Assembly (NCBI RefSeq): GCF_013122565.1
Contig: NZ_CP053258.1
DNA length: 64,000 bases
Direction: 5' to 3' (one strand)
Source: Escherichia coli
GTDB taxonomy: Bacteria > Pseudomonadota > Gammaproteobacteria > Enterobacterales > Enterobacteriaceae
In this document: piece by piece, positions 1 through 64,000 of the stretch
Position numbering within the stretch: position 1 is the stretch's first letter
Layout of the letters: the number at the start of each line of letters is the position of its first letter
Program-made: the position numbers and the translations under genes
Notes under the pieces: generated by a model
Told to the model about the DNA's origin: nothing
Databases searched by the model: none
The model's input: only the letters and a program-made list of their open reading frames with translations

Positions 1-1
1 C

Positions 2-202
2 ATCATTGCCAGCGGTGAAAATTCAACGGTAGTGAGCACGGGCGTGGTCGACTCAATTATTCTCGGGCCAGGAGGAAGCGCCGCACTGGCATATCATGAC
101 GGCGAAAGAGTTCGTTTCGCCGTCGCCATTGAAGGTGAAAACAATATTCGAGCCGGAGTCCGCTATCGTCTTAATGAACAGCATCAGTTTGTTGAGTGCT
201 GA
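2..202 (+). CDS. ydhT: 3' terminal fragment (66 codons) of a gene truncated by the window start; probably ydhT by gene order
   Basis: Frame +2 is open from position 2 to TGA at 200-202 (translation IIASGENSTVVSTGVV...RYRLNEQHQFVEC, no internal stops); convergent with ydhS as in E. coli gene order; identity inferred from position, not from recognised sequence. Confidence 0.5.
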   Translation: MIASGENSTVVSTGVVDSIILGPGGSAALAYHDGERVRFAVAIEGENNIRAGVRYRLNEQHQFVEC

Positions 203-213
203 TAGCTTTACCT

Positions 214-1818
214 TTAATCAAACGAAAGACGCCGACGAGCACGGGATGCAGGTTTTACGACCGCCCGAGCCATCGCCTCACCAATTTCTGCACATGCCGT
301 AAGTCCCTGAACGAAAGGCTGGTCGTGCATTAACCAGGGCAACGCGCCGAACGCTACGCGCCCACGAATATCTTCGGGTTGCTGTAACGTATAATCTTCA
401 CCAACATCAGGGATTTCATCCCCTGTTTTCTGTAATTGTTCGCGTAGTCCAGGGAAAGGAATATCTTTCACTTTAAGCGGACGCTGCCCGCGGGCATCAA
501 TAAAAACGTCAAACGAGTAGCTGTTGTCTTCCGTTTTCAGGACGGTGCGCGACTCGTTAATTTCCATTTTGTAGTCTTCACCGAGAGCGAGAATATGAAT
601 GATTCCCGCTTCACGTAAGGCCAGCAGCCGACGAATAGACTCTGAAGGGATTGCGGCATAATTATCTATGAAAACCCGGGCAAGGCCTTTACTGAACCGT
701 TTATGGTCGTGTTCATTCAGATGTGGAACAATTTCCTGTACTGCTTCATGCAGGCGCAGAATGACATAACGCCAGGGAACAGTATGTTTTTCTCGTTTAT
801 TGCGTTCGACTTCCTGGAGATTTTTTTCTGCCCAGTCAAATGGGTCGCGTTGTTTGCGCTCGGCAAACCAGGCTTGAGCAAAGGAATCGACATTCAGGCT
901 CTCTAAGGCTATGCGTTGACTCCAGTCTGGATCAGCAAACTTGATTTCCTCTACTATCAATCTAAATACCCGATCCAAAAGGCCCTCTTCGCCTTTTTGA
1001 ATTTCAGCATTTAATGCCTGATCGGTGACGATGTGTAAGGGCTCGTAGGGAATAGGGCAATAGAAATCGGCTTCGGGTAAAATACCCGTGCGCGACATCA
1101 ACGTGATATTTAGCTTTTCACTTGCGTTATCGCGGTGAAAAACGACGTGTTGTTTATCATCTTCAATGAACGAACCATGCTGAATAGCCACTGCCATTGC
1201 CGCATCCAGTCCGCTCAAGGATGTTCCCATAATACCCACGTTACACGCATCGACCTTTGCTTCCATCAGGCCTGACCACGGGCTGGGAAAATACGTTCGG
1301 GTTGCTTCTTCTTCATCAGGCCAGACGTGACCCGTGGCAATCACCGCTAAATCAAACGTCTCGCTGGGTAAATCCTGATTTGTAGCGAGCATGACGCCAG
1401 CATTTGTAATTTGAAGATCGGTAACCTGGCATGATTCATAAACAGCCACTGCAAATTTTTGCTTTCGTGCCTGGTCTACTAATCTTAAAAATTGATCGCG
1501 GAAATATTCGCCCAGCAGAATTCGCGGTAAAAACTGACGATCGTGCAAGGTTTCTTTTTTAACGCCATAACGCTGGAGATGGCTGGCTTCTTGCTTTTGT
1601 AGCCATTCGAGATACGTACAATAAATCGGCGGTATTTCAATACTGGCAATATTTGCCAGCATCATTTTTGAGTTTTCCTCATCACTGTATGGCATCCCGA
1701 CACCGGCCTCGTCAGCCTGCTCGAAGATAGAAATAGAAAGTGGAGTTTGTTGCTGTAGAAGCGAGAATAAGGTGTAGATCCCCGTAGGCCCGGCACCCAC
1801 AATAGCAATTTTTTTCAT
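214..1818 (-). CDS. ydhS: FAD/NAD(P)-binding protein YdhS
   Basis: ORF track 534 aa; N-terminal MKKIAIVGAGPTG dinucleotide-binding motif; length and sequence match my memory of E. coli YdhS. Confidence 0.9.
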   Translation of the reverse strand: MKKIAIVGAGPTGIYTLFSLLQQQTPLSISIFEQADEAGVGMPYSDEENSKMMLANIASIEIPPIYCTYLEWLQKQEASHLQRYGVKKETLHDRQFLPRILLGEYFRDQFLRLVDQARKQKFAVAVYESCQVTDLQITNAGVMLATNQDLPSETFDLAVIATGHVWPDEEEATRTYFPSPWSGLMEAKVDACNVGIMGTSLSGLDAAMAVAIQHGSFIEDDKQHVVFHRDNASEKLNITLMSRTGILPEADFYCPIPYEPLHIVTDQALNAEIQKGEEGLLDRVFRLIVEEIKFADPDWSQRIALESLNVDSFAQAWFAERKQRDPFDWAEKNLQEVERNKREKHTVPWRYVILRLHEAVQEIVPHLNEHDHKRFSKGLARVFIDNYAAIPSESIRRLLALREAGIIHILALGEDYKMEINESRTVLKTEDNSYSFDVFIDARGQRPLKVKDIPFPGLREQLQKTGDEIPDVGEDYTLQQPEDIRGRVAFGALPWLMHDQPFVQGLTACAEIGEAMARAVVKPASRARRRLSFD

Positions 1819-1943
1819 TGTTACTTACCTGTACGCATTCTTTCGAATTTAGTGTTATCAGATAAGTTTGGTTGAGATTTTTAGAATTTGAGAAATTTCA
1901 GACAGGGATGAAAAGGGCGCTAACCGCCCTTGATTAAATTCTG

Positions 1944-2249
1944 TCAGGCGAGTTTTGCCTGATTGATTTGACTAAGTGGCTCATTGACATCGAAAACTTT
2001 GGCGACAACTTCCTCAACGCCGAGATTTTTCAGTCGGGCAGTATGTTTTTCCAGATAGGCAAGGGCGCTTTTTTCATCAGTGAAAAGGTAGATCCCACCG
2101 GCTTCGTGGTTCTTTTCACTTTCTGTCCATACCTTCCACAGAAAACCAGGTTCCTGATTAATCGACTCAGCAAGTGGTTTAAGCTGCTCAGCCATTGCGT
2201 CGCCAAATGGGCCATTAAAAGCAAAATGAAGTTGTAACAAAGTTGCCAT
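1944..2249 (-). CDS. ydhR: putative monooxygenase YdhR
   Basis: ORF track 101 aa; matches E. coli YdhR in length and position next to tRNA-Val pair. Confidence 0.85.
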
Positions 2250-2356
2250 AGCGATTCTCCTTCTGATAACGCATACGAAGACAGTGTAAATCTTTTAACG
2301 TATTGGATACAGAGAAGAAACAGAGGGAAAAAGGAGAAGACCAGATTAAGAAAATC

Positions 2357-2433
2357 TGGTGCGTCCGAGTGGACTCGAACCACCGACCCCCACCATGTCA
2401 AGGTGGTGCTCTAACCAACTGAGCTACGGACGC
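2357..2433 (-). tRNA. valW: tRNA-Val (anticodon GAC)
   Basis: Reverse complement reads GCGTCCGTAGCTCAGTTGGTTAGAGCACCACCTTGACATGGTGGGGGTCGGTGGTTCGAGTCCACTCGGACGCACCA; 77 nt with encoded CCA; anticodon loop CTTGACAT; valV/valW assignment by position only. Confidence 0.9.
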
Positions 2434-2437
2434 AGGA

Positions 2438-2514
2438 TGGTGCGTTCAATTGGACTCGAACCAACGACCCCCACCATGTCAAGGTGGTGCTCTAACCAAC
2501 TGAGCTATGAACGC
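2438..2514 (-). tRNA. valV: tRNA-Val (anticodon GAC)
   Basis: Second copy 4 nt from the first; reverse complement GCGTTCATAGCTCAGTTGGTTAGAGCACCACCTTGACATGG...AATTGAACGCACCA; 77 nt with CCA. Confidence 0.9.
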
Positions 2515-2821
2515 AACGTTGTAGGTGACAACGGGGACGAATATTAGCGGCAGAGTGGGAAGGTGGCAAGAGGCAAAACGTAATTTTCTGCGCTATTTCG
2601 ACCGTTTGCAGAGCTTTTAAGCAAATTGGCTATATTTTGTTGATTTGCAAGGGCGATTTTTATTCAGGATCGCATTTACATCCTATACAACCCAATAATT
2701 CGTGTATCAGAGTTTAAACAGAGTTGTTTGCCACCATCTCAAATCTGTCGTGGATAAATCCTCCGTAGCCTTTACACTTAGGTAGCAATAAAGGCACACA
2801 GATGCAGCAAAGGAATAAATC

Positions 2822-4078
2822 ATGGGATCTGATGCGAAAAACTTGATGAGCGACGGGAATGTGCAAATTGTTAAGACCGGCGAGGTCATTGGCGCGACGC
2901 AACTTACTGAAGGCGAGTTGATTGTTGAAGCTGGCGGAAGAGCCGAAAATACCGTGGTCACGGGGGATGGCTGGTTGAAAGTGGCAACCGGTGGGATCGC
3001 CAAATGCACACAGTACGGTAACAATGGCACGCTATCGGTCAGCGACGGTGCCATTGCCACAGATATTGTTCAGTCCGAGGGAGGCGCAATTAGTCTCTCT
3101 ACGCTCGCTACGGTTAATGGCCGCCATCCCGAAGGTGAATTCAGCGTTGATAAAGGTTATGCCTGCGGTTTGTTGCTGGAAAATGGCGGTAACCTGCGTG
3201 TACTGGAAGGCCATCGCGCGGAAAAAATTATTCTCGATCAAGAGGGCGGCCTGTTGGTCAATGGGACAACCTCAGCGGTCGTGGTAGATGAAGGTGGTGA
3301 ATTGTTGGTGTATCCAGGTGGGGAAGCCAGCAATTGTGAGATTAATCAGGGCGGCGTTTTTATGCTGGCGGGGAAAGCCAATGATACGTTGCTTGCTGGT
3401 GGCACCATGAATAATCTCGGTGGTGAAGACTCTGACACTATTGTTGAGAATGGAGCCATCTATCGTCTGGGGACGGATGGCCTTCAGCTCTACAGTTCCG
3501 GTAAGACGCAAAACCTGTCCGTTAATGTGGGTGGTCGGGCTGAAGTGCATGCCGGTACGCTGGAAAATGCGGTAATACAAGGTGGAACAGTGATCCTGTT
3601 GTCACCCACCAGCGCGGACGAAAATTTTGTCGTAGAGGAAGATCGCGCACCGGTTGAACTGACCGGGAGTGTTGCATTACTGGACGGCGCTTCAATGATT
3701 ATTGGCTATGGCGCAGATCTGCAACAATCAACGATTACTGTACAGCAGGGCGGTGTATTGATTCTCGACGGCAGTACGGTAAAAGGTGACAGTGTCACTT
3801 TCAGTATTGGTAACATCAATCTGAATGGCGGAAAACTGTGGCTGATCACTGGTGCGGCAACGCATGTGCAGCTGAAAGTGAAACGCCTGCGCGGAGAGGG
3901 AGCGATTTTCCTGCAAACCAGTGCGAAAGAAATTTCACCTGACTTCATCAATGTGAAAGGGGAAGTTACCGGTGATATACACGTTGAGATAACAGATGCC
4001 AGTCGGCAAACTCTGTGTAACGCACTGAAACTACAGCCAGACGAAGACGGGATTGGCGCAACGCTCCAGCCTGCGTAA
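2822..4078 (+). CDS. ydhQ: autotransporter-adhesin-related protein YdhQ (Gly-rich beta-helix-like repeats, no translocator barrel)
   Basis: ORF track 418 aa; Gly/Thr/Val-rich repetitive sequence typical of AidA-type passenger domains; length matches E. coli YdhQ. Confidence 0.85.
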   Translation: MGSDAKNLMSDGNVQIVKTGEVIGATQLTEGELIVEAGGRAENTVVTGDGWLKVATGGIAKCTQYGNNGTLSVSDGAIATDIVQSEGGAISLSTLATVNGRHPEGEFSVDKGYACGLLLENGGNLRVLEGHRAEKIILDQEGGLLVNGTTSAVVVDEGGELLVYPGGEASNCEINQGGVFMLAGKANDTLLAGGTMNNLGGEDSDTIVENGAIYRLGTDGLQLYSSGKTQNLSVNVGGRAEVHAGTLENAVIQGGTVILLSPTSADENFVVEEDRAPVELTGSVALLDGASMIIGYGADLQQSTITVQQGGVLILDGSTVKGDSVTFSIGNINLNGGKLWLITGAATHVQLKVKRLRGEGAIFLQTSAKEISPDFINVKGEVTGDIHVEITDASRQTLCNALKLQPDEDGIGATLQPA

Positions 4079-4118
4079 AAATACAGGCGCAACCCGTGAA
4101 GGTTGCGCCTTGTCTTTA

Positions 4119-5513
<1,395 letters not shown>

Positions 5514-5706
5514 TTATATGAGAGACTAAAAAGCCGCCTGAATGGGCAGCAAAAAGAAGAAGCAGGGGAAATTCAGTCTATTGTAGCGAGGATTTATTAA
5601 TTCTCCAGTGAAAAAATAGCCATTCTTACCCCTTCACTGGTAAGGGCGTTTGCCACCTGCTATTGTGCTGAACAGAATGTCTTAACTGATTTCAGGAGTT
5701 GTAAGT

Positions 5707-6348
5707 ATGTTTACGGGGATTGTACAGGGCACCGCAAAACTGGTGTCGATTGACGAGAAACCAAATTTTCGTACGCATGTGGTGGAGTTACCCGACCACA
5801 TGCTGGACGGCCTGGAAACCGGTGCGTCCGTGGCGCATAACGGTTGCTGCCTGACCGTGACGGAAATTAACGGCAACCATGTCAGTTTTGACCTGATGAA
5901 AGAAACGTTACGCATTACCAATCTTGGCGATTTAAAAGTGGGGGATTGGGTAAACGTTGAGCGTGCGGCGAAATTCAGTGATGAAATTGGCGGACACTTA
6001 ATGTCAGGTCATATTATGACCACCGCTGAAGTGGCGAAAATATTAACCTCGGAAAATAATCGCCAGATCTGGTTTAAAGTCCAGAATAGTCAGTTGATGA
6101 AATATATCCTGTACAAAGGATTTATTGGCATCGACGGTATTAGCCTGACCGTCGGCGAAGTCACGCCAACGCGTTTTTGCGTCCATTTAATTCCGGAAAC
6201 ACTGGAACGCACGACTCTTGGGAAGAAAAAACTCGGCGCACGCGTCAACATTGAAATCGATCCACAAACTCAGGCAGTGGTAGATACGGTAGAACGTGTG
6301 CTGGCGGCACGAGAATATGCCATGAATCAACCAGGTACAGAAGCCTGA
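5707..6348 (+). CDS. ribC: riboflavin synthase
   Basis: ORF track 213 aa; N-terminal [15 protein letters not shown] and internal duplicated lumazine-binding halves typical of riboflavin synthase. Confidence 0.92.
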
Positions 6349-6387
6349 TCTGAAATCGCCCCCGGAGAGGGGGCGATAGAATAGCCT

Positions 6388-7536
6388 TTAGCGAGCGACT
6401 CGAAGGCCGTTTTCAACACCGCGTGAGAACACCACCTGCCAGAGCTGAATATCACGGGCGCGGAAAGCACCTGCACAGGCATTCAGATAATAGGTAAACA
6501 TTCGTTTAAAGCGTTCACTGTAGTTATCCGCAATTTCTGGCCATGCGGCGAGGAATCGTTCATACCACGCCATCAACGTAGTATCGTAATCAGCACCGAA
6601 GTTATGCCAGTCTTCCATCACAAAGTGGGGTTCGCTGGATTGAGCAATCTGGCGTACAGAGGGCAGGCAACCGTTCGGAAAAATATATTTGTTAATCCAG
6701 GGATCAACATTCAGATCGGTTTTTTTCGAACCGATAGTATGGAGCAGGAATATGCCTTCCGGTTTCAAATTACGATCCACCACCGCAAAATAGGTATCGT
6801 AATTTTTCGGTCCGACGTGCTCGAACATCCCCACAGAAACAATACGATCAAACTGGTCGTTCAGGTCACGATAATCTTGCAGCAAAATGGTGACATCCAG
6901 GCCTTCACAGCGTTCCTGAGCCATTTTTTGCTGTTCGGCAGAAATGGTGACGCCAACCACGCTTACGTCATAGTTAGATGCCATGTAGTGCGCCAGTCCG
7001 CCCCAGCCGCAGCCAATATCCAGTACGCGCATCCCTGGTTTTAACTGCAATTTTTCACAAATCATTTTGAGCTTCGCCTGCTGGGCAGATTCCAGATTAT
7101 CGGCATCTTTCCAGTAAGCGCAGGAATATTGCATGAAGGGATCAAGCATGCGGCTGAACAAGTCATTACCCAAATCGTAATGCTCTTTGCCGACTATCCA
7201 GGCACGTTTTTTACTCTGCAGATTGAAGAGACGAGCGCCGGCAATACGTAGCGTGTCTTTGAAATGATGGGGGAGTTGGTTCTCGAGACCTGCGCGTAAG
7301 ACTTTGCTAAAAAACATATCCAGTCGGTCACATTCCCACCAGCCATCCATATAACTTTCGCCTAACCCCAATGAGCCTTCTTGCAGAACGCGTTTAAAAA
7401 AATCGGGGTTTTTCACACGAATATCCGCCGGGGCAGAACCGTTAATGGCTATACCGGCACGGCTAAGTAATTCGTTGGCGATACGGTACCAGTTGTCATC
7501 CGGTACACTGACTTCTTCTATACACGATGAACTCAT
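6388..7536 (-). CDS. cfa: cyclopropane-fatty-acyl-phospholipid synthase
   Basis: ORF track 382 aa; SAM-methyltransferase motif VLDIGCGWGG; matches E. coli Cfa. Confidence 0.92.
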   Translation of the reverse strand: MSSSCIEEVSVPDDNWYRIANELLSRAGIAINGSAPADIRVKNPDFFKRVLQEGSLGLGESYMDGWWECDRLDMFFSKVLRAGLENQLPHHFKDTLRIAGARLFNLQSKKRAWIVGKEHYDLGNDLFSRMLDPFMQYSCAYWKDADNLESAQQAKLKMICEKLQLKPGMRVLDIGCGWGGLAHYMASNYDVSVVGVTISAEQQKMAQERCEGLDVTILLQDYRDLNDQFDRIVSVGMFEHVGPKNYDTYFAVVDRNLKPEGIFLLHTIGSKKTDLNVDPWINKYIFPNGCLPSVRQIAQSSEPHFVMEDWHNFGADYDTTLMAWYERFLAAWPEIADNYSERFKRMFTYYLNACAGAFRARDIQLWQVVFSRGVENGLRVAR

Positions 7537-7826
7537 AGTTTCTCCATCACTGGTCGGTGATCAGAACCTTAAAACAGCGTAGACGCTTTTTGGGCTTTGT
7601 GAGAAATCTCGCAGAAAAAACCGCGAGTCTATAATCCGACGTAGAACAGAGGGAAAGGAGGAACCCTTGCCGAAATGACCATCCATAGTGAGTCGGGAAC
7701 GATCCTGTCCCCGTAAAAACATAATATTTATCGTAGCTTTAACAACTCGAAATTAGTATAGGCCGCTAATTTCAATCATACAACAAAATTTTGTTAGCAG
7801 CCTAAGTATAAGTATATCGATATAGA

Positions 7827-9038
7827 TCAGTGTGATTCGCTATGAGCGACTTCGGCATTGCCATGATTCTGGCAGCCAACTTCTTCACAACGTTGCATCA
7901 TGTAACCCAGCGCGACCAGCACTACTGTTGATAACATCACGCTGGTGGTGGTGAGCAATGGCGTGCTGATACTGATCAGCCAGGAAACTACCAGACTTGC
8001 GAGGAAGCACAGACCCAGTTGTAGAGTGTTCTGCAACGCTGCGGCGCGACCAGTTGCGTGTGGGAAGGGACGCAGCGCCTGGGCGACAACAATAGGGTAG
8101 ATCGCGCCATTAGCAATCGCCATCACACAGAATGGGATCAGGATTTCGACCAGCGACACATGGCTAATGAAGCCCGCAGCCCAGGTCGCAATGACGCTGA
8201 CAGCAAACAGCACCAGCAACCACGGTAATAACTGCTTGCCTTGCCATTTCTGCAGCGCGGCGCGACAGCCATAACCACCAATCAGAAACGCGATAGTTTG
8301 CGGGACATAACTTAAACCAATAACTGCCGGGCTGTAGCCCATTTCACTAAGGATGAACGGTGAACCGGTCAGCCATGCAAAAAAACTGGCTGAACAGGCC
8401 GCGTATATCAGCACGTTGCCGCGATAGGTTTTAGAACGTAGCAGGTCGGTAAAGGTCAGACCATCCTGACTATTGTTACGGGCCTTCGTCGTGGGTTTGA
8501 GCCAGAAAATAGGCAGAATCAGCACCACGGTAATGGCAAACAGGGTGGCGAAAATCGCCTGCCAGGAAAAATGGACCAGCAGCCAGCTTCCTAACAGAGG
8601 AGCCAGGGCCGGAGACAGACCCACCAGCGGCATGATGGTCGCAAAAATTCGGTTAACTTTCTGTGAAGGATAATAATCCGTCACTAACGCTTGCCAGATA
8701 ACCGCCGCGGCGCAGACCCCCACAGCCTGTACAAAACGCAATACCAGCAGCGTGGCGGCGTTTTCAACCCACAGCATCCCCAGACTACCTAACGCAAAAA
8801 TTGTCAGGCCGATTAATAATACCGGTTTACGACCATAACGGTCGGAGAGCGGCCCCCACAGAAGCTGGGCTGCGGCAAAACCGGCAAGGAACAGACTAAG
8901 GCTGGCACTGACAGCAGACGCAGGCGTTTGCAGGTCGGCCTGTATGGCGGCGAAAGCAGGCAGATACATATCGGTTGCCAGAAAACCGAGTACGCTCAAA
9001 CCCGCCAGCCAGACTAAAAATCTTTTCCCAGGTTGCAT
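7827..9038 (-). CDS. punC: MFS transporter PunC (formerly YdhC), purine nucleoside uptake
   Basis: ORF track 403 aa; 12-TMS MFS-like sequence; divergent from LysR regulator as in E. coli. Confidence 0.85.
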
Positions 9039-9150
9039 GTATATTCTCTAAATCTCTCAATTAAACACCGCCGCAAAGTGTAGGGAGTGAAATTAGTGTT
9101 GTGAAACGGTAATATTTGATGACTGGTTTCAAAAATTTTGCAGGCAGACT

Positions 9151-10083
9151 ATGTGGTCAGAATATTCTCTCGAAGTTGTTGATGCGGTAGCGCGTAATGG
9201 TAGTTTTAGCGCTGCAGCCCAGGAGTTGCATCGCGTTCCTTCTGCGGTCAGCTATACCGTGCGTCAGCTGGAAGAGTGGCTGGCGGTGCCGCTCTTTGAA
9301 CGACGGCACCGTGATGTGGAGCTGACCGCTGCTGGAGCGTGGTTTCTCAAAGAAGGGCGCTCTGTTGTCAAAAAAATGCAGATCACCCGCCAGCAATGTC
9401 AGCAGATAGCGAACGGCTGGCGCGGTCAGTTAGCTATCGCAGTGGATAATATTGTCAGGCCAGAACGTACACGGCAGATGATCGTTGATTTTTATCGCCA
9501 TTTTGATGATGTCGAACTTCTTGTCTTTCAGGAAGTGTTCAACGGTGTCTGGGATGCGCTTTCCGACGGGCGCGTGGAACTGGCGATTGGCGCAACACGC
9601 GCGATTCCGGTAGGCGGTCGTTATGCCTTCCGGGATATGGGGATGCTAAGCTGGAGTTGCGTTGTTGCCAGTCACCACCCGCTGGCGTTGATGGATGGTC
9701 CGTTCAGCGATGATACGTTGCGCAACTGGCCGTCGTTGGTGCGCGAAGACACCTCGCGAACGCTACCTAAACGTATTACCTGGTTGCTGGATAACCAAAA
9801 AAGAGTTGTCGTGCCTGACTGGGAATCATCGGCAACCTGTATCTCGGCAGGATTATGCATAGGGATGGTGCCAACACATTTCGCCAAACCGTGGCTTAAT
9901 GAAGGGAAGTGGGTAGCATTAGAACTGGAAAACCCCTTTCCGGATTCGGCATGTTGTCTGACATGGCAGCAAAATGATATGTCGCCTGCGTTAACCTGGT
10001 TGCTTGAGTATCTCGGCGATAGTGAGACGCTGAATAAGGAGTGGCTGCGGGAGCCGGAAGAGACTCCCGCAACGGGTGATTAA
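9151..10083 (+). CDS. punR: LysR-family transcriptional regulator PunR (formerly YdhB)
   Basis: ORF track 310 aa; N-terminal LysR HTH region; divergent from punC. Confidence 0.85.
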
Positions 10084-11105
10084 CGACGATAGTCGCGGAA
10101 CGGGCCGTCAGCCACGGAACGGCGTTCAATCAAGCGCGGATGCACTTCAATGGACTGCGGTTCTTCACGTTTGTTGACGATACGATCCAACAGCATGTTG
10201 AACGCTGTTTCACCCAGCGAATCTTTTGGCTGATGGATCGTGGTCAGCGACGGCGTAAAATAGCGTGCGTTGCGCACGTTATCATAACCGATCAGCGAAA
10301 CATCCTGCGGGACGCGCAGCCCCATTTCATCAGCAGCACAAAGTGCGCCCATTGCCATGATATCGCCACCACAGAAGACGGCAGTAGGGCGATGCGGCTG
10401 CGACAGGATTTGCTGCATGGCGCGATAACCGGATTCAGGTTCAAAGTCACCCTGCACAATCCAGCTTTCCGGCACCTTGATCATCGCTTCTTCCATCGCC
10501 TTCATAAAACCGGCAAGGCGGCCTGCGCCGGTGTTGCGCTCCAGCGGGCCGGGGATGACGCCGATTTCGCGGTGACCGCGTTCAATCAGATAACGCCCGG
10601 CCATGTAGCCGCCTTCGAACGCGTTATCAATGACCGCATCGGTGAAGTCAGCTTTTGCTTCACCCCAGTCCATGACCACCATTGGGATATGGCGATACTC
10701 TTCCAGCATCGCCAGCAACGGCTCTGGGTACTCAGAACACATCACCAGCAGACCATCGACGCGTTTTTGCGCCATCATCGACAGATAAGCCCGCTGTTTC
10801 TCAAGATTGTTCCACGCATTGCCCAGAATCAGGGTGTAACCTTTCTGGAAGCAATTTTTTTCAACTGCTTCAATGATCTCGGCAAAATAGGCCGCTTCGC
10901 TGCTGGTCGCCAGCAAACCGATAGACTTGGTGTGGTTAACCTTCAGGCTACGCGCCACCGCGCTAGGGGAGTAGTGTAATTCTTTAATCGCTGCCCACAC
11001 GGCGTTGCGCGTTTCTTCAGCGACGAAACGTGTTTTGTTGATCACGTGTGACACAGTTGTAGTGGAAACGTTTGCTCGTTTCGCTACATCTTTTATTGTT
11101 GCCAT
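10080..11105 (-). CDS. purR: purine repressor PurR (LacI family)
   Basis: ORF track 341 aa; N-terminal [36 protein letters not shown] matches PurR HTH. Confidence 0.95.
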
Positions 11106-11149
11106 TCCATTTCACTCCAGACCCTAACTTCAGCTCCTGCAAAATCGCA

Positions 11150-11165
11150 AGGTAAACGTTTGCCT
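11150..11165 (-). promoter_or_regulatory. PurR box-like operator in the purR leader (autoregulation)
   Basis: Plus strand AGGTAAACGTTTGCCT, i.e. minus strand AGGCAAACGTTTACCT, matching the PurR consensus core GCAAACGTTTnC; about 45-60 nt upstream of purR start codon. Confidence 0.6.
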
Positions 11166-11403
11166 TTACACACCTTACGCACAACAAAAGTGTTGCGGTA
11201 CGCCGGAAAAACGACACGGAGCGTCAGGAAGGGGTCAATGGCCAGTACGCAAATAGTGTAAGCGTGGAATTTTGGCCGATCTTGACGAAAAGGGGAAGTG
11301 GTAAAAACACTTATCATTATAAATGACGGGAGATTTTTTCATCACAGTGTGTAAAAATGCGTAATATCACTTTTTGTGTGGTAATAAAAAAGGAGAAAAC
11401 TTG

Positions 11404-11493
11404 ATGAGCACCGACCTTAAATTTTCACTGGTAACAACGATTATCGTCCTCGGTTTGATCGTAGCCGTGGGTTTGACTGCCGCGCTGCACTGA
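11404..11493 (+). CDS. ynhF: small membrane protein YnhF (29 aa)
   Basis: ATG at 11404 preceded by AGGAG about 8 nt upstream; translation MSTDLKFSLVTTIIVLGLIVAVGLTAALH, single hydrophobic helix; matches known E. coli small protein in purR-ydhP intergenic region. Confidence 0.75.
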   Translation: MSTDLKFSLVTTIIVLGLIVAVGLTAALH

Positions 11494-11658
11494 TTTCCAC
11501 TCGAGGGAGCGCGTTCTCCCTCGCATCTCCTTCCTGTTTGTTAGCAAAATGGCAAAAGTGTTTTCTCTTTTTGTTATTTTCATTTTTTTGTGATTGCTGT
11601 CATGCTTTCGCCACTTTAATGAATATCGCGTAATGACGCGAAGAGGTGGAGATAAGGC

Positions 11659-22937: not shown

Positions 22938-22953
22938 TAGACCAGTCGGTCTA
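22938..22953. promoter_or_regulatory. NemR-box-like inverted repeat upstream of nemR
   Basis: TAGACCAGTCGGTCTA (half-sites TAGACC/GGTCTA), 15-30 nt upstream of the nemR start codon. Confidence 0.65.
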
Positions 22954-23025
22954 GCGCAAGTAAAGTTGCTACTTTGGGCATTAACAGCTTCAATAATGGT
23001 AATAATCTTATCTGAGGAGGGCGAG

Positions 23026-23265
23026 GTGGCGGAGCAATTAGAGTTCTTTCCCGTCCAGAGCCCGTGCCGGGGAATTTGCCAGTCTGACGAACGCGGATTT
23101 TGTCGCGGCTGTTTTCGTAGTCGGGATGAGCGTTTTAACTGGAATAAAATGAGCGATGGCGAAAAACAAGAGGTGCTGCGCCTTTGTCGGCAACGATTAA
23201 TGCGCAAATTACGTGCAAATAAGCCAGCGTCATCAGACGAACCGGAGCAACCATCACTCTTTTGA
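23026..23265 (+). CDS. ydhL: DUF1289-family Cys-rich small protein YdhL (79 aa)
   Basis: GTG at 23026 with GAGGAGG 6 nt upstream; translation MAEQLEFFPVQSPCRGICQSDERGFCRGCFRS...; the ORF-track 136-aa version is a 5' over-extension. Confidence 0.75.
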   Translation: MAEQLEFFPVQSPCRGICQSDERGFCRGCFRSRDERFNWNKMSDGEKQEVLRLCRQRLMRKLRANKPASSDEPEQPSLF

Positions 23266-23313
23266 GCCTAATCTTGCGTATACTCCTCTCATATCTGATA
23301 AGAGGAAGCGATT

Positions 23314-24210
23314 ATGGTTCAGCGTATTACTATTGCGCCGCAAGGCCCGGAGTTTTCCCGTTTTGTGATGGGCTACTGGCGATTGATGGACTGGAACATG
23401 TCCGCCCGCCAGCTGGTCAGTTTTATTGAAGAGCATCTGGATCTCGGCGTGACCACCGTGGACCATGCTGATATTTATGGTGGCTATCAGTGCGAAGCGG
23501 CGTTTGGCGAGGCGCTGAAACTGGCACCTCACCTGCGTGAGCGGATGGAAATAGTCAGTAAATGCGGTATCGCGACGACCGCGCGTGAAGAAAACGTCAT
23601 TGGTCATTATATCACTGACCGCGATCACATCATTAAGAGCGCCGAAGAGTCGCTAATTAATCTTGCGACCGATCATCTGGATCTGCTGTTAATCCACCGC
23701 CCGGACCCGTTAATGGATGCCGATGAAGTGGCGGACGCGTTCAAACATCTGCATCAGAGCGGCAAAGTGCGTCATTTTGGCGTATCCAACTTCACGCCCG
23801 CGCAATTTGCCCTGTTGCAATCACGCCTGCCGTTTACCCTTGCCACTAATCAGGTGGAAATATCCCCGGTACATCAGCCGTTACTGCTGGATGGCACGCT
23901 CGACCAACTGCAACAACTGCGTGTTCGTCCGATGGCGTGGTCTTGCCTTGGCGGTGGTCGTCTGTTTAATGATGATTATTTCCAGCCGCTGCGTGATGAA
24001 CTGACTGTGGTGGCAGAGGAGTTAAACGCGGGCTCGATTGAACAGGTGGTTTACGCCTGGGTACTACGTTTACCGTCGCAGCCGCTGCCAATTATCGGCT
24101 CAGGTAAAATTGAGCGCGTACGGTCAGCGGTCGAAGCAGAAACACTGAAAATGACCCGTCAACAATGGTTTCGTATCCGTAAAGCGGCACTGGGTTACGA
24201 CGTACCGTAA
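23314..24210 (+). CDS. ydhF: aldo-keto reductase YdhF
   Basis: ORF track 298 aa; AKR-family sequence. Confidence 0.88.
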   Translation: MVQRITIAPQGPEFSRFVMGYWRLMDWNMSARQLVSFIEEHLDLGVTTVDHADIYGGYQCEAAFGEALKLAPHLRERMEIVSKCGIATTAREENVIGHYITDRDHIIKSAEESLINLATDHLDLLLIHRPDPLMDADEVADAFKHLHQSGKVRHFGVSNFTPAQFALLQSRLPFTLATNQVEISPVHQPLLLDGTLDQLQQLRVRPMAWSCLGGGRLFNDDYFQPLRDELTVVAEELNAGSIEQVVYAWVLRLPSQPLPIIGSGKIERVRSAVEAETLKMTRQQWFRIRKAALGYDVP

Positions 24211-24290
24211 GCACTTTTAGGAATAGCCGCCGTTCAAAAATGTGTCACTGGTTTACACTTATTCAGGAATGCACAATGAACGGAGGTCCT

Positions 24291-24812
24291 ATGAAACGTT
24301 TTAGTCTGGCCATTCTGGCGCTGGTTGTTGCGACCGGCGCACAAGCTGCCAGTGAAAAAGTCGAGATGAACCTCGTCACGTCGCAAGGGGTTGGGCAGTC
24401 AATTGGTAGCGTCACCATTACTGAAACCGATAAAGGTCTGGAGTTTTCGCCCGATCTGAAAGCATTACCCCCCGGTGAACATGGCTTCCATATTCATGCC
24501 AAAGGAAGCTGCCAGCCAGCCACCAAAGATGGCAAAGCCAGCGCCGCGGAATCCGCAGGCGGGCATCTTGATCCACAAAATACCGGTAAACATGAAGGGC
24601 CAGAAGGTGCCGGGCATTTAGGCGATCTGCCTGCACTGGTCGTCAATAATGATGGCAAAGCTACCGATGCCGTCATCGCGCCTCGTCTGAAATCACTGGA
24701 TGAAATCAAAGACAAAGCGCTGATGGTCCACGTTGGCGGGGATAACATGTCCGATCAACCTAAACCGCTGGGCGGTGGCGGTGAACGCTATGCCTGTGGT
24801 GTGATTAAGTAA
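24291..24812 (+). CDS. sodC: periplasmic Cu,Zn superoxide dismutase
   Basis: ATG at 24291 preceded by GGAGG; signal peptide MKRFSLAILALVVATGAQA; His-rich Cu/Zn-SOD motifs; 173 aa; ORF-track start at 24240 is an upstream extension. Confidence 0.9.
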   Translation: MKRFSLAILALVVATGAQAASEKVEMNLVTSQGVGQSIGSVTITETDKGLEFSPDLKALPPGEHGFHIHAKGSCQPATKDGKASAAESAGGHLDPQNTGKHEGPEGAGHLGDLPALVVNNDGKATDAVIAPRLKSLDEIKDKALMVHVGGDNMSDQPKPLGGGGERYACGVIK

Positions 24813-26825
24813 TTAAGAGGCCAGCGTACCTTGCGGCGGTGCTTGCTCAAGTTGCGAAAGCGAGCAGTACAGCCGCCAGACAATTGCCGCCAGCTCACGG
24901 GCGGCAGGTTGATGATGACGGGCAAGGCTGTCGCAAATCCGCTGTAATTCTTCAAGTGTGGCCGCCAGTGATTTTTGCTGAACGCCACGCTCACTCATCA
25001 CTCCCCGCAACAGTGAAATACAGTTATCCCGTACTCGCGATAACGGATCGGAACGCGATTCCCAGTCGCGTAATTGCCAGACAACATGAGAACAGTTCAG
25101 CAGCACTACACCCCAGCGTAATAACCAACGGCGAGCCAGCGCATCCTGGCTGTTACTCAACTGACTGACGTGATGATAAGTGAGCGATTCAAATTCGCTT
25201 TCACTCAGTGTTGGATGGCGGCTTAGTTGATCGACAAAATCCCGGCGCAGCGCGCGAATATGGCGGCGGCTTTTGCGAGCATCCGATCCTGGACGCAGAA
25301 TGGCGAACGCTAACCACGCCAACGCGACGCCAACGATTTTTGCCAGATTATCGTTAAGAAAATCAGCAAAATCATACACCGGGGGATTAGTGACAGCGAT
25401 AAAAGAACCCATAAAAACAATCAGTTGCCCCCACAATGCGGCAAATTTGGGCATCTGCAATTTAAGAAGCTGCATTGTCGCCAGCAGTGGAAAGAGAAAC
25501 AGTAAAAATTGCCACAGATCGCTAATCTGGACCATCAGACCAAATTTGACCACAAAGCTGAATAGCGAAAGTAACACCAGCGTGCGCATCAGCAGTGACA
25601 ACGACTTAAACGGTGCTGCGACGGCGGAGTAGAGTACGCAGCTAATTGCTGCCAGCGTTAATGCATTGGCACCGGCATCCCATTGCGAAGCAACACTCCA
25701 TGCGCCAATCATCATCAACGTACAAAATGTACGCAGCCCGCTCCACATAGCTTCGGCGTTATCGGTATGACGAGCCAGGCCGGATATCCGTGGGAGTCTG
25801 GTATGATCATCTACACCGCTTTGCAGACGATGTAATTCCTGACTACTTTGCAGATAAAGGTGGCAAAAATAACGTAGTCGCTGCCAGAAGGCGACGTGCC
25901 GGTAGTCGCCGACGTTGGTCGGGCGTAGCGGGGCGATAATACGTGCGACGGTGTAAACATCTGTTTGCGAACTGGCGAGCGCCGTCAGCAACTGTTCGAG
26001 AATTTCTCGTGTGGCACCTGGCGGTGAGGGCCAGTTGAGCAACATACGTCGCAGGCTGGAGATGACACTGGTCATACGTAATTGCTGGTGGAGCAGCGCA
26101 TTAAGGCGCGCGTTTTGCTGGCGAAAACGATAGTGGCTCCAGAAAGCCTGGATACGCAGCAAATTCATGGTCAGTATCTGCCCAATCACCCCTTCATGTG
26201 CTGCACGAATGGCATCGGTTGTTTCAGGCTGCCAGAGTAAACTGGCATGTTCCAGTAATCGGGCGTGCATGTTTTTCAATGCGGTTAAAAGGGCTGTAGC
26301 ATCGGAACTGCTAGGCAGGATCATCATCATCATGCCGCCGCACAAAATACCGACAATCACCTCGCAAACGCGCGCCTGAGCGATATCCCACAGCTGGCTG
26401 GCCTCAGTAATATTAACCATCGGAAAGGCGATGATGGCAGCCGTGTAGCCCGCCAGTTGAAATGCATACGCGACGTTATTCGTGAAGTGCGCACAGGCCC
26501 AGGTACAAAAGCCAAGCCACGCCGACATGCTCAATAGAAAAAACCACGGCTCATTGAGCGTATGCCCGGCAAGAAGCAGTGCCGCAATGGCTCCCAGTAA
26601 ACTGCCAGCGATGCGTCCGAGGCTTTTGCTGATGACACCGCCAACGGTGGGAAAGCTAACCACTGCAGCCGAGGTCATCGCCCAATAGGGTTCATCCAGA
26701 TTCAAATAATAGGCAACCGTCAGCGCCAGACACATGGCAATGGTATTGCGTAACGCATAACGCCATTGCGCCAGCGTGGCCCTGAACCAGGGCAAATTGC
26801 GCAAGGACCATGACGATGCGTTCAT
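24813..26825 (-). CDS. ydhK: FUSC-family (fusaric-acid-resistance-like) inner membrane efflux protein YdhK
   Basis: ORF track 670 aa; two hydrophobic blocks separated by a soluble domain, AaeB-like; overlaps ydhJ stop by 1 nt. Confidence 0.88.
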
Positions 26826-27682
26826 TATTGACCTACGGCAATGCTACAGGTGGTGCCCGACACCAGCGTGACATCGCCTGGAACTTTATCCAGCGCAAAG
26901 CGGACGGGAACGCGTTGGGCGAGACGAACCCAGGGGACGTTAGGTTTCACATCCGGAATAAGGCTTGAGTCACTTTCAACGCTCTGATCATAAATCGCCC
27001 GACCGATACTGGAAACGTGACCCTGTAACGTTTTGTTATCACTATAGAGGGTAATTTGTGCTGGTGCACCTTCGCGGATATGGCGCAACTTGGTTTCTTC
27101 AAAATAACCAATGACGTAAAACGAGTGGCTGTCGACAAGGGCAAACAGCGGTTTCCCGGTATCAGCGTAATCGCCGATGCGGGTAGTAAGGTTAGTCACC
27201 CATCCACTCACCGGGGCGCGAATTTCCGTTTGCGCCAGTTGCCATTGTGCCTGTTTCAGCGTCGCCTGTGCGGCATCAACACTGGCCTGCATCGCTTTAA
27301 CATTGAGGTTAGCGGTATCGAGTTCTTCGGCAGAAATAAAATTTTGTGAGAGATGACGACGACGATTCGCTTCGTTATTGGCTTTTGCGAGGTCAGATTG
27401 CGCTTTCGCCAGCTGAGCCTGTGCGTTCAGCTCGGCGATCTGAAAGGGCGTTTTATCGATCGTGAGCAGAAGATCCCCCGCGTTAACCAGCTGGTTGTCT
27501 TTTATATTCAGCTCAACAATACGTCCCGACACCTGTGGGGTGATAGAAACCTGTTCTGCGCGTATTTTCCCGTCGCGTGTCCACGGAGATTGCATGTAAT
27601 AATTCCACAGCCACCATCCGGCAAGAACTGCAACTACCGCTACAATGATTGTTGAGAAATACTTAATTGTTTTAATTGACAT
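26825..27682 (-). CDS. ydhJ: HlyD-family membrane fusion protein YdhJ
   Basis: ATG (plus-strand CAT at 27680-27682) gives 285 aa [17 protein letters not shown]...; the ORF-track TTG start at 27724 is an extension; coiled-coil MFP sequence. Confidence 0.85.
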
Positions 27683-27684
27683 AG

Positions 27685-27921
27685 TTACCACGCAATCAGT
27701 ATTGCCATAGCAAGGCAAACGCAAATCGCAAACAGCGATAAATCCATTAACAAGGGATGCCAGATGTCACCGGCGTAGATCCAGCCACGAAGCAGGCGGT
27801 GTACGACAAGCCAGATGACGAATCCAAACGCGAAGGCTTTGAAAAACGGAGGAAAGTAGACGGACGCACCGAACACCAGATCTTGTAAGGGCAATCCTGT
27901 TGCATTGAGCATAAACTTCAC
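27685..27921 (-). CDS. ydhI: DUF1656 small inner membrane protein YdhI
   Basis: ORF track 78 aa; two hydrophobic helices; stop 2 nt upstream of ydhJ start (AaeX-like arrangement). Confidence 0.8.
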
Positions 27922-28093
27922 AAAGTAGATTCCTTTACGACCGAATATATTGCGTTAGATTAATAAATATTCTTTAAGTGCGAAAAATTTACGCGCAATT
28001 TCTGAAAAATATGTCTGACGGTAACCAAATGCAGCAATACATTTGTTTTAGCAATACAATTGCTGCACACTATTCTAAAAGCCGCATAATATC

Positions 28094-28105
28094 TTAGCAA
28101 GCTAA
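28094..28105. promoter_or_regulatory. SlyA-type 12-bp palindrome in slyA-ydhI divergent region
   Basis: Perfect palindrome TTAGCAAGCTAA immediately upstream of the slyA RBS; matches the reported SlyA binding consensus. Confidence 0.7.
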
Positions 28106-28121
28106 TTATAAGGAGATGAAA

Positions 28122-28556
28122 TTGGAATCGCCACTAGGTTCTGATCTGGCACGGTTGGTGCGCATATGGCGTGCTCTGATAGACCATCGCCTGAAACCGC
28201 TGGAGTTAACACAAACCCATTGGGTTACGTTACACAATATCCATCAGTTACCTCCAGACCAGTCGCAAATTCAACTGGCAAAAGCGATTGGCATCGAGCA
28301 GCCATCACTGGTCCGTACTCTGGACCAACTGGAAGAAAAAGGGTTAATTTCGCGTCAAACTTGTGCCAGCGATCGTCGGGCTAAACGTATTAAACTGACG
28401 GAAAAGGCAGAGCCGCTGATCAGCGAAATGGAAGCTGTTATTAACAAAACCCGCGCGGAAATTTTACATGGCATCTCCGCAGAGGAACTGGAACAACTGA
28501 TTACGCTCATCGCAAAACTTGAGCATAATATCATTGAGTTACAGGCCAAAGGGTGA
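28122..28556 (+). CDS. slyA: MarR-family transcriptional regulator SlyA
   Basis: TTG at 28122 is 6 nt after AGGAG (28111-28115), whereas the in-frame ATG at 28116 abuts the RBS; translation (M)[23 protein letters not shown]... 144 aa. Confidence 0.88.
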
Positions 28557-28601
28557 AATGAAGGGGGCGTGTGGTCAGTAACCTGACCACACGCAAACTA
28601 T

Positions 28602-29069
28602 TTAGCGCGGAGAAACGGTCACCTGACTGCCATTGCTGGCCAGTACGACACGTTGGCCCGGAGAGAAACGAGTGTTGCCTTGTTTCTGTACCACCATGAT
28701 GGTATTACCATCGTCTTTACGAATTTCCAGCTCGACGCCCTGCGTTTTGTTCATTGCACTCTGTACGCCCTGACCAGCTACGCCACCTGCAACAGCGCCT
28801 GCTGCAGTAGCCAGAGAACGCCCGGTTCCGCCACCAACAGTATTTCCCAGGAAACCACCAAGAACAGCACCGCCAATTGCACCGATAACGTTGGAATCAT
28901 CACCGCCCTGAATCTGTACCGGACGTACGTTAACGATGGTGCCATAGCTGACATTCTGTACTTGTTTCGCTTCAGAAGCGGTATAAACATCCCCTGACAG
29001 GGTGTCGTTATTAACACAACCGACAAGAGACAGACCTACCATTGAAACAACCAATACGCGTTTAATCAT
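28602..29069 (-). CDS. slyB: outer membrane lipoprotein SlyB
   Basis: ORF track 155 aa; lipobox LVGC; Gly-rich glycine-zipper C-terminal region. Confidence 0.9.
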   Translation of the reverse strand: MIKRVLVVSMVGLSLVGCVNNDTLSGDVYTASEAKQVQNVSYGTIVNVRPVQIQGGDDSNVIGAIGGAVLGGFLGNTVGGGTGRSLATAAGAVAGGVAGQGVQSAMNKTQGVELEIRKDDGNTIMVVQKQGNTRFSPGQRVVLASNGSQVTVSPR

Positions 29070-29342
29070 TGAAAAATCTCCTGTTCACCATGAAACGCCA
29101 CGCAAGCATCCCTCATGGTCAAATTATATGGCATATGTGAATCCATGGTTACATGTTCTACCAAATATGAGCAAATCATAATGAAAGTAGGATCAACCAA
29201 TTATAAACAAAACATTCATGATGATTATTGATTTGAAGATAATGTTTTACTACCAACGGTAAAAATCGGTCATTCCGCATGGTATTCACGAAAAGTTTAT
29301 GTTTGAGTGGTGCGCAAACGTCAGATTGAAAAAGGATGAACT

Positions 29343-30452
29343 ATGAAATCGGGCCGCTTTATTGGCGTTATGTCAGGCACCAGCCTTGATGGTGTTGATG
29401 TTGTGTTGGCGACAATTGATGAACACCGGGTCGCACAGCTGGCAAGTTTGAGCTGGCCGATCCCGGTGTCTCTGAAACAGGCTGTACTGGATATTTGCCA
29501 GGGCCAGCAGCTTACACTTTCGCAGTTTGGACAGCTTGATACTCAACTCGGGCGACTTTTTGCTGATGCGGTCAATGCCTTGCTTAAGGAACAAAATCTG
29601 CAGGCAAGAGATATAGTTGCGATCGGTTGTCACGGTCAAACCGTCTGGCATGAACCGACGGGTGTGGCACCACACACTTTACAGATTGGCGATAACAATC
29701 AAATTGTGGCACGCACCGGAATTACGGTTGTCGGTGATTTTCGCCGTCGCGATATTGCCTTGGGAGGACAAGGCGCACCGCTGGTACCTGCGTTCCATCA
29801 TGCCTTGCTGGCTCACCCAACCGAGCGACGAATGGTGCTCAATATTGGCGGCATCGCCAATCTGTCACTGCTCATTCCTGGGCAGCCGGTTGGCGGCTAC
29901 GATACCGGTCCTGGTAACATGCTGATGGATGCCTGGATCTGGCGTCAGGCCGGTAAACCTTACGATAAAGATGCCGAGTGGGCACGGGCGGGTAAAGTTA
30001 TTCTCCCACTGCTGCAAAATATGCTCAGCGACCCATATTTCTCGCAACCTGCACCGAAAAGCACCGGACGCGAATACTTTAACTACGGCTGGCTGGAGCG
30101 CCATTTACGCCATTTTCCGGGTGTTGATCCCCGTGATGTTCAGGCCACACTGGCAGAACTCACCGCCGTGACCATTTCTGAACAAGTTTTGTTGAGCGGT
30201 GGCTGCGAACGATTGATGGTATGTGGTGGAGGTAGTCGTAATCCGCTACTCATGGCGCGTCTGGCGGCATTACTGCCAGGCACAGAAGTCACCACCACCG
30301 ATGCCGTTGGCATTAGTGGCGATGACATGGAAGCATTGGCTTTCGCCTGGCTTGCCTGGCGGACGCTGGCGGGATTACCAGGAAATCTGCCTTCCGTCAC
30401 TGGCGCAAGCCAGGAGACGGTACTGGGGGCTATTTTCCCCGCTAACCCGTGA
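29343..30452 (+). CDS. anmK: anhydro-N-acetylmuramic acid kinase
   Basis: ORF track 369 aa; [23 protein letters not shown] matches AnmK N-terminus. Confidence 0.92.
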
Positions 30453-30549
30453 TATCAGAGTTAACTGAATTTTTCTTACCGCGTCTGCCGTTACACTTGG
30501 AACGTTAGGGAGGGCGTATTGCCCTCCAGACCAGGAAAGTCTTCGGGAT

Positions 30550-30879
30550 ATGTCTATGAAAAAACTGTTACTGATCTGTTTGCCGGTGCTTCTCACCGGC
30601 TGTAGCGCGTTCAATCAGCTGGTTGAGCGCATGCAAACCGATACGCTGGAATACCAGTGTGATGAAAAACCGTTGACGGTCAAACTGAATAATCCGCGCC
30701 AGGAGGTCAGTTTTGTTTACGATAATCAACTACTGCACCTCAAACAGGGCATTTCAGCCTCTGGCGCGCGTTACACTGACGGAATCTATGTTTTCTGGTC
30801 GAAAGGTGAGGAAGCGACTGTCTATAAACGCGACCGCATCGTCTTGAATAACTGTCAGTTACAAAATCCACAACGTTGA
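30550..30879 (+). CDS. mliC: membrane-bound lysozyme inhibitor of C-type lysozyme
   Basis: ORF track 109 aa; lipobox LTGCS; matches MliC (YdhA). Confidence 0.88.
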
Positions 30880-30937
30880 GATTTTTCCAGGGGCGGCGCA
30901 CAATAGCGTCACCCACTGACAATCCGTAAAGAAAACC

Positions 30938-31594
30938 ATGTCTGATAACGACGAATTGCAGCAAATCGCGCATCTGCGCCGTGAATACACCAAAGGCGGG
31001 TTACGCCGCCGCGATCTTCCTGCCGATCCATTAACCCTTTTTGAACGCTGGCTCTCTCAGGCTTGTGAAGCCAAACTGGCGGACCCTACCGCGATGGTGG
31101 TCGCTACCGTGGATGAACATGGTCAGCCTTATCAGCGCATCGTTTTACTCAAACATTACGACGAAAAAGGCATGGTGTTTTACACCAACCTCGGCAGCCG
31201 TAAAGCACATCAAATCGAAAATAATCCGCGCGTTAGCCTGCTGTTCCCGTGGCATACCCTTGAGCGCCAGGTGATGGTGATCGGTAAAGCGGAACGACTT
31301 TCGACTCTCGAAGTGATGAAATATTTTCATAGCCGCCCGCGTGATAGCCAGATTGGTGCATGGGTTTCGAAGCAGTCCAGTCGCATTTCTGCCCGCGGCA
31401 TCCTTGAAAGTAAATTCCTGGAGCTGAAGCAGAAGTTTCAACAGGGCGAAGTGCCATTGCCGAGCTTTTGGGGCGGTTTTCGCGTCAGCCTTGAACAGAT
31501 TGAGTTCTGGCAGGGTGGTGAGCATCGCCTGCATGACCGCTTTTTGTACCAGCGTGAAAATGATGCGTGGAAGATTGATCGTCTTGCACCCTGA
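30938..31594 (+). CDS. pdxH: pyridoxine/pyridoxamine 5'-phosphate oxidase
   Basis: ORF track 218 aa; matches PdxH; followed by tyrS and pdxY. Confidence 0.93.
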
Positions 31595-31722
31595 AAAGAT
31601 GCAAAAATCTTGCTTTAATCGCTGGTACTCCTGATTCTGGCACTTTATTCTATGTCTCTTTCGCATCTGGCGAAAAGTCGTGTACCGGCAAAGGTGCAGT
31701 CGTTATATACATGGAGATTTTG

Positions 31723-32997
31723 ATGGCAAGCAGTAACTTGATTAAACAATTGCAAGAGCGGGGGCTGGTAGCCCAGGTGACGGACGAGGAAGCGTTAGCA
31801 GAGCGACTGGCGCAAGGCCCGATCGCGCTCTATTGCGGCTTCGATCCTACCGCTGACAGCTTGCATTTGGGGCATCTTGTTCCATTGTTATGCCTGAAAC
31901 GCTTCCAGCAGGCGGGCCACAAGCCGGTTGCGCTGGTAGGCGGCGCGACGGGTCTGATTGGCGACCCTAGCTTCAAAGCTGCCGAGCGTAAGCTGAACAC
32001 CGAAGAAACTGTTCAGGAGTGGGTGGACAAAATCCGCAAGCAGGTTGCCCCGTTCCTCGATTTCGACTGTGGAGAAAACTCTGCTATCGCGGCGAACAAC
32101 TATGACTGGTTCGGCAATATGAATGTGCTGACCTTCCTGCGCGATATTGGCAAACATTTCTCCGTTAACCAGATGATCAACAAAGAAGCGGTTAAGCAGC
32201 GTCTCAACCGTGAAGATCAGGGGATTTCGTTCACTGAGTTTTCCTACAACCTGTTGCAGGGTTATGACTTCGCCTGTCTGAACAAACAGTACGGTGTGGT
32301 GCTGCAAATTGGTGGTTCTGACCAGTGGGGTAACATCACTTCTGGTATCGACCTGACCCGTCGTCTGCATCAGAATCAGGTGTTTGGCCTGACCGTTCCG
32401 CTGATCACCAAAGCAGACGGCACCAAATTTGGTAAAACTGAAGGCGGCGCAGTCTGGTTGGATCCGAAGAAAACCAGCCCGTACAAATTCTACCAGTTCT
32501 GGATCAACACTGCGGATGCCGACGTTTACCGCTTCCTGAAGTTCTTCACCTTTATGAGCATTGAAGAGATCAACGCCCTGGAAGAAGAAGATAAAAATAG
32601 CGGTAAAGCACCGCGCGCCCAGTATGTACTGGCGGAGCAGGTGACTCGTCTGGTTCACGGTGAAGAAGGTTTGCAGGCGGCAAAACGTATTACCGAATGC
32701 CTGTTCAGCGGTTCTTTGAGTGCGCTGAGTGAAGCGGACTTCGAACAGCTGGCGCAGGACGGCGTACCGATGGTTGAGATGGAAAAGGGCGCAGACCTGA
32801 TGCAGGCGCTGGTTGATTCTGAACTGCAACCTTCCCGTGGTCAGGCGCGTAAAACTATCGCCTCCAATGCCATTACCATTAACGGTGAAAAACAATCCGA
32901 TCCTGAATACTTCTTTAAAGAAGAAGATCGTCTGTTTGGTCGTTTTACCTTACTGCGTCGCGGCAAAAAGAATTACTGTCTGATTTGCTGGAAATAA
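31723..32997 (+). CDS. tyrS: tyrosyl-tRNA synthetase
   Basis: ATG at 31723 gives 424 aa [18 protein letters not shown]...; HIGH motif (HLGH) and KMSKS-like KFGKT; ORF-track start 31711 is a 4-codon extension. Confidence 0.95.
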
Positions 32998-33055
32998 TGC
33001 ATTAAGTGGAAAGGGGGAGTGAGAAATCACTCCCCCTGGTTTTTATACAGGGAAC

Positions 33056-33919
33056 ATGATGAAAAATATTCTCGCTATCCAGTCTCACGTTGTTTATGGT
33101 CATGCGGGTAACAGTGCGGCAGAGTTTCCGATGCGCCGCCTGGGCGCGAACGTCTGGCCGCTGAACACCGTTCAATTTTCTAATCACACCCAATACGGCA
33201 AATGGACTGGCTGCGTGATGCCGCCCAGCCATTTAACCGAAATTGTGCAAGGCATTGCCGCCATTGATAAATTACACACCTGTGATGCCGTATTAAGTGG
33301 CTATCTGGGTTCGGCGGAGCAGGGTGAACATATCCTCGGTATCGTCCGTCAGGTGAAAGCCGCGAATCCGCAGGCGAAATATTTTTGCGATCCGGTAATG
33401 GGTCATCCGGAAAAAGGCTGTATCGTTGCACCGGGTGTCGCAGAGTTTCATGTGCGGCACGGTTTGCCTGCCAGCGATATCATTGCGCCAAATCTGGTTG
33501 AGCTGGAAATACTCTGTGAGCATGCGGTAAATAACGTCGAAGAAGCGGTTCTGGCAGCGCGCGAACTCATTGCGCAAGGGCCACAAATTGTGTTGGTTAA
33601 ACACCTGGCGCGAGCTGGCTACAGCCGTGACCGTTTTGAAATGCTGCTGGTCACCGCCGATGAAGCCTGGCATATCAGCCGTCCGCTGGTGGATTTTGGT
33701 ATGCGCCAGCCGGTAGGTGTTGGTGATGTGACGAGCGGTTTACTGCTGGTGAAACTGCTTCAGGGGGCAACGCTGCAGGAGGCGCTGGAACATGTGACCG
33801 CTGCAGTCTACGAAATCATGGTGACCACCAAAGCAATGCAGGAATATGAGCTGCAAGTGGTGGCTGCTCAGGATCGTATTGCCAAACCAGAACATTACTT
33901 CAGCGCAACAAAGCTCTGA
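33056..33919 (+). CDS. pdxY: pyridoxal kinase 2
   Basis: ORF track 287 aa; ribokinase-family pyridoxal kinase sequence. Confidence 0.92.
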
Positions 33920-33965
33920 AATATCTCATTTCGGCCCACAACGACCTGTGGGCCGATGGCTATTA

Positions 33966-34571
33966 CTACTTTAAGCCTTCCGCTGACAGCACGTCTTGTA
34001 CTTCCGGACGTTCAGCCATACGTTGCATAAATGCTGCAATGTGCTCTAACCCTTCCAGATTCAGTTTCACCGCGTATGCCCAGCGCAGAACCGTAAACAG
34101 ATAGGCATCAGCAATTGTAAATCTTTGCCCACAGATCCAGTGCTCATCCTTCAGTGCCTCGTGAACATATTGCAGCTTCTTCTCCAGCTGCGCGCGAACT
34201 GTCGGTTTGTACTCTTCCGGTGTATCAGGGCGAAACAGAGGTGTGAAACCTTTATGCAGCTCGGTGGCGATGTAATTCAGCCATTCGATGGTTTTATAGC
34301 GGGAAATACTGTTTACCGGTGCCAGCAACTGGCGGTCGGGGACGCTGTCGGCAAGATACTGCATAATCGCTACGCCTTCCGTCAGCAAAGTACCGTCATC
34401 CAGCAGCAATGCAGGTACCTGTCCCTTAGGGTTAACGGCAAAGTAATCGTCACCGTTTTCGAGACGTTTTTTCATTAAATCCACACTGACGAGCGTAAAA
34501 TCCTTTCCGCTCTCACGCAGGGTGATATGGGAAGCGAGAGAGCAGGCGCCCGGTTTGTAGAACAATTTCAT
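33966..34571 (-). CDS. gstA: glutathione S-transferase
   Basis: ORF track 201 aa; [22 protein letters not shown] matches GstA. Confidence 0.93.
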
Positions 34572-34676
34572 CGGTAACTCCTTTTGTCTGTGGTTTAAAG
34601 TATGGTAGTGCGTTGCTGAACAAAAAAAAAGCCGCTAACGAAAAGTTAGCGGCTTGTAAAAGAGTTTCCCTGAATT

Positions 34677-36179
34677 TTACGCTACGGCTGCTTTCGCCGC
34701 TTTGTCTGCAGCGTCATCCTGCGTCATGCGGTGCAGTTTCGGCGCGGTCAGCAGCATCAGTACTGCAATAACGGCAGTAGCGACACCAATCTGCAAGAAT
34801 ACGCGACCATAGACTTCCAGTGACATCAGCGGATCGGTAACGTTATCCGGCACAGCCATCATACCCGCAACATAACCACCAATCAGGTTTGCACCGGCAG
34901 TGGTCAGGAACCAGCTACCCATAATGAAGCCCATCAGACGCTGCGGAACGAGTTGTGCAACCATTGCCAGACCCAGACCAGAGATCATCAGTTCCCCGAT
35001 GCTCTGCAGGCCATAGCTTGCGACCAGCCAGCTTACAGACACGATACCAGCGTCAGACGCGAATTTCGCACCCAGCGGCAGAATCAGGAACGCACCAGAA
35101 CACATCACCATGCCGATTGCAAACTTGGTTGGCATCGGCAGGGTATCGCCCATCTTGTTATAGATAGCGGCCAGAATCGGACTACCGATGATGATCCAGA
35201 ACGGGTTCAGTGCCTGATACTGCTCAGGTTCTACGGCCAGACCCAGAATGGTGTGTTCAACGTTACGAATCGCAAAGAAGTTCAGTGACGTTGGCATCTG
35301 GCTGTACAGCACGAAGAAGATAATGGCTTCGAGCATCAGGATGAAGGCAACGATCATTTTACGACGCGCAGCACCTTTCATCGCGAAGGCTTCTTTACCG
35401 AAGATCACCACGATACCGAAGGCAACAACGCCCAGCGCCATACGCGCAACTTCCTGATTGTGCAGCAGCCAGGTGGCGATAGCGATCAGTGCCACAACAC
35501 CAATAATGGTCAGCAGCAGGTTACGGTAGTTGATAGGCTCGAAGTCTGGTTTTGAACCGTACTGTTTAACCCAGCGTTGGCAGAAGGCGAAGTTAACGAT
35601 AGTGATCAGCAGGCCTACAACGCTCAACGCAAACGCAACGCTCCAGCCGTATTTCGCAGCCAGCCACGGGGTGGCGATCATAGAGAAGAAAGAGCCGATG
35701 TTGACGGACATGTAGTACATGGTGAATGCACCGTCCAGACGTGGGTCGTTTTTCTCATAGCATGTAGAAAGCAGAGAAGACGGGTTAGCTTTAAACAGGC
35801 CGTTACCGACCGCAATAGCCGCCATACCCATATAAACAATACCGGCGTCGTGACCAGACCAGGCAACCAGAGCATAACCAATCGCCAGCACAATAGCGCC
35901 GAGCATAATTACGCGTTTAGTACCCAGTACCTTGTCACCTAACCAGCCGCCGATAGCGACCAGACCATAAACCAGGGCACTAAAGGAAGAGAAAAGGGTG
36001 ATTGAATCCGCTTCAGACATACCCAGTTGTTTAACCAGGTAAACAGCCATAATTCCTTGTAGGCCGTAATAACCAAAACGTTCCCATAACTCAATCGAGA
36101 AGATGAGATAGAACGCCTTCGGTTGTTTGAAAGCGTTCAAACTGACGCTTTCAGTTGGTTTTTGGTTTGCAGTGGACAC
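34677..36179 (-). CDS. dtpA: di/tripeptide:proton symporter DtpA (TppB; POT family)
   Basis: ORF track 500 aa; POT-family signature region ([13 protein letters not shown]). Confidence 0.92.
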
Positions 36180-36789
36180 TTTTACCTCTTTTTTTACATC
36201 CCATATTAACGGGGGTGCTTTCTCGCGTTATGTCTAAAAAACATACGCGCAATTGTTATAGTGGGAGGGGAAACGGCAGGTAATGTTCACTATCTTGCAC
36301 TTTCAGACAAGTCCTTTGTAATAATCTGTTACATATAACTGGGGCGGGGAATTCAACCATTCCGGGAAATGTTATGCAGCGTTAAATTTTTCAAAAAACG
36401 TAACGGCAGATTTTTTCACTGCATTGAGAGGGGGATGATGGCTTAACGGCGATATGTTCTGCTATTTAGCGTTTTTCCTAGTGAGATAGTCCAGTTTCTG
36501 AAAAATAGCCAGTGTAATGTTTTGTAGGTCAATATTTGTTGCGTGTGTAAATTTAAATGATTTTAACCTGATTCTTGCAATGTTTTTACATTGCCACAGC
36601 ATCGTGATCTTGATCACGAATGAATAGAAAATTTCGCTATTAAAAAAACAATTAACCTGCATTTTTGGTTATCCGCAAACGGATTACCTGATGATAACGC
36701 TAAGCAATGGCATCATTGACGTTAAAAAGATGTTTTAAAAGAGGATAAAGAAAGGTTATGAATGGGGTAATCGGTGTTACCCCTTATCA

Positions 36790-37425
36790 TTAGATGTCAA
36801 CTTTCTCTTTGTATTCACAAAGATCTTCAATAATACAAGAGCCACAGCGAGGCTTGCGGGCAATGCAGGTATAACGCCCGTGCAGGATCAACCAATGGTG
36901 GCAGTCGACTTTAAACTCTGCCGGAACCACTTTCAGTAGCTTTTCTTCTACCTGTTCGACGTTTTTCCCCGGCGCAAATTGAGTACGATTACAAACGCGG
37001 AAAATGTGCGTGTCGACAGCAATAGTCGGCCAGCCGAATGCAGTGTTTAATACGACGTTGGCTGTTTTACGACCTACGCCGGGCAGGGCTTCAAGCGCAG
37101 CACGATCTTCCGGAACCTCGCCATTATGCTGCTCCAGTAAGATACGGCAGGTTTTGATGATATTTTCTGCTTTGCTGTTATAAAGCCCAATCGTTTTGAT
37201 ATAGGTTTTCACCCCTTCAACGCCCAGTTCAAGCATCGCTGCAGGCGTATTCGCCACCGGGTAGAGTTTCGCCGTCGCCTTATTAACACTGACATCGGTC
37301 GCCTGAGCGGAAAGCAGTACGGCAATCAACAATTCAAAAGGCGAACTGAAATTAAGCTCGGTGGTGGGATGAGGATTGTTCTCACGCAGGCGAGTGAGGA
37401 TCTCCAGGCGTTTTGCTTTGTTCAT
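36790..37425 (-). CDS. nth: endonuclease III
   Basis: ORF track 211 aa; HhH-GPD motif and C-terminal 4Fe-4S Cys cluster (CIARKPRCGSCIIEDLC). Confidence 0.95.
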   Translation of the reverse strand: MNKAKRLEILTRLRENNPHPTTELNFSSPFELLIAVLLSAQATDVSVNKATAKLYPVANTPAAMLELGVEGVKTYIKTIGLYNSKAENIIKTCRILLEQHNGEVPEDRAALEALPGVGRKTANVVLNTAFGWPTIAVDTHIFRVCNRTQFAPGKNVEQVEEKLLKVVPAEFKVDCHHWLILHGRYTCIARKPRCGSCIIEDLCEYKEKVDI

Positions 37426-38120
37426 CAGACATTCCCTGTTTCACCGTTTGGCAATGCACGTTCGGCAGCTGCTTCAGTACGGCGCTTTTTCATTCTTTCA
37501 TCAATCAGGTATTTTCCTGCCAGCATCAGTCCCAGGCCAATAAATGCACCTGGTGGCAGCATCGCCAACAGGAAAGGGGAGTCGGTGTGGAAAATCTCCA
37601 CGCGTAATACTTTTGCCCAGCTACCTAACAGCGCATCAGCACCGTCAAACAATGTGCCATTGCCGATAATTTCGCGTAGTGAACCCAGCACGAACATGGC
37701 GCAGGTTGCGCCCATACCAATTGAAAAGCCGTCCAGTGCCGAAAGCGCCGGACCTTTTTTGGCGGCGAAGGCTTCAGCGCGGCCCACAACGATACAGTTA
37801 GTGACAATAAGCGGAATAAAAATCCCTAATGATTGATACAGGCCAAAGGCGTAGGCGTTGATCAGCATCTGTACAGCGCTGACCACCGAGGCGATGATCA
37901 TCACGTAAATGGGAATGCGGATCTCGGCTGGCGTCCAGTGACGCAGCGTCGAAATGGTCAGGTTGGTCAGCGTCAGTACCAGCGTAGTCGCAAGTCCTAA
38001 ACCCAGAGCGTTAGTGGCAGTGGACGTGACCGCCAACAGAGGACAAAGGCCGAGCAACTGGACCAGCGCAGAGTTGTTTTTCCACAACCCCTGAACAATA
38101 ACGTCTTTAATTTCGCTCAC
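37425..38120 (-). CDS. rsxE: Rnf-type ion-translocating oxidoreductase subunit RsxE
   Basis: ORF track 231 aa; polytopic; last gene of rsx operon before nth. Confidence 0.9.
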
Positions 38121-38123
38121 GCT

Positions 38124-38744
38124 TTATTCTCCACAGGCAGGAAGTTGAGAAAGTTGTGCCGGTAACGTCTGAGCGTACAATCCGGCGCGTTTTACCGCAT
38201 TAACCACCGCGCGGGGAGTAATCGTCGCGCCGGTGAACTGGTCGAAATCACCACCATCTTTCTTCACCGCCCAGTGCGCATCATCCGCACCACTGATTTT
38301 TTTACCCGCAAAATGGGTGATCCAGTCAGAAAGGCGCAGTTCGATTTTATCGCCAAGCCCTGGCGTTTCGTGGTGCTCTGTCACGCGCGTGCCAAGTACC
38401 GTGCCGTTAAAATCGGCTCCCACCAGCAGCTGAATCGCACCGGAATAGCCATCTGGCGCGGTTGCTTCCAGAACGGCGGCTACCGGTTTGTCATTCTGTT
38501 TGGCGATGTAAACCCGATGCTCACCTTTACCTAACTCTGGCGCAGTTACCAGATAGCAACTCTGTGCCAGCGCATTGTTATAGCGTTCGGCTGGCAGCAC
38601 CTGATCAAATAACGCCTTTTGTTGCAGACTGGCCTGTTCAGCAATCGTCGTTTTGGTCATCTGGTTGATGGCCGCAGTTAACCCTGTTGAACCCGCTGCA
38701 AATAGCGCCAACGTAATGCCGTGTTTTCGGATAGTTTTCAGCAT
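38124..38744 (-). CDS. rsxG: Rnf-type complex subunit RsxG (FMN-binding)
   Basis: ORF track 206 aa; operon position and length. Confidence 0.9.
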
Positions 38745-38747
38745 GGT

Positions 38748-39806
38748 TTACCCTTTGCGATGGCCGTAGACGCGCGGACGCGTGTAGTAATCGATCAGAG
38801 GAACCGTGATGTTCGCCAGCAGGACGGCAAAAGCCACGCCGTCAGGATAGCCGCCGAAACTGCGGATCAACCAGACCAATAAGCCCGCCAGCGCGCCGAA
38901 AATAAGACGACCACGATTGGTCGTAGAAGCGGTAACCGGGTCAGTCAAAATAAAGAATGCGCCGAGCATGGTCGCTCCAGACAGCAGATGAATTTGCGGT
39001 GCTGCCAGTGTTTCTGGTGAGAACAACCAGCCCAACGTTGCGCATAACGCCAGCGTTACTAAGAAGCTGAGGGGAATATGCCAGCGAATCGCTTTCTGCC
39101 ATAGCAACCACACCCCGCCAGCCAGCCAGGCGAGATTTACCCATTGCCAACCAGCGCCCGCCAGCATACCGCTGTAGATCGGATATTGCATAATCTGTTC
39201 AACCGAATGACCGGCACGGACAGAGGTTTTAAATGTATCCAGCGGTGTCGCCTGACTAATGCCATCAATACCTAAGCGTAGTGTGTTCATATCACCACCA
39301 CTGGCGGTATGCCCGCTGAAAATAACCTGTATGGCGTCGATAAAACCAGGGATGTTGACCGCAATTTCATGTGGCGGTAACCAGCTGGTCATCTGCACCG
39401 GGAAGGAGATCAGTAAGACCACATAACCAACCATTGCCGGATTAAATGGGTTTTGCCCCAGACCGCCATACAACTGTTTAGCGATGATCACCGCAAACAC
39501 CGTACCCAGCACGACCATCCACCATGGCGCGAGGGGGGGAATACTTACCGCCAGCAATAAGCCTGTCAGCAATGCTGAGTTATCTTTCAACGTTGCGGCT
39601 ACCGACTGCTTGCGTAGTTTGAGTACGAGAGCTTCGGCTAACAGAGCACTAACCGATGCCAACAGGATCTGAACGAGAGTACCCCAACCAAAAAACCACA
39701 GTTGCGCTGCGATTCCTGGCACGGCTGCGAGCAACACCAACAGCATAATGCGCGATGTCTGGCGCTGGTTATGGGTATAAGGGGAGCTAGCTATTCTGAA
39801 TACCAT
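38748..39806 (-). CDS. rsxD: Rnf-type complex subunit RsxD
   Basis: ORF track 352 aa; polytopic membrane protein. Confidence 0.9.
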
Positions 39807-42503
<2,697 letters not shown>

Positions 42504-42504
<1 letters not shown>

Positions 42505-43085
42505 TACAACTTCACCAAACCACTAAAGCCCATAAAGGCCAGAGACATAAGACCTGCGGTAATTAACGCAATGGCATTACCGCGAAAAGGTGCCGGGACA
42601 TCAGCCACAGCAAGGCGTTCGCGGATGGCGGCGAAGAGAACCATCACCAGCGAGAAACCGACAGCGGCGGAAAAACCGTACAGCGCCGACTGCAAGAAAT
42701 TGTGCCCGAGATTGATATTCAGCAACGCCACGCCGAGCACGGCACAGTTGGTGGTGATAAGCGGCAAAAAAATCCCCAGCAGACGGTAAAGCACCGGGCT
42801 GGTTTTGCGCACCACCATTTCGGTGAACTGCACAACCACAGCAATCACCAGAATAAACGCCAGGGTGCGCAGGTAAATCAGATTAAGTGGGATCAAAATC
42901 CACGTATCAATAAGCCAGGCGCAAATAGACGCCAGCGTCATCACAAACGTTGTTGCCAGCCCCATGCCCATCGCGGTTTCCAGCTTTTTGGAAACCCCCA
43001 TAAACGGACAGAGACCGAGAAACTTGACCAGTACAAAGTTATTGACCAGTACAGTTCCGACAAACAGTAACAGGTAGTCAGTCAT
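42504..43085 (-). CDS. rsxA: Rnf-type complex subunit RsxA
   Basis: ORF track 193 aa; polytopic; first gene of rsx operon. Confidence 0.92.
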
Positions 43086-43161
43086 TTTTCGGCCTGAAAT
43101 AAAAAAGCCGCCTATTATCCGTTAATCCAGAGCAGGCGACAACAGGTTAACTGTAAGGTTA

Positions 43162-43602
43162 TTACGGATTCACAAACGTCGCTTTTACCCGCGACGAGCG
43201 TTTGAAATAGGGGACGATCAATGCGGTTGCCAACAAAGTAAACAGCAACTGGCGAACGGCTATGCCATCTTCCACGGGTGAAAAAGCGAACGCTTTTACT
43301 GCCAGTAAGACGGAAATAAGCAGCCAGATAATATAGTGTTTAGGAACACAACGCCGACGTTTAAAGAAAGCGATGGTCAACCACAGTGTGTAATACCACA
43401 TGGCGATAGCGGTAATAAAAGAAACGCCCCATAAGATTTGTGTTGTCAGTGCTTGTCCGCCGAGCGTTTGAAATGTTTGCGGAGAAGATAACGCAGCGGT
43501 ATACAGCAACAACGCCAGCGTCGTACTTAACAGAGCGACTAAAAGCCAGGCCAACGGGCCAAGCAACCAGCCTCCAATACGTTGTGGCGTTGTGGTGGTC
43601 AT
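43162..43602 (-). CDS. ydgK: inner membrane protein YdgK
   Basis: ATG (plus CAT 43600-43602) gives 146 aa MTTTTPQRIGGWLLGPLAW...; ORF-track start is an 8-codon extension; hydrophobic. Confidence 0.8.
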   Translation of the reverse strand: MTTTTPQRIGGWLLGPLAWLLVALLSTTLALLLYTAALSSPQTFQTLGGQALTTQILWGVSFITAIAMWYYTLWLTIAFFKRRRCVPKHYIIWLLISVLLAVKAFAFSPVEDGIAVRQLLFTLLATALIVPYFKRSSRVKATFVNP

Positions 43603-43687
43603 AGGTTCTCCAGAATAGCGACGCAAACAGGCAAATCTAATTTTAGGGGCGTTATTATAAGGCTTTTATAACCGATCGCTACTTTCT

Positions 43688-43903
43688 TTATTGGACATAG
43701 TGCCAGACGGACTTCGGTACCTGGCCGAGGTCAAACAAACGCCCGCCAGAAACCAGCTCTGCGCGACGGTGATCGGCAGCACGATACATATTGATCAGTT
43801 CCTGATCGTCCGTCAGGGTGTAATTAAGATGGTCGTAGAGTTTTTCCAGACTTTCGAGTGAACTGATTTTGCGAAATTTTAATAAGTAGTCCTGAACAGT
43901 CAT
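43688..43903 (-). CDS. cnu: Hha-family nucleoid-associated protein Cnu (YdgT)
   Basis: ORF track 71 aa; [50 protein letters not shown] matches Cnu. Confidence 0.92.
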
Positions 43904-44174
43904 AAAAGGTCCATAAAATAATTAATACCAAAGGGGTAGGTATTATTAGTGATGATAAAATTTCACCAAAGTGAACGCTTGTTTTATTACAAAAATAAGA
44001 ATGCGCTGATGGCAAATATTCAGGGATGAAAAACTGCTCTGAAAAGAGTAACGCGCTTTACTATCCCTGACAATCACCAAAAACATCGAACAAGATAATA
44101 AATTCCTGGTTTAATATCCGACAAATGAAAACATGCACCCGGACGAGCAGCATGTCGCTCTACAAGCGCAGAGC

Positions 44175-44300
44175 TTACTTGTGTTGTACCGTAGTACTCT
44201 GTTCAGGTGGCTGATAGTTGTCAATGTGACTCGCCACGCCAAGAAGAATGACTGAAACGACAAGAACGATCCAACCTGTTAATTCAATAAGACGATTCAT
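44175..44300 (-). CDS. blr: small membrane protein Blr (41 aa)
   Basis: Minus-strand ATG at 44300; translation MNRLIELTGWIVLVVSVILLGVASHIDNYQPPEQSTTVQHK, stop at 44175-44177; matches known small protein between cnu and ydgJ. Confidence 0.8.
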   Translation of the reverse strand: MNRLIELTGWIVLVVSVILLGVASHIDNYQPPEQSTTVQHK

Positions 44301-44542
44301 TACAACTCACATCTCTGTTGATTGATCCATTAACTTCAGGGGGTAAATGTTACTTAGCAATAATAGCTCCAGCAAGATTTTTACTGAGGTTTTTGCGATA
44401 TTTAGCTTTTGTCGTTGGAAAAATCGCTATTTTTTTGACTTAAGTTAAACAACATCCCTTATTGCTGGCAGGTTATTAAACTGTTGAGCGAGGGTAAAGG
44501 ATAGTGTCAAATAGCCATCATACTTCAATGAGAGGCAATGAC

Positions 44543-45583
44543 ATGAGCGACAACATCCGTGTTGGGTTGATTGGGTATGGTTATGCGAGCAAAACCTTCC
44601 ATGCGCCCCTGATTGCGGGCACGCCCGGGCTGGAACTGGCGGTAATCTCCAGCAGCGATGAAACAAAAGTAAAAGCCGACTGGCCAACGGTTACGGTTGT
44701 CTCTGAGCCCAAGCATCTGTTTAACGATCCCAACATAGACCTGATTGTCATTCCTACACCCAACGATACCCATTTCCCGTTAGCCAAAGCAGCGCTTGAG
44801 GCGGGTAAACATGTGGTCGTTGATAAACCCTTTACCGTGACACTGTCACAAGCGCGAGAGCTGGATGCACTGGCAAAAAGCCTGGGGCGTGTGCTGTCTG
44901 TATTCCATAACCGTCGTTGGGATAGCGATTTCTTGACGCTAAAAGGTTTGCTCGCGGAAGGCGTGCTGGGTGAAGTTGCTTACTTTGAGTCTCATTTTGA
45001 CCGCTTCCGTCCGCAGGTGCGCGATCGTTGGCGTGAACAGGGCGGCCCAGGCAGCGGTATCTGGTACGATTTAGCACCACATCTTCTTGATCAGGCCATT
45101 ACGCTATTTGGTTTACCGGTCAGCATGACGGTAGATTTGGCACAGTTACGGCCCGGAGCGCAGTCGACCGATTATTTCCACGCCATCTTGTCCTATCCAC
45201 AGCGGCGAGTCATTTTACACGGTACCATGCTGGCAGCCGCTGAGTCAGCACGGTATATCGTGCATGGATCCCGAGGCAGTTATGTGAAATATGGCCTCGA
45301 TCCACAGGAAGAACGTCTGAAAAGTGGCGAGCGTCTGCCGCAGGAAGACTGGGGCTACGATATGCGTGATGGCGTACTTACCCGCGTGGTAGGTGAGGAA
45401 CGTGTCGAAGAAACGCTGTTGACGGTGCCTGGGAATTATCCGGCTTACTATGCGGCGATTCGTGATGCGTTAAATGGCGATGGTGAAAATCCGGTTCCGG
45501 CAAGCCAGGCAATCCAGGTAATGGAGTTGATTGAGCTGGGCATCGAATCCGCCAAACATCGCGCGACTTTGTGCCTTGCATGA
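44543..45583 (+). CDS. ydgJ: Gfo/Idh/MocA-family NAD(P)-dependent oxidoreductase YdgJ
   Basis: ATG at 44543 gives 346 aa MSDNIRVGLIGYGYASKTFHAPLI (Rossmann fold); ORF-track start 44504 is an extension. Confidence 0.85.
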   Translation: MSDNIRVGLIGYGYASKTFHAPLIAGTPGLELAVISSSDETKVKADWPTVTVVSEPKHLFNDPNIDLIVIPTPNDTHFPLAKAALEAGKHVVVDKPFTVTLSQARELDALAKSLGRVLSVFHNRRWDSDFLTLKGLLAEGVLGEVAYFESHFDRFRPQVRDRWREQGGPGSGIWYDLAPHLLDQAITLFGLPVSMTVDLAQLRPGAQSTDYFHAILSYPQRRVILHGTMLAAAESARYIVHGSRGSYVKYGLDPQEERLKSGERLPQEDWGYDMRDGVLTRVVGEERVEETLLTVPGNYPAYYAAIRDALNGDGENPVPASQAIQVMELIELGIESAKHRATLCLA

Positions 45584-45618
45584 AAAATGGATGGTGCAAT
45601 TTGCACCATCCATTTTTG

Positions 45619-46620
45619 TTACTTCGCTGCGGCTTTTTCTCGCAGTGCGCGTTTTTCCTCAGCGCTGAGGAAAGCCATTTCCAGACCATTAATCTGTGCC
45701 TGGCGGATTTGCTCGCGGGATAACCCAGCAGCTGGCGCGGCAACGTTATATTCGTGAATGATATCCACTCCCTGTACGCCGGGATCGTCAGTGTTAATGC
45801 TGGCACGAATGCCATGCTCAAGGAACGTTTTCAGCGGATGGGCAGCCAGCTCTGCCACGGTGCTGGTCTGAATATTGGAGGTCAGACAGGATTCAATACC
45901 AATTTGTTGCTCGGCGAGAAAATCCATCAGCGCCCGATCTTCAATGGCTTTTACGCCATGTCCAATACGCTCCGCCCCCAGTTCACGAATCGCCTGCCAG
46001 ATGCTTTCCGGCCCGGCAGCTTCGCCTGCATGGACGGTAATATGCCAGCCCGCATCACGCGCGCGGTTGAAGTGAGAAAGGAACAGACTTCCAGGGAAAC
46101 CAAGTTCATCACCGGCTAAATCAAGTGCGGTAATCTGGTCACGGTGGGCTAAAAAGGCCTCTAGCTCTTGCTGACAGGCGGCTTCGCCGAAGGTCCGGCT
46201 CATAATGCCGATAAGCTTCGCCTGCACACCAAAGGTGCGGCAACCTTCACGTACGCCATCGATCACCGCTTCGACAACACCTGCAACAGGCAGCTGATGT
46301 GCCATTGCCATGTAGCCTGGTGAAAAACGCAGCTCGACATAGTGCAGGCCGTGACGGGCTGCATCTTCAATGTTTTCAAATGCCACGCGGCGACAAGCAT
46401 CAAGAGAGGCGAGAACTTTAACGCCCCAGTCAAGTTTGGTCAGAAAGCTCACCAGATCGGGTTCGTTGGCAATGACCTGAACGTGGGGAATCAGTGTTTC
46501 CAGGGATTGTGCAGGAAGCGAGATATTATACTGGCGGCCAAGTTCAAGAATGGTCTGGGGACGAATGTTGCCATCAAGGTGGCGATGGATATCAGTTAAT
46601 GGCAGGGTGGTATCAATCAT
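45619..46620 (-). CDS. add: adenosine deaminase
   Basis: ORF track 333 aa; [28 protein letters not shown] matches Add. Confidence 0.95.
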
Positions 46621-46723
46621 GGTCGCACTCTTTTTCTGGATATAAAAGTGCGCACCATTATAAAAACAAAGCAGGGTAAAAATCCACGATTGCGCAACGA
46701 TTTTTTACGTTGCGCAATTGGGG

Positions 46724-47896
46724 TTAGCGAACAGCGCGGATGGCGTTAATTAATCCAGCCACACCTTTTTCCAGTTTCGAACGTGGGCAGCCGGCATTGA
46801 GTCGGACAAAACCACGACCTTCTTCACCGTAGGTATACCCCGGCATGATCGCGACTTTTTCTTGTTCGATAAGTGCTTTTTGCAACGCGTTGTCGTCAAT
46901 ATTCAATGGACGTAGATCAAGCCAGGCCAGATAAGTGGATTGCGGGATCTGCCAGTTGAGTTCAGGAAACGCGGCGTTCATTTTATCTGCGATATACGTC
47001 AGGTTATCTTTCAGATAGACGCGTAAGGCATCTAGCCACGGCGCGCCTTGCTGATAGGCGGCGATATGAGCAGTTAACGCCAGTACCGAAGGGGAAGAAA
47101 GCCCATCACGTCCTTTCAGTGCCGATAAATAGGCATCGCGACAACTGCTATTTTCTATAATCCCGTAAGCACCGGTCAGTGCGGGAATATTGAAACTTTT
47201 CGATCCCGACGTTAGCAACGCCCAGTCTCCCCGCGCCACATTACTCCAGGGAATATGCGGCTGCTTGCCCCAAACCATATCCATATGGATTTCATCGGAA
47301 ATAACCCTCACACCATGACGCTCGCACAGGTCAGCCATGATCTCCAGCTCATCGCACGTCCACACTTTCCCGGTAGGATTCTGTGGACTACACAGGAGCA
47401 TAATTTTACATTCTGGTTTCGCCAACACGGCTTCCAGCTTGCCCATATCGCAAAACCAGCCGTCAGCCTGCTTCTCTAAAGCAACGGGCATTACTGTGCG
47501 CTGATTACCTTCAATGGCCTTGTAAAATGCGTCATAGGCGGGTGTGTGGATCACCACGCCTTCACCTGTTTCAGACCACTGACGAATCAGTTCTGAAACC
47601 ATATAGATGACAGAAGGGCCATACACCACCGACTGAGGATCGATGGCGGTGTAATGCTGGGTGGAAAACCAGTGGGCAATAGCCGCGAGAAACTCATCGT
47701 TTTTCCAGCGGCTGTAGCCAAACACGCCGTGCATCAGGCGCTGATTCAGCGCCTCGATAATACAGGGGGCAGTGGCAAAATCCATGTCTGAAATCGTGAA
47801 AGGTAACAGGTCAGCAGTGCCGAAACGGTCAGCGACATAATCCCACTGCGTACACCATGTGCCATGACGATCCACGACCTTTGAAAAATCGAACAT
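46724..47896 (-). CDS. malY: PLP-dependent cystathionine beta-lyase-like protein MalY
   Basis: ORF track 390 aa; aminotransferase class I fold; downstream of malX. Confidence 0.92.
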   Translation of the reverse strand: MFDFSKVVDRHGTWCTQWDYVADRFGTADLLPFTISDMDFATAPCIIEALNQRLMHGVFGYSRWKNDEFLAAIAHWFSTQHYTAIDPQSVVYGPSVIYMVSELIRQWSETGEGVVIHTPAYDAFYKAIEGNQRTVMPVALEKQADGWFCDMGKLEAVLAKPECKIMLLCSPQNPTGKVWTCDELEIMADLCERHGVRVISDEIHMDMVWGKQPHIPWSNVARGDWALLTSGSKSFNIPALTGAYGIIENSSCRDAYLSALKGRDGLSSPSVLALTAHIAAYQQGAPWLDALRVYLKDNLTYIADKMNAAFPELNWQIPQSTYLAWLDLRPLNIDDNALQKALIEQEKVAIMPGYTYGEEGRGFVRLNAGCPRSKLEKGVAGLINAIRAVR

Positions 47897-47905
47897 ATCT
47901 TATCC

Positions 47906-49498
47906 TTATGCCTGGACAGTATGCATCAGACCGGCCATTTCATCTTTTACTGACTGAACTTGTGGCCCGATAACAACCTGCAGGTTATGTTGATTAAGTT
48001 GTACTACGCCAATTGCCCGATTGTCCTTCAGTGCCTGCACATTAACAAGCGACATATCTTTCACAGACAAACGCAGACGGGTAATGCAGTTATCCAGGCT
48101 AACAATATTGTCGGCACCGCCTAATGCTTCGAGGATTGCAGGAACGTTGTAACCTGATTTACCCGGCGCACCGGCAACGGCTTTTTCGATTGAACTGGCA
48201 ACTTCGCTATCGCGTCCCGGGGTTTTCAGATTGAAGCGGGTGATAGCGAAACGGAAGATGACGTAGTAAACGACAAACCAGATTGCCGCCACCACTGGCA
48301 CCATGTACCACTTGGTTGACAGACCATGCAAAATACCGAACACCACAAAGTCGATGATATTGCCGTCGGTATTACCGATGGTGACGCCGAGCACAGACAT
48401 GACGGTGAAGCCGAGGCCGGTTAACAGCGCGTGGATGACATACAGAACTGGCGCTACGAACAGAAACAGGAATTCCAGCGGTTCGGTCGTGCCACCAACG
48501 ACACAGGCGATCAGGCCAGAAATCAGCAGACCTTTAATTTTATGGCGATTTTCCGGGCGCGCACAGTGAAACATCGCTAACGCTGCACCTGGCAGACCGC
48601 CGAGAAACGCAGGCATTTTGCCTTGCGAAAGGAAACGCGTGGCGCTTTCAGAAAAACCGTGAGTGGTCGGGCAACTCAATTGAGCCTGGAAGATGGTCAG
48701 TGCGCCGCTGACGGTTTGACCGCAGACTTCCTGCGTGCCGCCTGCATCGGTAAAGCGAATTAATGCCACCAGAATGTGATGCAGACCAAACGGCAACAGC
48801 AGACGTTCACCGGTACCAAACAGCATCGGTCCGAAATCACCCGCGCTATTGATCATATGGCCTAAGCCGCTAATACCCATGGCGAAAATCGGCCAGACTA
48901 ATGGAATCACCAGGCCGACAAGGCCCATCACCAGCGAGGAGATGATTGGTACGAAGCGCGTACCTCCAAAGAATGCCAGCGCATCCGGCAGGCGGATATT
49001 ATGGAATCGCTCATGCAGCATCCAGACGATAATACCGGCGATCACCGCACCGAGGATCCCGGTGTCGATCGACTGGATCCCAAGAATGCTCTGGATGTTA
49101 TTGGCTTTCAGAACGGCGGCGTCTGTGGTTGGCAGAATGCCTTTATTGGTCAACCAGAAGTTTACCGCGAGGTTCATTACCGCATAACCGACGAAGCCAG
49201 CGAATGCCGCTACGCCTTTGTTTTCGCGTGCCAGGCCCAGCGGGATGGCGATACAGAACATGACTGGCAGGAAACTAAAAGCAAACGAGCCAATCTTACT
49301 CATCCAGGTAAAGATAGCCTGCAACACGGGGTTGCCCAGGACCGGGATTAGGGTGATGACATCGTGGCTACTAAGGGAACTACCAATGCCGAGCATAATG
49401 CCGCAGAACGACAATAATGCCACGGGTAACATGAAGGTTTTGCCTAACTGCTGGAAGAACTCCCACAGCGTGACTTTCGGTGCTGTTTTCGCCGTCAT
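47906..49498 (-). CDS. malX: PTS EIICB component MalX
   Basis: ATG (plus CAT 49496-49498) gives 530 aa MTAKTAPKVTLWEFFQQLGKTFMLPVALL...; ORF-track 651-aa version is a 5' over-extension into the malI-malX control region. Confidence 0.9.
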   Translation of the reverse strand: MTAKTAPKVTLWEFFQQLGKTFMLPVALLSFCGIMLGIGSSLSSHDVITLIPVLGNPVLQAIFTWMSKIGSFAFSFLPVMFCIAIPLGLARENKGVAAFAGFVGYAVMNLAVNFWLTNKGILPTTDAAVLKANNIQSILGIQSIDTGILGAVIAGIIVWMLHERFHNIRLPDALAFFGGTRFVPIISSLVMGLVGLVIPLVWPIFAMGISGLGHMINSAGDFGPMLFGTGERLLLPFGLHHILVALIRFTDAGGTQEVCGQTVSGALTIFQAQLSCPTTHGFSESATRFLSQGKMPAFLGGLPGAALAMFHCARPENRHKIKGLLISGLIACVVGGTTEPLEFLFLFVAPVLYVIHALLTGLGFTVMSVLGVTIGNTDGNIIDFVVFGILHGLSTKWYMVPVVAAIWFVVYYVIFRFAITRFNLKTPGRDSEVASSIEKAVAGAPGKSGYNVPAILEALGGADNIVSLDNCITRLRLSVKDMSLVNVQALKDNRAIGVVQLNQHNLQVVIGPQVQSVKDEMAGLMHTVQA

Positions 49499-49512
49499 AA
49501 AACGACTCCTCA

Positions 49513-50701
<1,189 letters not shown>

Positions 50702-50812
50702 CCCTCTCTTTATCTGCTATACCTGGTAGTGTCCTTTCCTCAAGGTTAATGATAAAAAATGTGGCACACAGGCGGTGCCTTTTATTTTTACTGAAGTTCA
50801 CAGGAGGTTTAT

Positions 50813-51580
50813 GTGTTTAATTCTGACAACCTGAGACTCGACGGAAAATGCGCCATCATCACAGGTGCGGGAGCAGGTATTGGTAAAGAAATCGCCATTA
50901 CATTCGCGACAGCTGGCGCATCTGTGGTGGTCAGTGATATTAACGCCGACGCAGCTAACCATGTTGTAGACGAAATTCAACAACTGGGTGGTCAGGCATT
51001 TGCCTGCCGTTGTGATATTACTTCCGAACAGGAACTCTCTGCACTGGCAGACTTTGCCGTCAGTAAGCTGGGTAAAGTTGATATCCTGGTTAACAACGCC
51101 GGTGGCGGTGGACCTAAACCGTTTGATATGCCAATGGCGGATTTTCGCCGTGCTTATGAACTGAATGTGTTTTCTTTTTTCCATCTGTCACAACTTGTTG
51201 CGCCAGAAATGGAAAAAAATGGCGGTGGCATTATTCTGACCATCACTTCTATGGCGGCAGAAAATAAAAATATAAACATGACTTCTTATGCATCATCTAA
51301 AGCTGCGGCCAGTCATCTGGTCAGAAATATGGCGTTTGACCTGGGTGAAAAAAATATTCGGGTAAATGGCATTGCGCCGGGGGCAATATTAACCGATGCC
51401 CTGAAATCCGTTATTACACCAGAAATTGAACAAAAAATGTTACAGCACACGCCGATCAGACGTCTGGGCCAACCGCAAGATATTGCTAACGCAGCTCTGT
51501 TCCTTTGCTCGCCTGCAGCCAGCTGGGTAAGCGGACAAATTCTCACCGTCTCCGGTGGTGGGGTACAGGAGCTCAATTAA
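50813..51580 (+). CDS. hdhA: 7-alpha-hydroxysteroid dehydrogenase (SDR family)
   Basis: ORF track 255 aa starting at GTG 50813 after GGAGG; MFNSDNLRLDGKCAIITGAGAGIGKEIA matches HdhA. Confidence 0.92.
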   Translation: MFNSDNLRLDGKCAIITGAGAGIGKEIAITFATAGASVVVSDINADAANHVVDEIQQLGGQAFACRCDITSEQELSALADFAVSKLGKVDILVNNAGGGGPKPFDMPMADFRRAYELNVFSFFHLSQLVAPEMEKNGGGIILTITSMAAENKNINMTSYASSKAAASHLVRNMAFDLGEKNIRVNGIAPGAILTDALKSVITPEIEQKMLQHTPIRRLGQPQDIANAALFLCSPAASWVSGQILTVSGGGVQELN

Positions 51581-51680
51581 TACACTAACGAACCGGTAAA
51601 CAGCCGTATGTGTTGTTTACCGGGATAGCGTGTGCAATTCATCAACGTCTCTGCTAAACAACTGGCAGCCAAATTACGGC

Positions 51681-51696
51681 TATTGGTTAACCAATA
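51681..51696. promoter_or_regulatory. 16-bp perfect palindrome upstream of uidR, candidate UidR (TetR-type) operator
   Basis: TATTGGTTAACCAATA; half-site ATTGGTTAAC recurs upstream of uidA at 52725-52735. Confidence 0.45.
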
Positions 51697-51808
51697 ACTG
51701 GATGAAAAGCATACGAATAGAGTGTGCCTTCGCACTATTCAACAGCAATGATAGGCGCTCACCTGACAACGCGGTAAACTAGTTATTCATGCTAACTATA
51801 ATGATTTA

Positions 51809-52399
51809 ATGATGGATAACATGCAGACTGAAGCACAACCGACACGGACCCGGATCCTCAATGCTGCCAGAGAGATTTTTTCAGAAAATGGATTTCACAG
51901 TGCCTCGATGAAAGCCATCTGTAAATCTTGCGCCATTAGTCCCGGGACGCTCTATCACCATTTCATCTCCAAAGAAGCCTTGATTCAGGCGATTATCTTA
52001 CAGGACCAGGAGAGGGCGCTGGCCCGTTTTCGGGAACCGATTGAAGGGATTCATTTTGTTGACTATATGGTTGAGTCTATTGTCTCTCTCACCCATGAAG
52101 CCTTTGGGCAACGGGCGCTGGTGGTCGAAATTATGGCGGAAGGGATGCGTAACCCACAGGTCGCCGCCATGCTTAAAAATAAGCATATGACGATCACGGA
52201 GTTTGTTGCCCAACGGATGCGTGATGCCCAGCAAAAAGGCGAAATAAGCCCAGAAATCAACACGGCAATGACTTCACGTTTACTGCTGGATCTGACCTAC
52301 GGTGTACTGGCCGATATCGAAGCGGAAGACCTGGCGCGCGAAGCGTCGTTTGCTCAGGGATTACGCGCGATGATTGGCGGTATCTTAACCGCATCCTGA
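51809..52399 (+). CDS. uidR: TetR-family repressor of the glucuronide (uid) operon
   Basis: ORF track 196 aa; TetR HTH; upstream of uidA. Confidence 0.9.
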   Translation: MMDNMQTEAQPTRTRILNAAREIFSENGFHSASMKAICKSCAISPGTLYHHFISKEALIQAIILQDQERALARFREPIEGIHFVDYMVESIVSLTHEAFGQRALVVEIMAEGMRNPQVAAMLKNKHMTITEFVAQRMRDAQQKGEISPEINTAMTSRLLLDLTYGVLADIEAEDLAREASFAQGLRAMIGGILTAS

Positions 52400-52734
52400 T
52401 CCTCTTATTTCGCGGGCTGGTGATAACTGTGCCCGCGTTTCATATCGTAATTTCTCTGTGCAAAAATTATCCTCCCCGGGTTTGGAGAATTCCCCCCAAA
52501 ATATTCACCATAGCCATATGTCATGAGAGTTTATCGTTCCTAATACGCCCGAACGAACGTTCGATTGCTTATTTTATGGCTTCTGTCAACGCTGTTTTAA
52601 AGATTAATGCGATCAATATCACGCTGTGGGTATTGCAGTTTTTGGTTTTTTGATCGCGGTGTCAGTTCTTTTTATTTCCATTTCTCTTCCATGGGTTTCT
52701 CACAGATAACTGTGTGCAACACAGAATTGGTTAA

Positions 52735-55967
<3,233 letters not shown>

Positions 55968-56005
55968 TATTCAATAAAAATAATCAGAACATCAAAGGTG
56001 CAACT

Positions 56006-57271
56006 ATGAGAAAAATAGTGGCCATGGCCGTTATTTGCCTGACGGCTGCCTCTGGCCTTACCTCTGCTTACGCGGCGCAACTGGCTGACGATGAAGCGGG
56101 ACTACGCATCAGACTGAAAAACGAATTGCGCAGGGCTGATAAGCCCAGTGCTGGCGCGGGAAGAGATATTTACGCATGGGTACAGGGAGGATTGCTCGAT
56201 TTCAATAGTGGTTATTATTCCAATATTATTGGCGTTGAAGGCGGAGCGTATTATGTTTATAAATTAGGTGCTCGTGCTGATATGAGTACCCGGTGGTATC
56301 TTGATGGTGATAAAAGTTTTGGCTTTGCCCTGGGGGCAGTAAAAATAAAACCCAGTGAAAATAGCCTGCTTAAATTAGGTCGCTTCGGGACGGATTATAG
56401 TTATGGTAGCTTACCTTATCGTATTCCGTTAATGGCTGGCAGTTCGCAACGTACATTACCGACAGTTTCTGAAGGAGCATTAGGTTATTGGGCTTTAACG
56501 CCAAATATTGATCTGTGGGGAATGTGGCGTTCACGAGTATTTTTATGGACCGATTCAACAACCGGTATTCGTGATGAAGGGGTGTATAACAGCCAGACGG
56601 GAAAATACGATAAACATCGCGCACGTTCTTTTTTAGCCGCCAGTTGGCATGATGATACCAGTCGCTATTCTCTGGGGGCATCGGTACAGAAAGATGTTTC
56701 CAGTCAGATACAAAGTATTCTCGAGAAAAGCATACCGCTCGACCCGAATTATACGTTGAAAGGAGAGTTGCTCGGCTTTTACGCGCAACTCGAAGGTTTA
56801 AGTCGTAATACCAGCCAGCCCAATGAAACGGCGTTGGTTAGTGGACAATTGACCTGGAATGCGCCGTGGGGAAGCGTATTTGGCAGTGGTGGTTATTTGC
56901 GCCATGCAATGAATGGTGCCGTGGTGGATACCGACATTGGCTATCCCTTTTCATTAAGTCTTGATCGTAACCGTGAAGGAATGCAGTCCTGGCAATTGGG
57001 CGTCAACTATCGTTTAACTCCGCAATTTACACTGACATTTGCACCGATTGTGACTCGCGGCTATGAATCCAGTAAACGAGATGTGCGGATTGAAGGCGCG
57101 GGTATCTTAGGTGGTATGAACTATCGGGTCAGCGAAGGGCCGTTACAGGGGATGAATTTCTTTCTTGCTGCCGATAAAGGGCGGGAAAAGCGCGATGGCA
57201 GTACGCTGGGCGATCGCCTGAATTACTGGGATGTGAAAATGAGCATTCAGTATGACTTTATGCTGAAGTAA
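56006..57271 (+). CDS. uidC: outer membrane porin for glucuronides
   Basis: ORF track 421 aa; signal peptide, beta-barrel-like C-terminal ...YDFMLK; third gene of uid operon. Confidence 0.9.
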   Translation: MRKIVAMAVICLTAASGLTSAYAAQLADDEAGLRIRLKNELRRADKPSAGAGRDIYAWVQGGLLDFNSGYYSNIIGVEGGAYYVYKLGARADMSTRWYLDGDKSFGFALGAVKIKPSENSLLKLGRFGTDYSYGSLPYRIPLMAGSSQRTLPTVSEGALGYWALTPNIDLWGMWRSRVFLWTDSTTGIRDEGVYNSQTGKYDKHRARSFLAASWHDDTSRYSLGASVQKDVSSQIQSILEKSIPLDPNYTLKGELLGFYAQLEGLSRNTSQPNETALVSGQLTWNAPWGSVFGSGGYLRHAMNGAVVDTDIGYPFSLSLDRNREGMQSWQLGVNYRLTPQFTLTFAPIVTRGYESSKRDVRIEGAGILGGMNYRVSEGPLQGMNFFLAADKGREKRDGSTLGDRLNYWDVKMSIQYDFMLK

Positions 57272-57276
57272 GAAAA

Positions 57277-57304
57277 ACGCCGGAGAGAAAATTCTCCGGC
57301 GTTT
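57277..57304. terminator. Hairpin terminator-like element after uidC (first copy of a 28-bp direct repeat)
   Basis: ACGCCGGAGAGAAAATTCTCCGGCGTTT; stem CGCCGGAGA/TCTCCGGCG flanked by A-run on one side and T-run on the other (bidirectional potential). Confidence 0.55.
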
Positions 57305-57334
57305 CAGATTGTTGACAAAGTGCGCGTTTTTTAT

Positions 57335-57431
57335 GCCGGATGCGGCGTAAACGCCTTATCCAGCCTACAAAAGCTCATAAATTCAAAATGTTGCAGGAAA
57401 AGGTAGGCCTGATAAGCGTAGCGCATCAGGC
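57335..57431. repeat. BIME: two REP units in inverted orientation between uidC and ydgA
   Basis: GCCGGATGCGGCGTAAACGCCTTATCCAGCCTAC ... GTAGGCCTGATAAGCGTAGCGCATCAGGC. Confidence 0.8.
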
Positions 57432-57457
57432 AATCTCTGGTTTGTAATCAGACGAAT

Positions 57458-57485
57458 ACGCCGGAGTGAAAATTCTCCGGCGTTT
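57458..57485. terminator. Hairpin terminator-like element near ydgA 3' end (second copy of the 28-bp direct repeat)
   Basis: ACGCCGGAGTGAAAATTCTCCGGCGTTT followed by TTGG; 27/28 identical to copy at 57277. Confidence 0.5.
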
Positions 57486-57495
57486 TGGCCGTGAA

Positions 57496-59004
57496 TTACT
57501 GCTGCGGAATTGCCGGTACAGCCGGAACGTTAAGAGCTGGCATCGCAAACATGCCAACAAAATCTTCTAACGACATTTTCTGCCCGTTTAACGTGATCTG
57601 ACCGTTAGTATATTGCAGGCTGGTGGTGATGGTATTGTCCTGCAAGGTGGTCAGACGGAACATCTGCCCCATTGCTGATGCACCTTCAACTTGCTGTTTC
57701 GCCAGTTTTTTCGCTTGATCTTCCTGATAACCTTCCAGCTTCGCTACCTGAGTCATCAACTCAGTTGCCATATCCACCGGAATGGTCAGTTTCGCATCCA
57801 GAGATTTAACCGAACGATCTACTTCCTGCGCCAGCGTTTGCGGCGCTTCTTTAGTCGTTGCCGGATCTTTCAGGAACAGCGACAGATTCAGTGCACTTTC
57901 ACCCTGACTGTTTTTCCAGCTTAGTGGCGCGATAGTAATCACCGGATCGCCTTTCAACATCAGCGGCAGGGCGCTAAAGAAGGCTTCCGTCACTTTCTCC
58001 TGATAAAGTTCTGGATTGTTGGCAATTTCTGGCTGTGCCAGCAGCGCCTGAGTTTGCGCGTTATATTGCTGGCTAAACTGATGCCAGGCTTCGCCATCAA
58101 TTTGGCCGACTTTTAAAGTCAGCTTGCCGCTGCCCAGATCCTGATTCTGTACCTTCAGGCTGTTTAGCGAGTAATCCAGTTGGCTATTGATCGTTTTACC
58201 GTCATTGACCAGATCCGATTTACCGCTGATCTCCATGCCTTCCAGCAGTGCCAGTTCTTTGCCTTCCACTGAAATGGTCATTTTTTCCAGTGACAGTTTT
58301 TGATTTCCTACGCGCTCACCAAAACTTGCCAGCGTGCTGGAACCGTCGGTTTTCAGATTATTAAAGGTCAACTGTACTTTCTGGTTGTATTCGTTAACCG
58401 CGTCTATCCGACCACTTTGCGCCTCCCCGGAAAGGGAGATAGCTTTGCCGTCTCTGTCTGCATTTAACTGGAACTCGCCGCCGCTAAAGGCGACTTTTTC
58501 ATCCTTTTGCTCGTAATTCAGTGGCTTGAGCGAAATATCGGAACTGGAATCTCCGCTGTAACCAATGCGGGAGTTAATCTCAAAAGGCGTTTCACCTTTT
58601 GCCATATCAAACAGTGGCTTGCTAACTTCATTATTAACCAGCGTGGTTTGAATTGATGCCATCGACGGGATCAGGTTCAGTTTTTTTAGCTGGGCAAGGG
58701 GGAAGGGACCATGATCAACCGATTCGTTGAAGATGACGCTCTGACCGCTTTTAATCCACGGATTTTCTTTCCCGGCAATGGGTTTCACCAACAGTTGCAG
58801 CTGACTGCTGAATACGCCGCGATGATAGTTTTGATAACTCACTTCCAGGTTGGATTCAGGAGCGGTCAGTTTGAGTTGCGCGTTCGCCTGCGCGACCATG
58901 TCTTCGAGATGGGTTTCAATCTTCTTGCCTGTATACCATGCGCCGCCTGTCCAGACTACGCCTAGCGCAACAATGACGCCTACCGCTACCAGCGATTTAT
59001 TCAT
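57496..59004 (-). CDS. ydgA: DUF945-family protein YdgA
   Basis: ORF track 502 aa; N-terminal signal/anchor; matches E. coli YdgA length and position. Confidence 0.85.
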   Translation of the reverse strand: MNKSLVAVGVIVALGVVWTGGAWYTGKKIETHLEDMVAQANAQLKLTAPESNLEVSYQNYHRGVFSSQLQLLVKPIAGKENPWIKSGQSVIFNESVDHGPFPLAQLKKLNLIPSMASIQTTLVNNEVSKPLFDMAKGETPFEINSRIGYSGDSSSDISLKPLNYEQKDEKVAFSGGEFQLNADRDGKAISLSGEAQSGRIDAVNEYNQKVQLTFNNLKTDGSSTLASFGERVGNQKLSLEKMTISVEGKELALLEGMEISGKSDLVNDGKTINSQLDYSLNSLKVQNQDLGSGKLTLKVGQIDGEAWHQFSQQYNAQTQALLAQPEIANNPELYQEKVTEAFFSALPLMLKGDPVITIAPLSWKNSQGESALNLSLFLKDPATTKEAPQTLAQEVDRSVKSLDAKLTIPVDMATELMTQVAKLEGYQEDQAKKLAKQQVEGASAMGQMFRLTTLQDNTITTSLQYTNGQITLNGQKMSLEDFVGMFAMPALNVPAVPAIPQQ

Positions 59005-59104
59005 AATGATTATCCATAAAATGAAATCAGGCGGACTGGCCGCCTGAAGGTGTTATAAGCCTTTAATAAGCTTAGCAAGAGATGTTAATTTTTTCAGTAA
59101 GCTC

Positions 59105-60280
59105 TTACAGCTTGTTGTAAACACGCGCTAAACGGCCGTGGCCTTTGACAGTCACCGGTGATTCGTTGGCGGCAATAAACGCTGATTCACCCGATTTAAG
59201 CTGTAACTGCTGAGAACCTTTCCACAACGTTGCATCGCCTTCGACGCAGAACAAAATGGCGGCACTCTGCTGGCTAATGGTGGTTTCTTTATCACTAAGG
59301 TCATGCAGCGAGAAGGCAAAATCATCCACAGGAATCGGGAAGTCCAGTTCTGCACCTTGTTTCACCGGCTGGGTCAACAACTGGTTAGCCGGTTTGGCTT
59401 CGAACTTCACATTGGCAACCAGTTCCGGAATATCAATGTATTTAGGCGTCAGACCCGCACGCAGCACGTTATCGGAGTTCGCCATCACTTCCAGCGCCAC
59501 GCCTTGCAGGTAAGCGTGCGGCGTTTCAGCGAACAGGAACATCGCTTCGCCAGGATTCAATTTCACCACATTCAGCAACAGCGGGGAGAACAGACCGCTG
59601 TCATCCGGGTAAAATTCAGAAATTAAACGAATCGTTTGCCACGGTTCACCCTGCTGACTGTCGAGCGCCGATTTTAAAATCGCCAGCGCGCGGGATTTTT
59701 CTTCACCCTGCATATTCAACAGGCTGGCGAACAGTTCGCTTAAACGTTCGGCATTAGGCTGTTGTAAAAAGTGAGCAATTGCCGGATGTGCACCTGCGAC
59801 TGGCTGGAGTAGGGAGACAATCTCGGAAAACTCACGAAACGCGTTCATCGCAAGGAAAGGCGTCAGCGCAAAAACCAGCTCCGGCTTGTGGTTAGGATCT
59901 TTATAGTTACGCTCGGCGGCATCCATCGGGATACCTGCGGCATTTTCTTTGGCAAAACCGATTTCAGAATTGCGTTTGTTTGGATGAACCTGAATGGAGA
60001 GCGGCTGTGCTGCGCATAATACTTTGAACAGGAAAGGCAGTTCGCCAAAGCGTTTGGCAACGGCCTCTCCGAGCAGAGTCGATTTATCACTCTCAATCAC
60101 ATCACGCAGTGAAACGATATCTCCGGCGGCATTCTGCACTCGTGAACTGCTTTTCGGATGTGCGCCCATCCACAGCTCGGCCATCGGCTGGCTGGACGGA
60201 TTTTCCATACCATAAAGTTCAGTCAACGCCGTTTTGCTGCCCCAGGCATAGTTTTGCACTGAGTTAATGAGTTTTTGCAT
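59105..60280 (-). CDS. manA: mannose-6-phosphate isomerase
   Basis: ATG (plus CAT 60278-60280) gives 391 aa MQKLINSVQNYAWGSKTALTELYGMENPSSQPMAELWMGAHPKSSS; ORF-track start is a 26-codon extension. Confidence 0.95.
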   Translation of the reverse strand: MQKLINSVQNYAWGSKTALTELYGMENPSSQPMAELWMGAHPKSSSRVQNAAGDIVSLRDVIESDKSTLLGEAVAKRFGELPFLFKVLCAAQPLSIQVHPNKRNSEIGFAKENAAGIPMDAAERNYKDPNHKPELVFALTPFLAMNAFREFSEIVSLLQPVAGAHPAIAHFLQQPNAERLSELFASLLNMQGEEKSRALAILKSALDSQQGEPWQTIRLISEFYPDDSGLFSPLLLNVVKLNPGEAMFLFAETPHAYLQGVALEVMANSDNVLRAGLTPKYIDIPELVANVKFEAKPANQLLTQPVKQGAELDFPIPVDDFAFSLHDLSDKETTISQQSAAILFCVEGDATLWKGSQQLQLKSGESAFIAANESPVTVKGHGRLARVYNKL

Positions 60281-60478
60281 GATCAATCCCTGTTTTAATG
60301 TGGAAATTAATCCCGCTATTAAAGCAAGAATCCTACGGGAAGTAACCTGGAGCCGCAAAAAGTCGTACTAGTCTCAGTTTTTGTTAAAAAAGTGTGTAGG
60401 ATATTGTTACTCGCTTTTAACAGGGCAACGGAACACCCGCCCAGAGCATAACCAAACCAGGCAGTAAGTGAGAGAACA

Positions 60479-62125
60479 ATGTCAAACAAACCCTTTCATT
60501 ATCAGGCTCCTTTTCCACTCAAAAAAGATGATACTGAGTATTACCTGCTAACCAGCGAACACGTTAGCGTATCTGAATTTGAAGGGCAGGAGATTTTGAA
60601 AGTCGCACCCGAAGCGTTAACTCTGTTGGCGCGTCAGGCGTTTCATGATGCGTCATTTATGCTGCGTCCGGCTCACCAACAACAGGTGGCCGACATTCTG
60701 CGTGACCCGGAAGCCAGCGAAAATGATAAATATGTGGCGCTGCAATTCCTGCGCAACTCCGACATAGCGGCGAAAGGCGTTCTGCCAACCTGTCAGGATA
60801 CCGGCACTGCGATTATTGTTGGTAAAAAAGGGCAGCGTGTATGGACCGGTGGCGGTGATGAAGCGGCGCTGGCGCGCGGTGTTTATAACACTTATATCGA
60901 AGATAATCTGCGCTACTCGCAAAACGCGCCGCTGGATATGTATAAAGAGGTGAATACCGGCACCAATCTACCAGCGCAGATCGATCTTTATGCCGTTGAT
61001 GGCGACGAGTACAAATTCCTCTGTATCGCCAAAGGTGGTGGTTCGGCAAACAAGACGTATCTCTATCAGGAAACCAAAGCGTTACTAACGCCGGGGAAAC
61101 TGAAAAATTACCTGGTTGAGAAGATGCGCACGCTGGGTACGGCGGCCTGTCCTCCGTATCATATTGCGTTCGTTATTGGTGGAACTTCTGCAGAAACGAA
61201 CCTTAAAACGGTGAAACTGGCTTCCGCTAAATACTATGATGAACTGCCAACGGAAGGGAATGAGCACGGACAGGCGTTCCGCGATGTGGAACTGGAAAAA
61301 GAATTGCTGATCGAAGCGCAAAATCTTGGTCTGGGTGCGCAGTTTGGTGGTAAATACTTCGCTCACGACATCCGCGTGATTCGCCTGCCACGTCACGGCG
61401 CATCCTGCCCGGTCGGTATGGGCGTCTCCTGTTCTGCTGACCGTAATATCAAAGCGAAGATCAACCGTCAGGGGATCTGGATCGAAAAACTGGAACATAA
61501 TCCAGGCAAATATATCCCGGAAGAGCTGCGCAAAGCGGGAGAAGGTGAAGCGGTGCGCGTTGACCTTAACCGTCCGATGAAAGAGATCCTCGCCCAGTTG
61601 TCGCAGTATCCCGTTTCTACACGCTTATCGCTTAACGGCACGATTATCGTCGGTCGTGATATTGCTCACGCCAAACTGAAAGAGCGGATGGATAACGGTG
61701 AAGGGCTGCCGCAGTACATTAAAGATCATCCGATTTACTATGCGGGTCCGGCCAAAACGCCGGAAGGTTATGCCTCCGGTTCTCTTGGCCCAACGACCGC
61801 CGGACGGATGGATTCTTATGTCGATCAACTGCAAGCGCAGGGCGGAAGTATGATCATGCTGGCGAAAGGCAACCGCAGCCAGCAGGTGACGGATGCCTGT
61901 AAAAAACACGGTGGCTTCTACCTTGGCAGTATCGGTGGTCCGGCCGCTGTATTGGCGCAGGGTAGTATTAAGAGCCTGGAATGTGTTGAATATCCGGAAC
62001 TGGGAATGGAAGCCATCTGGAAAATTGAAGTGGAAGATTTCCCGGCGTTTATTCTTGTGGATGATAAAGGAAATGACTTCTTCCAGCAGATACAACTCAC
62101 ACAATGCACCCGCTGTGTGAAATAA
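60479..62125 (+). CDS. fumA: fumarate hydratase class I (Fe-S dependent)
   Basis: ORF track 548 aa; [31 protein letters not shown] matches FumA. Confidence 0.95.
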
Positions 62126-62130
62126 ACAGA

Positions 62131-62157
62131 GCCGCCCTTCGGGGCGGTTTTTTTACA
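62131..62157 (+). terminator. Intrinsic terminator after fumA
   Basis: GCCGCCC-TTCG-GGGCGG stem-loop followed by TTTTTTT immediately after fumA stop. Confidence 0.75.
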
Positions 62158-62267
62158 TGGCACGAAAGACCAAACATTTGTTATCAAATGGTAAATAATG
62201 AGTGAGCTAAAAGTTGCTTAACGAAAGCAAAACAGAAAGAAAAAATTAATCAGGTGAGGAGCAGGCC

Positions 62268-64000
<1,733 letters not shown>

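Follow-up and report, generated by a model that had tools for sequence, protein, structure and literature searches.

Our analysis favors, with a probability of about 70%, the view that ydhQ of Escherichia coli would be a passenger fragment of a type Va autotransporter, inserted between mdtK and a pair of tRNA-Val genes and kept by selection as a soluble, cytoplasmic beta-helix. The literature already covered the gene, its annotation and the missing leader of its product; what we add here is when and precisely where the insertion occurred, together with the exclusion of integration at the tRNA genes and evidence of purifying selection.

Organization of the ydhQ locus

We analyzed a 64-kb stretch of E. 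coli DNA, called the window throughout, in which the genes around ydhQ follow the order ydhS, ydhR, two tRNA-Val genes, ydhQ, mdtK, ribC and cfa. The two tRNA-Val(GAC) genes form a tandem operon on the minus strand and were identified with ARAGORN and with the Rfam model RF00005. The first gene of the operon is located at 2438..2514 (70.1 bits) and the second at 2357..2433 (69.6 bits), and we take them, from the gene order of K-12, to be valV and valW, respectively. A spacer of 4 nt separates them, and the two copies differ at 6 positions when their sequences are compared. The preliminary description of this DNA had reported the pair and its spacing correctly and had placed ydhQ directly next to it; more exactly, ydhQ is divergent from the tRNA operon, at a distance of 307 bp, and lies on the promoter (5′) side of the operon. 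The upstream region of the operon (2515..2650, minus strand, the 2650 boundary being approximate) was delimited with a promoter scan and an alignment of the spacer from nine genomes. It carries a sigma-70-like promoter, TTGCCA-17-TAATAT, at 2569-2541 on the minus strand, and it is ancestral, being homologous to the mdtK-valVW spacer in Citrobacter, Enterobacter, and Klebsiella. A site for FlhDC was reported in the ydhQ-valV spacer by gSELEX (PMC9962212).

Between this region and the gene itself there is a segment that sequence comparison identifies as specific to Escherichia (2651..2821, plus strand), and which presumably holds the promoter and the 5′UTR of ydhQ. Its final 100 nt before the ATG share 83-88% identity among the named Escherichia species, and it contains GGA motifs, one of them within the Shine-Dalgarno region (AAAGGAA); the leader is a predicted target of CsrA (PMC5389547). 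The coding sequence, obtained from the ORF call and studied with Pfam, NCBIfam, AlphaFold2 and Foldseek, spans 2822..4078 on the plus strand, codes for 418 aa and is annotated in RefSeq as "ydhQ: AIDA repeat-containing protein." We take the gene to be b1664 of K-12. Six bases past its stop codon starts a GC-rich hairpin (4085..4110) that scores on both strands in a terminator scan, as a bidirectional intrinsic terminator for the convergent ydhQ and mdtK would. Its stem, GGCGCAA...TTGCGCC, is kept across Escherichia and is unlike the mdtK terminator hairpin of Citrobacter and Enterobacter. The conserved flank on this side is mdtK, which codes for a MATE efflux pump and is located at 4119..5492 on the minus strand, according to the ORF listing and the comparison of loci. 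The end of the ydhQ ORF and the stop codon of mdtK are 40 bp apart, so there is no space between them for the remnant of a barrel.

Fold, relatives, and location of YdhQ

The NCBIfam model PRK09945 (NF007409, the ydhQ equivalog) matched residues 1-418 of 418 with 935.5 bits, against a cutoff of 830, and the Pfam family AIDA (PF16168) matched YdhQ in three stretches (E=2e-28, 98.7 bits against a cutoff of 27). The Pertactin family (PF03212) covered residues 330-403, encoded at 3809..4030 on the plus strand, with profile positions 2-78 of 121 only. Together with an alignment to relatives (alignment A1) and the domain maps of these relatives, this match points to a truncated pertactin-like (autochaperone-region) domain, from which the GxYxYxL segment of the relatives is missing, so that YdhQ lacks a complete autochaperone/pertactin region. 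The Pfam search gave no match of YdhQ to the barrel (PF03797) at E<=1. At the opposite end of the protein, an in-frame TAA two codons 5′ of the ATG excludes an N-terminal extension. The N-terminus, MGSDAKNLMSDGNVQ..., reaches a Kyte-Doolittle mean over 15 residues of 0.76 at most within the first 75 aa, which means that a signal-peptide-like hydrophobic core is absent from it, and SignalP 6.0 was also negative for YdhQ (PMC13101318). We looked in 2515-2900, with blastx and three-frame reading, for a frameshifted signal peptide or passenger remnant, and found none, the sole match being a spurious ORF over the tRNA. YdhQ has a mass of 43 kDa and a pI of 4.4, with 15.3% Gly, 7.9% Thr, and 52 D+E against 25 K+R. 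The PADLOC defense models gave no match.

AlphaFold2 predicted an all-beta structure (pLDDT 90.2, pTM 0.87) in which the low-confidence stretches are residues 1-7 and 263-275. The best eight PDB matches obtained with Foldseek were all passengers of Ag43, Ag43b, or TibA (E 5e-11 to 5e-9, probability 1.00), and searching the PDB with the YdhQ sequence returned the same entries; the best matches were 7ko9, 7koh, 4kh3, 7kob, and 4q1q. Pfam, Kyte-Doolittle, AlphaFold2, and Foldseek therefore agree with the preliminary description, which had proposed an AidA-type beta-helix devoid of signal peptide and barrel and had offered a structure prediction as the test of that idea; the prediction was run and contains the helix. 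As modeled, YdhQ is a stand-alone right-handed beta-helix of the AIDA/Ag43 type. It has one of the four elements of a type Va autotransporter, the beta-helical passenger, and lacks the other three, namely the signal peptide, the complete autochaperone region, and the barrel.

To place this architecture among known proteins we scanned 1.8 billion representative proteins and found 554 relatives of YdhQ. Besides fragments of YdhQ itself, these are mostly large multi-repeat proteins, many of them autotransporters and some of them other repeat proteins. The full-length AIDA-repeat autotransporters P0026, P0130, P0157, P0158, and P0094 are 28-38% identical to YdhQ. In the last four, with lengths of 707-978 aa, the C-terminus of the passenger and the start of the pertactin domain are colinear with residues ~165-399 of YdhQ. 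P0026 (1534 aa), which carries an ESPR signal peptide, aligns mainly via its AIDA repeats, the longest stretch covering residues 30-312 of YdhQ. All five continue for 280-400 aa past the end of YdhQ, with the remaining pertactin/AC_1 region, and P0130, P0157, P0158, and P0094 have a PF03797 barrel 100-200 aa past the aligned end, unlike YdhQ; a PF03797 match is absent among the domain matches listed for P0026. In alignment A1, homology extends nearly up to the YdhQ stop codon and ends ~20 residues ahead of the conserved GxYxYxL segment. With a best identity of 38%, none of the full-length relatives can be singled out as the donor of ydhQ. As possible donors we also considered the full-length autotransporters that adjoin, and are convergent with, the tRNA genes in Kosakonia, Siccibacter, and Enterobacter sp. 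Bisph1, and rejected them, as they are 27-33% identical to YdhQ via generic repeats and lie on the opposite side of the tRNAs. Likewise, P0064 (422 aa) was discarded as a second barrel-less family because its tail diverges from that of a near-identical full-length autotransporter, as in a frameshifted fragment. No paralogous copy of ydhQ DNA was found elsewhere in E. coli at the sensitivity of blastn, the median being one place per genome.

Ag43 (Flu), AIDA-I, and TibA share with YdhQ the repeat family (PF16168; the TIGR04415 strand-loop-strand repeat) and the right-handed, three-faced beta-helix, which in the Ag43 type dimerizes head to tail. They are surface-displayed, however, and to an (extended) signal peptide and a complete autochaperone/pertactin region they add a linker and a 12-stranded barrel, modules of which YdhQ has none; against NF033177 and NF033176 it scores 94 and 55 bits, respectively, far under the cutoff of 1200. 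K-12 has other adhesin-like autotransporters or remnants of them, such as YcgV, YpjA, and YfaL and the pseudogenes ycgH, ydeK, yaiT, and yejO. The former retain their barrels and the latter are disrupted, and YdhQ is unlike both, as an intact, conserved ORF under selection that lacks export modules. What YdhQ has in common with the K-12 adhesin-like group, in which the literature places it, is a chromosomal gene that is cryptic or poorly expressed (PMC13101318; PMC9110714).

The protein is expressed and has been quantified by label-free proteomics (PMC6561319). Since YdhQ has no signal peptide, hydrophobic segment, or barrel, its synthesis and folding would take place in the cytoplasm. Fusions of YdhQ that carry no leader fluoresce in the cytoplasm and show no surface activity, and the apparent surface display of reporters by YdhQ requires the addition of a foreign signal peptide (PMC13101318). 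The main rival to a cytoplasmic protein is an extracellular or surface adhesin that gets out of the cell non-classically (through lysis, in vesicles, with another secretion system, or with a barrel provided in trans by a paralogous autotransporter) and that acts in early adhesion through a self-associating beta-helix of the Ag43 kind. We consider this unlikely, although several observations speak for it. Roux et al. (2005) is reportedly the primary paper behind the claim of early adhesion. A secondary source states that ydhQ is needed for early adhesion and that some of its sites are positively selected (PMC9110714), and the latter is a pattern more typical of surface proteins that counts against a purely cytoplasmic reading. 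A group that includes YDHQ, COG3468, appears among vesicle proteomes, in a listing made at the COG level only (PMC10458587). The structures nearest to YdhQ are those of self-associating adhesins, and the display of reporters, once a leader is supplied, points in the same direction. On the other hand, the fusion without an added leader stays in the cytoplasm, the protein lacks every module needed for self-export, with an incomplete autochaperone region, and the ORF listing holds no gene for an export partner at the locus.

Insertion in the mdtK-tRNA spacer

We surveyed tandem tRNA-Val(GAC) loci, using one genome per species, and obtained at least 120 of them, in a set from which Salmonella and named E. 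fergusonii are absent, and mapped the proteins of the window onto these loci. In all 98 loci listed with both, mdtK precedes the tRNA pair on the strand that they share, and in 86 of these its stop codon is 140-376 bp away from the first tRNA gene, most often ~155 bp. The 86 loci with the short gap include Citrobacter, Enterobacter, Klebsiella, Serratia, Erwinia, Pantoea, Proteus, and even Ferrimonas. The gap widens to 1598-1607 bp in three genomes, those of E. albertii, of E. whittamii, and of an "E. coli" species representative from an Escherichia cryptic clade, the entire excess being ydhQ, and among the loci listed these three are the only ones where ydhQ causes a gap of ~1600 bp. Amino-acid identity is 81-87% for their YdhQ proteins. 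An Escherichia-like lineage, known from a partial contig (L122), has the same layout next to mdtK, with a YdhQ ortholog of 419 aa that is 71% identical and an MdtK that is 95% identical. Aligning the spacers, we found that the ~135 bp upstream of the tRNA are ancestral and common to Citrobacter, Enterobacter, and Klebsiella, while the 170 bp before ydhQ, ydhQ itself, and the terminator hairpin are specific to Escherichia, where the mdtK terminator hairpin of the Citrobacter type has been replaced. Pseudescherichia, Kluyvera, Citrobacter sp. R56, and Pluralibacter carry other cargo in this spacer. In E. coli, 5424 of 5426 complete genomes contain the ydhQ segment, which is single-copy. Conservation of an ancestral ydhQ at this site in every relative, which the preliminary description had named as evidence against a remnant, is seen within Escherichia and fails across the family, in which the short gap prevails. 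These comparisons indicate that ydhQ is a lineage-specific insertion of ~1.47 kb at the level of the genus and not an ancestral enterobacterial gene, in line with the acquisition that the preliminary description had implied.

The preliminary description had further suggested that the tRNA genes had served as an integration site. Integrases that target tRNA genes act at the tRNA 3′ end. The ydhQ insert is on the 5′ side, upstream of the tRNA promoter, and is therefore not the product of integration at a tRNA 3′ end. We searched the whole window for copies of the tRNA-Val 3′ end with 14-45-mers on both strands, allowing <=3 mismatches, and recovered none but the tRNAs themselves; in a reading by eye of the ORF listing for 1-9000, no integrase-like ORF near ydhQ stands out. 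Both absences had been remarked on before and are borne out here, and it is the proposed integration that has to be abandoned. The GC content is 0.50-0.52 across ydhQ (~51%) against 0.51-0.56 in mdtK and shows no anomaly, and for ydhQ we found neither the direct repeat at a tRNA 3′ end nor the combination of mobility gene, atypical composition, and variable presence by which islands are recognized. Like tRNA-associated genomic islands, ydhQ is a lineage-specific insert beside tRNA genes, but it differs from them in being on the wrong (5′) side, in having no direct repeat and no deviation in GC, in its size of only 1.5 kb, and in being fixed throughout the Escherichia lineages sampled. The adjacency of ydhQ to the tRNA genes is incidental.

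Selection on ydhQ and its significance

The ydhQ ORF is intact, with 418-419 codons, in five lineages: E. coli, E. albertii, E. whittamii, the cryptic clade, and a more distant lineage. All 10 pairs gave a dN/dS of 0.07-0.11 by the Nei-Gojobori method with dS ranging from 0.23 to 2.8, where NG86 values of dS >1 are saturated; the least diverged pair, which is unsaturated, has a dS of 0.23 and a dN/dS of 0.09. Among the neighboring genes, dN/dS is 0.01-0.03 in mdtK, ribC, and cfa and 0.05-0.08 in ydhR, and the non-synonymous rate of YdhQ is ~5x that of mdtK, ribC, and cfa. In a simulation of neutral evolution the frame stayed open in 4% of the sequences at 0.1 substitutions/site and in 0/5000 at >=0.35; 8-15 stop codons would be expected under neutrality, and none is observed in the five lineages. 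An alignment of ten YdhQ orthologs has 240 invariant columns out of 419. Conservation peaks in the block of residues 81-160, and the orthologs also retain the C-terminal tail KLQPD.D.IGA. The signs of a pseudogene, a dN/dS near 1 and frameshifts or stops, are not found in ydhQ; given its intact frame and low dN/dS, it would have been retained (exapted). At the level of sequence comparison, the evidence points clearly to purifying selection on the protein and to a retained gene rather than a pseudogene.

These data largely refute the idea, put forward in the preliminary description, that ydhQ has no function and is decaying as what is left of an adhesin island once integrated at the tRNA-Val genes, which we now regard as very improbable. 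Such an origin would explain an architecture truncated at both ends and an insert beside tRNA genes that is confined, among the loci listed, to Escherichia, and it finds parallels in the full-length autotransporters located on the 3′ side of these two tRNA genes in Kosakonia, Siccibacter, and Enterobacter sp. Bisph1 and in the other cargo carried by this spacer in the four taxa named above. The likeness of these autotransporters to YdhQ is nevertheless one of generic repeats, ydhQ itself adjoins the tRNA operon at its promoter, with no 3′-end repeat in 64 kb, no integrase-like ORF to the eye in 1-9000, and a GC content typical of its flanks, and the gene is core and single-copy in E. coli. Above all, a dN/dS of ~0.1 and a frame kept open at distances where none of the simulated neutral sequences did so are at odds with decay. 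A last alternative is scarcely credible, in which the frame is kept for a role other than that of the protein: the DNA or RNA might, for example, space or insulate the strong tRNA promoter from the mdtK terminator, or give rise to a regulatory transcript. The insert does lie between these two elements, its 5′ leader is conserved, and CsrA and FlhDC binding nearby has been predicted or reported. Against this, synonymous sites are near saturation while non-synonymous change is ten times rarer, as befits selection on amino acids, a spacer of ~155 bp suffices in most of the Enterobacterales loci listed, and the protein has been detected by proteomics (PMC6561319).

We favor instead the following course of events. 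A piece of a type Va passenger, comprising AIDA-type rungs and the initial two thirds of a pertactin-like domain, would have entered the ~155-bp spacer between mdtK and the tRNA promoter as a segment of ~1.47 kb (~2651-4115 in the window: the 5′ region, the ORF, and the terminator hairpin), no later than the ancestor shared by the Escherichia lineages in our sample. Afterwards purifying selection has maintained the ORF for its protein, which would be synthesized in the cytoplasm and fold there into a soluble beta-solenoid. From its fold and location, we infer that YdhQ may offer an intracellular partner a rigid scaffold to bind, rather than acting at the surface as an adhesin that exports itself. 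Pull-downs are commonly contaminated by EF-Tu. Candidate leads to a partner come from high-throughput matches only, YdhQ being one of 17 new RNA-interface proteins (bioRxiv 10.1101/2023.07.03.547468) and having copurified with EF-Tu (PMC2672614); the strong acidity of YdhQ counts against direct RNA binding. Tentatively, and as a possibility rather than an expectation, YdhQ could be a domesticated, intracellular, acidic beta-solenoid with a new, non-adhesin role, perhaps in RNA-protein or translation-factor complexes, kept since the origin of the genus. If this were true, it would be the first passenger of type V secretion to be re-used inside the cell.

Finally, ydhQ is an uncharacterized "y-gene" that is usually filed as an adhesin-like autotransporter or used as a dispensable chromosomal insertion site. 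The purifying selection acting on it cautions against assuming that it is a neutral landing pad. The lack of self-export, the insertion at the base of the genus, and the selection on the protein direct attention to its localization and its intracellular partners, and not to surface adhesion alone. The gene also offers a clean case of a truncated architecture beside tRNA genes that resembles island debris, yet is not.

ydhR and the antisense RNA match

Like ydhQ, ydhR (window 1944-2249, minus strand) is lineage-restricted: among the loci listed with tandem tRNA-Val(GAC) genes, taken from one genome per species, we found it only in Escherichia and some Citrobacter (L066 and L098), and the copy in L098 looks frameshifted. 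In Enterobacter, Lelliottia and Silvania, ydhS comes straight after the tRNA pair, without ydhR (L005, L018, L031, L045, L061 and others). The beginning of ydhR also lies under a match to the Rfam family RF02194, 'HPnc0260 bacterial antisense RNA', located on the plus strand at window 2233-2395. This match covers the model over its full length (1-156 of 156), scores 112 bits, where the gathering score is 59, and is antisense to the start of ydhR, the spacer between ydhR and the tRNA genes, and the 3′ half of the second tRNA-Val (2357-2433). A second match to the family, weaker and partial, was located at 2437-2473, antisense to the first tRNA-Val.

Exceptions within E. coli and the closest full-length relative

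Departures from the normal ydhQ region are rare in E. coli. In strain AR_0013 (matches H30 and H42, NZ_CP032204.1), ydhQ is interrupted or rearranged, as the match is limited to the first 52-61% of the query. In one assembly of Nissle 1917 (H29, NZ_CP007799.1), the region is split into three pieces and carries four tRNA-Val annotations; since it is normal in another Nissle assembly (H36), this arrangement could be an artefact of assembly.

Among full-length proteins, the closest relative of YdhQ is P0026, which has 1534 aa with an ESPR, 11 AIDA stretches and AC_1. Its neighbourhood (locus L124, 3848-15933) looks like a virulence-type one: next to P0026 are another autotransporter, a protein with a NEL domain (IpaH/SspH-type E3 ligase), and a further protein with only faint, below-threshold Pfam matches to leucine-rich repeats.

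Variation on both sides of the tRNA-Val genes

Genera differ in how many tRNA-Val(GAC) genes stand in tandem at this locus, from two to five in the loci listed (L001-L120); many Pantoea, Erwinia and Serratia loci among them have three, and there are five in an Aeromonas and in one Pantoea agglomerans genome. In Enterobacter sp. Bisph1, Kosakonia cowanii and Siccibacter colletis, the place held by ydhR-ydhS in Escherichia, directly downstream of the pair, is occupied by a conserved, convergent full-length autotransporter (L002, 1897-8427, plus; L046, 7615-9951, minus; L021, 36-2828, plus), with the common C-terminus ...TLGVRAGYT..GGYGGQ..LK.GF. The L002 copy is complete (2176 aa), and the ORFs of L046 and L021, as listed (778 and 930 aa), have no recognisable N-terminus.

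The spacer between mdtK and the tRNA genes, the site of ydhQ in Escherichia, carries unrelated cargo in other genera among the loci listed (L016, 1928-3599; L042, 2022-3691; L033, 3186-4311; L055, 2604-6153; L027, 1171-5607; L048, 4174-13184). By our reading of the translations, these are a 247-aa SDR-like and a 184-210-aa TetR-like ORF in Pseudescherichia, a secreted protein of 215 aa in Kluyvera, a transporter and a porin-like gene in Citrobacter sp. R56, and a permease, an aminotransferase-like gene and a LysR-like regulator in Pluralibacter gergoviae; in Citrobacter sp. Cu233, the cargo is a block of 9 kb. The spacer looks like a recurrent point of insertion or rearrangement.

Follow-up and report, generated by a model that had tools for sequence, protein, structure and literature searches.

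The convergent genes punR and purR of Escherichia coli run into each other without any DNA between them, and the locus therefore raises the question of where the two transcripts end and whether the interlocking of the two stop codons has any significance of its own. The DNA analysed here, called the window, is a stretch of 64,000 nucleotides from the chromosome of E. coli strain E423 (RefSeq assembly GCF_013122565.1, contig NZ_CP053258.1). All coordinates are those of the window, except where MG1655 is named; near the purR/punR locus, the MG1655 coordinate equals 1748949 minus the window coordinate.

The stop-codon overlap of punR and purR

The two genes and the tetramer in which they meet are as follows.

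9151–10083, + strand: punR (ydhB) coding sequence, 310 amino acids, LysR-type activator of punC; ends GAT TAA, with the TAA at 10081–10083
11105–10080, − strand: purR coding sequence, 341 amino acids, LacI-family purine repressor; ends Tyr-Arg-Arg-stop (CGT CGT TAA), with the stop at 10082–10080
10080–10083: TTAA tetramer holding both stop codons, the punR TAA at 10081–10083 and the purR TAA at 10082–10080

In the window sequence, the + strand from 10075 to 10085 reads GGT GAT TAA CG. Two nucleotides (10081–10082) are common to the stop codons of both genes. When the stops are counted as part of the coding features the overlap is 4 nt (10080–10083), and the sense codons of punR and purR never overlap each other. 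No intergenic DNA is found between the genes. The initial annotation had described the stops as interlocked within TTAA with a 2-nt overlap, and this was borne out by the open reading frames of the window and by RefSeq, where the same 4-nt overlap is annotated in strain E423 and in MG1655 (purR 1737844–1738869, punR 1738866–1739798). The locus was found in 5,423 of 5,426 complete E. coli genomes, and the gene order in the window is cfa-punC-punR-purR-cydH-ydhP-sodB.

Both partners are genuine protein-coding genes lying tail to tail on opposite strands. PunR contained the Pfam domains HTH_1 and LysR_substrate and PurR the domains LacI and Peripla_BP; the LysR_substrate domain of PunR stops at residue 290, and the final 20 residues fall outside it. 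PunR and PunC have been characterised experimentally (PMC8376909).

Frequency of the overlap

Four tetranucleotides, CTAA, TTAA, CTAG and TTAG, were described as closing convergent gene pairs (Lillo and Krakauer, 2007; PMC2174442), and the junction of punR and purR, with both stops in TTAA, is one of them. The purR gene ends CGT-TAA, so the + strand reads TTAA and one of its three frames meets a stop codon there. In the remaining two + strand frames, the first stops past 10060 were found at 10077–10079 and 10175–10177. The TTAA overlap of punR and purR is not beyond chance expectation. The MG1655 region matching the window contained 12 convergent pairs, and two of these, purR/punR and tus/fumC, ended in such a tetramer. 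Two further pairs of the region lie close together, ydhK/sodC with 0 nt between the genes and ydhS/ydhT with 11 nt. The tus/fumC tetramer was confirmed in the window as TTAA at 63668–63671, where fumC closes with GGT TAA (63669–63671) and tus, on the opposite strand, with GAT TAA (63670–63668). The pair resembles purR/punR in its identical TTAA overlap between convergent E. coli genes and in its place in the published excludon list, whereas the genes themselves are unrelated.

For E. coli, 58 convergent overlaps were counted, and in 19 of them the terminator of one partner lies inside the coding sequence of the other (PMC2174442). The purR/punR pair does not differ in kind from this class, as its stops interlock in TTAA and any terminator must sit within the coding sequence of the partner; what can be seen here in addition is the evolutionary route, since most relatives carry a punR stop codon within a hairpin loop and the lineages with the overlap lack it. 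The junction tetramers TTAG and CTAG are used by relatives. The stop/stop overlap is probably an ordinary by-product of the punR C-terminus lying on the purR 3' end and no special device. It matters little as a discovery: the overlap is annotated, its tetramer class has been published since at least 2007, the pair stands in an excludon list, and the purR 3' end has been tabulated.

The hairpin behind the purR stop codon

The purR-sense RNA folds into a stem-loop shortly after its stop codon.

10073–10044, − strand: purR 3' stem-loop, in purR sense GUUGCGGGAGUC-UCUUCC-GGCUCCCGCAGC; 5' arm 10073–10062, loop 10061–10056, 3' arm 10055–10044

The stem is GC-rich, has 12 base pairs and begins 6 nt past the purR stop. 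On the + strand the hairpin corresponds to punR codons 299–308, which lie beyond the LysR_substrate domain. Its 3' arm is made of the punR codons for L-R-E-P-E, and its 5' arm coincides with tail codons of punR in E. coli and with spacer DNA in most relatives. The fold in purR sense was found to have −23.2 kcal/mol with a z-score of −5.24, and none of 200 shuffles was equally stable; the same bases in punR sense gave −17.1 kcal/mol and a z-score of −1.93, with two G.U pairs turned into A.C mismatches. The 150 nt past the punR stop folded no better than shuffles (z −1.43).

No Rfam family was found at the punR/purR junction, and a scan with a terminator consensus did not call a canonical terminator there. 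The scan did call terminator-like sites inside the partner genes, at 10203–10219 (+) and 9390–9378 (−); each is a weak stem of 5 bp, placed in coding sequence that is well conserved, and neither was accepted as the terminator of punR or purR. It had been claimed that the overlap leaves no room for a terminator between the genes. This holds for intergenic DNA, which is zero, but not for the junction as a whole: a conserved, covarying, GC-rich hairpin (10044–10073) occupies the last punR codons, and the purR 3' end lies directly behind it. The conserved functional element at the junction is the purR 3' RNA stem-loop. A literature search on ydhB together with antisense or convergent returned nothing about this junction, and no prior description was found of the covarying hairpin in punR codons or of the stop-in-loop arrangement of relatives; both belong to known kinds.

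Conservation and covariation of the hairpin

One genome per species was scanned, which gave 80 Enterobacteriaceae loci with punR, 78 of them scorable. In all 78 scorable loci purR was convergent with and adjacent to punR. The 78 species-level loci contained 77 distinct junctions, and the hairpin was present at the same place in every one, with minimum free energies from −15.7 to −23.4 kcal/mol. In 30 of the 77 the punR-sense fold was at least as stable. When arms were exchanged, so that the 5' half came from one species and the 3' half from another, the chimeric hairpins reached −14.9 kcal/mol compared with −20.0 kcal/mol for the native ones.

Anchoring the sequences on the coding 3' arm showed changes on both sides of the stem at seven or more positions. 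At one anchored position the pairs were A-U in 43 sequences, C-G in 18 and U-A in 2, and at another G-C in 31, U-A in 12, A-U in 12 and C-G in 5. A gap-free alignment was made from the 24 sequences with 5-nt loops, in which 89.2% of the cells pair compared with 80.8% in shuffles (0 of 500 as high) and 31–55% when the partner arm was slid. A covariance model built from this alignment gave matches on the purR-sense strand in 70 loci, all at the same position, and a single match on the opposite strand. Its match in the window was 10043–10074 on the − strand, with 24.3 bits. In the covariance-model alignment, which includes six weak spurious matches, 91.8% of the cells pair, compared with 34–54% when the partner was slid. 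Double-sided changes were found at 7 of 10 pairs in that alignment, against 3.2 expected (0 of 500), and the covariation score was 0.236 against 0.104; both covariation alignments were registered on the predicted hairpin and their sequences are related, so that these shuffle controls overstate the significance. Pairs are thus kept across species by compensatory changes, in an alignment fitted to the structure. Plain MAFFT alignment followed by RNAalifold gave only two trivial pairs, because variable spacer and loop lengths shift the 5' arms out of register, and the register was still off after constant anchor sequences had been added.

The substitutions also differ between the strands. We counted 38 G.U cells that pair in purR sense only, against 6 A.C cells that pair in punR sense only, and this asymmetry suggests that selection acts on the RNA in purR sense.

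Position of the punR stop codon in related species

How far the purR stop lies from the punR stop was found to vary among the 78 loci.

−4 nt: 26 loci
+1 nt: 3 loci
+3 nt: 1 locus
+5 nt: 1 locus
+14 to +22 nt: 46 loci
+45 nt: 1 locus

The exact 4-nt overlap is kept in only 26 of the 78 related species, and most of the others contain a spacer of 14–22 nt. The members of the −4 group are Escherichia, most Citrobacter, Salmonella arizonae, Trabulsiella, Leclercia, Silvania, Pluralibacter gergoviae, Intestinirhabdus and Pseudocitrobacter. Where the distance is +14 to +22 nt, punR has 303 amino acids, and its stop (TAA, TAG or TGA) lies within the hairpin loop, for example in cGGGAGCCGG-aaTAA-CCGGCTCCtg. 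The equivalent codon of E. coli is a sense codon.

10060–10062, + strand: punR codon 304, GAG in E. coli; in 46 of the 78 related species it is the punR stop, located in the hairpin loop

The loop stop of the relatives corresponds to a position 21 nt before the E. coli punR stop. Most PunR orthologues in the protein database have 303 amino acids. The last seven punR codons of E. coli are poorly conserved and vary even within the species (PATGD versus PAMND). Within the Enterobacteriaceae the hairpin after the purR stop is constant, and it is the position of the punR stop that floats across it. We interpret the loop as the place where the stem leaves the sequence free, and the punR stop of relatives sits there.

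Outside the Enterobacteriaceae the order cfa-punC-punR-purR-cydH is kept across the Enterobacterales, but the gene ends differ. Serratia plymuthica contained a −4 junction (CTAG) with a 12-bp hairpin inside the punR tail, and Erwinia sp. 9145 a −4 junction (TTAG). In Pantoea, a 72-nt spacer (+72) holds two hairpins, and in one record of Yersinia pseudotuberculosis punR is annotated 138 nt into purR (−138). By minimum free energy folding, the four outgroup junctions contained stems near the purR stop that are built from different sequence, and the covariance model gave 0 matches to them.

Loss of a stop codon followed by 3' extension is the standard model for the origin of convergent overlaps (PMC2716372). 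Where the loop stop is absent, the punR frame runs on for seven codons to its first in-frame stop, and that stop is the TAA (or TAG) made on the opposite strand by the purR ending CGY-TAA. The overlap would then arise wherever punR lacks the loop stop and the length of the spacer sets its frame onto the TAA or TAG that mirrors the purR stop. The comparison of the junction sequences would place the loop-stop state first and the loss of the stop second. This polarity (stop loss versus stop gain) is uncertain, given that a 4-nt overlap is found in the outgroups Serratia and Erwinia too.

The 3' ends of purR and punR

The end of the purR transcript was taken from published Term-seq data.

10042/10041, − strand: steady-state 3' end of the purR mRNA, MG1655 1738907/1738908 (+) (Term-seq; Adams et al., 2021, Supplementary file 1)

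The end at 1738907 (+) had a read count of 1561, and that at 1738908 was recorded in a second growth condition; Adams et al. (2021) assigned it to purR as a primary end and to ydhB as an antisense one. The sequence column of that file carries 10 nt downstream of the 3' end, and its reading was checked against the coordinates of the purR stop and start. The end lies 2–3 nt past the stem and 38–39 nt past the purR stop, inside punR codon 298, and overlaps 42 nt of the punR coding sequence. The purR RNA ends with GGCUCCCGCAGCCA (window 10042). The sequence after the stem is CCACUCCUUAUUC, without a U tract, and many relatives have a tail with still fewer U residues, such as CCACUCCCGGUUC.

Term-seq across the junction had been proposed as the check on transcripts entering the partner gene. 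In the published data the purR end falls inside the punR coding region and not before it. The accompanying claim that each transcript extends into the other gene is therefore upheld for purR, by 38–39 nt. No punR 3' end is listed in Adams et al. (2021), the − strand of MG1655 from 1737422 to 1742568 being empty among the matches listed. Since the stop codons are interlocked, punR transcripts must nevertheless reach into purR. For purR and the adjoining part of punR (MG1655 1738000–1738799 and 1739000–1739399), Adams et al. give no additional 3' ends, and their Supplementary file 2 lists no Rho-termination region within MG1655 1738000–1739399.

Origin of the purR 3' end

An end 2–3 nt past a stem, with no U tract, implies that purR transcription probably continues further into punR antisense. 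The sequence downstream of the mapped end is rich in C.

9942–10041, − strand: C-rich, G-poor stretch, candidate Rho-loading region for purR read-through RNA; C/G = 1.72

This ratio carries modest weight, as a surplus of C is general on the antisense strand of E. coli genes. A class of Rho-dependent transcripts has precise ends right after stable stem-loops without a U-rich tail; in that class the stem-loops shield the RNA from PNPase and RNase II, and rut sites follow closely downstream (Dar and Sorek, 2018; PMC6061677). The purR transcript is like this class in that its precise steady-state end comes right after a stable stem-loop with no U tract and is followed directly by C-rich, G-poor, rut-like sequence, the latter counting only modestly. 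It is unlike the class in that the Rho dependence of purR is putative and that the structure is made in part from codons of a convergent gene.

We consider it likely that the stop-codon overlap is a by-product of punR lacking its loop stop and that the purR end is set by trimming to the conserved hairpin after termination further downstream, probably by Rho. In this sequence of events, purR transcription would pass its stop, form the hairpin and run on into punR antisense. Termination would follow further downstream, most likely by Rho acting on untranslated C-rich RNA, with polymerase collision as the alternative. The RNA would then be trimmed back by 3'-5' exonucleases to the hairpin, which would both set and protect the purR 3' end. 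For punR transcripts inside purR, Rho termination of the untranslated antisense RNA would be the default expectation. Against this stands the Rho survey of Adams et al., in which the Rho dependence of the purR end is unsupported; low expression may mask such a region there, or the end may have another origin.

A different origin is offered by the overlapping bidirectional terminators of Ju et al. (2019) and Wang et al. (2022), which are prevalent in E. coli and Rho-independent, as at ynaJ-uspE. Here the hairpin would pause RNA polymerase coming from both sides, and head-on and trailing collisions would release both enzymes without a U tract or Rho, a single element thus ending the transcripts of purR and punR alike. 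In favour of this, a conserved GC-rich hairpin without a U tract, which folds on both strands, sits where a convergent pair meets, and the survey of Adams et al. listing no Rho region at purR/punR would fit as well. The differences lie in direction: a 3' end is mapped on the purR side only, and the wobble pairs (38 versus 6) and z-scores (−5.2 versus −1.9) favour the purR-sense strand. Moreover, strongly expressed pairs suit the collision model best, and in the RNA-seq of adenosine versus control by Rodionova et al. purR had a baseMean of 521 and punC of 38, punR being unlisted. We regard a bidirectional terminator as unlikely at this junction, although the hairpin may play some role in both directions, given its weaker punR-sense fold.

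The purR gene might also end at a canonical intrinsic (Rho-independent) terminator placed within the punR coding sequence. The first half of such a terminator is present, namely a stable, GC-rich stem-loop of 12 bp in the nascent RNA 6 nt past the stop with a precise 3' end beside it, and inside-partner terminators are documented by the 19 E. coli overlaps mentioned above. The second half, a U-rich tract that directly follows the stem and contains the 3' end, is missing: CCACUCCUUAUUC follows the stem, the consensus scan made no call, the mapped end is 2–3 nt past the stem and not several nucleotides into a U run, and the tails of many relatives contain still less U. This makes an intrinsic terminator quite improbable, and trimming to the hairpin after downstream termination is the reading that we retain.

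Possible cross-talk between purR and punR

In MG1655, 165 convergent excludons were recovered in at least 50% of the RNA-seq samples, and purR-punR is one of them (ExcludonFinder, NAR 2025; PMC12288877, Table 1). Together with the Term-seq end, this list shows from published data that the opposite-strand transcription units overlap in vivo, and in this respect purR-punR is like the convergent excludons of Toledo-Arana and Lasa and of ExcludonFinder. The outcome that defines an excludon is mutually exclusive expression. In the data of Rodionova et al., purR decreased with adenosine (log2FC −1.37, 2.6-fold down), punC increased (+1.58), and punR was absent from the differentially expressed genes, so that, unlike in an excludon of that definition, the adenosine RNA-seq gives no sign of it for purR/punR. 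No dsRNA or RNase III data on the pair were found in the literature.

It could be argued that the interlocked ends are kept for mutual antagonism, through transcriptional interference or RNase III acting on the 3' duplex, as a reciprocal control of purine synthesis and purine nucleoside uptake. The listing as an excludon, the functional link between the two regulators, the conserved order cfa-punC-punR-purR-cydH and the 42 nt of punR coding sequence covered by the purR end would all agree with this. The listing, however, is met trivially by any gap-free pair, and the geometry is not conserved (−4, +1 to +22, +45, +72, −138); what persists is the hairpin. In addition, adenosine lowers purR and raises punC, yet punR is not among the differentially expressed genes. 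Selection for an adaptive excludon is therefore doubtful to a high degree, and antisense cross-talk between purR and punR is a possible side effect of a putative kind.

In a more specific form, the hairpin itself would serve as a two-way coupling device. Active punR transcription, or the tail of the punR mRNA, would base-pair with the purR hairpin or break it up, and the 3' duplex, 42 nt or longer, would be cleaved by RNase III. With punR on, the purR mRNA would be stripped of its protective end, and vice versa. If true, the coupling would link the repression of purine synthesis and the activation of purine nucleoside uptake post-transcriptionally, and a further result would be altered purR expression in strains with a punR deletion or C-terminal tag. 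We hold this to be very improbable.

Finally, the idea that the overlap is an annotation artefact and that the real punR ends earlier, which the 303-residue orthologues and the poorly conserved last seven codons outside the Pfam domain might suggest, is refuted at the sequence level and has next to no probability left, because the punR frame has no in-frame stop in E. coli from codon 1 to 10081–10083, the same open reading frame stands in RefSeq, and a ribosome on punR has to reach TTAA.

Expected consequences for punR mutants

The junction is a worked example of how convergent genes without a spacer still obtain a defined 3' end, by means of a stem-loop in the C-terminal codons of the partner that lie outside its domains. 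Manipulations of the punR end would hence touch purR as well. A Keio-type deletion, in the 2006 design of Baba et al., reportedly leaves only the last 21 nt of a gene. Such a deletion of punR would take away the loop of the purR hairpin together with its 3' arm. For PunR ChIP-exo, a tag at the C-terminus has been used; a tag placed at the punR stop would be expected to strike the purR stop codon. Where a phenotype is ascribed to a punR mutation, a change in purR should be looked for as well.

Apparent opposite-strand RNA at the 5' end of purR

The Rfam search found a full-length match to RF02081 (STnc550, described as an 'enterobacterial sRNA') with a score of 396.5 bits, located as follows.

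11106-11496 (+), RF02081 match; first base adjoining the purR start codon

The match spanned the 29-aa cydH/ynhF ORF and, judging by this coverage, the family looks like the cydH mRNA. It faced the 5' UTR and promoter of purR in antisense, and thus transcripts from the other strand appear to overlap purR at its 5' end as well as at its 3' end. In the MG1655 Term-seq data, the ynhF 3' end at MG1655 1737422 was very strong, with a count of 655,382 versus 1,561 for purR (Adams et al., 2021). The purR 5' UTR also contained a PurR-box-like palindrome, AGGCAAACGTTTACCT (11150-11165).

Autoregulation of purR involves two operators, one in the leader and the other in the coding region. Two early purR-sense 3' ends were reported by Term-seq (Adams et al., 2021):

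11116 (-), MG1655 1737833, 11 nt before the purR ATG
10997 (-), MG1655 1737952, 108 nt into the purR ORF

Therefore, in view of the positions of the two operators, these early 3' ends might be related to purR autoregulation.

Published punR strains

The strain used for PunR ChIP-exo carried a chromosomal 8xmyc tag at the C-terminus of punR (ydhB), and the nearest genes in the ChIP-exo peak table included purR and ydhB. A genetic-interaction study reported growth defects of a ydhB deletion in minimal medium. Because the stop codons of punR and purR are interlocked and the purR hairpin, a stem-loop of the (-) strand, is embedded in the last punR codons, effects of the punR-8xmyc and ydhB-deletion constructs on purR, through 10044-10083, are conceivable.

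punR in Yersinia pseudotuberculosis

In one outgroup record, Yersinia pseudotuberculosis GCA_900460665.1, punR (2501-3631 of locus L085) was annotated at 376 aa, passing through two intergenic hairpins and then 138 nt into purR antisense. The other Yersinia-like PunR orthologues were about 305-311 aa. The 376-aa form may reflect loss of the stop codon in this strain alone, or else a sequencing or annotation error.

Other convergent junctions

Three further tight convergent junctions were observed in the region.

63668-63671, tus (-)/fumC (+, 62268-63671), TTAA stop/stop overlap of the same kind as in punR/purR
approx. 24815-24816, ydhK/sodC, 0 nt separating the CDSs
MG1655 1748735-1748747, ydhS/ydhT, 11 nt separating the CDSs

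The tus/fumC, ydhK/sodC, and ydhS/ydhT pairs are all included in the published list of MG1655 excludons (convergent pairs from ExcludonFinder; PMC12288877).

Follow-up and report, generated by a model that had tools for sequence, protein, structure and literature searches.

The pur boxes of Escherichia coli share a 16-bp motif, ACGNAAACGTTTGCNT, that is bound by a corepressor-loaded dimer of the repressor PurR. The boxes of purF, purL, purMN, purHD, purEK, purC, and purT are found at the promoter, between the -35 and -10 elements or close to them, and repress by blocking initiation; initiation-blocking promoter boxes make up 14 of 32 PurR regions (Cho 2011, PMC3159470). The operator considered here, purR O1, has the motif and the dimer in common with these boxes and differs from them in its position, about 100 nt downstream of +1. 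In this respect it resembles the purB operator, which He & Zalkin reportedly described in 1992 as a roadblock, with a PurR box well downstream of the transcription start site (TSS) and with elongation, not initiation, hindered; purB has a single box in its coding region, whereas purR has two, in the leader and in codons 10 to 15. PurR “blocks transcription elongation” at purB and purR (Cho 2011, PMC3159470), and reviews describe an action of this kind as well. The GalR operators OE and OI of the gal regulon are also similar to O1, being 16-bp palindromes of the same family with a central CG, although O1 is without the GTG...CAC outer arms that are typical of GalR sites.

The closest described system is the purR gene of E. 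coli itself. Rolfes and Zalkin, in 1990, reportedly located O1 downstream of the transcription start but ahead of the start codon, and O2 within the coding region. Binding to the two operators is said to be noncooperative, with an affinity roughly sixfold higher for O1, and autoregulation is said to be two- to threefold. The PurR-DNA crystal structures of Schumacher et al. from 1994 reportedly identify the central CpG step as the hinge-helix contact point. O1 is therefore textbook biology, and nothing about its identity is new; purR was already known in 1990 to be autoregulated through two operators located downstream of its promoter, and meeting the site again has little value as a discovery.

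We analyzed a 64,000-nt stretch of the E. coli chromosome, referred to as the window throughout. The features of the purR locus that the following text relies on are listed here by window position.

10080..11105, minus strand: purR coding sequence, a 341-amino-acid open reading frame (ORF) of the LacI/GalR family, encoding PurR, the repressor that acts at O1 and O2.

11062..11077, minus strand: purR operator O2, GAGCAAACGTTTCCAC, in codons 10 to 15 (RANVST), at +187..+202, a RegulonDB PurR site.

11106..11263, minus strand: purR 5' untranslated leader, 158 nt, which holds O1; its ends are set by the TSS and the ATG.

11150..11165, minus strand: purR operator O1, which spans +99..+114 of the transcript and reads AGGCAAACGTTTACCT in the sense direction of purR; the 16 bp form an imperfect palindrome.

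11263..11297, minus strand: inferred purR promoter, with -35 TTCCCC at 11297..11292, a 17-bp spacer, -10 CAAAAT at 11274..11269, and the TSS at G 11263.

The cognate repressor for a pur box is present in the genome, encoded by the 341-amino-acid ORF on the minus strand, which matched PDB purine repressor chains (1PNR, 1WET, 1BDI, and others) across the entire protein, with 766 bits. In RefSeq, the homologous gene carries the name purR (“HTH-type transcriptional repressor PurR”) in 5,425 of the 5,426 complete genomes of E. coli. A 441-nt segment that runs from the beginning of cydH through the intergenic region into purR, as far as codon 42, is identical in the window and in K-12 MG1655. Window positions were converted to MG1655 coordinates (NC_000913.3) as 1,737,844 + (11105 - window position), which places 11150-11165 at K-12 positions 1,737,784-1,737,799. 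The purR-cydH region had 5,431 matches in the E. coli collection, one of which was on a plasmid record and not on a chromosome.

Read from the window, the minus strand from 11165 to 11150 is AGGCAAACGTTTACCT, and the plus strand is AGGTAAACGTTTGCCT. The 16-mer is an imperfect palindrome that fits the pur box motif ACGNAAACGTTTGCNT when it is scored with a position weight matrix (PWM) from which this site was left out. Its core, AAACGTTT, carries a central CpG step between A/T-rich triplets. A gap of 44 nt separates the end of the box from the purR ATG (11105), and the box is centered at +106.5 relative to the purR TSS.

Published work identifies the same 16-mer. A PurR chromatin immunoprecipitation (ChIP-chip) region at purR has a log2 enrichment of 1.99 with adenine and shows no peak without it (Cho et al. 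2011, PMC3159470 Table 1), and the ChIP-chip motif assigned there is AGGTAAACGTTTGCCT, at 1,735,808-1,735,823 in U00096.2 (PMC3159470). The purR ATG lies at 1,735,868 in U00096.2, with the last base of the motif 45 positions from its A, and the spacing in the window is identical. The PurR site list of RegulonDB, as reproduced in PMC2585596 Table 2, holds both AGGCAAACGTTTACCT and GAGCAAACGTTTCCAC, the latter being O2, and two purR boxes at 1,737,791 and 1,737,880 are described as overlapping the PurR operators of Rolfes & Zalkin 1990 (PMC5110547). Organism, sequence, and distance to the purR ATG are all the same as in the E. coli purR O1/O2 system (Rolfes & Zalkin 1990, J Bacteriol 172:5758; RegulonDB; Cho et al. 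2011), and no difference was detectable. We are confident that the 16-mer is purR operator O1, a high-affinity binding site of the PurR dimer, and that the box in the window is that site itself and not a look-alike. The label “O1” comes from secondary sources.

A sequence-only reading of the window had described a PurR-box-like sequence on the minus strand at 11150-11165, had placed it between the likely promoter and the purR start codon, and had connected it with known purR autoregulation. The box is exactly as that reading wrote it, and the comparison with the published operator that it proposed returned the same 16-mer at the same distance from the ATG in the ChIP-chip data and both boxes in the RegulonDB list. 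The interpretation of the box as a PurR site is supported by these two sources and by what PMC5110547 says of the PurR operators. O1 therefore serves as a positive control, in which a reader working without tools recognized a genuine operator and gave its strand and the logic of its regulation correctly.

One alternative explanation of the box is a chance palindrome without function, and simple mismatch counting is in keeping with it. When up to three mismatches to the idealised palindrome ACGCAAACGTTTGCGT were allowed, 0.65 matches were expected per shuffled window, and at least one match occurred in 48 of 100 shuffles, so that the count was neither significant nor discriminating. A PWM was therefore built from 27 other PurR motifs derived from ChIP-chip (Cho et al. 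2011, PMC3159470 Table 1), with the purR site left out. Scoring against such a matrix had been proposed in the sequence-only reading, and with the site itself left out O1 scored 21.55 bits, more than any other of the 127,970 positions that the two strands of the window offer. It would stand 7th among the 27 training sites, themselves scored leave-one-out, and falls inside the range of 17 to 25 bits of the promoter-overlapping pur boxes. The exact probability of such a score is 3.2e-8 per position, corresponding to 0.004 expected matches per window and about 0.3 across the whole E. coli genome. Among 1,000 first-order Markov sequences of 64 kb, 12 attained the score of O1 anywhere. The runner-up locus in the window scored 12.74 bits, about 9 bits under O1, a value reached by 926 of 1,000 null windows.

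The next PurR PWM matches in the window were at 42101..42116, 15737..15752, and 57828..57843, with 12.1 to 12.7 bits. Since 926 of the 1,000 null windows reach this level, there are no grounds to call these three loci PurR sites.

Conservation bears on the same question. We collected 80 purR loci with 92 to 99% protein identity, one genome per species and all from Enterobacteriaceae (Escherichia, Citrobacter, Salmonella, Enterobacter, Klebsiella, Raoultella, Kosakonia, Kluyvera, Lelliottia, Pluralibacter, Franconibacter, and others), which together with the window gave 81 sequences. In all 81, the best PurR PWM match in the 320 nt searched upstream of the ATG starts at -57 to -60 from the ATG. 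Scores of these orthologous boxes were at least 18.3 bits in 80 of the 81 sequences, and the weakest was 14.05. In the alignment, no other 16-mer of noncoding sequence is as conserved as O1, which has 97.5% identity, compared with 59% in the 30 nt upstream and 61% in the 26 nt downstream. This constancy of position and sequence, the PWM probability, and the published occupancy in vivo (Cho et al. 2011, PMC3159470) all count against a chance origin; conservation and the ChIP data rule it out, and we regard its probability as negligible.

The pattern of substitution within O1 follows the PurR motif. The promoter-proximal half-site, AGGCAAAC, is 99.8% invariant, and the central CG has no exception among the 27 ChIP sites or the 81 orthologous boxes. 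Information content of the motif and identity among orthologues were correlated by position (Spearman rho = 0.67, p = 0.005), and the most variable positions of O1 were PWM position 2, where C and G are about equally common, and position 4, which is N. The variation in O1 is confined to positions of low information in the motif, and the operator stands out as a phylogenetic footprint. Within E. coli, the 60-mer around O1 is present in 5,424 of 5,426 genomes, and in the one variant 60-mer inspected, both differences lie outside the box. An IS1 insertion in E. coli PCN061 (NZ_CP006636.1 1697568-1699245) was considered as a disruption of the leader and rejected; the IS1A element lies between ydhP and cydH, and the leader and O1 are intact. 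Farther afield, the box is reported as absent in Vibrio and Pasteurellaceae, as relayed by a paper that cites Ravcheev 2002. To what is already known of O1, the comparative data add a small point, namely, that at least 80 species of Enterobacteriaceae have kept the operator and its distance from the ATG, together with the weak promoter and with O2, including the synonymous positions of the latter.

A second reading of the palindrome, as an RNA hairpin conserved for its structure, was also weighed. The hairpin would belong either to STnc550, a plus-strand “sRNA” antisense to the purR leader (Rfam RF02081, “Enterobacterial sRNA STnc550”), or to the leader of the purR mRNA. RF02081 matches the plus strand at 11106..11496 with 396.5 bits (gathering threshold, 48), and the match takes in all 388 positions of the model; in the consensus structure of the family, the O1 box is shown as a 6-bp hairpin. 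However, the family spans the whole purR-cydH intergenic region together with the cydH ORF, and any palindromic operator within it would appear as a hairpin. A covariation test covering the O1 hairpin of RF02081 found no compensatory change among the 81 orthologous boxes: all variation was one-sided and pair breaking, with pair 2-15 being G.G or C.C in 14 boxes and pair 4-13 never forming a standard pair on the purR-sense strand. The Kim 2012 table has a single plus-strand TSS in the vicinity, which belongs to ynhF/cydH and lies at 11366, and none near 11106. The purR leader had no significant RNA structure and folded no better than shuffled sequences (z = -0.31). With this result and no covariation, RNA structure was rejected as an explanation for the leader or the box, and we hold it to be extremely unlikely. 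RF02081 looks like a mis-bounded sRNA candidate composed of cydH mRNA and conserved regulatory DNA, and a literature search for “STnc550” found no papers. The small cydH/ynhF ORF, of 29 codons, lies inside the RF02081 match at 11404..11493 on the plus strand.

The position of O1, as a DNA operator, relative to the promoter follows from a published TSS. The purR TSS was mapped to 1,735,710(+) with a 158-nt 5' untranslated region, on the basis of 31 reads in one high-throughput data set (Kim et al. 2012, PMC3415461, supplementary file 2). The 51-mer upstream sequence given there, ending in ...GGCCAAAATTCCACG, occurs once in the window, with its last base at G 11263 on the minus strand. This TSS bears out the placement of the box between the promoter and the start codon in the sequence-only reading, with O1 at +99..+114 (Kim et al. 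2012).

From the spacing to the TSS, we infer that the purR hexamers are TTCCCC and CAAAAT. The inferred promoter is weak, matching 7 of 12 consensus positions with a poor -35 element. It is conserved among the 81 Enterobacteriaceae sequences, with 99.6% identity in the -10 element, 97.3% in the -35 element, 100% at the +1 G, and 78% in the spacer. A consensus sigma-70 scan found no promoter in the purR leader; it missed the purR promoter because only 7 of 12 positions match. The only sigma-70 consensus match in 10900..11700 lies at 11576..11603 on the minus strand, in the cydH-ydhP spacer and on the strand opposite both genes. As a promoter, this match (11603..11576) was rejected, since the TSS data give it no support.

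Both O1 (+99..+114) and O2 (+187..+202) come after +1 and clear of the footprint that RNA polymerase has at the promoter. Because both boxes are so far downstream of this footprint, a roadblock is the proposed mechanism. At high levels of hypoxanthine or guanine, a corepressor-bound PurR dimer would bind O1 in the leader DNA, with its two helix-turn-helix domains reading the GCAAAC half-sites and its hinge helices touching the central CpG. The second and weaker PurR site, O2, in codons 10 to 15, would be bound as well. PurR at O1 and O2 would then obstruct the elongating polymerase as a roadblock while leaving initiation unblocked, and the expected outcome is modest negative autoregulation of purR. 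For this locus, the in vivo occupancy, the corepressor dependence, the autoregulation, and the roadblock are taken from the literature, and dependence on hypoxanthine or guanine as corepressor is consistent with the adenine-dependent ChIP signal.

In E. coli, the center of O2 is at +194.5, 88 bp downstream of the O1 center, or about 8.4 helical turns. Between species, the spacing of the centers varies from 85 to 88 bp; therefore, there is no fixed helical phasing, and we take each operator to work on its own, with no DNA loop between them.

O2 scored 10.37 bits with the PurR PWM, a level at which about 4 matches are expected per window, and this score alone is not significant. Its position is constant: the codon offset is +28 in every one of the 81 sequences, 44 of which have a better-scoring variant, GCGCAAACGTTTCCAC, at 12.9 bits. 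Within the first 43 codons, degenerate third positions were 88% conserved inside O2 and 56% conserved outside it (permutation p = 0.015); when synonymous sites were taken five at a time, the best conserved runs (0.97) overlapped O2. This conservation suggests that the DNA sequence itself is under selection in addition to the encoded protein, which is what a functional operator inside a gene should show.

A different repressor has also been placed at these boxes. GalR was found at ynhF/purR by ChIP-chip and quantitative PCR, with the inferred sites AGGCAAACGTTTACC, corresponding to O1, and GTGGAAACGTTTGCT, corresponding to O2 (PMC5110547 Table 3). O1 could on this basis be mainly or additionally a GalR operator, and GalR at both boxes would couple galactose status, or GalR-mediated looping of the chromosome, to purR. 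We scored the boxes with a GalR PWM built from 17 other ChIP-defined GalR sites, whose leave-one-out scores range from 13.4 to 22.1 bits. O2, at 14.46 bits, falls inside this range. O1, by comparison, reached 10.55 bits against the GalR motif GTGnAAnCGnTTnCAC, under every other GalR site, as against 21.55 bits with the PurR PWM. A ChIP-chip peak cannot separate boxes 88 bp apart, and the GalR signal may stem from O2 alone; moreover, GalR-dependent regulation was slight or absent in that study (PMC5110547). We therefore consider a GalR role for O1, with such coupling through both boxes, to be very unlikely. Binding of GalR, if real, is more plausibly at O2, judging from the two scores, and given the GalR ChIP report, PurR may not be the sole protein to use the O1 region. 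The two boxes show reversed scores, O2 being a respectable GalR site (14.5 bits) and a weak PurR site (10.4 bits), and O1 having 10.6 and 21.6 bits, respectively.

Identification of the 16-mer as the PurR operator O1 leaves room for two broader possibilities, to which we assign a small probability. One is that O1 and O2 could double as GalR operators, adding sugar status or GalR looping to purine control. Separately, a block of the leader at +14..+68 (11250..11196, minus strand) could be a further, undescribed cis-regulatory element. This block is 86% identical among the 81 Enterobacteriaceae sequences, versus about 60% around O1. It includes a weak hairpin with a T-run at 11226..11212, which was matched by a terminator scan and is conserved, and an inverted repeat, TTGCGTAC...GTACCGCAA.

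Follow-up and report, generated by a model that had tools for sequence, protein, structure and literature searches.

NemR is a TetR-family repressor that binds an inverted-repeat operator located in its own promoter, as described in the literature on the related repressor AltR. Genomic SELEX identified nemR as the single NemR target, and deletion of nemR was found to raise nemA 15-fold and gloA 5-fold (Ozyamak 2013). According to the review literature, the operon is derepressed by a point mutation in the site bound by NemR, and glyoxals and quinones reduce the DNA binding of NemR via Cys21 and Cys116. Promoter mutations that are predicted to abolish NemR repression have been selected repeatedly as suppressors, and bleach sensing by NemR involves Cys106. 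The palindrome TAGACCnnnnGGTCTA is said to have been named the NemR box by Umezawa et al. in 2008.

The box described here resembles the AltR operator of Pantoea ananatis (CAATCTAC-N6-GTAGATTG) in that each is a single perfect inverted repeat in the promoter of the regulator's own gene and overlaps core promoter elements. AltR is a NemR-related TetR repressor that is cysteine-dependent and, as is the case for NemR, is inactivated by thiol-reactive compounds. The two operators differ, however, in half-site sequence, arm length and spacer, and AltR responds to thiosulfinates but to neither NEM nor diamide.

The nemR box and its locus

The window analysed here is a stretch of 64,000 nucleotides of E. 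coli DNA, and the palindrome that it carries upstream of nemR is very probably the NemR operator, embedded in the sigma-70 promoter that drives the nemR-nemA-gloA operon. A preliminary description had reported TAGACC and GGTCTA as inverted-repeat half-sites at 22938-22953 and proposed that they serve autorepression of that operon. Both the sequence and the coordinates are exact, with TAGACCAGTCGGTCTA being the plus-strand read of 22938..22953 and TAGACCGACTGGTCTA the read in the orientation of nemR. The arms are 6 nt each, are 100% complementary and are separated by a 4-nt spacer. The centre of the box is at -22.5 with respect to the nemR ATG, and the 16 bp occupy the stretch 15-30 nt upstream, as had been claimed, with the ATG at 22923 on the minus strand. 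The description is refined in that nemR and the operon are encoded on the minus strand. No other inverted repeat was detected between 22900 and 23050, and the box is likewise the sole inverted repeat in the nemR-ydhL intergenic region, which is 102 bp long. The box and the surrounding genes are as follows.

20702..21109, minus strand: gloA coding sequence, glyoxalase I, 135 amino acids, expressed by read-through from the nemRA promoter (ORF map, synteny, literature)
21190..22287, minus strand: nemA coding sequence, N-ethylmaleimide reductase, 365 amino acids, a co-transcribed target (ORF map, synteny, literature)
22324..22923, minus strand: nemR coding sequence, a TetR-family repressor of 199 amino acids (ORF map, 97% identity to K-12 NemR, TetR_N, TetR_C_13, PDB 4yze)
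22938..22953, no strand assigned: NemR box or operator, TAGACC-N4-GGTCTA (sequence, uniqueness, K-12 identity, conservation, literature)
23026, plus strand: GTG start of ydhL, a small divergent gene (ORF map)

The neighbouring gene had been called nemR, and this holds. The encoded protein is 97% identical to K-12 NemR, it matches the NemR structure (PDB 4yze) with E=2.6e-122, and it passes the Pfam cut-offs of both TetR_N and TetR_C_13. Six substitutions distinguish it from the K-12 protein, namely Q76L, S77F, A135I, S179N, F180S and N192T, and all six cysteines (21, 98, 106, 116, 149 and 153) are present when read from the sequence. Among the NCBIfam models none that names NemR scored above its cut-off, and the best match there was to CurR, with 197 bits vs a cut-off of 300. 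The operon order was also confirmed, as nemA and gloA lie downstream of nemR on the same strand; the nemR-nemA-gloA operon with a divergent ydhL is the arrangement found in K-12.

The comparison with K-12 MG1655 reveals that the box is identical at 16/16 positions and that the identity continues from the box to the ATG, so that the same 16 bp stand at the same distance from the nemR ATG with the same -10 and start codon flanks. While the operator is without any change, there are four intergenic differences from K-12, at window positions 22955, 22961, 22978 and 23025, all of which are outside the box, in addition to the six substitutions in NemR. One difference from K-12 falls within the -35 hexamer of nemR, which reads TTGCGC here vs TTGCAC in K-12. 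The difference at 23025 is the base directly 5' of the ydhL GTG start. Of 5426 complete E. coli genomes, 5425 contain a match to the region, with 95-99% identity and the annotation nemR/ydhL, and the best of these matches are only ~99% identical. The exact 30-mer spanning the -10 element and the box is present in 5259/5426 complete E. coli genomes.

The site is already known, as it is identical to the K-12 NemR operator; it is a real, functional and ordinary operator. In the papers covered by a full-text search, the exact 16-mer was printed only in the RutR paper and nowhere as a NemR site. NemR contact with exactly these 16 bp is inferred from convergent evidence of sequence, conservation, position and literature.

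The nemR promoter and its transcript

The preliminary description placed the box simply upstream of nemR. The position is more specific, as the operator fills the spacer between the -35 and -10 elements of a promoter whose transcript is leaderless. The elements are listed below.

22954..22959, minus strand: nemR promoter -35 hexamer, TTGCGC (TTG invariant in 37 orthologues, 17-bp spacing, mapped TSS)
22931..22936, minus strand: nemR promoter -10 hexamer, TACACT (T, A and final T invariant in 37 orthologues, TSS 7 nt further on)
22921..22923, minus strand: nemR start codon ATG, with its A at 22923 equal to the published TSS (TSS maps, K-12 identity)

The -35 hexamer abuts the box directly and has an orthologue consensus of TTGCAt/TTGACC, and the -10 hexamer, with an orthologue consensus of TAcAgT (TAnnnT), begins one base after the box. 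The spacing between the two hexamers is 17 bp. With +1 set to 22923 by transfer of the published TSS, the -35 hexamer occupies -36 to -31, the box -30 to -15 and the -10 hexamer -13 to -8. The choice of 22954-22959 as the probable -35 hexamer follows from the spacing and the mapped TSS. A scan of 22600-23400 for consensus sigma-70 promoters did not find the nemR promoter, because its -35 hexamer matches the consensus at only 3/6 positions, and the promoter call rests on conservation and the published TSS. Two other assignments were rejected. A -35 element TTGAAG (22993-22988), picked by eye for nemR, has no usable -10 element at 16-18 bp, and a TTTACT/TCTACT pair is unconserved among the orthologues and is inconsistent with the mapped TSS.

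Transcription start site mapping by Kim et al. (2012, PMC3415461) placed the E. coli nemR TSS at 1724047, which is the gene start, with 15 reads and a 5'UTR of 0. In the same study the TSS of K. pneumoniae ydhM was located on the start codon with 20 reads, and the number of leaderless mRNAs was given as 18 for E. coli and 10 for Klebsiella (Kim et al. 2012, PMC3415461). In the window the -10 hexamer ends seven bases before the ATG and a Shine-Dalgarno sequence is absent upstream, which implies a leaderless mRNA. Transferring the published E. coli start site to the window, which is identical to K-12 there, likewise predicts that the nemR mRNA is leaderless. The distance from the -10 hexamer to the ATG is 6-8 nt in nearly all of the 37 orthologues and ~10 nt in three Serratia loci. 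A literature search on nemR and leaderless mRNA returned nothing relevant. The base before the nemR ATG is usually C among the 37 orthologues.

The divergent gene ydhL has a weak TSS in K-12, with 2 reads and a 5'UTR of 25 (Kim et al. 2012, PMC3415461). The equivalent position is 23001 in the window, and the ydhL promoter (22960-23028, plus strand) stands back-to-back with the nemR promoter. Candidate elements for ydhL are a -35 hexamer TTGCTA at 22966-22971 and a -10 hexamer TTCAAT at 22989-22994. Relative to the ydhL promoter the box is located at -63 to -48, outside its core, and it is upstream of both divergent TSSs.

This arrangement suggests how repression would work. With both TAGACC half-sites taken by a NemR dimer, the 17-bp spacer that separates -35 from -10 would be entirely covered, and RNA polymerase would be blocked from forming a productive complex, resulting in autorepression; steric occlusion is most likely the mode of repression. 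For K-12, modification of the NemR cysteines by electrophiles such as N-ethylmaleimide, methylglyoxal, glyoxal and quinones, or by reactive chlorine species, is reported in secondary sources to lower the affinity for DNA. Upon release of NemR the leaderless nemR-nemA(-gloA) transcript would be made.

The box among orthologues and distant homologues

A protein-based scan with one genome per species returned 80 loci, and the footprint set consists of 37 of these (L003-L039), in which the identity of NemR ranges from 95% down to 50%. The genera represented include Escherichia, Citrobacter, Enterobacter, Kluyvera, Cedecea, Morganella, Providencia, Budvicia, Yersinia and Serratia, along with others. 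When the best match per locus is taken, the box arms are identical at 12/12 positions in 28 loci, at 11/12 in 6 and at 10/12 in 3. The distance between the start codon and the centre of the box is 19.5-23.5 nt throughout the 37 loci, apart from three Serratia loci in which the start was mis-estimated. Aligned on the box, the arms carry 1.3-2.0 bits per column vs 0-0.3 bits for the flanks, and the value of 2.0 bits is reached at the TTG of the -35 hexamer, at the arm cores, and at the T, A and final T of the -10 hexamer. In all of the 37 loci nemA directly follows nemR, except at the E. albertii locus (L004), whose contig stops within nemR, and most of the loci have gloA next. The box is thus co-inherited with nemR orthologues across the 37 loci, which constitutes a phylogenetic footprint. 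The proposed autorepression of nemR-nemA-gloA is supported by this co-inheritance, by the box being the sole inverted repeat, and by its position within the core promoter.

The spacer of the box varies among the 37 loci, with the variants GACT, GAAC, GATC, GAAT, GATT, AATC, GAGC, GTTC and AACC. Its conservation is asymmetric, as positions 7 and 8 (G and A) carry 1.2 and 1.8 bits, and their partners at positions 9 and 10 carry 0.4 and 1.0 bits. A purely symmetric model of a dimer operator does not explain this asymmetry, which may be caused by constraints on the promoter spacer.

Conservation is also what distinguishes the box from a palindrome that arose by chance. The exact motif TAGACCNNNNGGTCTA occurs once in the window and in 0/100 dinucleotide-preserving shuffles. 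Less stringent counts do not discriminate. Perfect 6-4-6 inverted repeats number 30 in the window vs 17.5 +/- 4 in first-order Markov simulations, and this generic palindrome statistic, taken over the whole window, does not single out the NemR box. With two mismatches or fewer allowed, 0.84 occurrences of the motif are expected by chance and the count in the window is at chance level. The significance of the box is therefore taken from the exact motif and from conservation, and its non-random nature is shown mainly by the conservation in the 37 orthologues and the identity to K-12.

More distant NemR-like genes (L040-L082, 40-48% identity) were found in Burkholderia, Paraburkholderia, Cupriavidus, Vogesella, Leeia, Pseudomonas, Lysobacter and other genera. 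These genes feature a 15-bp operator, TAGACGAC[T/C]GGTCTA, about 20-45 nt upstream. Its half-sites are TAGAC-N5-GTCTA, as in TAGACGACTGGTCTA, and are one bp closer together than those of the 16-bp enterobacterial box. The 15-bp form is also located further from the -10 element, and it overlaps the -35 element instead of filling the spacer. As in enterobacterial nemR, a TAnnnT hexamer precedes the ATG in the distant loci, by 7-8 nt, a spacing that again suggests a leaderless transcript. Many of the distant NemR-like loci are without nemA. The operator and leaderless-promoter module is old and widespread, and it exists in a 15-bp and a 16-bp form.

RutR binding, other readings and biological meaning

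The preliminary description is further refined in that the identical 16-mer is also a documented target of RutR. ChIP-chip studies, in which RutR peaks were retained only if they were uracil-sensitive, placed the K-12 16-mer TAGACCGACTGGTCTA at -22.5 of ydhM among 20 RutR targets, and the ydhM site was also among the 16 high-affinity fragments in EMSA, which were shifted by 10-50 nM RutR (Shimada et al. 2008). The ydhM site matches the RutR consensus TTGACCAnnTGGTCAA at 11/14 positions, including the key positions 4 (A) and 13 (T), and the site in the window has 3 mismatches to this consensus. Like the RutR box, the nemR box is a 16-bp palindrome with a GACC/GGTC core that is suited to recognition by a TetR-family dimer. 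It differs from the RutR box at positions 2, 7 and 15 in the orientation of nemR (2, 10 and 15 on the plus strand). Additionally, there is a genetic link between the two systems, in that the loss of RutE was suppressed by mutations in nemR and in the nemR promoter.

These observations are relevant to two readings. In the first, the box would be shared by two TetR-family repressors, and RutR bound in the spacer of the nemR promoter would modulate nemRA-gloA in some conditions. RutR would then be released by uracil or thymine, for example during nitrogen-limited growth on pyrimidines, NemA could replace RutE in detoxifying intermediates of the Rut pathway, and the box would be an integration point for electrophile stress and pyrimidine catabolism. 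We regard such sharing as improbable. In the second, the site would be primarily a RutR operator, through which the uracil/thymine-sensing RutR would control nemRA-gloA and link pyrimidine catabolism to NemA, and this we hold to be highly improbable. An effect of RutR on transcript levels was detected only for ves (Shimada et al. 2008), and according to a review, the binding of RutR upstream of nemRA-gloA is without a role in regulating the operon. Selection for the RutR consensus is not seen at positions 2 and 15 of the 37 orthologues, which are kept as A and T (1.7-1.8 bits) where RutR has T and A. Well outside the Enterobacteriaceae, NemR-like genes are still accompanied by the box element. 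The identity between NemR and RutR is only 40% across 40 residues in the HTH region, and the overlap in their sites looks like cross-recognition of the GACC core. Based on the effect limited to ves, the review, the bases at positions 2 and 15, and the low identity of the two proteins, RutR binding is treated as real but as a secondary cross-recognition of the common GACC core, and the site is read as the NemR operator.

Sites that resemble the RutR consensus with 3 mismatches or fewer occur 7 times in the window vs 2.9 expected, and 1/100 shuffles reaches 7. The best of them, TTAACCAGATGATCAA at 32165-32180, has 2 mismatches and retains the key positions 4 and 13. RutR has many intragenic sites without known function.

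The two remaining readings can be dismissed. A hairpin acting as a terminator, an attenuator or an mRNA stability element in place of a protein-binding site has a negligible probability and is refuted by the TSS positions: the arms can pair into a 6-bp stem with a 4-nt loop, and the 52 nt around it have an MFE of -10.1 kcal/mol, but the fold is no better than that of shuffled sequences (z = -1.21, with 27/200 shuffles folding as well), the stem lacks a T-run after it and no terminator was called at the box, the box is untranscribed, with the nemR TSS downstream at the ATG and the ydhL TSS (23001) pointing away, and the bases of the arms are kept by identity, not by compensatory change. That the box is a chance palindrome without function has hardly any probability and is refuted by the conservation data; 6-4-6 inverted repeats are indeed common in the window, and the motif with up to two mismatches is expected about as often as noted above, but the exact motif is absent from all shuffles, the arms hardly vary in the upstream DNA of 37 diverged orthologues with unconserved flanks, and protein occupancy has been published for a site identical to the 16-mer.

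Other palindromes were observed in the window. The malX-malI divergent intergenic region features a perfect 16-bp palindrome, GATAAAACGTTTTATC (49549-49564), and a 14/16 near-copy of it, GGTAAAACGTTTTATC (49627-49642), which are 78 bp apart and look like paired MalI operators. A further perfect 16-bp palindrome, TATTGGTTAACCAATA, is located at 51681-51696, in the intergenic region between hdhA and uidR and ~130 bp upstream of the latter. The uidR gene encodes another TetR-family repressor, and this palindrome may be a UidR operator. The perfect 16-bp palindrome TCCTCAGCGCTGAGGA at 45656-45671 is inside the 3' end of the coding region of add (adenosine deaminase).

As the NemR operator, the box controls the nemRA-gloA operon, which is used for detoxification against electrophiles, methylglyoxal and bleach, and point mutations in the operator are known to lead to resistance to glyoxal and to suppress rutE defects. 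The finding matters little beyond correct annotation, and what it adds is the anatomy of an operator that fills the -35/-10 spacer of a promoter for a leaderless mRNA. Conservation of the module spans the Enterobacterales, with the 15-bp form extending across the Proteobacteria.

Follow-up and report, generated by a model that had tools for sequence, protein, structure and literature searches.

YdhL is a small protein of Escherichia coli that combines four invariant cysteines with conserved peptides at either end of the chain. Its locus raises the question of whether the protein serves oxidant and electrophile defence alongside the products of neighbouring genes, or whether its ends dock it onto a partner elsewhere in the cell, for which we consider the beta sliding clamp (DnaN). 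Practically all E. coli genomes carry the gene, homologues of it occur in many bacterial lineages, and several genome-wide screens have returned results for it. We examined it in a stretch of 64,000 nucleotides of E. coli DNA from contig NZ_CP053258.1 (hereafter the window), for which an initial annotation made from the sequence had named the gene ydhL and called its function unknown. Our literature search likewise found no paper assigning a function to ydhL, which is an already known, uncharacterised member of the DUF1289 family and is not novel as a feature.

A small conserved gene between nemR and ydhF

Of 5426 complete E. coli genomes, 5425 match the 601 bases around ydhL, with identities of 95-99.5%; RefSeq labels the same CDS 'ydhL: DUF1289 domain-containing protein', and the nemR and ydhF flanks together with the near-identical sequence identify the gene as the E. 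coli ydhL orthologue, in agreement with the name first given to it. The reading frame (Table 1) translates to VAEQLEFFPVQSPCRGICQSDERGFCRGCFRSRDERFNWNKMSDGEKQEVLRLCRQRLMRKLRANKPASSDEPEQPSLF, 79 residues followed by a stop, a product that is 100% identical to its counterpart in Escherichia albertii NBRC 107761. The GTG start, the strong GAGGAGG ribosome-binding site, the divergent orientation to nemR and the 48-bp gap to ydhF that the initial annotation had described all agree with the translation and the coordinates. The search for Pfam DUF1289 that it had recommended returned a match to PF06945 (69.3 bits, E = 2.4e-19; cut-off 27), in which YdhL residues 12-57 align with profile positions 1-46 of 47; a search of NCBIfam with YdhL matched no family. 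As the E. coli namesake and a full-length match, YdhL shares the four conserved cysteines and the small size of DUF1289 (PF06945) and COG3313, 'predicted Fe-S protein YdhL', and shows no difference from them at the family level.

Table 1. Features of the ydhL locus in the window, with the conservation of YdhL by region (mean frequency of the commonest residue among 73 distinct Enterobacterales proteins).
Feature	Position	Strand	Remarks
nemR, TetR-family repressor	22324..22923	-	Divergent neighbour of ydhL
nemR-ydhL divergent intergenic region	22924..23025	.	Contains the palindrome TAGACCAGTCGGTCTA at 22938-22953
Shine-Dalgarno GAGGAGG	23014..23020	+	5 nt upstream of the ydhL GTG
ydhL CDS	23026..23265	+	79 codons and a stop, starting at GTG; RefSeq CDS with identical coordinates; third-position substitution bias
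N-terminal motif QLEFF, residues 4-8	23035..23049	+	Resembles clamp-binding motif; outside the Pfam domain
DUF1289 domain, residues 12-57	23059..23196	+	Pfam match; AlphaFold2 core pLDDT 91-95
Cys4 motif C14-x3-C18-x7-C26-x2-C29	23065..23112	+	All four cysteines invariant in 85 homologues
C-terminal motif QPSLF-COOH, residues 75-79	23248..23262	+	Resembles clamp-binding motif
ydhL-ydhF gap, 48 bp	23266..23313	+	Conserved box TGCGTATACTC at 23275-23285
ydhF, aldo/keto reductase	23314..24210	+	Downstream of ydhL; possible operon partner
YdhL residues 1-10			Conservation 0.90
YdhL residues 11-40			Conservation 0.88
YdhL residues 41-61			Conservation 0.80
YdhL linker, residues 62-73			Conservation 0.55
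YdhL residues 74-79			Conservation 0.89

The small size of the frame and its GTG start might suggest that it is spurious or untranslated. Against this, the length of exactly 79 codons is preserved in 78 of 80 Enterobacterales orthologues, and the nucleotides that differ from those of the window gene, counted over 78 of these orthologues, pile up at the third codon position (1057, 697 and 3362 at positions 1, 2 and 3), a combination that places the reading frame beyond chance. Start and Shine-Dalgarno sequence are conserved as well: the 80 orthologues begin with GTG (67), ATG (12) or TTG (1), and at all 80 loci an AGGAGG or GGAG lies at equal distance upstream. An exhaustive search found homologues in 1316 clusters at 50% identity, and together with the Pfam match and with phenotypes reported for both deletion and overexpression these results make a spurious frame practically inconceivable. 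Judged by its conservation, ydhL is a true gene, translated and conserved, whose product is a small cytoplasmic protein. A longer ORF of 136 aa beginning at the TTG at 22855 was rejected, its upstream extension overlapping nemR. Some homologue entries carry N-terminal extensions (e.g., P0002, 125 aa), and since these overlap nemR and disagree between entries, we treated them as mis-called starts.

How ydhL is transcribed bears on its possible partnership with ydhF. The 102-bp region between nemR and ydhL holds the palindrome TAGACCAGTCGGTCTA, 73-88 bp upstream of the ydhL start, which we take to be the NemR operator, and mutations in the same region have been described in honey-evolved E. coli. 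A strict sigma-70 scan found no promoter for ydhL or ydhF, and a relaxed scan returned only weak candidates, which we did not trust. On the other side, the ydhF ATG at 23314 stands exactly 48 bp past the ydhL stop, and within this gap the 11-nt box TGCGTATACTC is conserved in Escherichia, Citrobacter, Klebsiella/Raoultella, Kluyvera, Enterobacter and Pluralibacter amid surroundings that vary. A TATACT resembling a -10 element, for which no -35 could be recognised, lies in the box 29 nt from the ydhF ATG. The box may be ydhF's own promoter or operator; for this reason co-transcription of ydhL and ydhF is plausible and not established. Scans of the gap found no terminator and no match to an Rfam RNA family. 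A candidate hairpin, in which CUCCUCU would base-pair with the ydhF ribosome-binding site, was discarded (z = -1.46; not conserved outside Escherichia).

The gene order at the locus runs lhr-rnt-gloA-nemA-nemR, then divergently ydhL-ydhF-sodC, followed by ydhK. Across 80 Enterobacterales loci, ydhF follows ydhL in about 57, and most Enterobacteriaceae have nemR on the divergent side. The divergent gene directly beside ydhL is instead gloA in 18 loci (Photorhabdus, Dickeya, Lonsdalea, Brenneria and others), which lack nemRA and ydhF. Wider context was taken from seven single loci, where gloA again lies near the DUF1289 gene in the unrelated contigs L093 (rnt-gloA-x-DUF1289) and L006 and L092 (nth-gloA-...-csp-DUF1289); in two other lineages an EamA transporter gene follows the DUF1289 gene directly or with an overlap, and in Vibrio cholerae its neighbours are unrelated. 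Such neighbourhoods give a loose hint of electrophile defence and none of replication. They favour a view of YdhL as a Cys4 metal or Fe-S redox protein working in electrophile or oxidant defence alongside its neighbours gloA, nemA, nemR, ydhF and sodC, whether as a thiol or zinc redox switch, as an electron carrier, or by assisting the YdhF reductase or the NemA/GloA pathway. Such a role would sit well with the frequent succession of ydhL and ydhF and with the proximity of gloA well beyond the Enterobacteriaceae, and it is less well served by the change of neighbours outside Enterobacterales, to the EamA transporter in two lineages and to unrelated genes in Vibrio. We regard it as possible and somewhat doubtful.

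The Cys4 core and its putative metal

YdhL contains the cysteines C14, C18, C26 and C29, spaced C-x3-C-x7-C-x2-C, and a fifth, C54. The initial annotation had spoken of a four-Cys protein, which is accurate for the CxxxC...CxxC motif and not for the total, in which C54 went uncounted. It had also named the conservation of the cysteines in homologues as one of the points on which it could be refuted. In a set of 85 homologues, the most distant about 32% identical, the four motif cysteines proved invariant, as did P13, R31, E35 and W39. In the same set Q4, G24, G28 and R57 are conserved at 90% or above, and C54 is not invariant. The 3-7-2 spacing of the cysteines recurs in 130 of 150 family representatives.

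The AlphaFold2 model of YdhL (mean pLDDT 84; residues 11-60 at 91-95) places a short knuckle around the cysteines, followed by helices at residues 33-41 and 44-65, and the core (residues about 11-66) bears a net charge of +8. Comparison of the model with solved structures yielded no structural relative and no match to a zinc, Fe-S or redox fold. A profile search of the PDB gave only a sub-threshold match (E = 0.13), to the zinc-binding B-box/coiled-coil of TRIM5, with an alignment that spans C18...C26-x2-C29 and the helix after them; a repeat-protein match from a PDB sequence search was judged spurious.

Because the four cysteines are invariant, metal binding is a reasonable supposition, and a zinc or Fe-S site at these residues is plausible from the sequence. 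The invariant cysteines also favour the redox role outlined above, as do the source labels 'predicted Fe-S protein YdhL' and 'Fe-S oxidoreductase'; the former label is itself no more than a prediction. Two observations run counter to it: to our knowledge C-x3-C-x7-C-x2-C is not a canonical Fe-S signature of either the ferredoxin or the radical-SAM type, and the structural comparison turned up no Fe-S or redox fold. The core does share features with small Cys4 zinc modules (ribbons, knuckles, the TRIM B-box and YacG-type proteins), which like YdhL are small and basic, with two short Cys pairs, Gly or Pro before the pairs and a helix after them.

In a second alternative, YdhL would be a small zinc-finger-like regulator whose basic core binds nucleic acid or protein and whose tails recruit a partner other than the clamp. 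YacG, a small zinc-finger regulator, provides an analogy. The net charge of the core, the invariance or near-invariance of R31 and R57, the weak TRIM5 B-box match and the modularity of the domain, which occurs in SH3_3 fusions, in tandem copies and in phages, are all in line with such a regulator. Against it, the solved zinc fingers include nothing significantly related in structure or in sequence, and the gene context suggests no partner; we think it unlikely.

Conserved terminal motifs and the beta sliding clamp

The ends of YdhL lie outside the Pfam domain, and the conservation of their motifs had been overlooked in the initial annotation. By regional conservation (Table 1), both the N-terminal AEQLEFF and the last six residues, EQPSLF, match the core, and Q-[PS]-x-L-F terminates YdhL at all 80 Enterobacterales loci. 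In the AlphaFold2 model both ends are flexible and free of secondary structure (mean pLDDT 66 for residues 1-10 and 65 for residues 71-79); the tail has a net charge of -3, and its motif is the end of the protein.

The same pattern extends across the family. Among representatives clustered at 50% identity, with expectations taken from 1000 composition-preserving shuffles, Q-x-x-[LMF]-F occurs in 111 of 137 representatives within the 14 residues that precede the first cysteine (3.6 expected; shuffle maximum 11). In tails it occurs 97 times, in 58 of 131 representatives, against 2.9 +/- 1.7 in shuffled sequences (maximum 9). Across the family the tail instances yield the logo Q-[LF]-[DS]-[LM]-F, with L (24), F (18) or A (11) at position 2, D (52) or S (21) at position 3, L (79) or M (16) at position 4 and F at position 5. 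The three residues preceding the motif are rich in D and P, and the motif forms the protein end in 27 cases and stands one residue short of it in 13. Canonical QLELF is found in other genera (e.g., Dickeya and Lonsdalea), and QLDLF, QFDLF and QLDMF also appear in the family. Long homologues (140-240 aa) have acidic low-complexity linkers in which the motif is repeated two to four times, in the form PQxD[LM]F...DDQ[LF]D[LM]F.

Only a subfamily of DUF1289, with named members in Enterobacterales, Vibrio and Aliidiomarina, has the terminal Q-x-x-[LM]-F motifs. Since the N-terminal motif is absent from distant DUF1289 members, from tandem-domain proteins and from phage copies, we consider the motifs an add-on and not part of the fold. 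Co-occurrence of the N-terminal and tail motifs was not significant in this noisy representative set (odds ratio 2.2, p = 0.13). Some 1.3 E. coli proteins ending in Q-x-x-[LMF]-F are expected by chance, and the case for a clamp motif therefore rests on conservation and not on any single sequence.

The family motif corresponds to the Dalrymple consensus, QL[SD]LF, of the peptides by which bacterial proteins bind the beta sliding clamp (PMC11139829). A 2024 review defines natural clamp motifs as Q-phi-x-[L/M]-[F/L] or the six-residue variant Q-phi-x-[LM]-x-[FL], with QLDLF as the strongest binder; they lie in disordered C-terminal tails (Pol II, Pol IV, Pol III alpha) or at the N-terminus (Hda), with flanks that are acidic or that end in a free carboxylate (PMC11139829). 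The DUF1289-family tail consensus Q-[LF]-[DS]-[LM]-F fits this definition fully, and the two motifs of YdhL itself are each one position off it, QLEFF with F at position 4 and QPSLF with P at position 2. A Pro at position 2 is also found in the clamp motif of MutL, QPLLI (PMC11139829). The ends of YdhL likewise lie in segments predicted to be disordered (pLDDT 66 and 65), with acidic flanks or a free carboxylate. Like Hda (QLSLPL, N-terminal), Pol II (QLGLF) and Pol IV (QLVLGL; both C-terminal) and MutL, YdhL would bind through a short tail motif. Unlike the listed clamp partners, it has no enzymatic or AAA+ domain and consists of only a 50-residue Cys4 module, and it carries two motifs in one small protein, a number that rises to as many as four in long homologues. 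The clamp partners that the 2024 review lists, a short bacterial set acknowledged to be incomplete (PMC11139829), do not include YdhL, and our literature search found no paper linking YdhL to the clamp.

From these sequence features we propose, tentatively, that YdhL carries terminal clamp-binding motifs on either side of its Cys4 module and docks through them on DnaN, an arrangement that we consider possible and would not call probable. The N-terminal motif stands only 5 residues from the first cysteine and could instead pack on the core, which counts against clamp binding, as do the departures of both YdhL motifs from the consensus and the fact that the neighbours of ydhL are not replication genes. 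We also modelled the complex as an AlphaFold2 fusion, DnaN-29aa-DnaN-29aa-YdhL, with the E. coli DnaN sequence checked against 1MMI beforehand. With so shallow a DnaN alignment (homologues 87-93% identical), DnaN came out unfolded (mean pLDDT 51, pTM 0.29), and in this same unfolded model the terminal blocks of YdhL had pLDDT 51 and 53, compared with 66 and 65 for YdhL alone.

The alternatives account for the ends of the protein in other ways. If YdhL were a redox protein independent of the clamp, which is the main rival to clamp docking and in our judgement a doubtful one, the terminal motifs would be structural or would serve a non-clamp partner; that view gives no account of why Q-[LF]-[DS]-[LM]-F is kept at the very end of variable acidic tails. 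Against a zinc-finger-like regulator recruiting some other partner, we know of no other bacterial docking motif that fits the YdhL tail as well as the clamp consensus. It is also conceivable that the acidic tail with its terminal L-F mimics the C-terminal tip of SSB (DDDIPF) and competes for SSB-interacting proteins, and tails that end in hydrophobic-x-F at or near the free carboxyl group, such as DDQFDLF and DDQLDMFS, recall that tip. The invariant Q and the [LM]-F, in which no Pro precedes the final Phe, fit the clamp motif and not I-P-F, and an N-terminal copy would be unable to mimic a C-terminal tip, which renders SSB mimicry highly improbable.

Reported phenotypes and a possible stress-responsive clamp factor

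Genome-wide screens have linked ydhL both to oxidant resistance and to fluoroquinolone tolerance. Overexpression from the ASKA collection conferred resistance to 3x MIC H2O2 and to HOCl (PMC8228696), as a redox role would lead one to expect; the same screen gave many unrelated genes, which lessens its value for that role. In the Keio deletion of ydhL, rifampin-induced ofloxacin tolerance was lost, as in recA, recC, recG, ruvA, priA and uvrD mutants (PMC5845583), and deletion also lowered ciprofloxacin tolerance (PMC13131330). One study scored ydhL as essential by TraDIS only (PMC5821084); essentiality is ruled out, with Keio deletions viable and in use. Taken together, the phenotypes point weakly toward a part in clamp-dependent or other DNA transactions, and the screen results are compatible with a DNA-transaction role and a redox role alike.

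Metal binding, clamp binding, redox sensing and an effect on replication or repair are what we infer for YdhL, and they can be joined in a single model. YdhL would consist of three parts: a basic Cys4 core, a flexible N-terminal QLEFF, and a variable acidic linker ending in QPSLF. The knuckle built by the four cysteines would most likely bind a metal, with zinc favoured and an Fe-S cluster possible, and would be followed by two helices. Both terminal peptides would dock in the hydrophobic clefts of the DnaN dimer, placing the basic Cys4 module beside the DNA that threads the clamp, so that YdhL would act as a small factor associated with the clamp. Oxidants or electrophiles might be sensed at its thiolate-metal centre, a property that would fit the neighbours gloA, nemRA, ydhF and sodC as well as the reported phenotypes. 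By occupying the clamp clefts, for example, or by bringing a DNA-binding sensor to the fork, the YdhL subfamily of Enterobacterales, Vibrio and Aliidiomarina might then be an unrecognised clamp partner that couples oxidant or electrophile stress to replication or repair, a broader proposal that we offer as speculative and uncertain to hold.

If this is true, a conserved small protein with two consensus-like clamp motifs would represent a new kind of clamp client. The clamp hypothesis is specific and cheap to test, and should it fail, the conserved tails would still point to some docking interaction of this widespread family that is worth finding.

Start site, essentiality and divergence of ydhL

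An in-frame ORF longer than the 79-codon ydhL begins at a TTG and would encode 136 aa, and many public entries carry an N-terminally extended YdhL of 87-125 aa (database entries P0002, P0004 and P0009). The added stretch runs into nemR or the nemR promoter and is not the same between entries, so the extended annotations look like start-site errors. Essentiality of ydhL has been listed by a single source, a TraDIS study (PMC5821084); the Keio ydhL deletion is viable and in use for screens (PMC5845583, PMC13131330), and small size (240 bp) or local insertion bias may explain why transposon insertions are lacking in ydhL.

Window positions 22800-23400 share only 95-99% identity with most complete E. 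coli genomes and reach at least 99% in 59 of them. YdhL of Escherichia albertii NBRC 107761 (locus L010) is 100% identical to that of the window, though its gene starts with ATG rather than GTG. At the ydhL locus, the source strain may fall outside the main cluster of E. coli.

Candidate regulatory elements around ydhL

The gap between ydhL and ydhF is of variable sequence except for an 11-nt box shared by Escherichia, Citrobacter, Klebsiella/Raoultella, Kluyvera, Enterobacter and Pluralibacter. This box, 29 nt before the ATG of ydhF, includes a -10-like TATACT and the palindrome GTATAC, and is a candidate promoter of ydhF or a possible site for a regulator; no -35 element was recognizable. 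A possible anti-SD hairpin at the ydhF ribosome-binding site was rejected, since its fold did not beat shuffled sequences (z = -1.46) and its upstream arm is lacking in Citrobacter, Klebsiella and others. Within nemR, the published sigma-54 binding site IA14 (PMC4591121) points towards ydhL, whose start lies ~370 bp downstream.

Coordinates of features at the ydhL locus and of DUF1289 gene pairs elsewhere
Feature	Location	Strand	Description
Longer ydhL ORF	window 22855-23265	+	TTG at 22855
Conserved box TGCGTATACTC	window 23275-23285		ydhL-ydhF gap; conserved across genera
Possible anti-SD hairpin	window 23283-23307		CUCCUCU pairing with AGAGGAAG
Sigma-54 site IA14 CTGGTTCAGTGTTTGCT	window 22636-22652	+	within nemR, antisense
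DUF1289 and downstream EamA-family transporter genes	L002 5001-6136		
DUF1289 and downstream EamA-family transporter genes	L008 5001-6137		

DUF1289 architectures and gene neighborhoods

Some DUF1289 proteins carry a bacterial SH3_3 domain fused at the C-terminus, and others are tandem double domains (proteins P0144, P0220, P0199, P0235 and P0255). Phages carry the core alone (matches H11-H17), among them the Pseudomonas jumbo phage PaBG and the Roseobacter phage CRP-1, where the matching region is unannotated.

Far outside Enterobacteriaceae, gloA adjoins or stays near the DUF1289 gene (loci L033, L036, L037, L040 and 14 others, as well as L093, L006 and L092). The order is rnt-gloA-x-DUF1289 at L093 and nth-gloA-...-csp-DUF1289 at L006 and L092. 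As gloA is the direct divergent neighbor of ydhL in Photorhabdus, Dickeya, Lonsdalea and Brenneria, gloA and ydhL look like the older pair, with nemRA (and ydhF) seemingly added later. Two other lineages, one of them Aliidiomarina, have an EamA-family transporter gene directly downstream of the DUF1289 gene, with a 4-bp overlap or no gap between the two, which suggests an operon with a partner different from ydhF.

Follow-up and report, generated by a model that had tools for sequence, protein, structure and literature searches.

The convergent Escherichia coli genes sodC and ydhK meet stop codon to stop codon with no base between them. The junction is real, ordinary and widespread, it has already been catalogued and carries its zero spacer in the reference annotation, and it presents nothing new. 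Our reading, to which we assign a probability of about 0.75, is that this is an ordinary tail-to-tail junction whose spacer has collapsed, where the transcripts from each side run into the partner gene and come to Rho-dependent ends there.

The sodC/ydhK junction

The window (the whole stretch of DNA that was analysed, 64,000 nucleotides) is the reverse complement of K-12 approximately 1.685-1.749 Mb, and positions are given in window numbering unless stated as K-12 coordinates. The sodC coding sequence occupies 24291..24812 on the + strand and encodes the 173 aa periplasmic Cu,Zn superoxide dismutase SodC, which in the ORF translation terminates in GGGGERYACGVIK before the stop TAA at 24810-24812. 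On the - strand, ydhK occupies 24813..26825 and encodes the 670 aa FUSC-family transporter YdhK, with the C-terminus APPQGTLAS followed by a TAA stop read as the complement of 24813-24815; it is the final gene of the ydhIJK efflux operon. For both genes, ORF translation agrees with the RefSeq annotation of the matching K-12 and F9792 loci. The sequence at 24800-24819 is tgtgattaag TAA TTA agag, continuing as aga ggc through 24821, such that the back-to-back stops form a 6-nt palindrome (TAA/TTA, 24810..24815) with 0 intergenic bases.

Both stop positions had been proposed in a sequence-only reading of this DNA, which named an incorrect stop assignment as the finding that would overturn it. Wrong stop codons were excluded here, as both ORFs give full-length conserved proteins that match the RefSeq coordinates. 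In the RefSeq annotation of K-12 MG1655, ydhK (1722121..1724133, +) and sodC (1724134..1724655, -) abut in the same way and the junction sequence is likewise TAATTA; identity between the window and K-12 is 98.7% across the 5 kb around the junction (23001-28000). The RefSeq layout is also the same in F9792, the closest strain at 99.3% identity. The source of the window is not K-12; strains of the O169:H41 type, F9792 among them, match it best (99.3%). Of 5426 complete E. coli genomes, all but one (5425) gave a single-piece match to at least 80% of a 120-nt query spanning the junction. In the GTDB representative of E. coli the junction reads TAACTA rather than TAATTA, the ydhK stop there being TAG. 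The two genes share no coding nucleotide: the gap is exactly 0 here, as it is in K-12, Citrobacter and Superficieibacter.

In our reading, the locus comprises two real, conserved genes whose intergenic spacer has shrunk to zero. Since there is no spacer, neither transcription unit has a terminator of its own between the genes, and the earlier statement that the pair lacks intergenic DNA, and hence an intergenic terminator, is borne out both in the window and in K-12. The same reading had pointed to a similar arrangement at ydhT/ydhS, with stops 11 bp apart at 200-216. This is also correct: the ydhT stop TGA lies at 200-202 (+) and the ydhS stop, the complement of TTA, at 214-216 (-), leaving an 11-nt spacer; the C-terminal peptides are identical to those of K-12 YdhT and YdhS, whose stops are annotated in K-12 at 1748735/1748747.

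Frequency and conservation of tight convergent junctions

The spacing of convergent genes was sampled in the K-12 annotation over the 64 kb equivalent to the window and five 50-kb samples, which together contained 41 convergent CDS pairs. Ordered by size, the spacers were -35, -4 (four pairs), 0 (two pairs), 3, 4, 6 and 11 nt, and all others fell between 24 and 714 nt; the median was 42. The spacer was absent or replaced by overlap in 7 of the 41 pairs (17%) and was no longer than 11 nt in 11 of them (27%). Two pairs in the window are tighter than sodC/ydhK, purR/punR with a 4-nt overlap (TTAA at 10080-10083) and tus/fumC, also with a 4-nt overlap (TTAA at 63668-63671). Outside the window, rbsR/hsrA overlap by 35 nt in K-12, and ycaM/ycaN (K-12 948659/948660) form a second convergent pair with a spacer of exactly zero. 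The zero spacer of sodC/ydhK is not unusual, and because about one sixth of the sampled pairs have abutting or overlapping stops, such stops in E. coli should not be flagged as anomalous.

To follow the junction across species, we ran a degenerate pattern matching the end of SodC against a single genome of each species and obtained 120 loci. A ydhK homologue was found convergent with and downstream of sodC at 90 of these, and in 76 of the 90 Enterobacterales species with the tail-to-tail pair the gap lay between -22 and +15 nt. The 22-nt overlap was found in 19 species (Enterobacter, Lelliottia, Leclercia, Pseudenterobacter), a gap of -14 nt in one species, -11 nt in six and -8 nt in 20 (Klebsiella, Raoultella, Kosakonia, Pluralibacter, Siccibacter, Franconibacter, Phytobacter). 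A gap of 0 was shared by 16 species (Escherichia, Citrobacter, Superficieibacter and Serratia marcescens), while eight species had +1 to +2 nt (Cedecea, Buttiauxella) and six had +6 to +15 nt (other Serratia, Pseudescherichia). The tight junction is old. The C-terminal residues of YdhK vary from genus to genus and the tail is unconserved; in Enterobacter the final seven ydhK codons (DQITPQA and stop) are the antisense reading of the conserved sodC end RYACGVI and its stop. The drifting offset together with the unconserved tail fits neutral compaction, with the ydhK frame running on to the first stop met.

Larger gaps were seen at the remaining 14 of 90 loci and were of two kinds. In several Pantoea loci a lipoprotein-like ORF sits between sodC and ydhK, and the apparent gaps of 400-600 nt were rejected as true spacers, being filled by this ORF. 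The inserted ORF is approximately 140-170 aa long, lies on the sodC strand and begins with a lipoprotein-like signal (MKFKGALLLCLLLVGCD...); the five loci with it belong to Pantoea and to a strain labelled 'Enterobacter cancerogenus' M004. Real spacers of 47-163 nt were present in Pantoea conspicua, Edaphovirga cremea and Winslowiella iniecta, and these carry a classical GC hairpin followed by a T run. A canonical terminator is present where the spacer gives it room and absent in Enterobacteriaceae.

With a zero spacer, any 3' UTR of sodC or ydhK must overlap the partner gene, and the two genes, judged by ORFs and annotation, are neighbours on opposite strands and tail to tail, the orientation of a convergent excludon. 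ExcludonFinder (NAR 2025, PMC12288877) lists 165 convergent pairs whose transcription overlaps in half or more of 58 MG1655 transcriptomes, and ydhK-sodC, ydhS-ydhT, tus-fumC and purR-punR are all included. This entry in the published E. coli excludome lends some support to a functional convergent excludon, in which selection would keep the spacer at zero such that expression of sodC and of ydhIJK is mutually exclusive, either through polymerase collisions or through RNase III cleavage of the RNA duplex. The persistence of the tail-to-tail pairing and the tight junction over many genera points the same way, as does the fact that the genes answer to different regulators. On this account sodC would be transcribed with sigma-S in stationary phase or oxidative stress and ydhIJK would be SlyA-repressed and sigma-E-responsive. 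The ydhIJK genes are a SlyA-repressed efflux operon that confers fusaric acid resistance in Salmonella (PMC6401476), and ydhK is reported to belong to the sigma-E regulon and sodC to that of sigma-S (PMC2685091). Against selection on the junction, the free drift of the offset between genera and the unconserved YdhK tail favour neutral compaction over a tuned element, Pantoea carries its extra gene between sodC and ydhK with neither gene lost, and the same layout occurs in some 17% of sampled convergent pairs. Both genes are also weakly expressed in standard conditions, so that collisions and duplexes would be rare. We consider a functional excludon unlikely.

We also judge improbable the proposal that the long sodC 3' UTR, perfectly antisense to the final ~200 nt of ydhK, works as a cis-antisense regulator that has been conserved. 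If this were true, sigma-S-induced sodC would shut down the YdhIJK pump, and the reverse, and coupling by convergent transcription and RNA duplex formation would explain why the junction has been held within ~20 nt across Enterobacterales.

Transcript ends on the two strands

Under the collapsed-spacer reading, RNA polymerase would pass each stop codon and enter the antisense strand of the partner gene. Untranslated sodC RNA would then present three stable hairpins that lack a U tract, followed by a C-rich, G-poor stretch. The first stem-loop (24830..24880, +; dG -24.1 kcal/mol, z -2.8 vs shuffles) is antisense to ydhK codons ~649-665 and has no U tract, and a similar hairpin was observed in Citrobacter and Enterobacter sequences. 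The second (24880..24912, +; GCCGCC...GGCGGC, dG -16.1 kcal/mol, z -2.8) was found in most of the genera examined and is followed by AGGUUGAUGAUG, again with no U tract. The third (24955..24995, +; dG -16.4 kcal/mol, z -3.1) directly precedes the C-rich tract. The sequences immediately 3' of the three hairpins are AGACAAUU, AGGUUGAUG and CACUCAUC, none of which is a U tract. The sodC strand has the arrangement expected of a Rho terminator, in which a stable stem-loop that lacks a U tract sits shortly before a candidate rut site.

That candidate, the C-rich and G-poor tract at 24953..25052 in sodC-sense RNA (+), is the strongest C>G stretch in the first 800 nt downstream of sodC. The C/G ratio is 1.8-2.3 across 24953-25032, a rut-like composition that begins 141 nt past the sodC stop, and it peaks at 2.33 in 24973-25032 compared with a median of 0.97 for antisense-ydhK sequence. 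A C>G bubble at +161..+220 nt and +261..+320 nt recurs in 82% of the 49 loci of other genera that were compared, a conservation which could reflect conserved YdhK codons and not selection for a rut site.

Published data place a Rho termination region in this tract. Supplementary file 2 of Adams 2021 (eLife, PMC7815308) includes such a region, assigned to the class 'antisense ydhK', at K-12 1723937 (-). This coordinate corresponds to window position 25009 (61/61 nt identical), which falls within the C-rich tract and lies 197 nt beyond the sodC stop. Upstream/downstream reads at this position were 74/14 without bicyclomycin and 29/28 with the drug (Rho score 5.10, p 2.8e-5; PMC7815308), a rise of approximately 5-fold in sodC-strand readthrough that comes from one dataset with low read counts, coarse 800-nt windows and exponential-phase LB, a condition in which the sigma-S-dependent sodC is weakly expressed. 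The same study reports 'antisense' Rho regions at the convergent tus, slyA, lhr and ydhQ of the window, and its supplements contain no curated Term-seq 3' end near the junction (K-12 17237xx-17242xx). A search for termination signals within the partner genes had been suggested in the sequence-only reading, and the region at 25009, inside ydhK, is such a signal for the sodC strand.

For Rho-dependent transcripts, Dar and Sorek (2018, PMC6061677) describe 3' ends that carry a protective stem-loop and have the rut site directly after it. In our reading, Rho would load at the C-rich tract and sodC transcription would stop ~200 nt inside ydhK. Exonucleases would then probably shorten the RNA as far as one of the hairpins, so that a 3' UTR of some 65-185 nt would remain, all of it antisense to the ydhK 3' end.

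The ydhIJK transcript may end likewise inside sodC. The first 80 nt of ydhK-sense RNA past the stop (24733..24812, -) are antisense to the 3' end of sodC and moderately C-rich, with a C/G ratio of 1.5-1.67, which marks them by composition as a candidate site of Rho loading. They are followed, ~75-170 nt from the junction, by a stable hairpin that has no U tract. The sole ydhK-strand entry in Adams 2021 (PMC7815308) is a Rho region within the ydhK ORF at K-12 1723528 (+), approximately window 25418 and ~605 nt before the ydhK stop, where bicyclomycin raised reads about 7-fold (54 to 382). This increase suggests that Rho limits ydhIJK expression. Supplementary file 2 of that study has no entry on the ydhK strand past the ydhK stop, and since one position is reported per 800 nt, this rule could mask a ydhK-strand site in sodC (PMC7815308). 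Rho-dependent termination inside the partner gene is the most likely mechanism, with published support for the sodC strand and by inference for the ydhK strand. The overlap between the two transcripts would then be a side effect of compaction, and each may interfere mildly with the other.

Overlapping bidirectional terminators between convergent genes were reportedly described by Ju et al. in 2019. In a collision model put forward for convergent pairs, a class termed Rho-independent (Wang et al. 2022, bioRxiv 10.1101/2022.10.23.513370), a hairpin near the junction would pause both polymerases, and head-on and trailing collisions would release them without Rho. The model was made for just such pairs as sodC/ydhK, and stable hairpins without U tracts do lie 20-100 nt from the junction in the sodC sense and ~75-170 nt from it in the ydhK sense. 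These hairpins are, however, inside the coding sequences and not common to both transcripts at a shared intergenic site. Frequent transcription from both sides would also be needed, yet ydhIJK is SlyA-repressed, and the ~5-fold rise in sodC-strand readthrough with bicyclomycin is at odds with a Rho-independent class. We regard collision-driven termination as improbable.

A consensus scan of both strands found no hairpin with a T run within ~400 nt downstream of either the sodC or the ydhK stop, and neither stop is followed by a GC-rich hairpin directly before a U tract. The 5.5-kb region held 6 terminator-like matches compared with 6.8 in shuffles, i.e. no excess. As the consensus scan and the RNA folds were both negative, an intrinsic terminator hidden within the partner genes was rejected. 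Intrinsic terminators of a weak or non-canonical kind, embedded in the partner genes, are very improbable. In their favour are the TransTermHP-predicted overlapping terminators in 146 of the 165 convergent excludons (pairs unspecified; PMC12288877), a partly U-containing stretch after the second stem-loop (24880-24912) and a weak terminator-like site on the - strand (24375..24362). Against them, the scan is empty within ~400 nt of either stop and its match total is at shuffle expectation, a U tract follows none of the three hairpins, and the - strand site, whose stem is 5 bp long, is found 440 nt downstream of the ydhK stop.

No Rfam family, and so no known structured RNA or sRNA, was matched at the junction (24200-25500, E <= 1). 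Elsewhere in the window, gathering-level Rfam matches were obtained for the sRNA STnc550 (11106-11496, +; 396 bits), for the 'HPnc0260' antisense family (2233-2395, +) opposite the tRNA-Val pair valV/valW, and for the valV/valW tRNA genes themselves (2360-2514, -).

Significance and comparison with known systems

On its own the junction matters little. It does illustrate neatly how compact bacterial genomes do without intergenic terminators, with a 3' UTR and a Rho-dependent stop signal encoded in the antisense strand of the adjoining gene. The junction could also be a simple system in which to ask whether transcripts that are forced to overlap affect regulation.

Among the closest known systems are the published convergent excludons (PMC12288877), with convergent genes, short or absent spacers and overlapping transcripts, and ydhK-sodC is itself one of the catalogued pairs. 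The paper does no more than catalogue the pair, and the evidence presented here favours a passive by-product. With tail-to-tail overlapping genes such as purR/punR and tus/fumC, each sharing a 4-nt TTAA, sodC/ydhK has the process of compaction in common. The sodC and ydhK ORFs truly overlap in several other genera, for example by 22 nt in Enterobacter and by 8 nt in Klebsiella, while in Escherichia and Citrobacter the two genes merely abut. The overlapping bidirectional terminators of Ju et al. (2019) and the bioRxiv model resemble the locus in the convergent pair, the hairpins without U tracts and the lack of a canonical terminator. They differ in being Rho-independent and placed between genes; sodC/ydhK has no intergenic DNA, and its sodC strand is bicyclomycin-sensitive. 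On the sodC strand the likeness to Rho-dependent 3' ends (PMC6061677, PMC7815308) extends to the hairpins followed by a C-rich, G-poor tract and to a bicyclomycin-sensitive region published at the mapped coordinate. Unlike in the usual Rho-dependent 3' end, the sodC 3' UTR and terminator would lie wholly inside, and antisense to, the ydhK coding sequence, and because of this position the sodC termination signals must coexist with YdhK codons.

Follow-up and report, generated by a model that had tools for sequence, protein, structure and literature searches.

ydhIJK of Escherichia coli: a probable AaeXAB-like efflux operon with a predicted ALMT-like membrane protein

The system with which ydhIJK most readily compares is AaeXAB. 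Both follow the order DUF1656 gene, AaeA-type adaptor gene, FUSC gene, with tight junctions and a divergently transcribed regulator gene alongside, and neither encodes an outer-membrane factor; the partner of AaeAB is listed as unknown. The differences lie in the regulator, LysR-type AaeR for aaeXAB and MarR-type SlyA for ydhIJK; in the junctions, which are gaps of 7 and 5 nt in aaeXAB and a 2-nt gap and a 1-nt overlap in ydhIJK; and in the cargo, as the substrates of AaeAB, unlike those of YdhIJK, are defined (PMC12506092). Is ydhIJK then simply AaeXAB under another name? It is not, because its products score far under the NCBIfam equivalog cut-offs (21.4 against 82 bits for AaeX, 243.4 against 400 for AaeA and 119.4 against 870 for AaeB); the genuine aaeXAB sits elsewhere in the K-12 chromosome. 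Identities to AaeX, AaeA and AaeB are 33% (over 51 aa of the K-12 protein), 41% and 24%, respectively: judged by sequence, YdhI, YdhJ and YdhK are paralogues, not orthologues, of the Aae proteins, and it is in this sense that the label AaeXAB-like, given to the operon in an earlier note, holds.

FusCDE-Bucl8 of Burkholderia and FuaABC of Stenotrophomonas likewise combine a FUSC inner-membrane protein with a small DUF protein and an adaptor. These systems confer fusaric acid resistance and respond to pHBA, and their operons contain start/stop overlaps; unlike ydhIJK, they have a dedicated outer-membrane lipoprotein, a LysR regulator and the gene order FusC-DUF-adaptor, where ydhIJK has X-A-B. 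E. coli has another FUSC/PET-family protein, MdtO of MdtNOP, a system with its own outer-membrane factor, MdtP, that is not known to include a DUF1656 gene; the MdtN model gives YdhJ a score of 203 bits.

Ten targeted contig look-ups yielded nine related loci (from the set L003, L004 and L006-L013) for comparison of gene order. The genes for a FUSC protein, an AaeA-type adaptor and a DUF1656 protein lie together even in relatives whose identity falls to about 25%; two gene orders occur, FusC-DUF-adaptor being that of L008. Adaptor and DUF1656 genes accompany the FUSC gene in the window (the whole 64-kb stretch of DNA analysed here) and in L003, L004, L006, L008, L009 and L010-L013; in L007, the small DUF1656-type gene was not called. 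The operon had been described as tripartite, a loose term here: small subunit, adaptor and inner-membrane transporter are present, but no outer-membrane factor gene was found, either inside the operon or in the 3.5-6 kb examined at the nine related loci. The filing of the sister pump's partner as “AaeAB-?”, together with the lack of an encoded outer-membrane factor, counts against an efflux explanation.

Gene layout and junctions

The ORF list and a check of the sequence agree on three intact minus-strand genes at 24813-27921 of the window. The promoter-proximal gene, ydhI (27685-27921), starts with GTG, encodes 78 aa and ends with TAA at 27687-27685; ydhJ (26825-27682; ATG at 27682-27680, TAA at 26827-26825) encodes a 285-aa AaeA/EmrA-type membrane-anchored periplasmic adaptor, or membrane fusion protein; and ydhK (24813-26825; ATG at 26825-26823, stop at 24815-24813) a 670-aa FUSC/ArAE (PET) inner-membrane transporter. 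These are real conserved genes of a core E. coli operon, not chance ORFs, because the 4-kb region is present in 5425 of 5426 complete E. coli genomes, where it is annotated as ydhK, ydhJ, ydhI, slyA and sodC; the three reading frames, all intact, are conserved at a coverage of 80% or more in 5409 of these 5426 genomes.

Both junctions are tight. On the minus strand, ydhI and ydhJ meet in TAA-CT-ATG (27680-27687), a gap of 2 nt (CT), and ydhJ and ydhK in TAATG (26823-26827), where stop and start have one base in common. The 2-nt gap recurs in L010, L012 and L013 and the 1-nt overlap in L010, L011 and L012; L013 and L003 have a 4-nt ATGA overlap at the latter position. The Shine-Dalgarno energy is -5.6 kcal/mol for ydhI (AAGGA), and the sites of ydhJ (-2.8 kcal/mol) and ydhK (-3.3 kcal/mol) are weak. 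The operon thus displays the sequence features of translational coupling: stops and starts within a few bases of each other, weak downstream Shine-Dalgarno sites and a geometry that is kept. The layout, the gap and the overlap are all as the earlier note had given them; coupling, which it took the junctions to imply, is better worded as something that we infer. The weak Shine-Dalgarno sites inside the operon and a junction geometry kept across genera make it plausible, and translation of ydhJ and ydhK is probably coupled to that of the gene upstream. The retention across genera of both the geometry and the weak internal ribosome-binding sites, which fits coupling, is new in this analysis.

At the far end of the operon, the TAA of plus-strand sodC (24810-24812) abuts the stop of ydhK (24815-24813), so that the convergent stops occupy 24810-24815 with zero intergenic bases. 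In L010, L011 and L012, the two convergent coding regions share 8-25 nt, and the ydhK-sodC pair has been catalogued as an excludon (PMC12288877).

The three products

A Pfam search for FUSC, HlyD and DUF1656 placed YdhK, YdhJ and YdhI in the families to which the earlier note had assigned them. YdhI matches DUF1656 (E 2e-14; 53.7 bits against a cut-off of 26.5) and has two hydrophobic segments by hydropathy, at about residues 21-48 and 58-76, in keeping with its proposed nature as an AaeX-like two-helix membrane protein; FPP and WHPxL motifs are conserved in seven YdhI homologues. In other bacteria, co-fitness of DUF1656-type small subunits with pump genes has been reported. YdhI would be a two-helix inner-membrane accessory subunit that is always encoded together with its pump.

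YdhJ matches HlyD_3, HlyD_D23 and Biotin_lipoyl_2, as expected of an HlyD-type membrane fusion protein, and has a single N-terminal hydrophobic anchor by hydropathy. In its AlphaFold2 (AF2) model (pLDDT 81), a transmembrane helix (3-31) precedes an α-hairpin with arms of 32 and 33 residues (78-109/118-150) that is about 48 Å long. Pfam matches, AF2 secondary structure and alignment to the AcrA, EmrA and MacA structures together delineate lipoyl, α-hairpin and β-barrel domains; the AaeA-type barrel bears the family motif SPWTRDG plus a second, 11-letter motif. EmrA and AcrA share this architecture and a similar hairpin tip. YdhJ has an N-terminal membrane anchor as EmrA does, and its hairpin, which has the length of AcrA's, is about 45 residues short of EmrA's. 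The alignment of YdhJ to AcrA 62-198 contains a single gap of one residue, and the hairpin tip falls on the AcrA and EmrA tips. The AcrA-matching hairpin length, which rests on the model, is new in this analysis. In AcrA and MacA, R-x3-L-x6-S is the hairpin-tip motif for docking to the outer-membrane channel. R107, L111 and S117 of YdhJ align with AcrA tip residues, presumably R128, L132/133 and S139, with a one-residue deletion, and S117 is invariant in seven AaeA-type adaptors. YdhJ would then be an N-terminally anchored periplasmic adaptor with a hairpin of AcrA length. The MFS and RND transporters of EmrAB and AcrAB differ in fold from YdhK.

YdhK matches Pfam FUSC (PF04632) with an E value of 2e-139 (466.7 bits against a cut-off of 30.9), its residues 20-661 covering profile positions 1-658 of 660, that is, the full length; this match and the 24% identity to AaeB bear out its description as an AaeB-like FUSC protein. 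It carries the number TC 2.A.85.1.6 (PMC10971958), the FUSC/ArAE (PET) family being TC 2.A.85. The AF2 model (pLDDT 92.3, pTM 0.90), in which membrane helices are joined by short loops only, consists of two repeats, in each of which a block of six membrane helices leads into a cytoplasmic helical domain (18-169 and 175-336; 356-509 and 515-661). The repeat is seen only by profile-profile comparison: hhalign matches the N-terminal to the C-terminal half with a probability of 96% (E 3.7e-9, 289 columns), while none is detected by pairwise BLASTP of the two halves (best E 0.19).

What does such a protein resemble? PDB searches returned no solved bacterial FUSC/PET member. By profile and by fold, the only solved structures akin to YdhK are the plant ALMT/QUAC proteins AtALMT1, AtALMT9 and GmALMT12. 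A profile of 74 YdhK family sequences matches ALMTs in the PDB at E values from 6e-10 (ALMT9) to 2e-6; a single-sequence search gives a marginal match to ALMT12 only (E 0.4). In a Foldseek search with the model, the best nine matches are all ALMT1 or ALMT9 at a probability of 1.00, with modest E values (2e-3 to 9e-2), and every non-ALMT fold, MFS included, stays at or below 0.23. A review table files AaeAB under MFS; for YdhK, we reject an MFS assignment on these values (MFS at most 0.23, ALMT 1.00). The motif GxxxSKxxxRxxGT occurs in both YdhK and the ALMTs, as does a conserved arginine located in a later helix; in the family profile, K67, R71 and R152 of YdhK align to identical residues of ALMT9. 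Identity is only 14-17%, and the architectures differ: ALMTs are homodimers of one repeat, YdhK has two diverged repeats per chain, and ALMTs, unlike YdhK, are plant-membrane channels without an adaptor or small subunit. The substrates of ALMTs are organic carboxylate anions. New in this analysis, at the level of a high-confidence model, is that YdhK is an internally duplicated protein whose sole solved relatives are plant ALMT anion channels. Each half of this inner-membrane transporter would fold like one ALMT protomer, so the single chain would resemble an ALMT dimer, with the conserved basic residues K67, R71 and R152 in its membrane helices, where they may have a functional role. The solved relatives of YdhK are channels, not pumps, an observation that counts against active efflux by YdhK.

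Control from the ydhI-slyA intergenic region

ydhIJK would form one transcription unit that is controlled from the divergent ydhI-slyA intergenic region (27922-28115), which spans 194 bp, is 68% A+T and matches that of K-12 MG1655 base for base. On its other side lies slyA (28116-28556, plus strand), which encodes a MarR-family regulator (277 bits against an NCBIfam equivalog cut-off of 120). Its true start is likely TTG 28122, as in the K-12 annotation (144 aa); this codon is favoured because of its Shine-Dalgarno spacing and that annotation. The palindrome that the earlier note had placed between the divergent genes is a perfect SlyA consensus box, TTAGCAAGCTAA (28094-28105, plus strand, 0 mismatches), the sole match with at most one mismatch in the 64-kb window (0.24 expected by chance), and is kept in five of six intergenic sequences aligned across genera. 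Across genera, the region is conserved in its slyA-proximal half and varies in the half next to ydhI. A candidate σ70-like promoter directed toward ydhI (28072-28100, minus strand; TTGCTA-17-TAGAAT, 9/12 consensus matches) is conserved in the alignment and has its -35 hexamer inside the SlyA box. With a divergent slyA and an operator in the common intergenic region, ydhIJK fits the pattern of a MarR-type, locally regulated efflux operon. SlyA bound to the perfect box would overlap the -35 hexamer of this candidate promoter and may occlude it; aromatic carboxylates, such as salicylate, would release SlyA.

Published data bear on this model from several sides. In Salmonella, SlyA directly represses ydhI about 19-fold in vitro, and salicylate relieves this repression (Will et al. 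2019; PMC6401476). E. coli SlyA binds the intergenic region by EMSA, but overproduction of SlyA in K-12 raised ydhIJK 2.2-fold instead of repressing it (PMC5797941). Loss of kvrA in Klebsiella pneumoniae raises YdhJ 45-fold to more than 100-fold, and vanillin raises YdhJ 3.5-fold.

Sigma-E would be a second input. ydhIJK is listed as a σE-dependent transcription unit (PMC7075262; PMC2685091), and its RNA rises about 20-fold on σE induction, with a weak σE initiation response (PMC7075262). A σE-like element, GCACTT-N16-TCTAA (27955-27981, minus strand), precedes the ydhI start by about 35 nt. A σE consensus scan of the window gave six matches where 4.35 are expected, which is not above chance, and other genera show no clear conservation of the element: the reported membership of ydhIJK in the σE regulon rests on the literature, the promoter itself being a candidate.

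Proposed function

ydhIJK is probably a FUSC/ArAE (PET)-type envelope efflux system, a paralogue of AaeXAB, that exports aromatic carboxylates. In E. coli, aromatic carboxylates would be the cargo; transport may draw on membrane potential or the proton motive force rather than ATP (the Pfam search found no ATPase domain in the products), and TolC may serve as the outer-membrane exit. In Salmonella, a ydhIJK deletion mutant grows late in 30 µg/ml fusaric acid and a slyA mutant grows better (PMC6401476). This growth delay at one concentration is the sole phenotype shown (PMC6401476). The earlier note had held the substrate and physiological role not to be established, which is partly outdated: salicylate-relieved SlyA repression and the fusaric acid phenotype are on record, and the literature has thereby gone part of the way toward a defined substrate, in Salmonella (PMC6401476), although in 2025 the same group still described the physiological function as to be determined (PMC12506092).

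Is fusaric acid what the machine is for? The same machine may serve chiefly as a safety valve of metabolism that vents an endogenous aromatic compound, which is possibly the physiological ligand of SlyA, with fusaric acid resistance as a side activity; we consider this a serious possibility that falls somewhat short of probable. A 2025 paper from the Fang lab deems export of an endogenous compound the likelier primary function (PMC12506092), the operon is core in a species that rarely meets fusaric acid, and, according to a review, a leuS mutant that induces the stringent response raises ydhIJK expression. No endogenous substrate of ydhIJK has been found so far, however, ydhK is still listed as uncharacterised in an untargeted metabolomics study (PMC10971958), and the operon has been lost repeatedly in Enterobacteriaceae that retain slyA (PMC6401476). 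A different question is how far the substrate travels. YdhIJK could act at the inner membrane only, YdhJ docking to neither TolC nor another channel and the substrate leaving the periplasm through porins: no outer-membrane factor gene adjoins ydhIJK or the nine related loci, the partner of the sister pump AaeAB is equally elusive, the YdhK model has short inter-helix loops, and the roughly 48-Å hairpin falls well short of the one in EmrA, which serves a transporter that, like YdhK, is not known to have a periplasmic domain. Against this, transport across the inner membrane only would have no need of an adaptor whose conserved hairpin tip resembles those of AcrA and EmrA, which depend on TolC, and the operons of the related Burkholderia FusC systems contain a dedicated outer-membrane component; confinement to the inner membrane seems unlikely to us.

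Still less likely is that the operon is largely silent in E. coli, bound by H-NS and poorly expressed, with SlyA as an anti-silencer rather than a repressor and little contribution under laboratory conditions. The A+T content of the intergenic region would suit silencing, as would one of the letter codes for earlier datasets that Curran et al. give ydhIJK, taken to mean H-NS-associated, the 2.2-fold activation on SlyA overproduction (PMC5797941) and the statement that E. coli slyA is not expressed appropriately (PMC6401476); yet the three frames are intact and conserved in nearly all genomes (5409/5426), YdhJ is detectable as a protein and induced by vanillin, and ydhIJK RNA rises about 20-fold on σE induction (PMC7075262). 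Least probable by far is a role in envelope stress that involves no small-molecule efflux, for example as a regulated anion channel that tunes membrane potential or osmolytes under σE stress. Membership of the σE regulon (PMC2685091; PMC7075262), the ion channels among the solved relatives of YdhK, the loss of viability on ydhK overexpression (PMC2685091) and the mention of both ALMT and fusaric acid resistance in a 2026 preprint on a mycobacterial ion channel all point that way, but the obligatory pairing with a periplasmic adaptor and the Salmonella fusaric acid phenotype argue for export across the envelope, and a MarR-type regulator that senses aromatic acids also suits efflux.

The ALMT kinship invites a bolder proposal that we advance tentatively, with the chances against it: YdhK, AaeB and the bacterial FUSC proteins would be ALMT-like electrogenic anion channels or uniporters rather than proton antiporters, driven by the inside-negative membrane potential, with outflow via YdhJ to an outer-membrane exit; the native cargo would possibly be an endogenous aromatic carboxylate that is also the SlyA ligand.

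The operon, its family assignment, its control by SlyA and a first phenotype are already published, and as a finding ydhIJK adds little beyond that work. With the high-confidence YdhK model and its kinship to ALMTs, mutagenesis has a concrete place to begin, at K67, R71 and R152. The native substrate, the energy coupling of FUSC/PET transporters, the role of the DUF1656 subunit and the outer-membrane partner matter for the tolerance of engineered E. coli to aromatic acids and for the nature of the signal that SlyA perceives; if the channel proposal is true, the FUSC-type pathway would form an envelope-exporter class of its own, distinct in mechanism.

Layout and family placement of ydhIJK

The three minus-strand genes are packed tightly: ydhI (27921..27685; GTG start, 78 aa, TAA stop at 27687-27685) is separated by two nucleotides from ydhJ (27682..26825; ATG start, 285 aa) in the junction TAA, CT, ATG, and the stop codon of ydhJ shares one base with the start codon of ydhK (26825..24813, 670 aa) in TAATG. 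Inspection of the ORFs and junction sequences thus bears out exactly the arrangement described in the earlier note. The 2-nt gap recurs in three related loci (L010, L012, and L013), and the second junction is an overlap of 1 nt in L010, L011, and L012 and of 4 nt in L013 and L003; in more distant loci, gaps of 11-88 nt are found. The ydhI start has a predicted anti-Shine-Dalgarno pairing energy of -5.6 kcal/mol, against -2.8 at ydhJ and -3.3 at ydhK. The weak internal Shine-Dalgarno sequences and the recurring junction geometry are compatible with, though no proof of, coupling by termination and reinitiation.

Of 5426 complete E. coli genomes, all but one carry the 4-kb ydhK-ydhJ-ydhI-slyA-sodC region, annotated under those names (5425 genomes). 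The window itself (1-25000 and 24600-28600 compared) reaches at best 98.9-99.4% identity to any genome of this set, the leading matches including O157:H7 and O55:H7 strains; its source is thus a strain outside the set or a close relative, and may be a Shigella or another Escherichia lineage. The stop codons of sodC (plus strand) and ydhK abut at 24810-24815 with zero intergenic bases, as they do in L013, and the coding regions overlap by 8-25 nt in three enterobacterial loci (L010 5516-5540, L011 5518-5525, and L012 5513-5534); a terminator of either gene must therefore sit within the other. The pair is a listed excludon (PMC12288877). The database also has YdhJ-YdhK fusion proteins, P0002 (845 aa; YdhJ to residue ~236 joined to YdhK from residue ~33) and P0048 (900 aa), and a frequent product beginning at YdhK M136 (P0069, 535 aa, 519 member sequences); these suggest that certain strains carry deletion or disrupted alleles of the operon, or else that genes were called at the ends of contigs.

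Pfam assigns YdhI to DUF1656 (E 2e-14), YdhJ to HlyD_3, HlyD_D23, CusB_dom_1, and Biotin_lipoyl_2, and YdhK to FUSC (E 2e-139, profile positions 1-658 of 660), in agreement with the families proposed from the sequence. The likeness to AaeXAB holds as paralogy: the top NCBIfam models are AaeX, AaeA, and AaeB, all three with scores far under the equivalog cut-offs, and BLASTP identity to the genuine K-12 proteins is 33% over 51 aa for YdhI, 41% over 282 aa for YdhJ, and 24% over 521 aa for YdhK; ydhIJK is therefore an aaeXAB paralogue, a member of the FUSC/ArAE, adaptor, and DUF1656 families distinct from AaeXAB itself. The transporter classification entry for YdhK is TC 2.A.85.1.6, where it figures as uncharacterised.

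The adaptor gene adjoins the FUSC gene in nine of nine related loci (YdhK identity from 86% to ~25%) and a DUF1656 gene is called in eight; the order is DUF1656-adaptor-FUSC or, in L008, FUSC-DUF-adaptor. None of the nine has an outer-membrane factor gene adjacent to the operon. The label "tripartite" does not apply in its strict sense, because the operon encodes no outer-membrane component.

An ALMT-like fold and a short adaptor

The AlphaFold model of YdhK, built from an alignment of 74 full-length family members (19-85% identity to the query), has a mean pLDDT of 92.3 and pTM of 0.90. It is all-helical and falls into two blocks: six membrane helices (18-169) with a cytoplasmic helical domain behind them (175-336), then six more (356-509) with a second such domain (515-661). 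YdhK is an internal duplication: pairwise BLASTP of the halves leaves the repeat undetected, and profile-profile comparison matches them with 96% probability (E 3.7e-9, 289 columns).

Solved-structure matches to YdhK include no bacterial FUSC-family member. Through the first membrane block, the FUSC-family profile matches plant ALMT9 (6.3e-10), ALMT1 (6.8e-7), and GmALMT12/QUAC1 (2.1e-6), and the first nine Foldseek chains are all ALMT1 or ALMT9 at probability 1.00, with modest E-values (2e-3 to 9e-2); other folds, MFS and ABC transporters among them, reach at most 0.23. Because each ALMT chain aligns over ~360-417 columns, about one YdhK half, a single YdhK chain corresponds to an ALMT homodimer. 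This pseudo-dimer is asymmetric, since conservation among the 74 members is concentrated in the first repeat. There, ALMT9 has the same residue at the positions aligned with K67 and R71 (both in helix 61-89) and with R152 (invariant, in helix 142-169); these three are candidate carboxylate-binding or pore residues. The ALMT-FUSC relationship is already known: Pfam has a weak ALMT match on one YdhK relative, and a 2023 ALMT review is said to mention fusaric acid resistance.

The YdhJ model (pLDDT 81, poor at residues 229-254) has a membrane helix (3-31) and a hairpin of helices 78-109 and 118-150, ~48 Å long at 1.5 Å per residue. Its alignment spans AcrA 62-198 with a gap of only one residue, and over the hairpin YdhJ is ~45 residues shorter than EmrA; the tips of both align with the 16-residue tip of YdhJ. 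Among seven AaeA-type adaptors from distant loci, the PWTRD core of SPWTRDG, just after the membrane anchor (residues 32-38, ~27589-27569), is invariant and a C-terminal 11-residue motif (251-261, ~26932-26900) largely so; both are candidate contacts with the FUSC transporter or with the DUF1656 subunit. YdhI and its homologues, seven in the comparison, have in common the motifs FPP and WHPxL, spread over the two helices, and in other bacteria DUF1656 genes show co-fitness with their FUSC and adaptor neighbours.

Control by SlyA

The 194-bp region between the divergent ydhI and slyA genes (68% A+T) is identical to that of K-12 MG1655. The SlyA palindrome noticed there earlier is a perfect consensus box, TTAGCAAGCTAA (28094-28105), the sole match with at most one mismatch in the window (chance expectation 0.24), and it overlaps the -35 hexamer of a candidate sigma-70-like promoter directed toward ydhI (TTGCTA-17-TAGAAT, 28100..28072). 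The block next to slyA hardly varies among E. coli, the enterobacterial locus L010 (possibly Salmonella), Citrobacter, and Enterobacter, and the relative whose YdhK is 62% identical keeps most of it; the half next to ydhI is variable, in agreement with Will et al. (PMC6401476). A candidate sigma-E-like element (GCACTT-N16-TCTAA, 27981..27955) matches a consensus no rarer in the window than chance, and its conservation in other genera is not clear from the intergenic alignment. The longest slyA ORF starts at ATG 28116 (146 aa); the strong Shine-Dalgarno sequence AAGGAG lies directly against this ATG and 6 nt before TTG 28122, a spacing that supports the TTG-start, 144-aa slyA of the K-12 annotation.

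In Salmonella, SlyA represses ydhI transcription ~19-fold in vitro, with relief by 2 mM salicylate (PMC6401476), and repression was confirmed in vivo by the same group in 2025 (PMC12506092); in K. pneumoniae lacking KvrA, the SlyA orthologue, YdhJ rises 45-fold to >100-fold. Binding of SlyA to the intergenic region is also shown for E. coli K-12, but there its overproduction raised ydhIJK 2.2-fold (PMC5797941), so in E. coli SlyA may either repress or activate the operon. The operon is also treated as a sigma-E-dependent unit, with RNA up ~20-fold on sigma-E induction and weak changes in initiation (PMC7075262).

Within the Escherichia/Salmonella cluster, slyA is linked to ydhJ and ydhK at 95-100%; in the other clusters with any linkage the figure is only 26-33%, and the fifth cluster has none (PMC6401476). 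Two loci with YdhK relatives at 50% identity (L004 and L006) have no divergent MarR gene, and a LysR-family gene lies just downstream of the operon in L005 and L006; with LysR downstream in place of the divergent MarR, this more distant lineage has swapped the regulator and retained the three-gene core. In one Klebsiella oxytoca genome, an IS element (DDE transposase gene, L011 1260-2183) between the slyA/kvrA orthologue and ydhI parts the operon from the conserved box.

Transport and its rival readings

What does YdhIJK do? The evidence best supports an aromatic-carboxylate exporter that is gated by SlyA and responds to sigma-E, in which YdhK would be the ALMT-fold inner-membrane transporter, YdhJ a membrane-anchored adaptor, and YdhI a small accessory subunit. 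Since Pfam finds no ATPase domain in the three proteins, export would draw on membrane potential or proton motive force. As its relatives of known structure are anion channels, potential-driven anion uniport by YdhK is a live possibility. A stress channel is one rival reading. The AcrA-like hairpin tip argues that YdhJ docks with TolC or a different channel; the limited reach of the modelled YdhJ and a YdhK predicted to lack a periplasmic domain caution against accepting this readily, and an exporter confined to the inner membrane is a second rival.

The earlier note held that substrate and role were not established. This is half right: a xenobiotic phenotype is published for the orthologous operon of Salmonella, where growth in 30 µg/ml fusaric acid is late in a ydhIJK deletion and improved in a slyA mutant (PMC6401476). 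For the native substrate, the statement stands. YdhJ rises 3.5-fold with vanillin, leuS mutants with reduced ciprofloxacin susceptibility have elevated ydhIJK, according to a review, and ydhK overexpression lowers viability (PMC2685091). Beside the exporter of aromatic carboxylates stand two further rivals, a relief valve for an endogenous compound and a silent operon.

The finding of the earlier note is real and essentially correct in interpretation, and ydhIJK is an annotated, partly characterised, already known E. coli operon. What still makes it worth attention is how FUSC-family proteins transport and what YdhIJK natively carries.

Follow-up and report, generated by a model that had tools for sequence, protein, structure and literature searches.

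A probable SlyA operator in the slyA-ydhI intergenic region of Escherichia coli contains the -35 element of a divergent ydhIJ promoter with a mapped start

In enteric bacteria, SlyA and its orthologues (RovA, KvrA) govern virulence, capsule and fimbriae as well as H-NS counter-silencing. The E. coli regulon is limited by how much SlyA is present, and the level that slyA sets for itself is therefore of importance. The region between slyA and the divergently oriented ydhIJK genes raises the question of how a single 12-bp site, lying immediately in front of the slyA ribosome-binding site, is placed relative to the promoters of both transcription units, and how it might serve them. The sequence considered here (the window) is a stretch of 64 kb which, across slyA-ydhI, is that of E. 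coli K-12 (MG1655). Positions 27880-28200 are 100% identical to this strain, and the same stretch was found in 5,423 of 5,426 complete E. coli genomes.

The site, the binding of SlyA, the autoregulation of slyA, the link with ydhIJK and the UUG start codon are all already known. What is new here is the exact anatomy of the region, its conservation and the position of the site relative to mapped transcription starts; the added value is modest and resides in the coincidence of the operator with the -35 element of the mapped distal ydhIJ promoter. According to our main reading, to which we assign a probability of about 0.88, the 12-mer TTAGCAAGCTAA is a functional, primary high-affinity SlyA operator common to slyA and ydhIJK.

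The locus and the 12-bp site

The slyA-ydhI intergenic region comprises 200 bp (27922-28121). The genes bordering it and the elements located directly upstream of slyA are as follows:

24813-27921, minus strand: ydhIJK operon (ydhI 27685-27921, ydhJ 26825-27682, ydhK 24813-26825; RefSeq)
28094-28105: probable SlyA operator TTAGCAAGCTAA, with arms TTAGC (28094-28098) and GCTAA (28101-28105) and centre AA
28111-28115, plus strand: Shine-Dalgarno (SD) sequence AGGAG of slyA
28116-28118, plus strand: in-frame ATG abutting the SD sequence (zero spacer), not a start codon
28122-28556, plus strand: slyA coding sequence, TTG start, 144 aa (RefSeq)

The slyA product was recognized as the SlyA equivalog NF002926 (278.7 bits, with a cutoff of 120; NCBIfam), and chains 3q5f and 3deu of Salmonella SlyA (E ~1e-79) are close matches to it in the PDB, which holds structures of both SlyA and RovA. 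The cognate regulator of the operator is encoded by the adjacent open reading frame. According to RefSeq, slyB is located downstream of slyA in convergent orientation, while the AaeXAB-like operon ydhIJK is divergent; its products resemble the efflux proteins AaeX, AaeA and AaeB, with scores below the equivalog cutoffs (NCBIfam). A regulator gene and a pump operon are thus found in divergent orientation, with an operator overlapping a promoter element of the pump genes. Such a placement of a repressor gene beside a pump operon represents the ancestral MarR arrangement, and the divergent orientation is retained in 79 of the 80 Enterobacteriaceae loci that we compared. The annotated beginning of ydhJ is subject to an ordinary start-codon ambiguity: in RefSeq the gene encodes 285 aa from 27682, and in the mechanically generated list of open reading frames it begins at TTG 27724, overlaps ydhI and encodes 299 aa (26825-27724).

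The plus-strand sequence TTAGCAAGCTAA at 28094-28105 is the sole exact copy within the window, where ~0.007 copies are expected from base composition; approximate matches (up to 2 mismatches) occur in the window at chance frequency. As stated in the first-pass annotation, which had been made from the DNA sequence, the 12-mer ends 5 nt before AGGAG: it is followed by TTATA (28106-28110), AGGAG, ATG (28116), AAA and TTG (28122). The same annotation described it as a perfect 12-bp palindrome, which is incorrect, as its reverse complement, TTAGCTTGCTAA, differs at 2 bases (10 of the 12 positions are self-complementary). It is a 5-bp inverted repeat with fully complementary arms separated by an asymmetric AA, a dyad symmetry that fits a homodimer. 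The term "palindromic" is used loosely for the SlyA site in the literature too.

The site matches the SlyA consensus (TTAGCAAGCTAA; minimal form TTAN6TAA) at 12 of 12 positions. In the Salmonella enterica loci the 12-mer is unchanged and lies equally far from the UUG (-28 to -17), with the same flanking SD sequence, ATG and TTG and the same divergent ydhIJK genes, and it was reportedly on the Salmonella slyA promoter that footprinting was performed. The match is therefore largely circular. The consensus, which later papers credit to Stapleton et al. 2002, had been proposed on the basis of footprints and a limited SELEX experiment with the Salmonella protein (Curran et al. 2017, PMC5797941), and the E. 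coli site is essentially the prototype of this consensus rather than an independent match to it.

Promoters on either side of the site

Transcription starts were taken from SMRT-Cappable-seq data (5'-triphosphate ends) for MG1655 grown in M9 and rich media at 37 C, given in NC_000913.3 coordinates (Supplementary Data 2 of Yan et al. 2018). They originate from one dataset, are accurate to about +/-1 nt and come from a table whose positions are perhaps off by 1; their mapping to the window was verified. The start-site tables of Ettwiller 2016 and Kim 2012 contain no rows for the slyA-ydhI locus. The mapped starts and the promoter hexamers assigned to them are listed below:

28077, plus strand: slyA transcription start (A), with a leader of 45 nt (b1642, TSS 1720869 reverse)
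28065 (28064 if the table is 0-based), minus strand: distal ydhIJ transcription start (b1643/b1644, TSS 1720881 forward)
27951, minus strand: proximal ydhIJ transcription start, located 30 nt ahead of the start codon of ydhI (TSS 1720995 forward)
28043-28048, plus strand: -35-like TTGTTT of PslyA, with a 17-bp spacer, exact in 78/80 loci
28066-28071, plus strand: putative -10-like CACACT of PslyA, assigned by position (position-weight-matrix, predicted start ~28078), exact in 71/80 loci
28095-28100, minus strand: -35 hexamer TTGCTA of the distal ydhIJ promoter, wholly inside the operator, column conservation 1.0
28072-28077, minus strand: -10 hexamer TAGAAT of the distal ydhIJ promoter, exact in 71/80 loci, every variant keeping TAnnnT
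27984-27979 and 27962-27957, minus strand: candidate hexamers TTCGCA and TAATCT of the proximal ydhIJ promoter

Scans with the sigma-70 consensus and with a position-weight-matrix both pointed to the minus strand: the best match in the whole intergenic region is TTGCTA-17-TAGAAT, which scores 12.1 bits (at most 8.6 for the plus strand) and whose predicted start, 28065, is equal to the mapped distal ydhIJ start. The four hexamers of PslyA and the distal ydhIJ promoter are exact in 71-80 of the 80 loci. The two promoters are arranged back-to-back, with the -10 of PslyA (28066-28071, top strand) abutting that of the distal ydhIJ promoter (28072-28077, bottom strand). Considering the known size of the polymerase footprint, they should be mutually exclusive for RNA polymerase.

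Since the slyA start (28077) lies upstream of it, the site resides in the transcribed leader, at +18 to +29 of the slyA transcript, and outside the core slyA promoter. The first-pass annotation had named the reverse order, with transcription beginning downstream of the palindrome, as evidence against its proposal; the mapped start is on the opposite side. In the distal leftward ydhIJ promoter the operator spans -29 to -40, with its centre at about -34.5, and it is for this promoter only that the operator is promoter-proximal (~-35).

Another -10-like hexamer (28085-28090) abuts the left side of the operator; its E. coli K-12 sequence is CATAAT, whereas most other Enterobacteriaceae have a perfect TATAAT there. 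This plus-strand hexamer is an unlikely slyA -10 in E. coli: the implied start (~28097, inside the operator) is absent from the SMRT-Cappable-seq table, and the corresponding -35 is poor. In other species it may form a secondary slyA promoter, which could bear on the difference in autoregulation.

Conservation of the site and of the slyA start codon

We compared 80 Enterobacteriaceae loci from species-representative genomes, including those of Escherichia, Citrobacter, Salmonella, Enterobacter, Klebsiella, Kosakonia and Leclercia. An exact copy of the 12-mer is present in 78, in one case at a position displaced by a 1-bp deletion, and the remaining two loci carry one substitution each. The SD sequence is invariant, a single offset case being due to a 1-bp deletion. 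Over the columns of the site and the SD sequence, identity to E. coli reaches 99.8%, and in the proximal 90 bp as a whole (28032-28121) it amounts to 88%, with 44 invariant columns. The corresponding values are 52% for the third-codon positions of slyA and 40% for the distal intergenic DNA (27922-28031). This profile agrees with the variable segment described from ~95 bp upstream of slyA (Will et al. 2019).

Eight outgroup loci, obtained via RovA homologues, extend the comparison. At the same position, Serratia (locus L084, 1473-1484) carries TTAGCATGCTAA, a true perfect palindrome; at the same offset, Hafnia carries TTAGCACGCTAA, and Yersinia aldovae and Y. pestis carry CTAGCACGCTAA. In these three genera the site is kept at 10-11 of 12 positions; Edwardsiella and Photorhabdus retain 9/12, while in Sodalis and Xenorhabdus it is degenerate. 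The outgroup operators have conserved arms and a variable central dinucleotide (AT, AC). The central AA is specific to the Enterobacteriaceae; read as TT on the minus strand, it gives rise to the TTG of the -35 hexamer TTGCTA. As 79 of the 80 loci keep ydhI, conservation of the 12-mer is not separable into SlyA binding and -35 function among them; the outgroups separate the two partially. Y. pestis retains the site despite the loss of ydhIJK, and in Edwardsiella it is likewise recognisable without these genes.

In Yersinia, RovA is an orthologous protein (4aih family), its gene has a TTG start, and CTAGCACGCTAA occupies the offset of the SlyA operator. The rovA locus differs in that ydhIJK have been lost in Y. 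pestis and Y. pseudotuberculosis. The autoregulatory sites and promoters of rovA are said to lie further upstream.

The TTG at 28122 is located 6 nt past the SD sequence. It had been preferred as the slyA start on the argument that the in-frame ATG at 28116 has no spacer to the SD sequence, and both the observation and the choice are sound. The RefSeq coding sequence (144 aa) begins at this codon; slyA was described as initiating at an unusual UUG, with Kawakami 1999 cited, and its change to AUG raised SlyA more than 5-fold (McVicker et al. 2011). The spacer argument itself was already printed for Klebsiella in a 2024 paper, in which the AUG abuts the SD sequence and the Salmonella start is the conserved UUG two codons downstream. 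Moreover, both site distances given by Curran et al. (2017), 22 and 161 bp, fit only a start codon at 28122.

Natural variants across species agree with this assignment and provide new comparative support for the TTG start. In one Enterobacteriaceae locus (L075) the upstream ATG is replaced by AGG and the TTG is kept; in another (L043) the upstream ATG is no longer in frame owing to a 1-bp deletion, and an ATG stands in the place of the TTG. The upstream ATG is missing in all 8 outgroup loci, and in Serratia (GTG start) and Xenorhabdus an in-frame TAA directly precedes the start codon.

Regulation through the operator and alternative explanations

Binding of SlyA to this region is published. 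Table 3 of Curran et al. (2017, PMC5797941) lists "PslyA TTAGCAAGCTAA, 22 bp upstream of slyA", which is the same sequence without any difference, and the distance corresponds to that between the centre of the site and the TTG (28099.5 vs 28122). In the EMSA of these authors purified E. coli SlyA shifted a biotinylated fragment with a Kd(app) of ~50-100 nM; the fragment (primers TC65/TC66) is exactly 27922-28121, i.e. 200 bp. The slyA promoter DNA has also served as the positive control for SlyA EMSA (McVicker et al. 2011). The gel-shift experiment suggested in the first-pass annotation was therefore already available, with a positive outcome. That SlyA binds at the exact 12-mer inside the 200-bp fragment is suggested by the consensus match and conservation, on which this placement rests.

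The published EMSA and the reported autoregulation also bear out the proposal, previously based on the position of the site, that slyA regulates itself. The sign differs by species, being positive in E. coli and negative in Salmonella. Two independent E. coli reporter studies found that PslyA activity is lower without SlyA and is induced by it; positive autoregulation is documented by reporter data in PMC7417354 and announced in the title of Corbett 2007. Expression from a multicopy plasmid raised the slyA transcript only ~3-fold, from which the authors infer autoregulation (Curran et al. 2017, PMC5797941). With Salmonella components, SlyA repressed in vitro transcription of slyA 5.3-fold and that of ydhI ~19-fold, and salicylate relieved both effects (Will et al. 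2019).

The suspected control of ydhIJK is likewise supported by published expression data. SlyA represses ydhIJK in Salmonella, as revealed by RNA-seq; in Klebsiella, loss of the SlyA orthologue KvrA (gene kvrA) increases YdhJ 45- to >100-fold; and in E. coli, overproduction of SlyA resulted in a 2.2-fold rise in ydhIJK mRNA (Curran et al. 2017, PMC5797941). The direction of the last effect is the reverse of that expected if SlyA simply repressed the distal promoter. One operator with its core promoters is associated with opposite reported outcomes by species, for both ydhIJK and slyA.

Salmonella resembles E. coli closely at the operator and differs from it in several other respects. Its autorepression stands against the autoactivation of E. 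coli, the slyA transcription start that others have used precedes the start codon by 198 nt, as against 45 nt in E. coli, and its distal intergenic DNA is unrelated to that of E. coli. Will et al. (2019) described a site near the -35 of the Salmonella ydhI start with only 75% identity to the consensus, and the sole 9/12 SlyA-like site that we found in Salmonella is at -104 to -93 from the slyA start. The Salmonella ydhI promoter may differ from the distal ydhIJ promoter of E. coli.

The following mechanism may be proposed for the shared operator. A dimer of SlyA, a MarR-family winged-helix protein, would bind the two 5-bp arms TTAGC and GCTAA, and small aromatic carboxylates such as salicylate would release it. 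Because the -35 hexamer TTGCTA lies inside the operator, bound SlyA would be expected to keep RNA polymerase off the distal ydhIJ promoter by -35 occlusion, which fits the strong repression of ydhIJK in Salmonella and Klebsiella. At slyA, bound SlyA would sit just downstream of the initiating polymerase. Since the core promoters are back-to-back and their -10 hexamers abut, one polymerase could not serve both, and the net effect on slyA might have either sign: hindrance would make it negative, as reported for Salmonella, and relief of promoter competition would make it positive, as reported for E. coli.

A useful comparison is provided by marO, the operator region of marRAB, where a MarR-family dimer also acts on a short pseudo-palindrome near its own ribosome-binding site, is released by salicylate and is linked with efflux and resistance. 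Site I of marO reportedly overlaps the -35 and -10 elements, and site II is said to lie just upstream of the marR ribosome-binding site. The two systems differ in operator sequence and in gene order, marRAB being a single operon with no divergent pump, and MarR is a pure autorepressor.

The positive sign in E. coli is the point at which explanations diverge. The operator could act as a promoter-choice switch, in which SlyA removes a strong leftward competitor, the distal ydhIJ promoter, and thereby raises the weak slyA promoter. If true, this would explain how positive autoregulation in E. coli is exerted from a site downstream of the slyA start, and the coincidence of operator and -35 in a back-to-back promoter pair suggests a testable reason why E. 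coli and Salmonella differ in the sign of autoregulation. No statement of such a model was found in the accessible literature, Corbett et al. 2007 being outside that scope; we advance it tentatively and consider it rather improbable. It is possible, though doubtful, that SlyA is a pure autorepressor of slyA which, bound at +18 to +29, only hinders transcription (as a roadblock or by blocking promoter escape), the positive effect in E. coli being indirect and due to upstream sites or other regulators. The location of the operator downstream of the mapped slyA start is in keeping with hindrance, as are the limited ~3-fold rise from the multicopy plasmid and the 5.3-fold autorepression in vitro in Salmonella, whose proximal region is nearly identical (Will et al. 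2019). The induction of PslyA by SlyA in the two E. coli reporter studies, also conveyed by the title of Corbett 2007, argues against it.

Three further explanations were considered. The inverted repeat might act in RNA, as a leader hairpin beside the SD sequence that tunes translation from the weak UUG: it is transcribed (+18 to +29), its arms form a 4-bp UUAG/CUAA stem in the MFE structure, and the leader and SD sequence are nearly invariant. We rejected this reading, which is very unlikely, as the leader folds no better than shuffled sequences (z = +1.23; 181/200 shuffles fold at least as well), the only three Rfam hits are at chance level (19.6-24.2 bits, with cutoffs of 43-50) and none covers the site, and arm changes are uncompensated (CTAGC...GCTAA in Yersinia and Kluyvera); moreover, SlyA is documented to bind this DNA (Curran et al. 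2017, PMC5797941). Equally hard to accept is the idea that the 12-mer is conserved merely as the -35 of the distal ydhIJ promoter, with SlyA binding incidental. The invariant TTGCTA does belong to the best sigma-70 match, with coinciding predicted and observed starts, but conservation covers all 12 positions and not just the six of the hexamer, Y. pestis and Edwardsiella have a recognisable site without ydhIJK, the central bases of the outgroup operators weaken the -35 while the arms persist, and binding and regulation by SlyA are documented. Finally, intergenic DNA often contains short AT-rich dyads, and sequences with up to 2 mismatches are as frequent in the window as chance predicts; a functionless chance repeat is nevertheless scarcely credible for a site with ~0.007 exact matches expected per window, near-invariant (78/80) beside neighbouring DNA of 40% identity, and with published binding. 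The reading of the 12-mer as the primary SlyA operator shared by slyA and ydhIJK is the one that we retain.

Two other SlyA-like sequences and a pair of repeats are present in the intergenic region:

27955-27966: second SlyA-like site, TTAGATTAATAA, of the TTAN6TAA form, 9/12 relative to the reverse-complemented consensus
28048-28059, plus strand: predicted third SlyA-like site, TTAGCAATACAA, 9/12, at -29 to -18 of PslyA
28030-28038 and 28059-28067: perfect 9-bp inverted repeat, TGCAGCAAT and ATTGCTGCA
28033-28045 and 28050-28062: direct repeat, AGCAATACATTTG and AGCAATACAATTG

The sequence TTAGATTAATAA is given as "161 bp upstream of slyA" in Table 3 of Curran et al. (2017, PMC5797941). It overlaps the candidate -10 (TAATCT, 27962-27957) of the proximal ydhIJ promoter, which starts at 27951, and lies in a poorly conserved region. 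The third site belongs to the conserved proximal block, and both repeats are situated in the ultra-conserved -35/-10 region of PslyA. The repeats and TTAGCAATACAA (28030-28067) could provide SlyA with additional sites or be recognized by a different regulator.

At the other end of slyA, the 45-bp gap between the convergent slyA and slyB genes contains a hairpin (28567-28594; GCGUGUGGUCAG-UAAC-CUGACCACACGC) whose 12-bp stem is perfect and whose loop has 4 nt; it folds with -24.3 kcal/mol (z = -5.75). The terminator scan missed this structure because it has no T run; it is probably a bidirectional terminator.

Follow-up and report, generated by a model that had tools for sequence, protein, structure and literature searches.

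Why does a gap of 610 bp separate two genes that are read in the same direction? In the window, the 64-kb stretch of Escherichia coli DNA analysed here, nth (36790-37425) and dtpA (34677-36179, GTG start) both lie on the minus strand, and the DNA between them occupies positions 36180-36789. The original prediction, made from the sequence alone, described this interval as AT-rich and as far more than a simple promoter needs. It proposed that the interval holds a long 5' UTR, multiple regulator sites or an unannotated small RNA, together with a stem-loop that could terminate the rsx-nth operon. DtpA is the main proton-coupled di-/tripeptide importer of enterobacteria, and it also imports peptide-like drugs. 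Its promoter (tppB/ydgR) was reportedly found to be OmpR-activated in E. coli and Salmonella by Goh, Siino and Igo in 2004.

Results

Layout and composition of the gap

Intergenic stretches were ranked after transfer of the K-12 genes onto the window. The nth-dtpA gap is the longest of them, as had been claimed, and the runners-up are of 386 and 334 bp. Its GC content is 0.369, compared to 0.509 for the whole window. Since the other gaps of at least 100 bp span 0.315-0.48, the gap is indeed AT-rich, though to a degree that is ordinary for intergenic DNA. The K-12 counterpart is also 610 bp long and aligns to the window ungapped with 10 mismatches, all of which fall outside the conserved blocks described below. 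No RefSeq annotation lies inside the gap in K-12 or in GF3-3, the closest genome checked. Among the matches listed for 5,423 E. coli genomes, the only annotated features were nth and dtpA, and there were none for an inner 81-bp query.

In 45 Enterobacterales species the gap is made up of the same parts, namely a hairpin after nth, a variable spacer, an upstream module of about 385 bp and a leader of 96-98 nt. Their positions are given in Table 1.

Table 1. Features of the nth-dtpA gap in window coordinates, listed from nth towards dtpA; negative positions are counted from the dtpA start.
Feature	Position	Strand	Remarks
GC-rich hairpin GGGGTAACACCGATTACCCC	36764-36783	-	Reads 36783 to 36764; starts 6 nt after the nth TGA
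Spacer, fast-evolving and variable in length, no conserved feature	36660-36763		Column identity 0.24-0.45
Distal block CAGGTTAATTGTTTTTTTA	36641-36659	-	About -383 to -365; information content high across 31 species aligned by their CRP-like site
Lrp-consensus-like box TAGAAAATTTCGCTA (+) / TAGCGAAATTTTCTA (-)	36625-36639		Conserved core AAAWTTTCTAT
CRP-type palindrome CGTGATCAAGATCACG	36603-36618		Centre 36610.5, about -335 from the start site
Low-conservation stretch of fixed length between distal and middle blocks	36525-36602		Column identity 0.25-0.5
Middle blocks CAAAACATTACAC, ATTTTTCAG and CTATATCACT-like	36480-36524	-	Conserved; next block fixed at 25 bp (22 species)
Very strongly conserved block TAGCAGAACATATCGCC	36448-36464	-	-188 to -172; information content near the maximum
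GadX ChIP-exo peak and adjoining conserved block CAGTGAAAAAATCTG	Peak 36418-36438, block 36407-36421		Published peak; block from conservation
Block GAAAAATTTAACGCTGCATAACATTTC	36366-36392	-	-116 to -90; two 10-bp repeats, each with a TAAC core
OmpR boxes GTTATATGTAACAGATTATTACAAAGG	36313-36339	-	10-bp half-sites in tandem, cores TAACA and TTACA; directly next to the -35
Core sigma-70 promoter	-35 TTGTCT 36305-36310; -10 GAACAT/AACATT 36282-36288	-	16-bp spacing
dtpA transcription start (inferred)	36275-36277	-	Back-calculated from two ChIP-exo tables; K-12 1712671-1712673
dtpA 5' leader	36180-36274	-	96-98 nt from the start site; CU-rich 5' end CCGUUUCCCCUCCC
Leader parts	Hairpin 1 36224-36249; hairpin 2 36196-36218; A-rich stretch; SD GAGG 36185-36188	-	
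GTG start (36177-36179) and CA-rich codons 3-13	36142-36179	-	Predicted GcvB R1 pairing site

Conserved blocks at fixed distances

Within the upstream module, conserved blocks alternate with substitution-saturated spacers of nearly constant length. The block-to-block distances of 24, 15, 154-155, 75, 13, 41, 40 and 17 bp are invariant, in 25 of 26 up to 39 of 39 species, and identity within the spacers is only 30-35%, where 27% would be expected at random. Measured to the GTG, the distance of the AGCAGAACATAT block varies with a standard deviation of 1.7 bp, compared to 15.8 bp for the nth-proximal part and 25 bp for the neighbouring dtpA-gstA gap. Such fixed spacing is a constraint on length; the cause is not thereby given.

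The individual distances were as follows. The distal block CAGGTTAATTGTTTTTTTA is separated from its neighbour by exactly 24 bp in 25 of 26 species, and the CRP-type site lies 154 or 155 bp from the AGCAGAACATAT block in every species where both were found. The low-conservation stretch at 36525-36602 contains weakly conserved words resembling TGATAAC or ATGTTAAAT and, in the window, also the palindrome GCAATGTAAAAACATTGC. The block TAGCAGAACATATCGCC has a mean pairwise identity of 0.79 among 29 representatives, and the next block is exactly 75 bp away in 34 of 34 species. The corresponding values for GAAAAATTTAACGCTGCATAACATTTC are an identity of 0.81 and a distance of exactly 41 bp to the OmpR box in 36 of 37 species. 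With its repeated cores, GAAAAATTTAACGCTGCATAACATTTC may be a secondary OmpR-type site. An ArcA box was also considered at this block and was rejected because its repeats are spaced by 10 bp, not 11; no match within one mismatch was found. Helical periodicity of AA/TT gave a weak signal (z about 3 at lags of 9-11), which is confounded by shared ancestry.

These distances bear on the view, implied by the use of the locus as a 'safe' chromosomal landing pad, that only about 170 bp of the gap are real promoter and leader and that most of it is neutral, AT-rich filler, which H-NS may coat. The composition is in keeping with it, as are the integrations made at this locus without reported harm and a natural insertion of the IS66 family at about 36577 in one E. 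coli genome. The roughly 100 bp next to nth truly evolve freely. In dozens of genera, however, invariantly spaced conserved blocks extend as far as about -385, the K-12 differences avoid them, and the insertion was found in just one of 5,426 complete E. coli genomes. As an account of the whole gap we regard filler as very unlikely. It is refuted for 36300-36660 by the comparative data and is the best description of 36660-36763.

The OmpR-dependent promoter

The half-sites ATGTAACAGA and TTATTACAAA of the OmpR boxes occupy 36315-36334 and lie 4 bp from the TTGTCT -35. The boxes have a mean pairwise identity of 0.83, and the -10 block lies exactly 40 bp away in 39 of 39 species. Published K-12 coordinates were transferred to the window through the ungapped alignment. 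The OmpR ChIP-exo peak at 1710621-1710680 (mode 'Act', centre -46.5) then maps to 36292-36351, over the boxes. In published work a PdtpA-lacZ fusion covering -201 to +15 was OmpR-dependent, being strongly reduced without OmpR, and dtpA is described as being activated when OmpR is low and repressed when it is high. The OmpR dependence mentioned in the original prediction is supported by published binding and expression data, in addition to the tandem half-sites next to a weak -35.

The dtpA promoter is the sole positionally conserved promoter-like site in the module, with a position weight matrix (PWM) score above 4 in 88% of 40 species. The start predicted by the PWM (36275-36276) agrees with that implied by the ChIP-exo tables. 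A stricter consensus scan of the window sequence found no promoter, as expected for one that is weak and activator-dependent. Two further regulators have been placed in the gap by others, GadX with a ChIP-exo peak at 1710534-1710554 in the older K-12 numbering (mode 'Rep', position -151) and YdcI, for which binding is reported somewhere between nth and dtpA.

Distal CRP-type and Lrp-like sites

The palindrome CGTGATCAAGATCACG fits the CRP consensus TGTGA-N6-TCACA at 8 of 10 positions here, and at 9-10 of 10 in most other genera. In 33 of 45 species, 428-431 bp separate its centre from the GTG. The half-sites carry about 2 bits, and the central spacer, found in 20 distinct versions, carries about 0 bits. 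The neighbouring box is the sole match to YAGHAWATTWTDCTR with one mismatch in the 64-kb window, where the total number of matches is at chance expectation. Its core is conserved, and in 27 of 31 species the CRP-like site is exactly 15 bp away. Taken as a single sequence, the CRP motif match in the window is not above chance either, and both sites gain weight only because they are conserved across species. A genomic SELEX study lists tppB as a new cAMP-CRP target, its text giving no site coordinates; dtpA is absent from the supplementary text of one CRP ChIP-exo study. In a review-type passage, tppB is listed among Lrp-controlled genes. That statement and the consensus match together make 36625-36639 a candidate Lrp site.

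With the CRP, OmpR, GadX and YdcI placements taken from publications and about 385 bp of rigidly spaced blocks, two of the earlier proposals are borne out: the gap does hold multiple regulator sites, and it is far more than a simple promoter needs. CRP activates from classical class I and II positions, -41.5 to about -92.5. The site at about -335 is outside this range, and there was no conserved promoter at a suitable distance from it on either strand.

The remoteness of the distal sites is one reason to consider a second, upstream promoter, which would use the GAACAT of 36448-36464 or lie near the CRP-type site and would give a dtpA mRNA whose leader is long, at about 270 nt or more. Some of the conserved DNA would then function at the RNA level, or would contain the promoter-proximal sites of this second promoter. 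At -335 and -355, the CRP- and Lrp-like sites lie too far off for classical activation of the known promoter, and the GadX repressor peak, oddly placed at -151, would sit at about +10 to +30 of such a start. Moreover, TAGCAGAACATATCGCC resembles the -10/start region of the dtpA promoter (ATAGTGAACATTACCTGCC) and is more than 90% conserved, so the block may be a factor site or else, as a weak candidate, a second -10. Against this, no conserved -35 pairs with the GAACAT. The PWM scan gave no positionally conserved -35/-10 pair at the GAACAT block or near the CRP site on either strand, and recovered only the known promoter as positionally conserved. The would-be transcribed region has no covarying helices, a fusion reaching just -201 is already OmpR-dependent, and no published start site was found there. 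A second promoter is accordingly judged unlikely, and the single OmpR-dependent promoter is retained as the target of the module.

No sign of a small RNA or small protein

An independent small RNA or small protein encoded in the gap was suggested by its length, the greatest in the window, by the deeply conserved sequence blocks and by the presence of mechanical ORFs of 34 and 66 aa. An Rfam scan of the gap with E up to 10 returned only noise, in the form of eukaryotic snoRNA and lncRNA models far below their thresholds. Stacked-pair covariation was scored in an ungapped 40-species alignment upstream of the start; it gave 27 helices against 24 in the parallel control, and none had two or more covarying pairs. 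The comparison across enterobacteria which the original prediction had suggested thus yielded conserved blocks over about 385 bp and no covariation upstream of the start site.

The window ORFs are intact in 0-9 of 44 species, and the longest stop-free frame across 40 species is 18 codons. An apparent conservation of a small protein in tblastn searches merely mirrored DNA conservation on both strands, and that candidate was discarded on the ORF-integrity and stop-free-frame tests. The dtpA promoter is the only conserved one, the terminator scan of both strands gave nothing terminator-like within the conserved part, and neither RefSeq (K-12 and GF3-3) nor the E. coli matches listed annotate a gene there. 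The unannotated small RNA is thus disfavoured, and we consider it, like a small protein, extremely improbable.

The hairpin after nth and the variable spacer

The hairpin after nth has a 7-bp stem and a folding energy of about -10.6 kcal/mol (z -3.1, first 60 nt). On the nth strand its 3' tail reads AUUCAUAACC / ATTCATAACC, a weak U-tail. With this tail the hairpin failed the U-run criterion of the terminator scan (a U-run right after the stem, at least 5 T in 8), and the site was flagged on the plus strand only. A non-homologous GC hairpin occupies the same position in most of 53 species with unrelated sequences, and in several of them, for example L032, L037 and L046, it is followed by a canonical T-run. 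The window hairpin probably forms the 3' end or the terminator of the rsx-nth operon. The stem-loop seen originally is therefore present and conserved in position across genera, but given the poor U-tract in the window, termination there is no more than plausible.

Between this hairpin and the module the sequence is free to change. The nth stop lies 95-162 bp from the first conserved block in 28 species. A hairpin in the spacer of the window, GGTAATCCGTTTGCGGATAACC at 36669-36690, is specific to Escherichia. In Kosakonia and Phytobacter the spacer is longer by about 560 bp, which include a 152-aa ORF. In the species with longer gaps the upstream module is still found at unchanged distances from dtpA.

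The dtpA leader and GcvB

The long 5' UTR that had been envisaged shrinks to a short one; a leader exists, at about 96-98 nt or 16% of the gap. In the window its overall fold is not exceptional (MFE -25 kcal/mol, z -1.1). For the region of hairpin 1 the median folding energy is -10.7 kcal/mol, and 43 of 45 species have z below -1.5, with 43 distinct sequences. That of hairpin 2 has z below -1.5 in 39 of 45, and hairpin 2 was recovered by RNAalifold. Both leader hairpins are kept through compensating sequence change. Neither an Rfam family nor a leader ORF was found in the leader. The CCCC at its 5' end could pair with the SD GAGG, a pairing present in the MFE fold only.

The GTG start is invariant in 45 of 45 species. 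Codons 4, 5, 7 and 8 are fixed at synonymous sites (GCA in 45/45, AAC in 44/44, AAA in 35/35 and CCA in 36/37, respectively), and codons 2 and 12 vary freely. The gene, as tppB, is a verified target of the GcvB R1 region in Salmonella, and RIL-seq chimeras are reported in E. coli. Duplexes were calculated with the G/U-rich R1 alone, the calculation with full-length GcvB being meaningless. The best R1 duplex along the mRNA lies at +8 to +38 with -20 kcal/mol, no better than composition-matched shuffles; the predicted pairing core is UGCAAAC at 36165-36171. Codons 3-13 are the likely R1 pairing site. The mRNAs of other GcvB-repressed transporters, dppA and oppA, likewise have a CA-rich site at the message start complementary to R1; that of dtpA differs in lying in codons 3-13, not in the 5' UTR, and in a duplex energy indistinguishable from composition-matched controls.

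Discussion

We think it probable that the gap consists of the nth hairpin, a free spacer, about 385 bp of multi-regulator control DNA for one weak dtpA promoter, and a structured leader. The hairpin just past nth would end or stabilise the rsx-nth transcripts, and the spacer of about 100 bp would evolve freely. The control DNA would serve a single weak sigma-70 promoter (TTGTCT, 16 bp, GAACAT; start at about 36275-36277), which OmpR on the tandem boxes adjoining the -35 would turn on. Other conserved blocks are found from -90 to -250, and the distal CRP-type and Lrp-like pair at -335 and -355. OmpR, GadX, YdcI, CRP, probably Lrp and further factors are the candidate regulators. The most likely reason for the fixed distances would be joint binding of several regulators on bent, wrapped or looped DNA; insertions or deletions would then break the assembly, so that the distances stay fixed. 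On the message, a leader of 96-98 nt would carry two hairpins and an open A-rich ribosome-binding site before the GTG start, and pairing of the CA-rich first codons with GcvB would reduce translation.

A more specific version is put forward tentatively, with somewhat less than even confidence. The 385 bp or so would form a fixed-geometry, enhanceosome-like nucleoprotein assembly made up of the CRP- and Lrp-type sites and at least four other blocks. Wrapped or looped DNA would let the distal sites at -335 and -355 and these blocks communicate with the OmpR-dependent promoter. Such an assembly would explain how 1-bp length changes are rejected across much of Enterobacterales at the same time as the spacer sequences are randomised.

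The locus is the same as that of the tppB/ydgR promoter studied in E. coli and Salmonella, and the OmpR boxes by the -35, the OmpR dependence and the start position agree with published tables and fusions. The published work retrieved covers about 200 bp, and in it no description was found of the leader hairpins, of the fixed spacing or of the blocks between -200 and -385.

The ompF promoter has OmpR sites F1-F3 beside it and a distal site, F4, about 350-380 bp upstream, with DNA looping that involves IHF. It too is OmpR-controlled and stands behind a co-oriented gene; the asnS-ompF gap is 602 bp in K-12, compared to 610 bp for dtpA. Both leaders are about 100 nt long, both genes have a distal element near -350, and dtpA, like ompF, is on at low OmpR and repressed at high OmpR. 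The distal element of dtpA, however, looks like a CRP palindrome with an Lrp-like box, not an OmpR site, and looping at dtpA is inferred only. Similarity between the two upstream sequences was not significant (score 26 against 21.7 +/- 2.3 for shuffles).

Long multi-regulator intergenic regions such as csgD-csgB and gltBDF are under joint control by Lrp, IHF, CRP and other factors. As at dtpA, each of these loci has one promoter on which several global and specific regulators act from AT-rich DNA of several hundred bp. For csgD-csgB or gltBDF we know of no report that about 365 bp have kept almost the same length in many genera. The gap is an ordinary kind of element, a multi-regulator promoter region, with an unusually strict architecture that is little described.

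There is a practical side to this. Chromosomal insertions and reporter libraries are widely placed in the nth-ydgR gap, which serves as a 'neutral' landing pad. Since most of the gap is under purifying selection, insertions may disturb dtpA regulation, and reporters placed there may be influenced by the local regulators. If the fixed spacing reflects cooperative assembly, the region would offer a compact natural system for distance- and helical-phase-dependent promoter architecture in bacteria. In the enterobacteria themselves, envelope, pH, carbon and amino-acid signals appear to be integrated at dtpA by control DNA that is unusually long and rigid.

Layout of the nth-dtpA gap

The 610-bp gap between nth and dtpA (36180-36789) is flanked by minus-strand genes and was therefore read as its reverse complement. 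As originally predicted, it is the longest non-coding stretch in the window, the runners-up being 386 and 334 bp when K-12 genes are transferred onto the window. It is AT-rich, as had been noted (G+C 0.369, compared with 0.509 for the window), at a level typical of intergenic DNA, because the other gaps of at least 100 bp span 0.315-0.48. The K-12 MG1655 counterpart (1712159-1712768) is also 610 bp long, and its ungapped alignment to the window shows 10 mismatches; the RefSeq annotations of K-12 and of the closest genome checked contain no feature inside it. Among the 5,426 complete genomes of E. coli, 5,423 matched the 811 bases around the gap at 95-99% identity, and one carries an insertion in the gap. 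In that strain, GZ2408C (comparison locus L086, 3054-5972), an IS66-family ISCro1 (tnpA, tnpB, transposase) lies at window position ~36577 and splits the distal CRP/Lrp-like blocks from the remaining dtpA control region. Elsewhere in the window, the K-12 alignment of rsxC (39807-41933) covers only 2080 of 2223 nt, leaving a 3'-end stretch unaligned, which suggests a length difference in its repeat region; mepH (13683-14510) is 828 nt, compared with 816 in K-12.

Features of the nth-dtpA gap and its flanking genes (window positions)
Feature	Position	Strand	Remarks
nth	36790-37425	minus	
Hairpin after nth	36783->36764	minus	7-bp stem, 6 nt past nth TGA
Conserved block	36641-36659		
Lrp-like box	36625-36639		Window's best Lrp-consensus match, one mismatch; 15 bp upstream of CRP-type site
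CRP-type site CGTGATCAAGATCACG	36603-36618		TGTGAT-N4-ATCAC(T/A/C) in other genera
Conserved block	36480-36524		
Conserved block TAGCAGAACATATCGCCG	36448-36464		
GadX peak	36418-36438		Mapped ChIP-exo; adjoins conserved CAGTGAAAAAATCTG
Conserved block	36366-36392		Two 10-bp repeats with TAAC cores
OmpR peak	36292-36351		Mapped ChIP-exo; spans tandem boxes ATGTAACAGA and TTATTACAAA
dtpA -35, TTGTCT	36305-36310	minus	Sigma-70 weight matrix
dtpA -10, GAACAT/AACATT	36282-36288	minus	Sigma-70 weight matrix
Leader 5' end, conserved CU-rich CCGUUUCCCCUCCC	36262-36275	minus	
Leader hairpin 1	36224-36249	minus	Sequence differs in almost every species
Leader hairpin 2	36196-36218	minus	Recovered by RNAalifold
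SD, GAGG	36185-36188	minus	With an A-rich stretch that follows hairpin 2; then GTG
dtpA (tppB, ydgR)	34677-36179	minus	GTG start codon

Comparative anatomy

A search for Nth-encoding loci yielded 80 Enterobacterales species, each represented by one genome. dtpA lies downstream of nth in 52 of these. In 44 of the 52, as in the window, the gap is 522-718 bp, and all of these start dtpA with GTG. In an alignment of 45 sequences, approximately 100 bp beside nth vary in length and could not be aligned, and the remainder is filled with conserved blocks. The inter-block distances, 24, 15, 154-155, 75, 13, 41, 40 and 17 bp, are essentially invariant (each in from 25/26 up to 39/39 species), and that from block AGCAGAACATAT to the GTG has an sd of 1.7 bp, a variation that falls entirely within the transcribed leader. 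The nth-proximal segment is 95-162 bp long (sd 15.8), and the neighbouring dtpA-gstA gap of the same species 98-221 bp (sd 25). Identity is 79-88% in the blocks compared with 30-35% in the spacers (random expectation 27%). Since the spacers are near random and the block distances fixed, some 365-385 bp upstream of the start site have been randomised between blocks yet resist indels. Kosakonia and Phytobacter have about 560 bp added between nth and the module, ie the ~385 bp of blocks and spacers upstream of the dtpA start site, but the distances from module to dtpA are retained, and the module therefore belongs to dtpA. All 10 differences between the window and K-12 fall outside the conserved blocks.

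The added DNA encodes a hydrophobic 152-aa ORF convergent with nth (3643-4101 in comparison locus L012; also in L015, L025 and L052). All 5,422 complete genomes of E. coli show 95-100% identity in the spacer at 36535-36595. In a genome labelled E. coli SCPM-O-B-8794 (L005), Nth and DtpA are 99% identical to those of the window and the equivalent spacer is only ~30-70% identical, like that of E. albertii; this genome may belong to a divergent lineage of Escherichia, or the segment may have been exchanged by recombination.

Promoter and regulators

The two K-12 genome versions used for numbering are offset by 1976 bp. Supplementary tables of two published ChIP-exo studies list, in the older numbering, an activating OmpR peak at 1710621-1710680, centred at -46.5, and a repressing GadX peak at 1710534-1710554, at -151. 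The offset is corroborated by the OmpR peak, which then lands exactly on the OmpR-like boxes, and both tables imply a dtpA start at K-12 1712671-1712673 (window 36277-36275). A simple sigma-70 weight matrix, applied to both strands of 40 registered species, found a single positionally conserved promoter on either strand, scoring above threshold in 88% of the species, with a predicted start at 36275-36276. A stricter consensus scan missed it, as it would be expected to if the promoter is weak and depends on an activator. The reported dependence of dtpA on OmpR agrees with the OmpR peak and with a published -201 to +15 fusion, whose expression depends strongly on OmpR but is repressed again when OmpR is in excess. 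Transcription of dtpA would most likely start from one weak promoter needing OmpR at -40 to -61.

The suggestion of multiple regulator sites was well founded, given the published binding of OmpR, GadX, YdcI and CRP and the conserved blocks. [quoted passage not shown] We infer that CRP binds at the site in the table because it is the sole good CRP-type site in the gap. Its half-sites carry ~2 bits and its centre ~0, with 20 different versions among the species; in 33 of 45 of them, 428-431 bp separate the centre from the GTG. The core of the Lrp-like box is conserved across species, and tppB has been listed among Lrp-controlled genes; in a single sequence, CRP and Lrp motif counts are at chance level. 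The repeats at 36366-36392 would suit a second OmpR dimer; their spacing does not fit an ArcA site. Block TAGCAGAACATATCGCCG and the -10/start region ATAGTGAACATTACCTGCCG (36274-36293), 171 bp apart, share the pattern ATAG..GAACAT...GCCG; they may have arisen by an old duplication, or both may be sites of a single protein.

Constraint on DNA or RNA

An unannotated small RNA had also been considered, and the analysis argues against it: the gap has no Rfam family (a permissive scan gave noise only), no covarying helices upstream of the start site and one conserved promoter only. Compensatory pairs should stand out ideally in an alignment that has no gaps and whose spacers have randomised. Searched for stacked columns that mostly pair, the part upstream of the start site gave 27 candidate helices compared with 24 in a parallel-register control, none with two or more covarying pairs; what is constrained there is therefore the geometry of the DNA rather than an RNA structure. 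The mechanical ORFs, the longest of 66 aa, survive intact in only 0-9 of 44 other species, and no stop-free frame exceeds 18 codons across the ungapped 40-species register. A weak periodicity of AA/TT dinucleotides at 9-11 bp (z ~3) is only a hint of DNA curvature. GadX, YdcI, CRP, probably Lrp and further factors would occupy blocks up to -385, and the simplest account of their fixed mutual distances would be joint action on bent, wrapped or looped DNA.

Leader and nth 3' end

The leader is 96-98 nt, not the long 5' UTR envisaged. The hairpin 1 region has a median energy of -10.7 kcal/mol, with z < -1.5 in 43 of 45 species; the stability of the whole window leader is unexceptional (z -1.1). 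In the minimum-energy fold CCGUUUCCCCUCCC can pair with the SD GAGG, and both sides are invariant, so that no covariation signal is possible. The role of CCGUUUCCCCUCCC might be translational self-inhibition, or the binding of a small RNA or protein. Within dtpA, synonymous positions of codons 4, 5, 7 and 8 (GCA AAC .. AAA CCA) are fixed in 35-45 species, and codons 2 and 12 vary freely. The best pairing of the G/U-rich R1 of GcvB (K-12 sequence) along the mRNA is with this CA-rich tract, at +8 to +38 (-20 kcal/mol), an energy no better than that of composition-matched shuffles. In Salmonella, tppB has been reported as a verified target of GcvB R1, and in E. coli it gives RIL-seq chimeras; the dtpA mRNA would then come under GcvB control at its first codons.

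The stem-loop proposed to terminate the rsx-nth operon does have a 7-bp stem, but its tail, AUUCAUAACC, lacks a proper U-run, and a terminator scan passes the hairpin on the plus strand only, not on that of nth. In most species a G+C-rich hairpin begins 5-10 nt past the nth stop, unrelated in sequence between genera; z is < -2 in 25 of 53 species, and several have a canonical T-run. Conservation of position despite sequence turnover supports a functional 3'-end hairpin, at which rsx-nth transcripts would end. Given the poor U-tract in the window, it may be an efficient terminator, only a 3'-end stabiliser, or Rho-requiring.

Significance

The proposed arrangement would resemble the ompF region. 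Like dtpA, ompF is an OmpR-controlled gene with a co-oriented upstream gene, and the asnS-ompF gap (K-12 locus L087, 284-885) is 602 bp compared with 610 bp. The ompF region also has a distal element, at about -350 to -380. Local sequence similarity between the two gaps is not significant.

The OmpR-dependent promoter, the binding of GadX, YdcI and CRP, and GcvB control are already published; no literature description was found of the leader hairpins, or of the extended series of conserved blocks and its invariance in length. The gap is neither a new kind of element nor a small RNA; it is an under-described example of the known long multi-regulator promoter regions. As a landing pad for chromosomal insertions, the nth-ydgR gap is in standard use and is treated as "neutral" (Kuhlman and Cox 2010; promoter reporter libraries integrated into the genome). 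That use carries the caveat that the gap is mostly under selection, ~385 bp of it being conserved and length-invariant across Enterobacterales.
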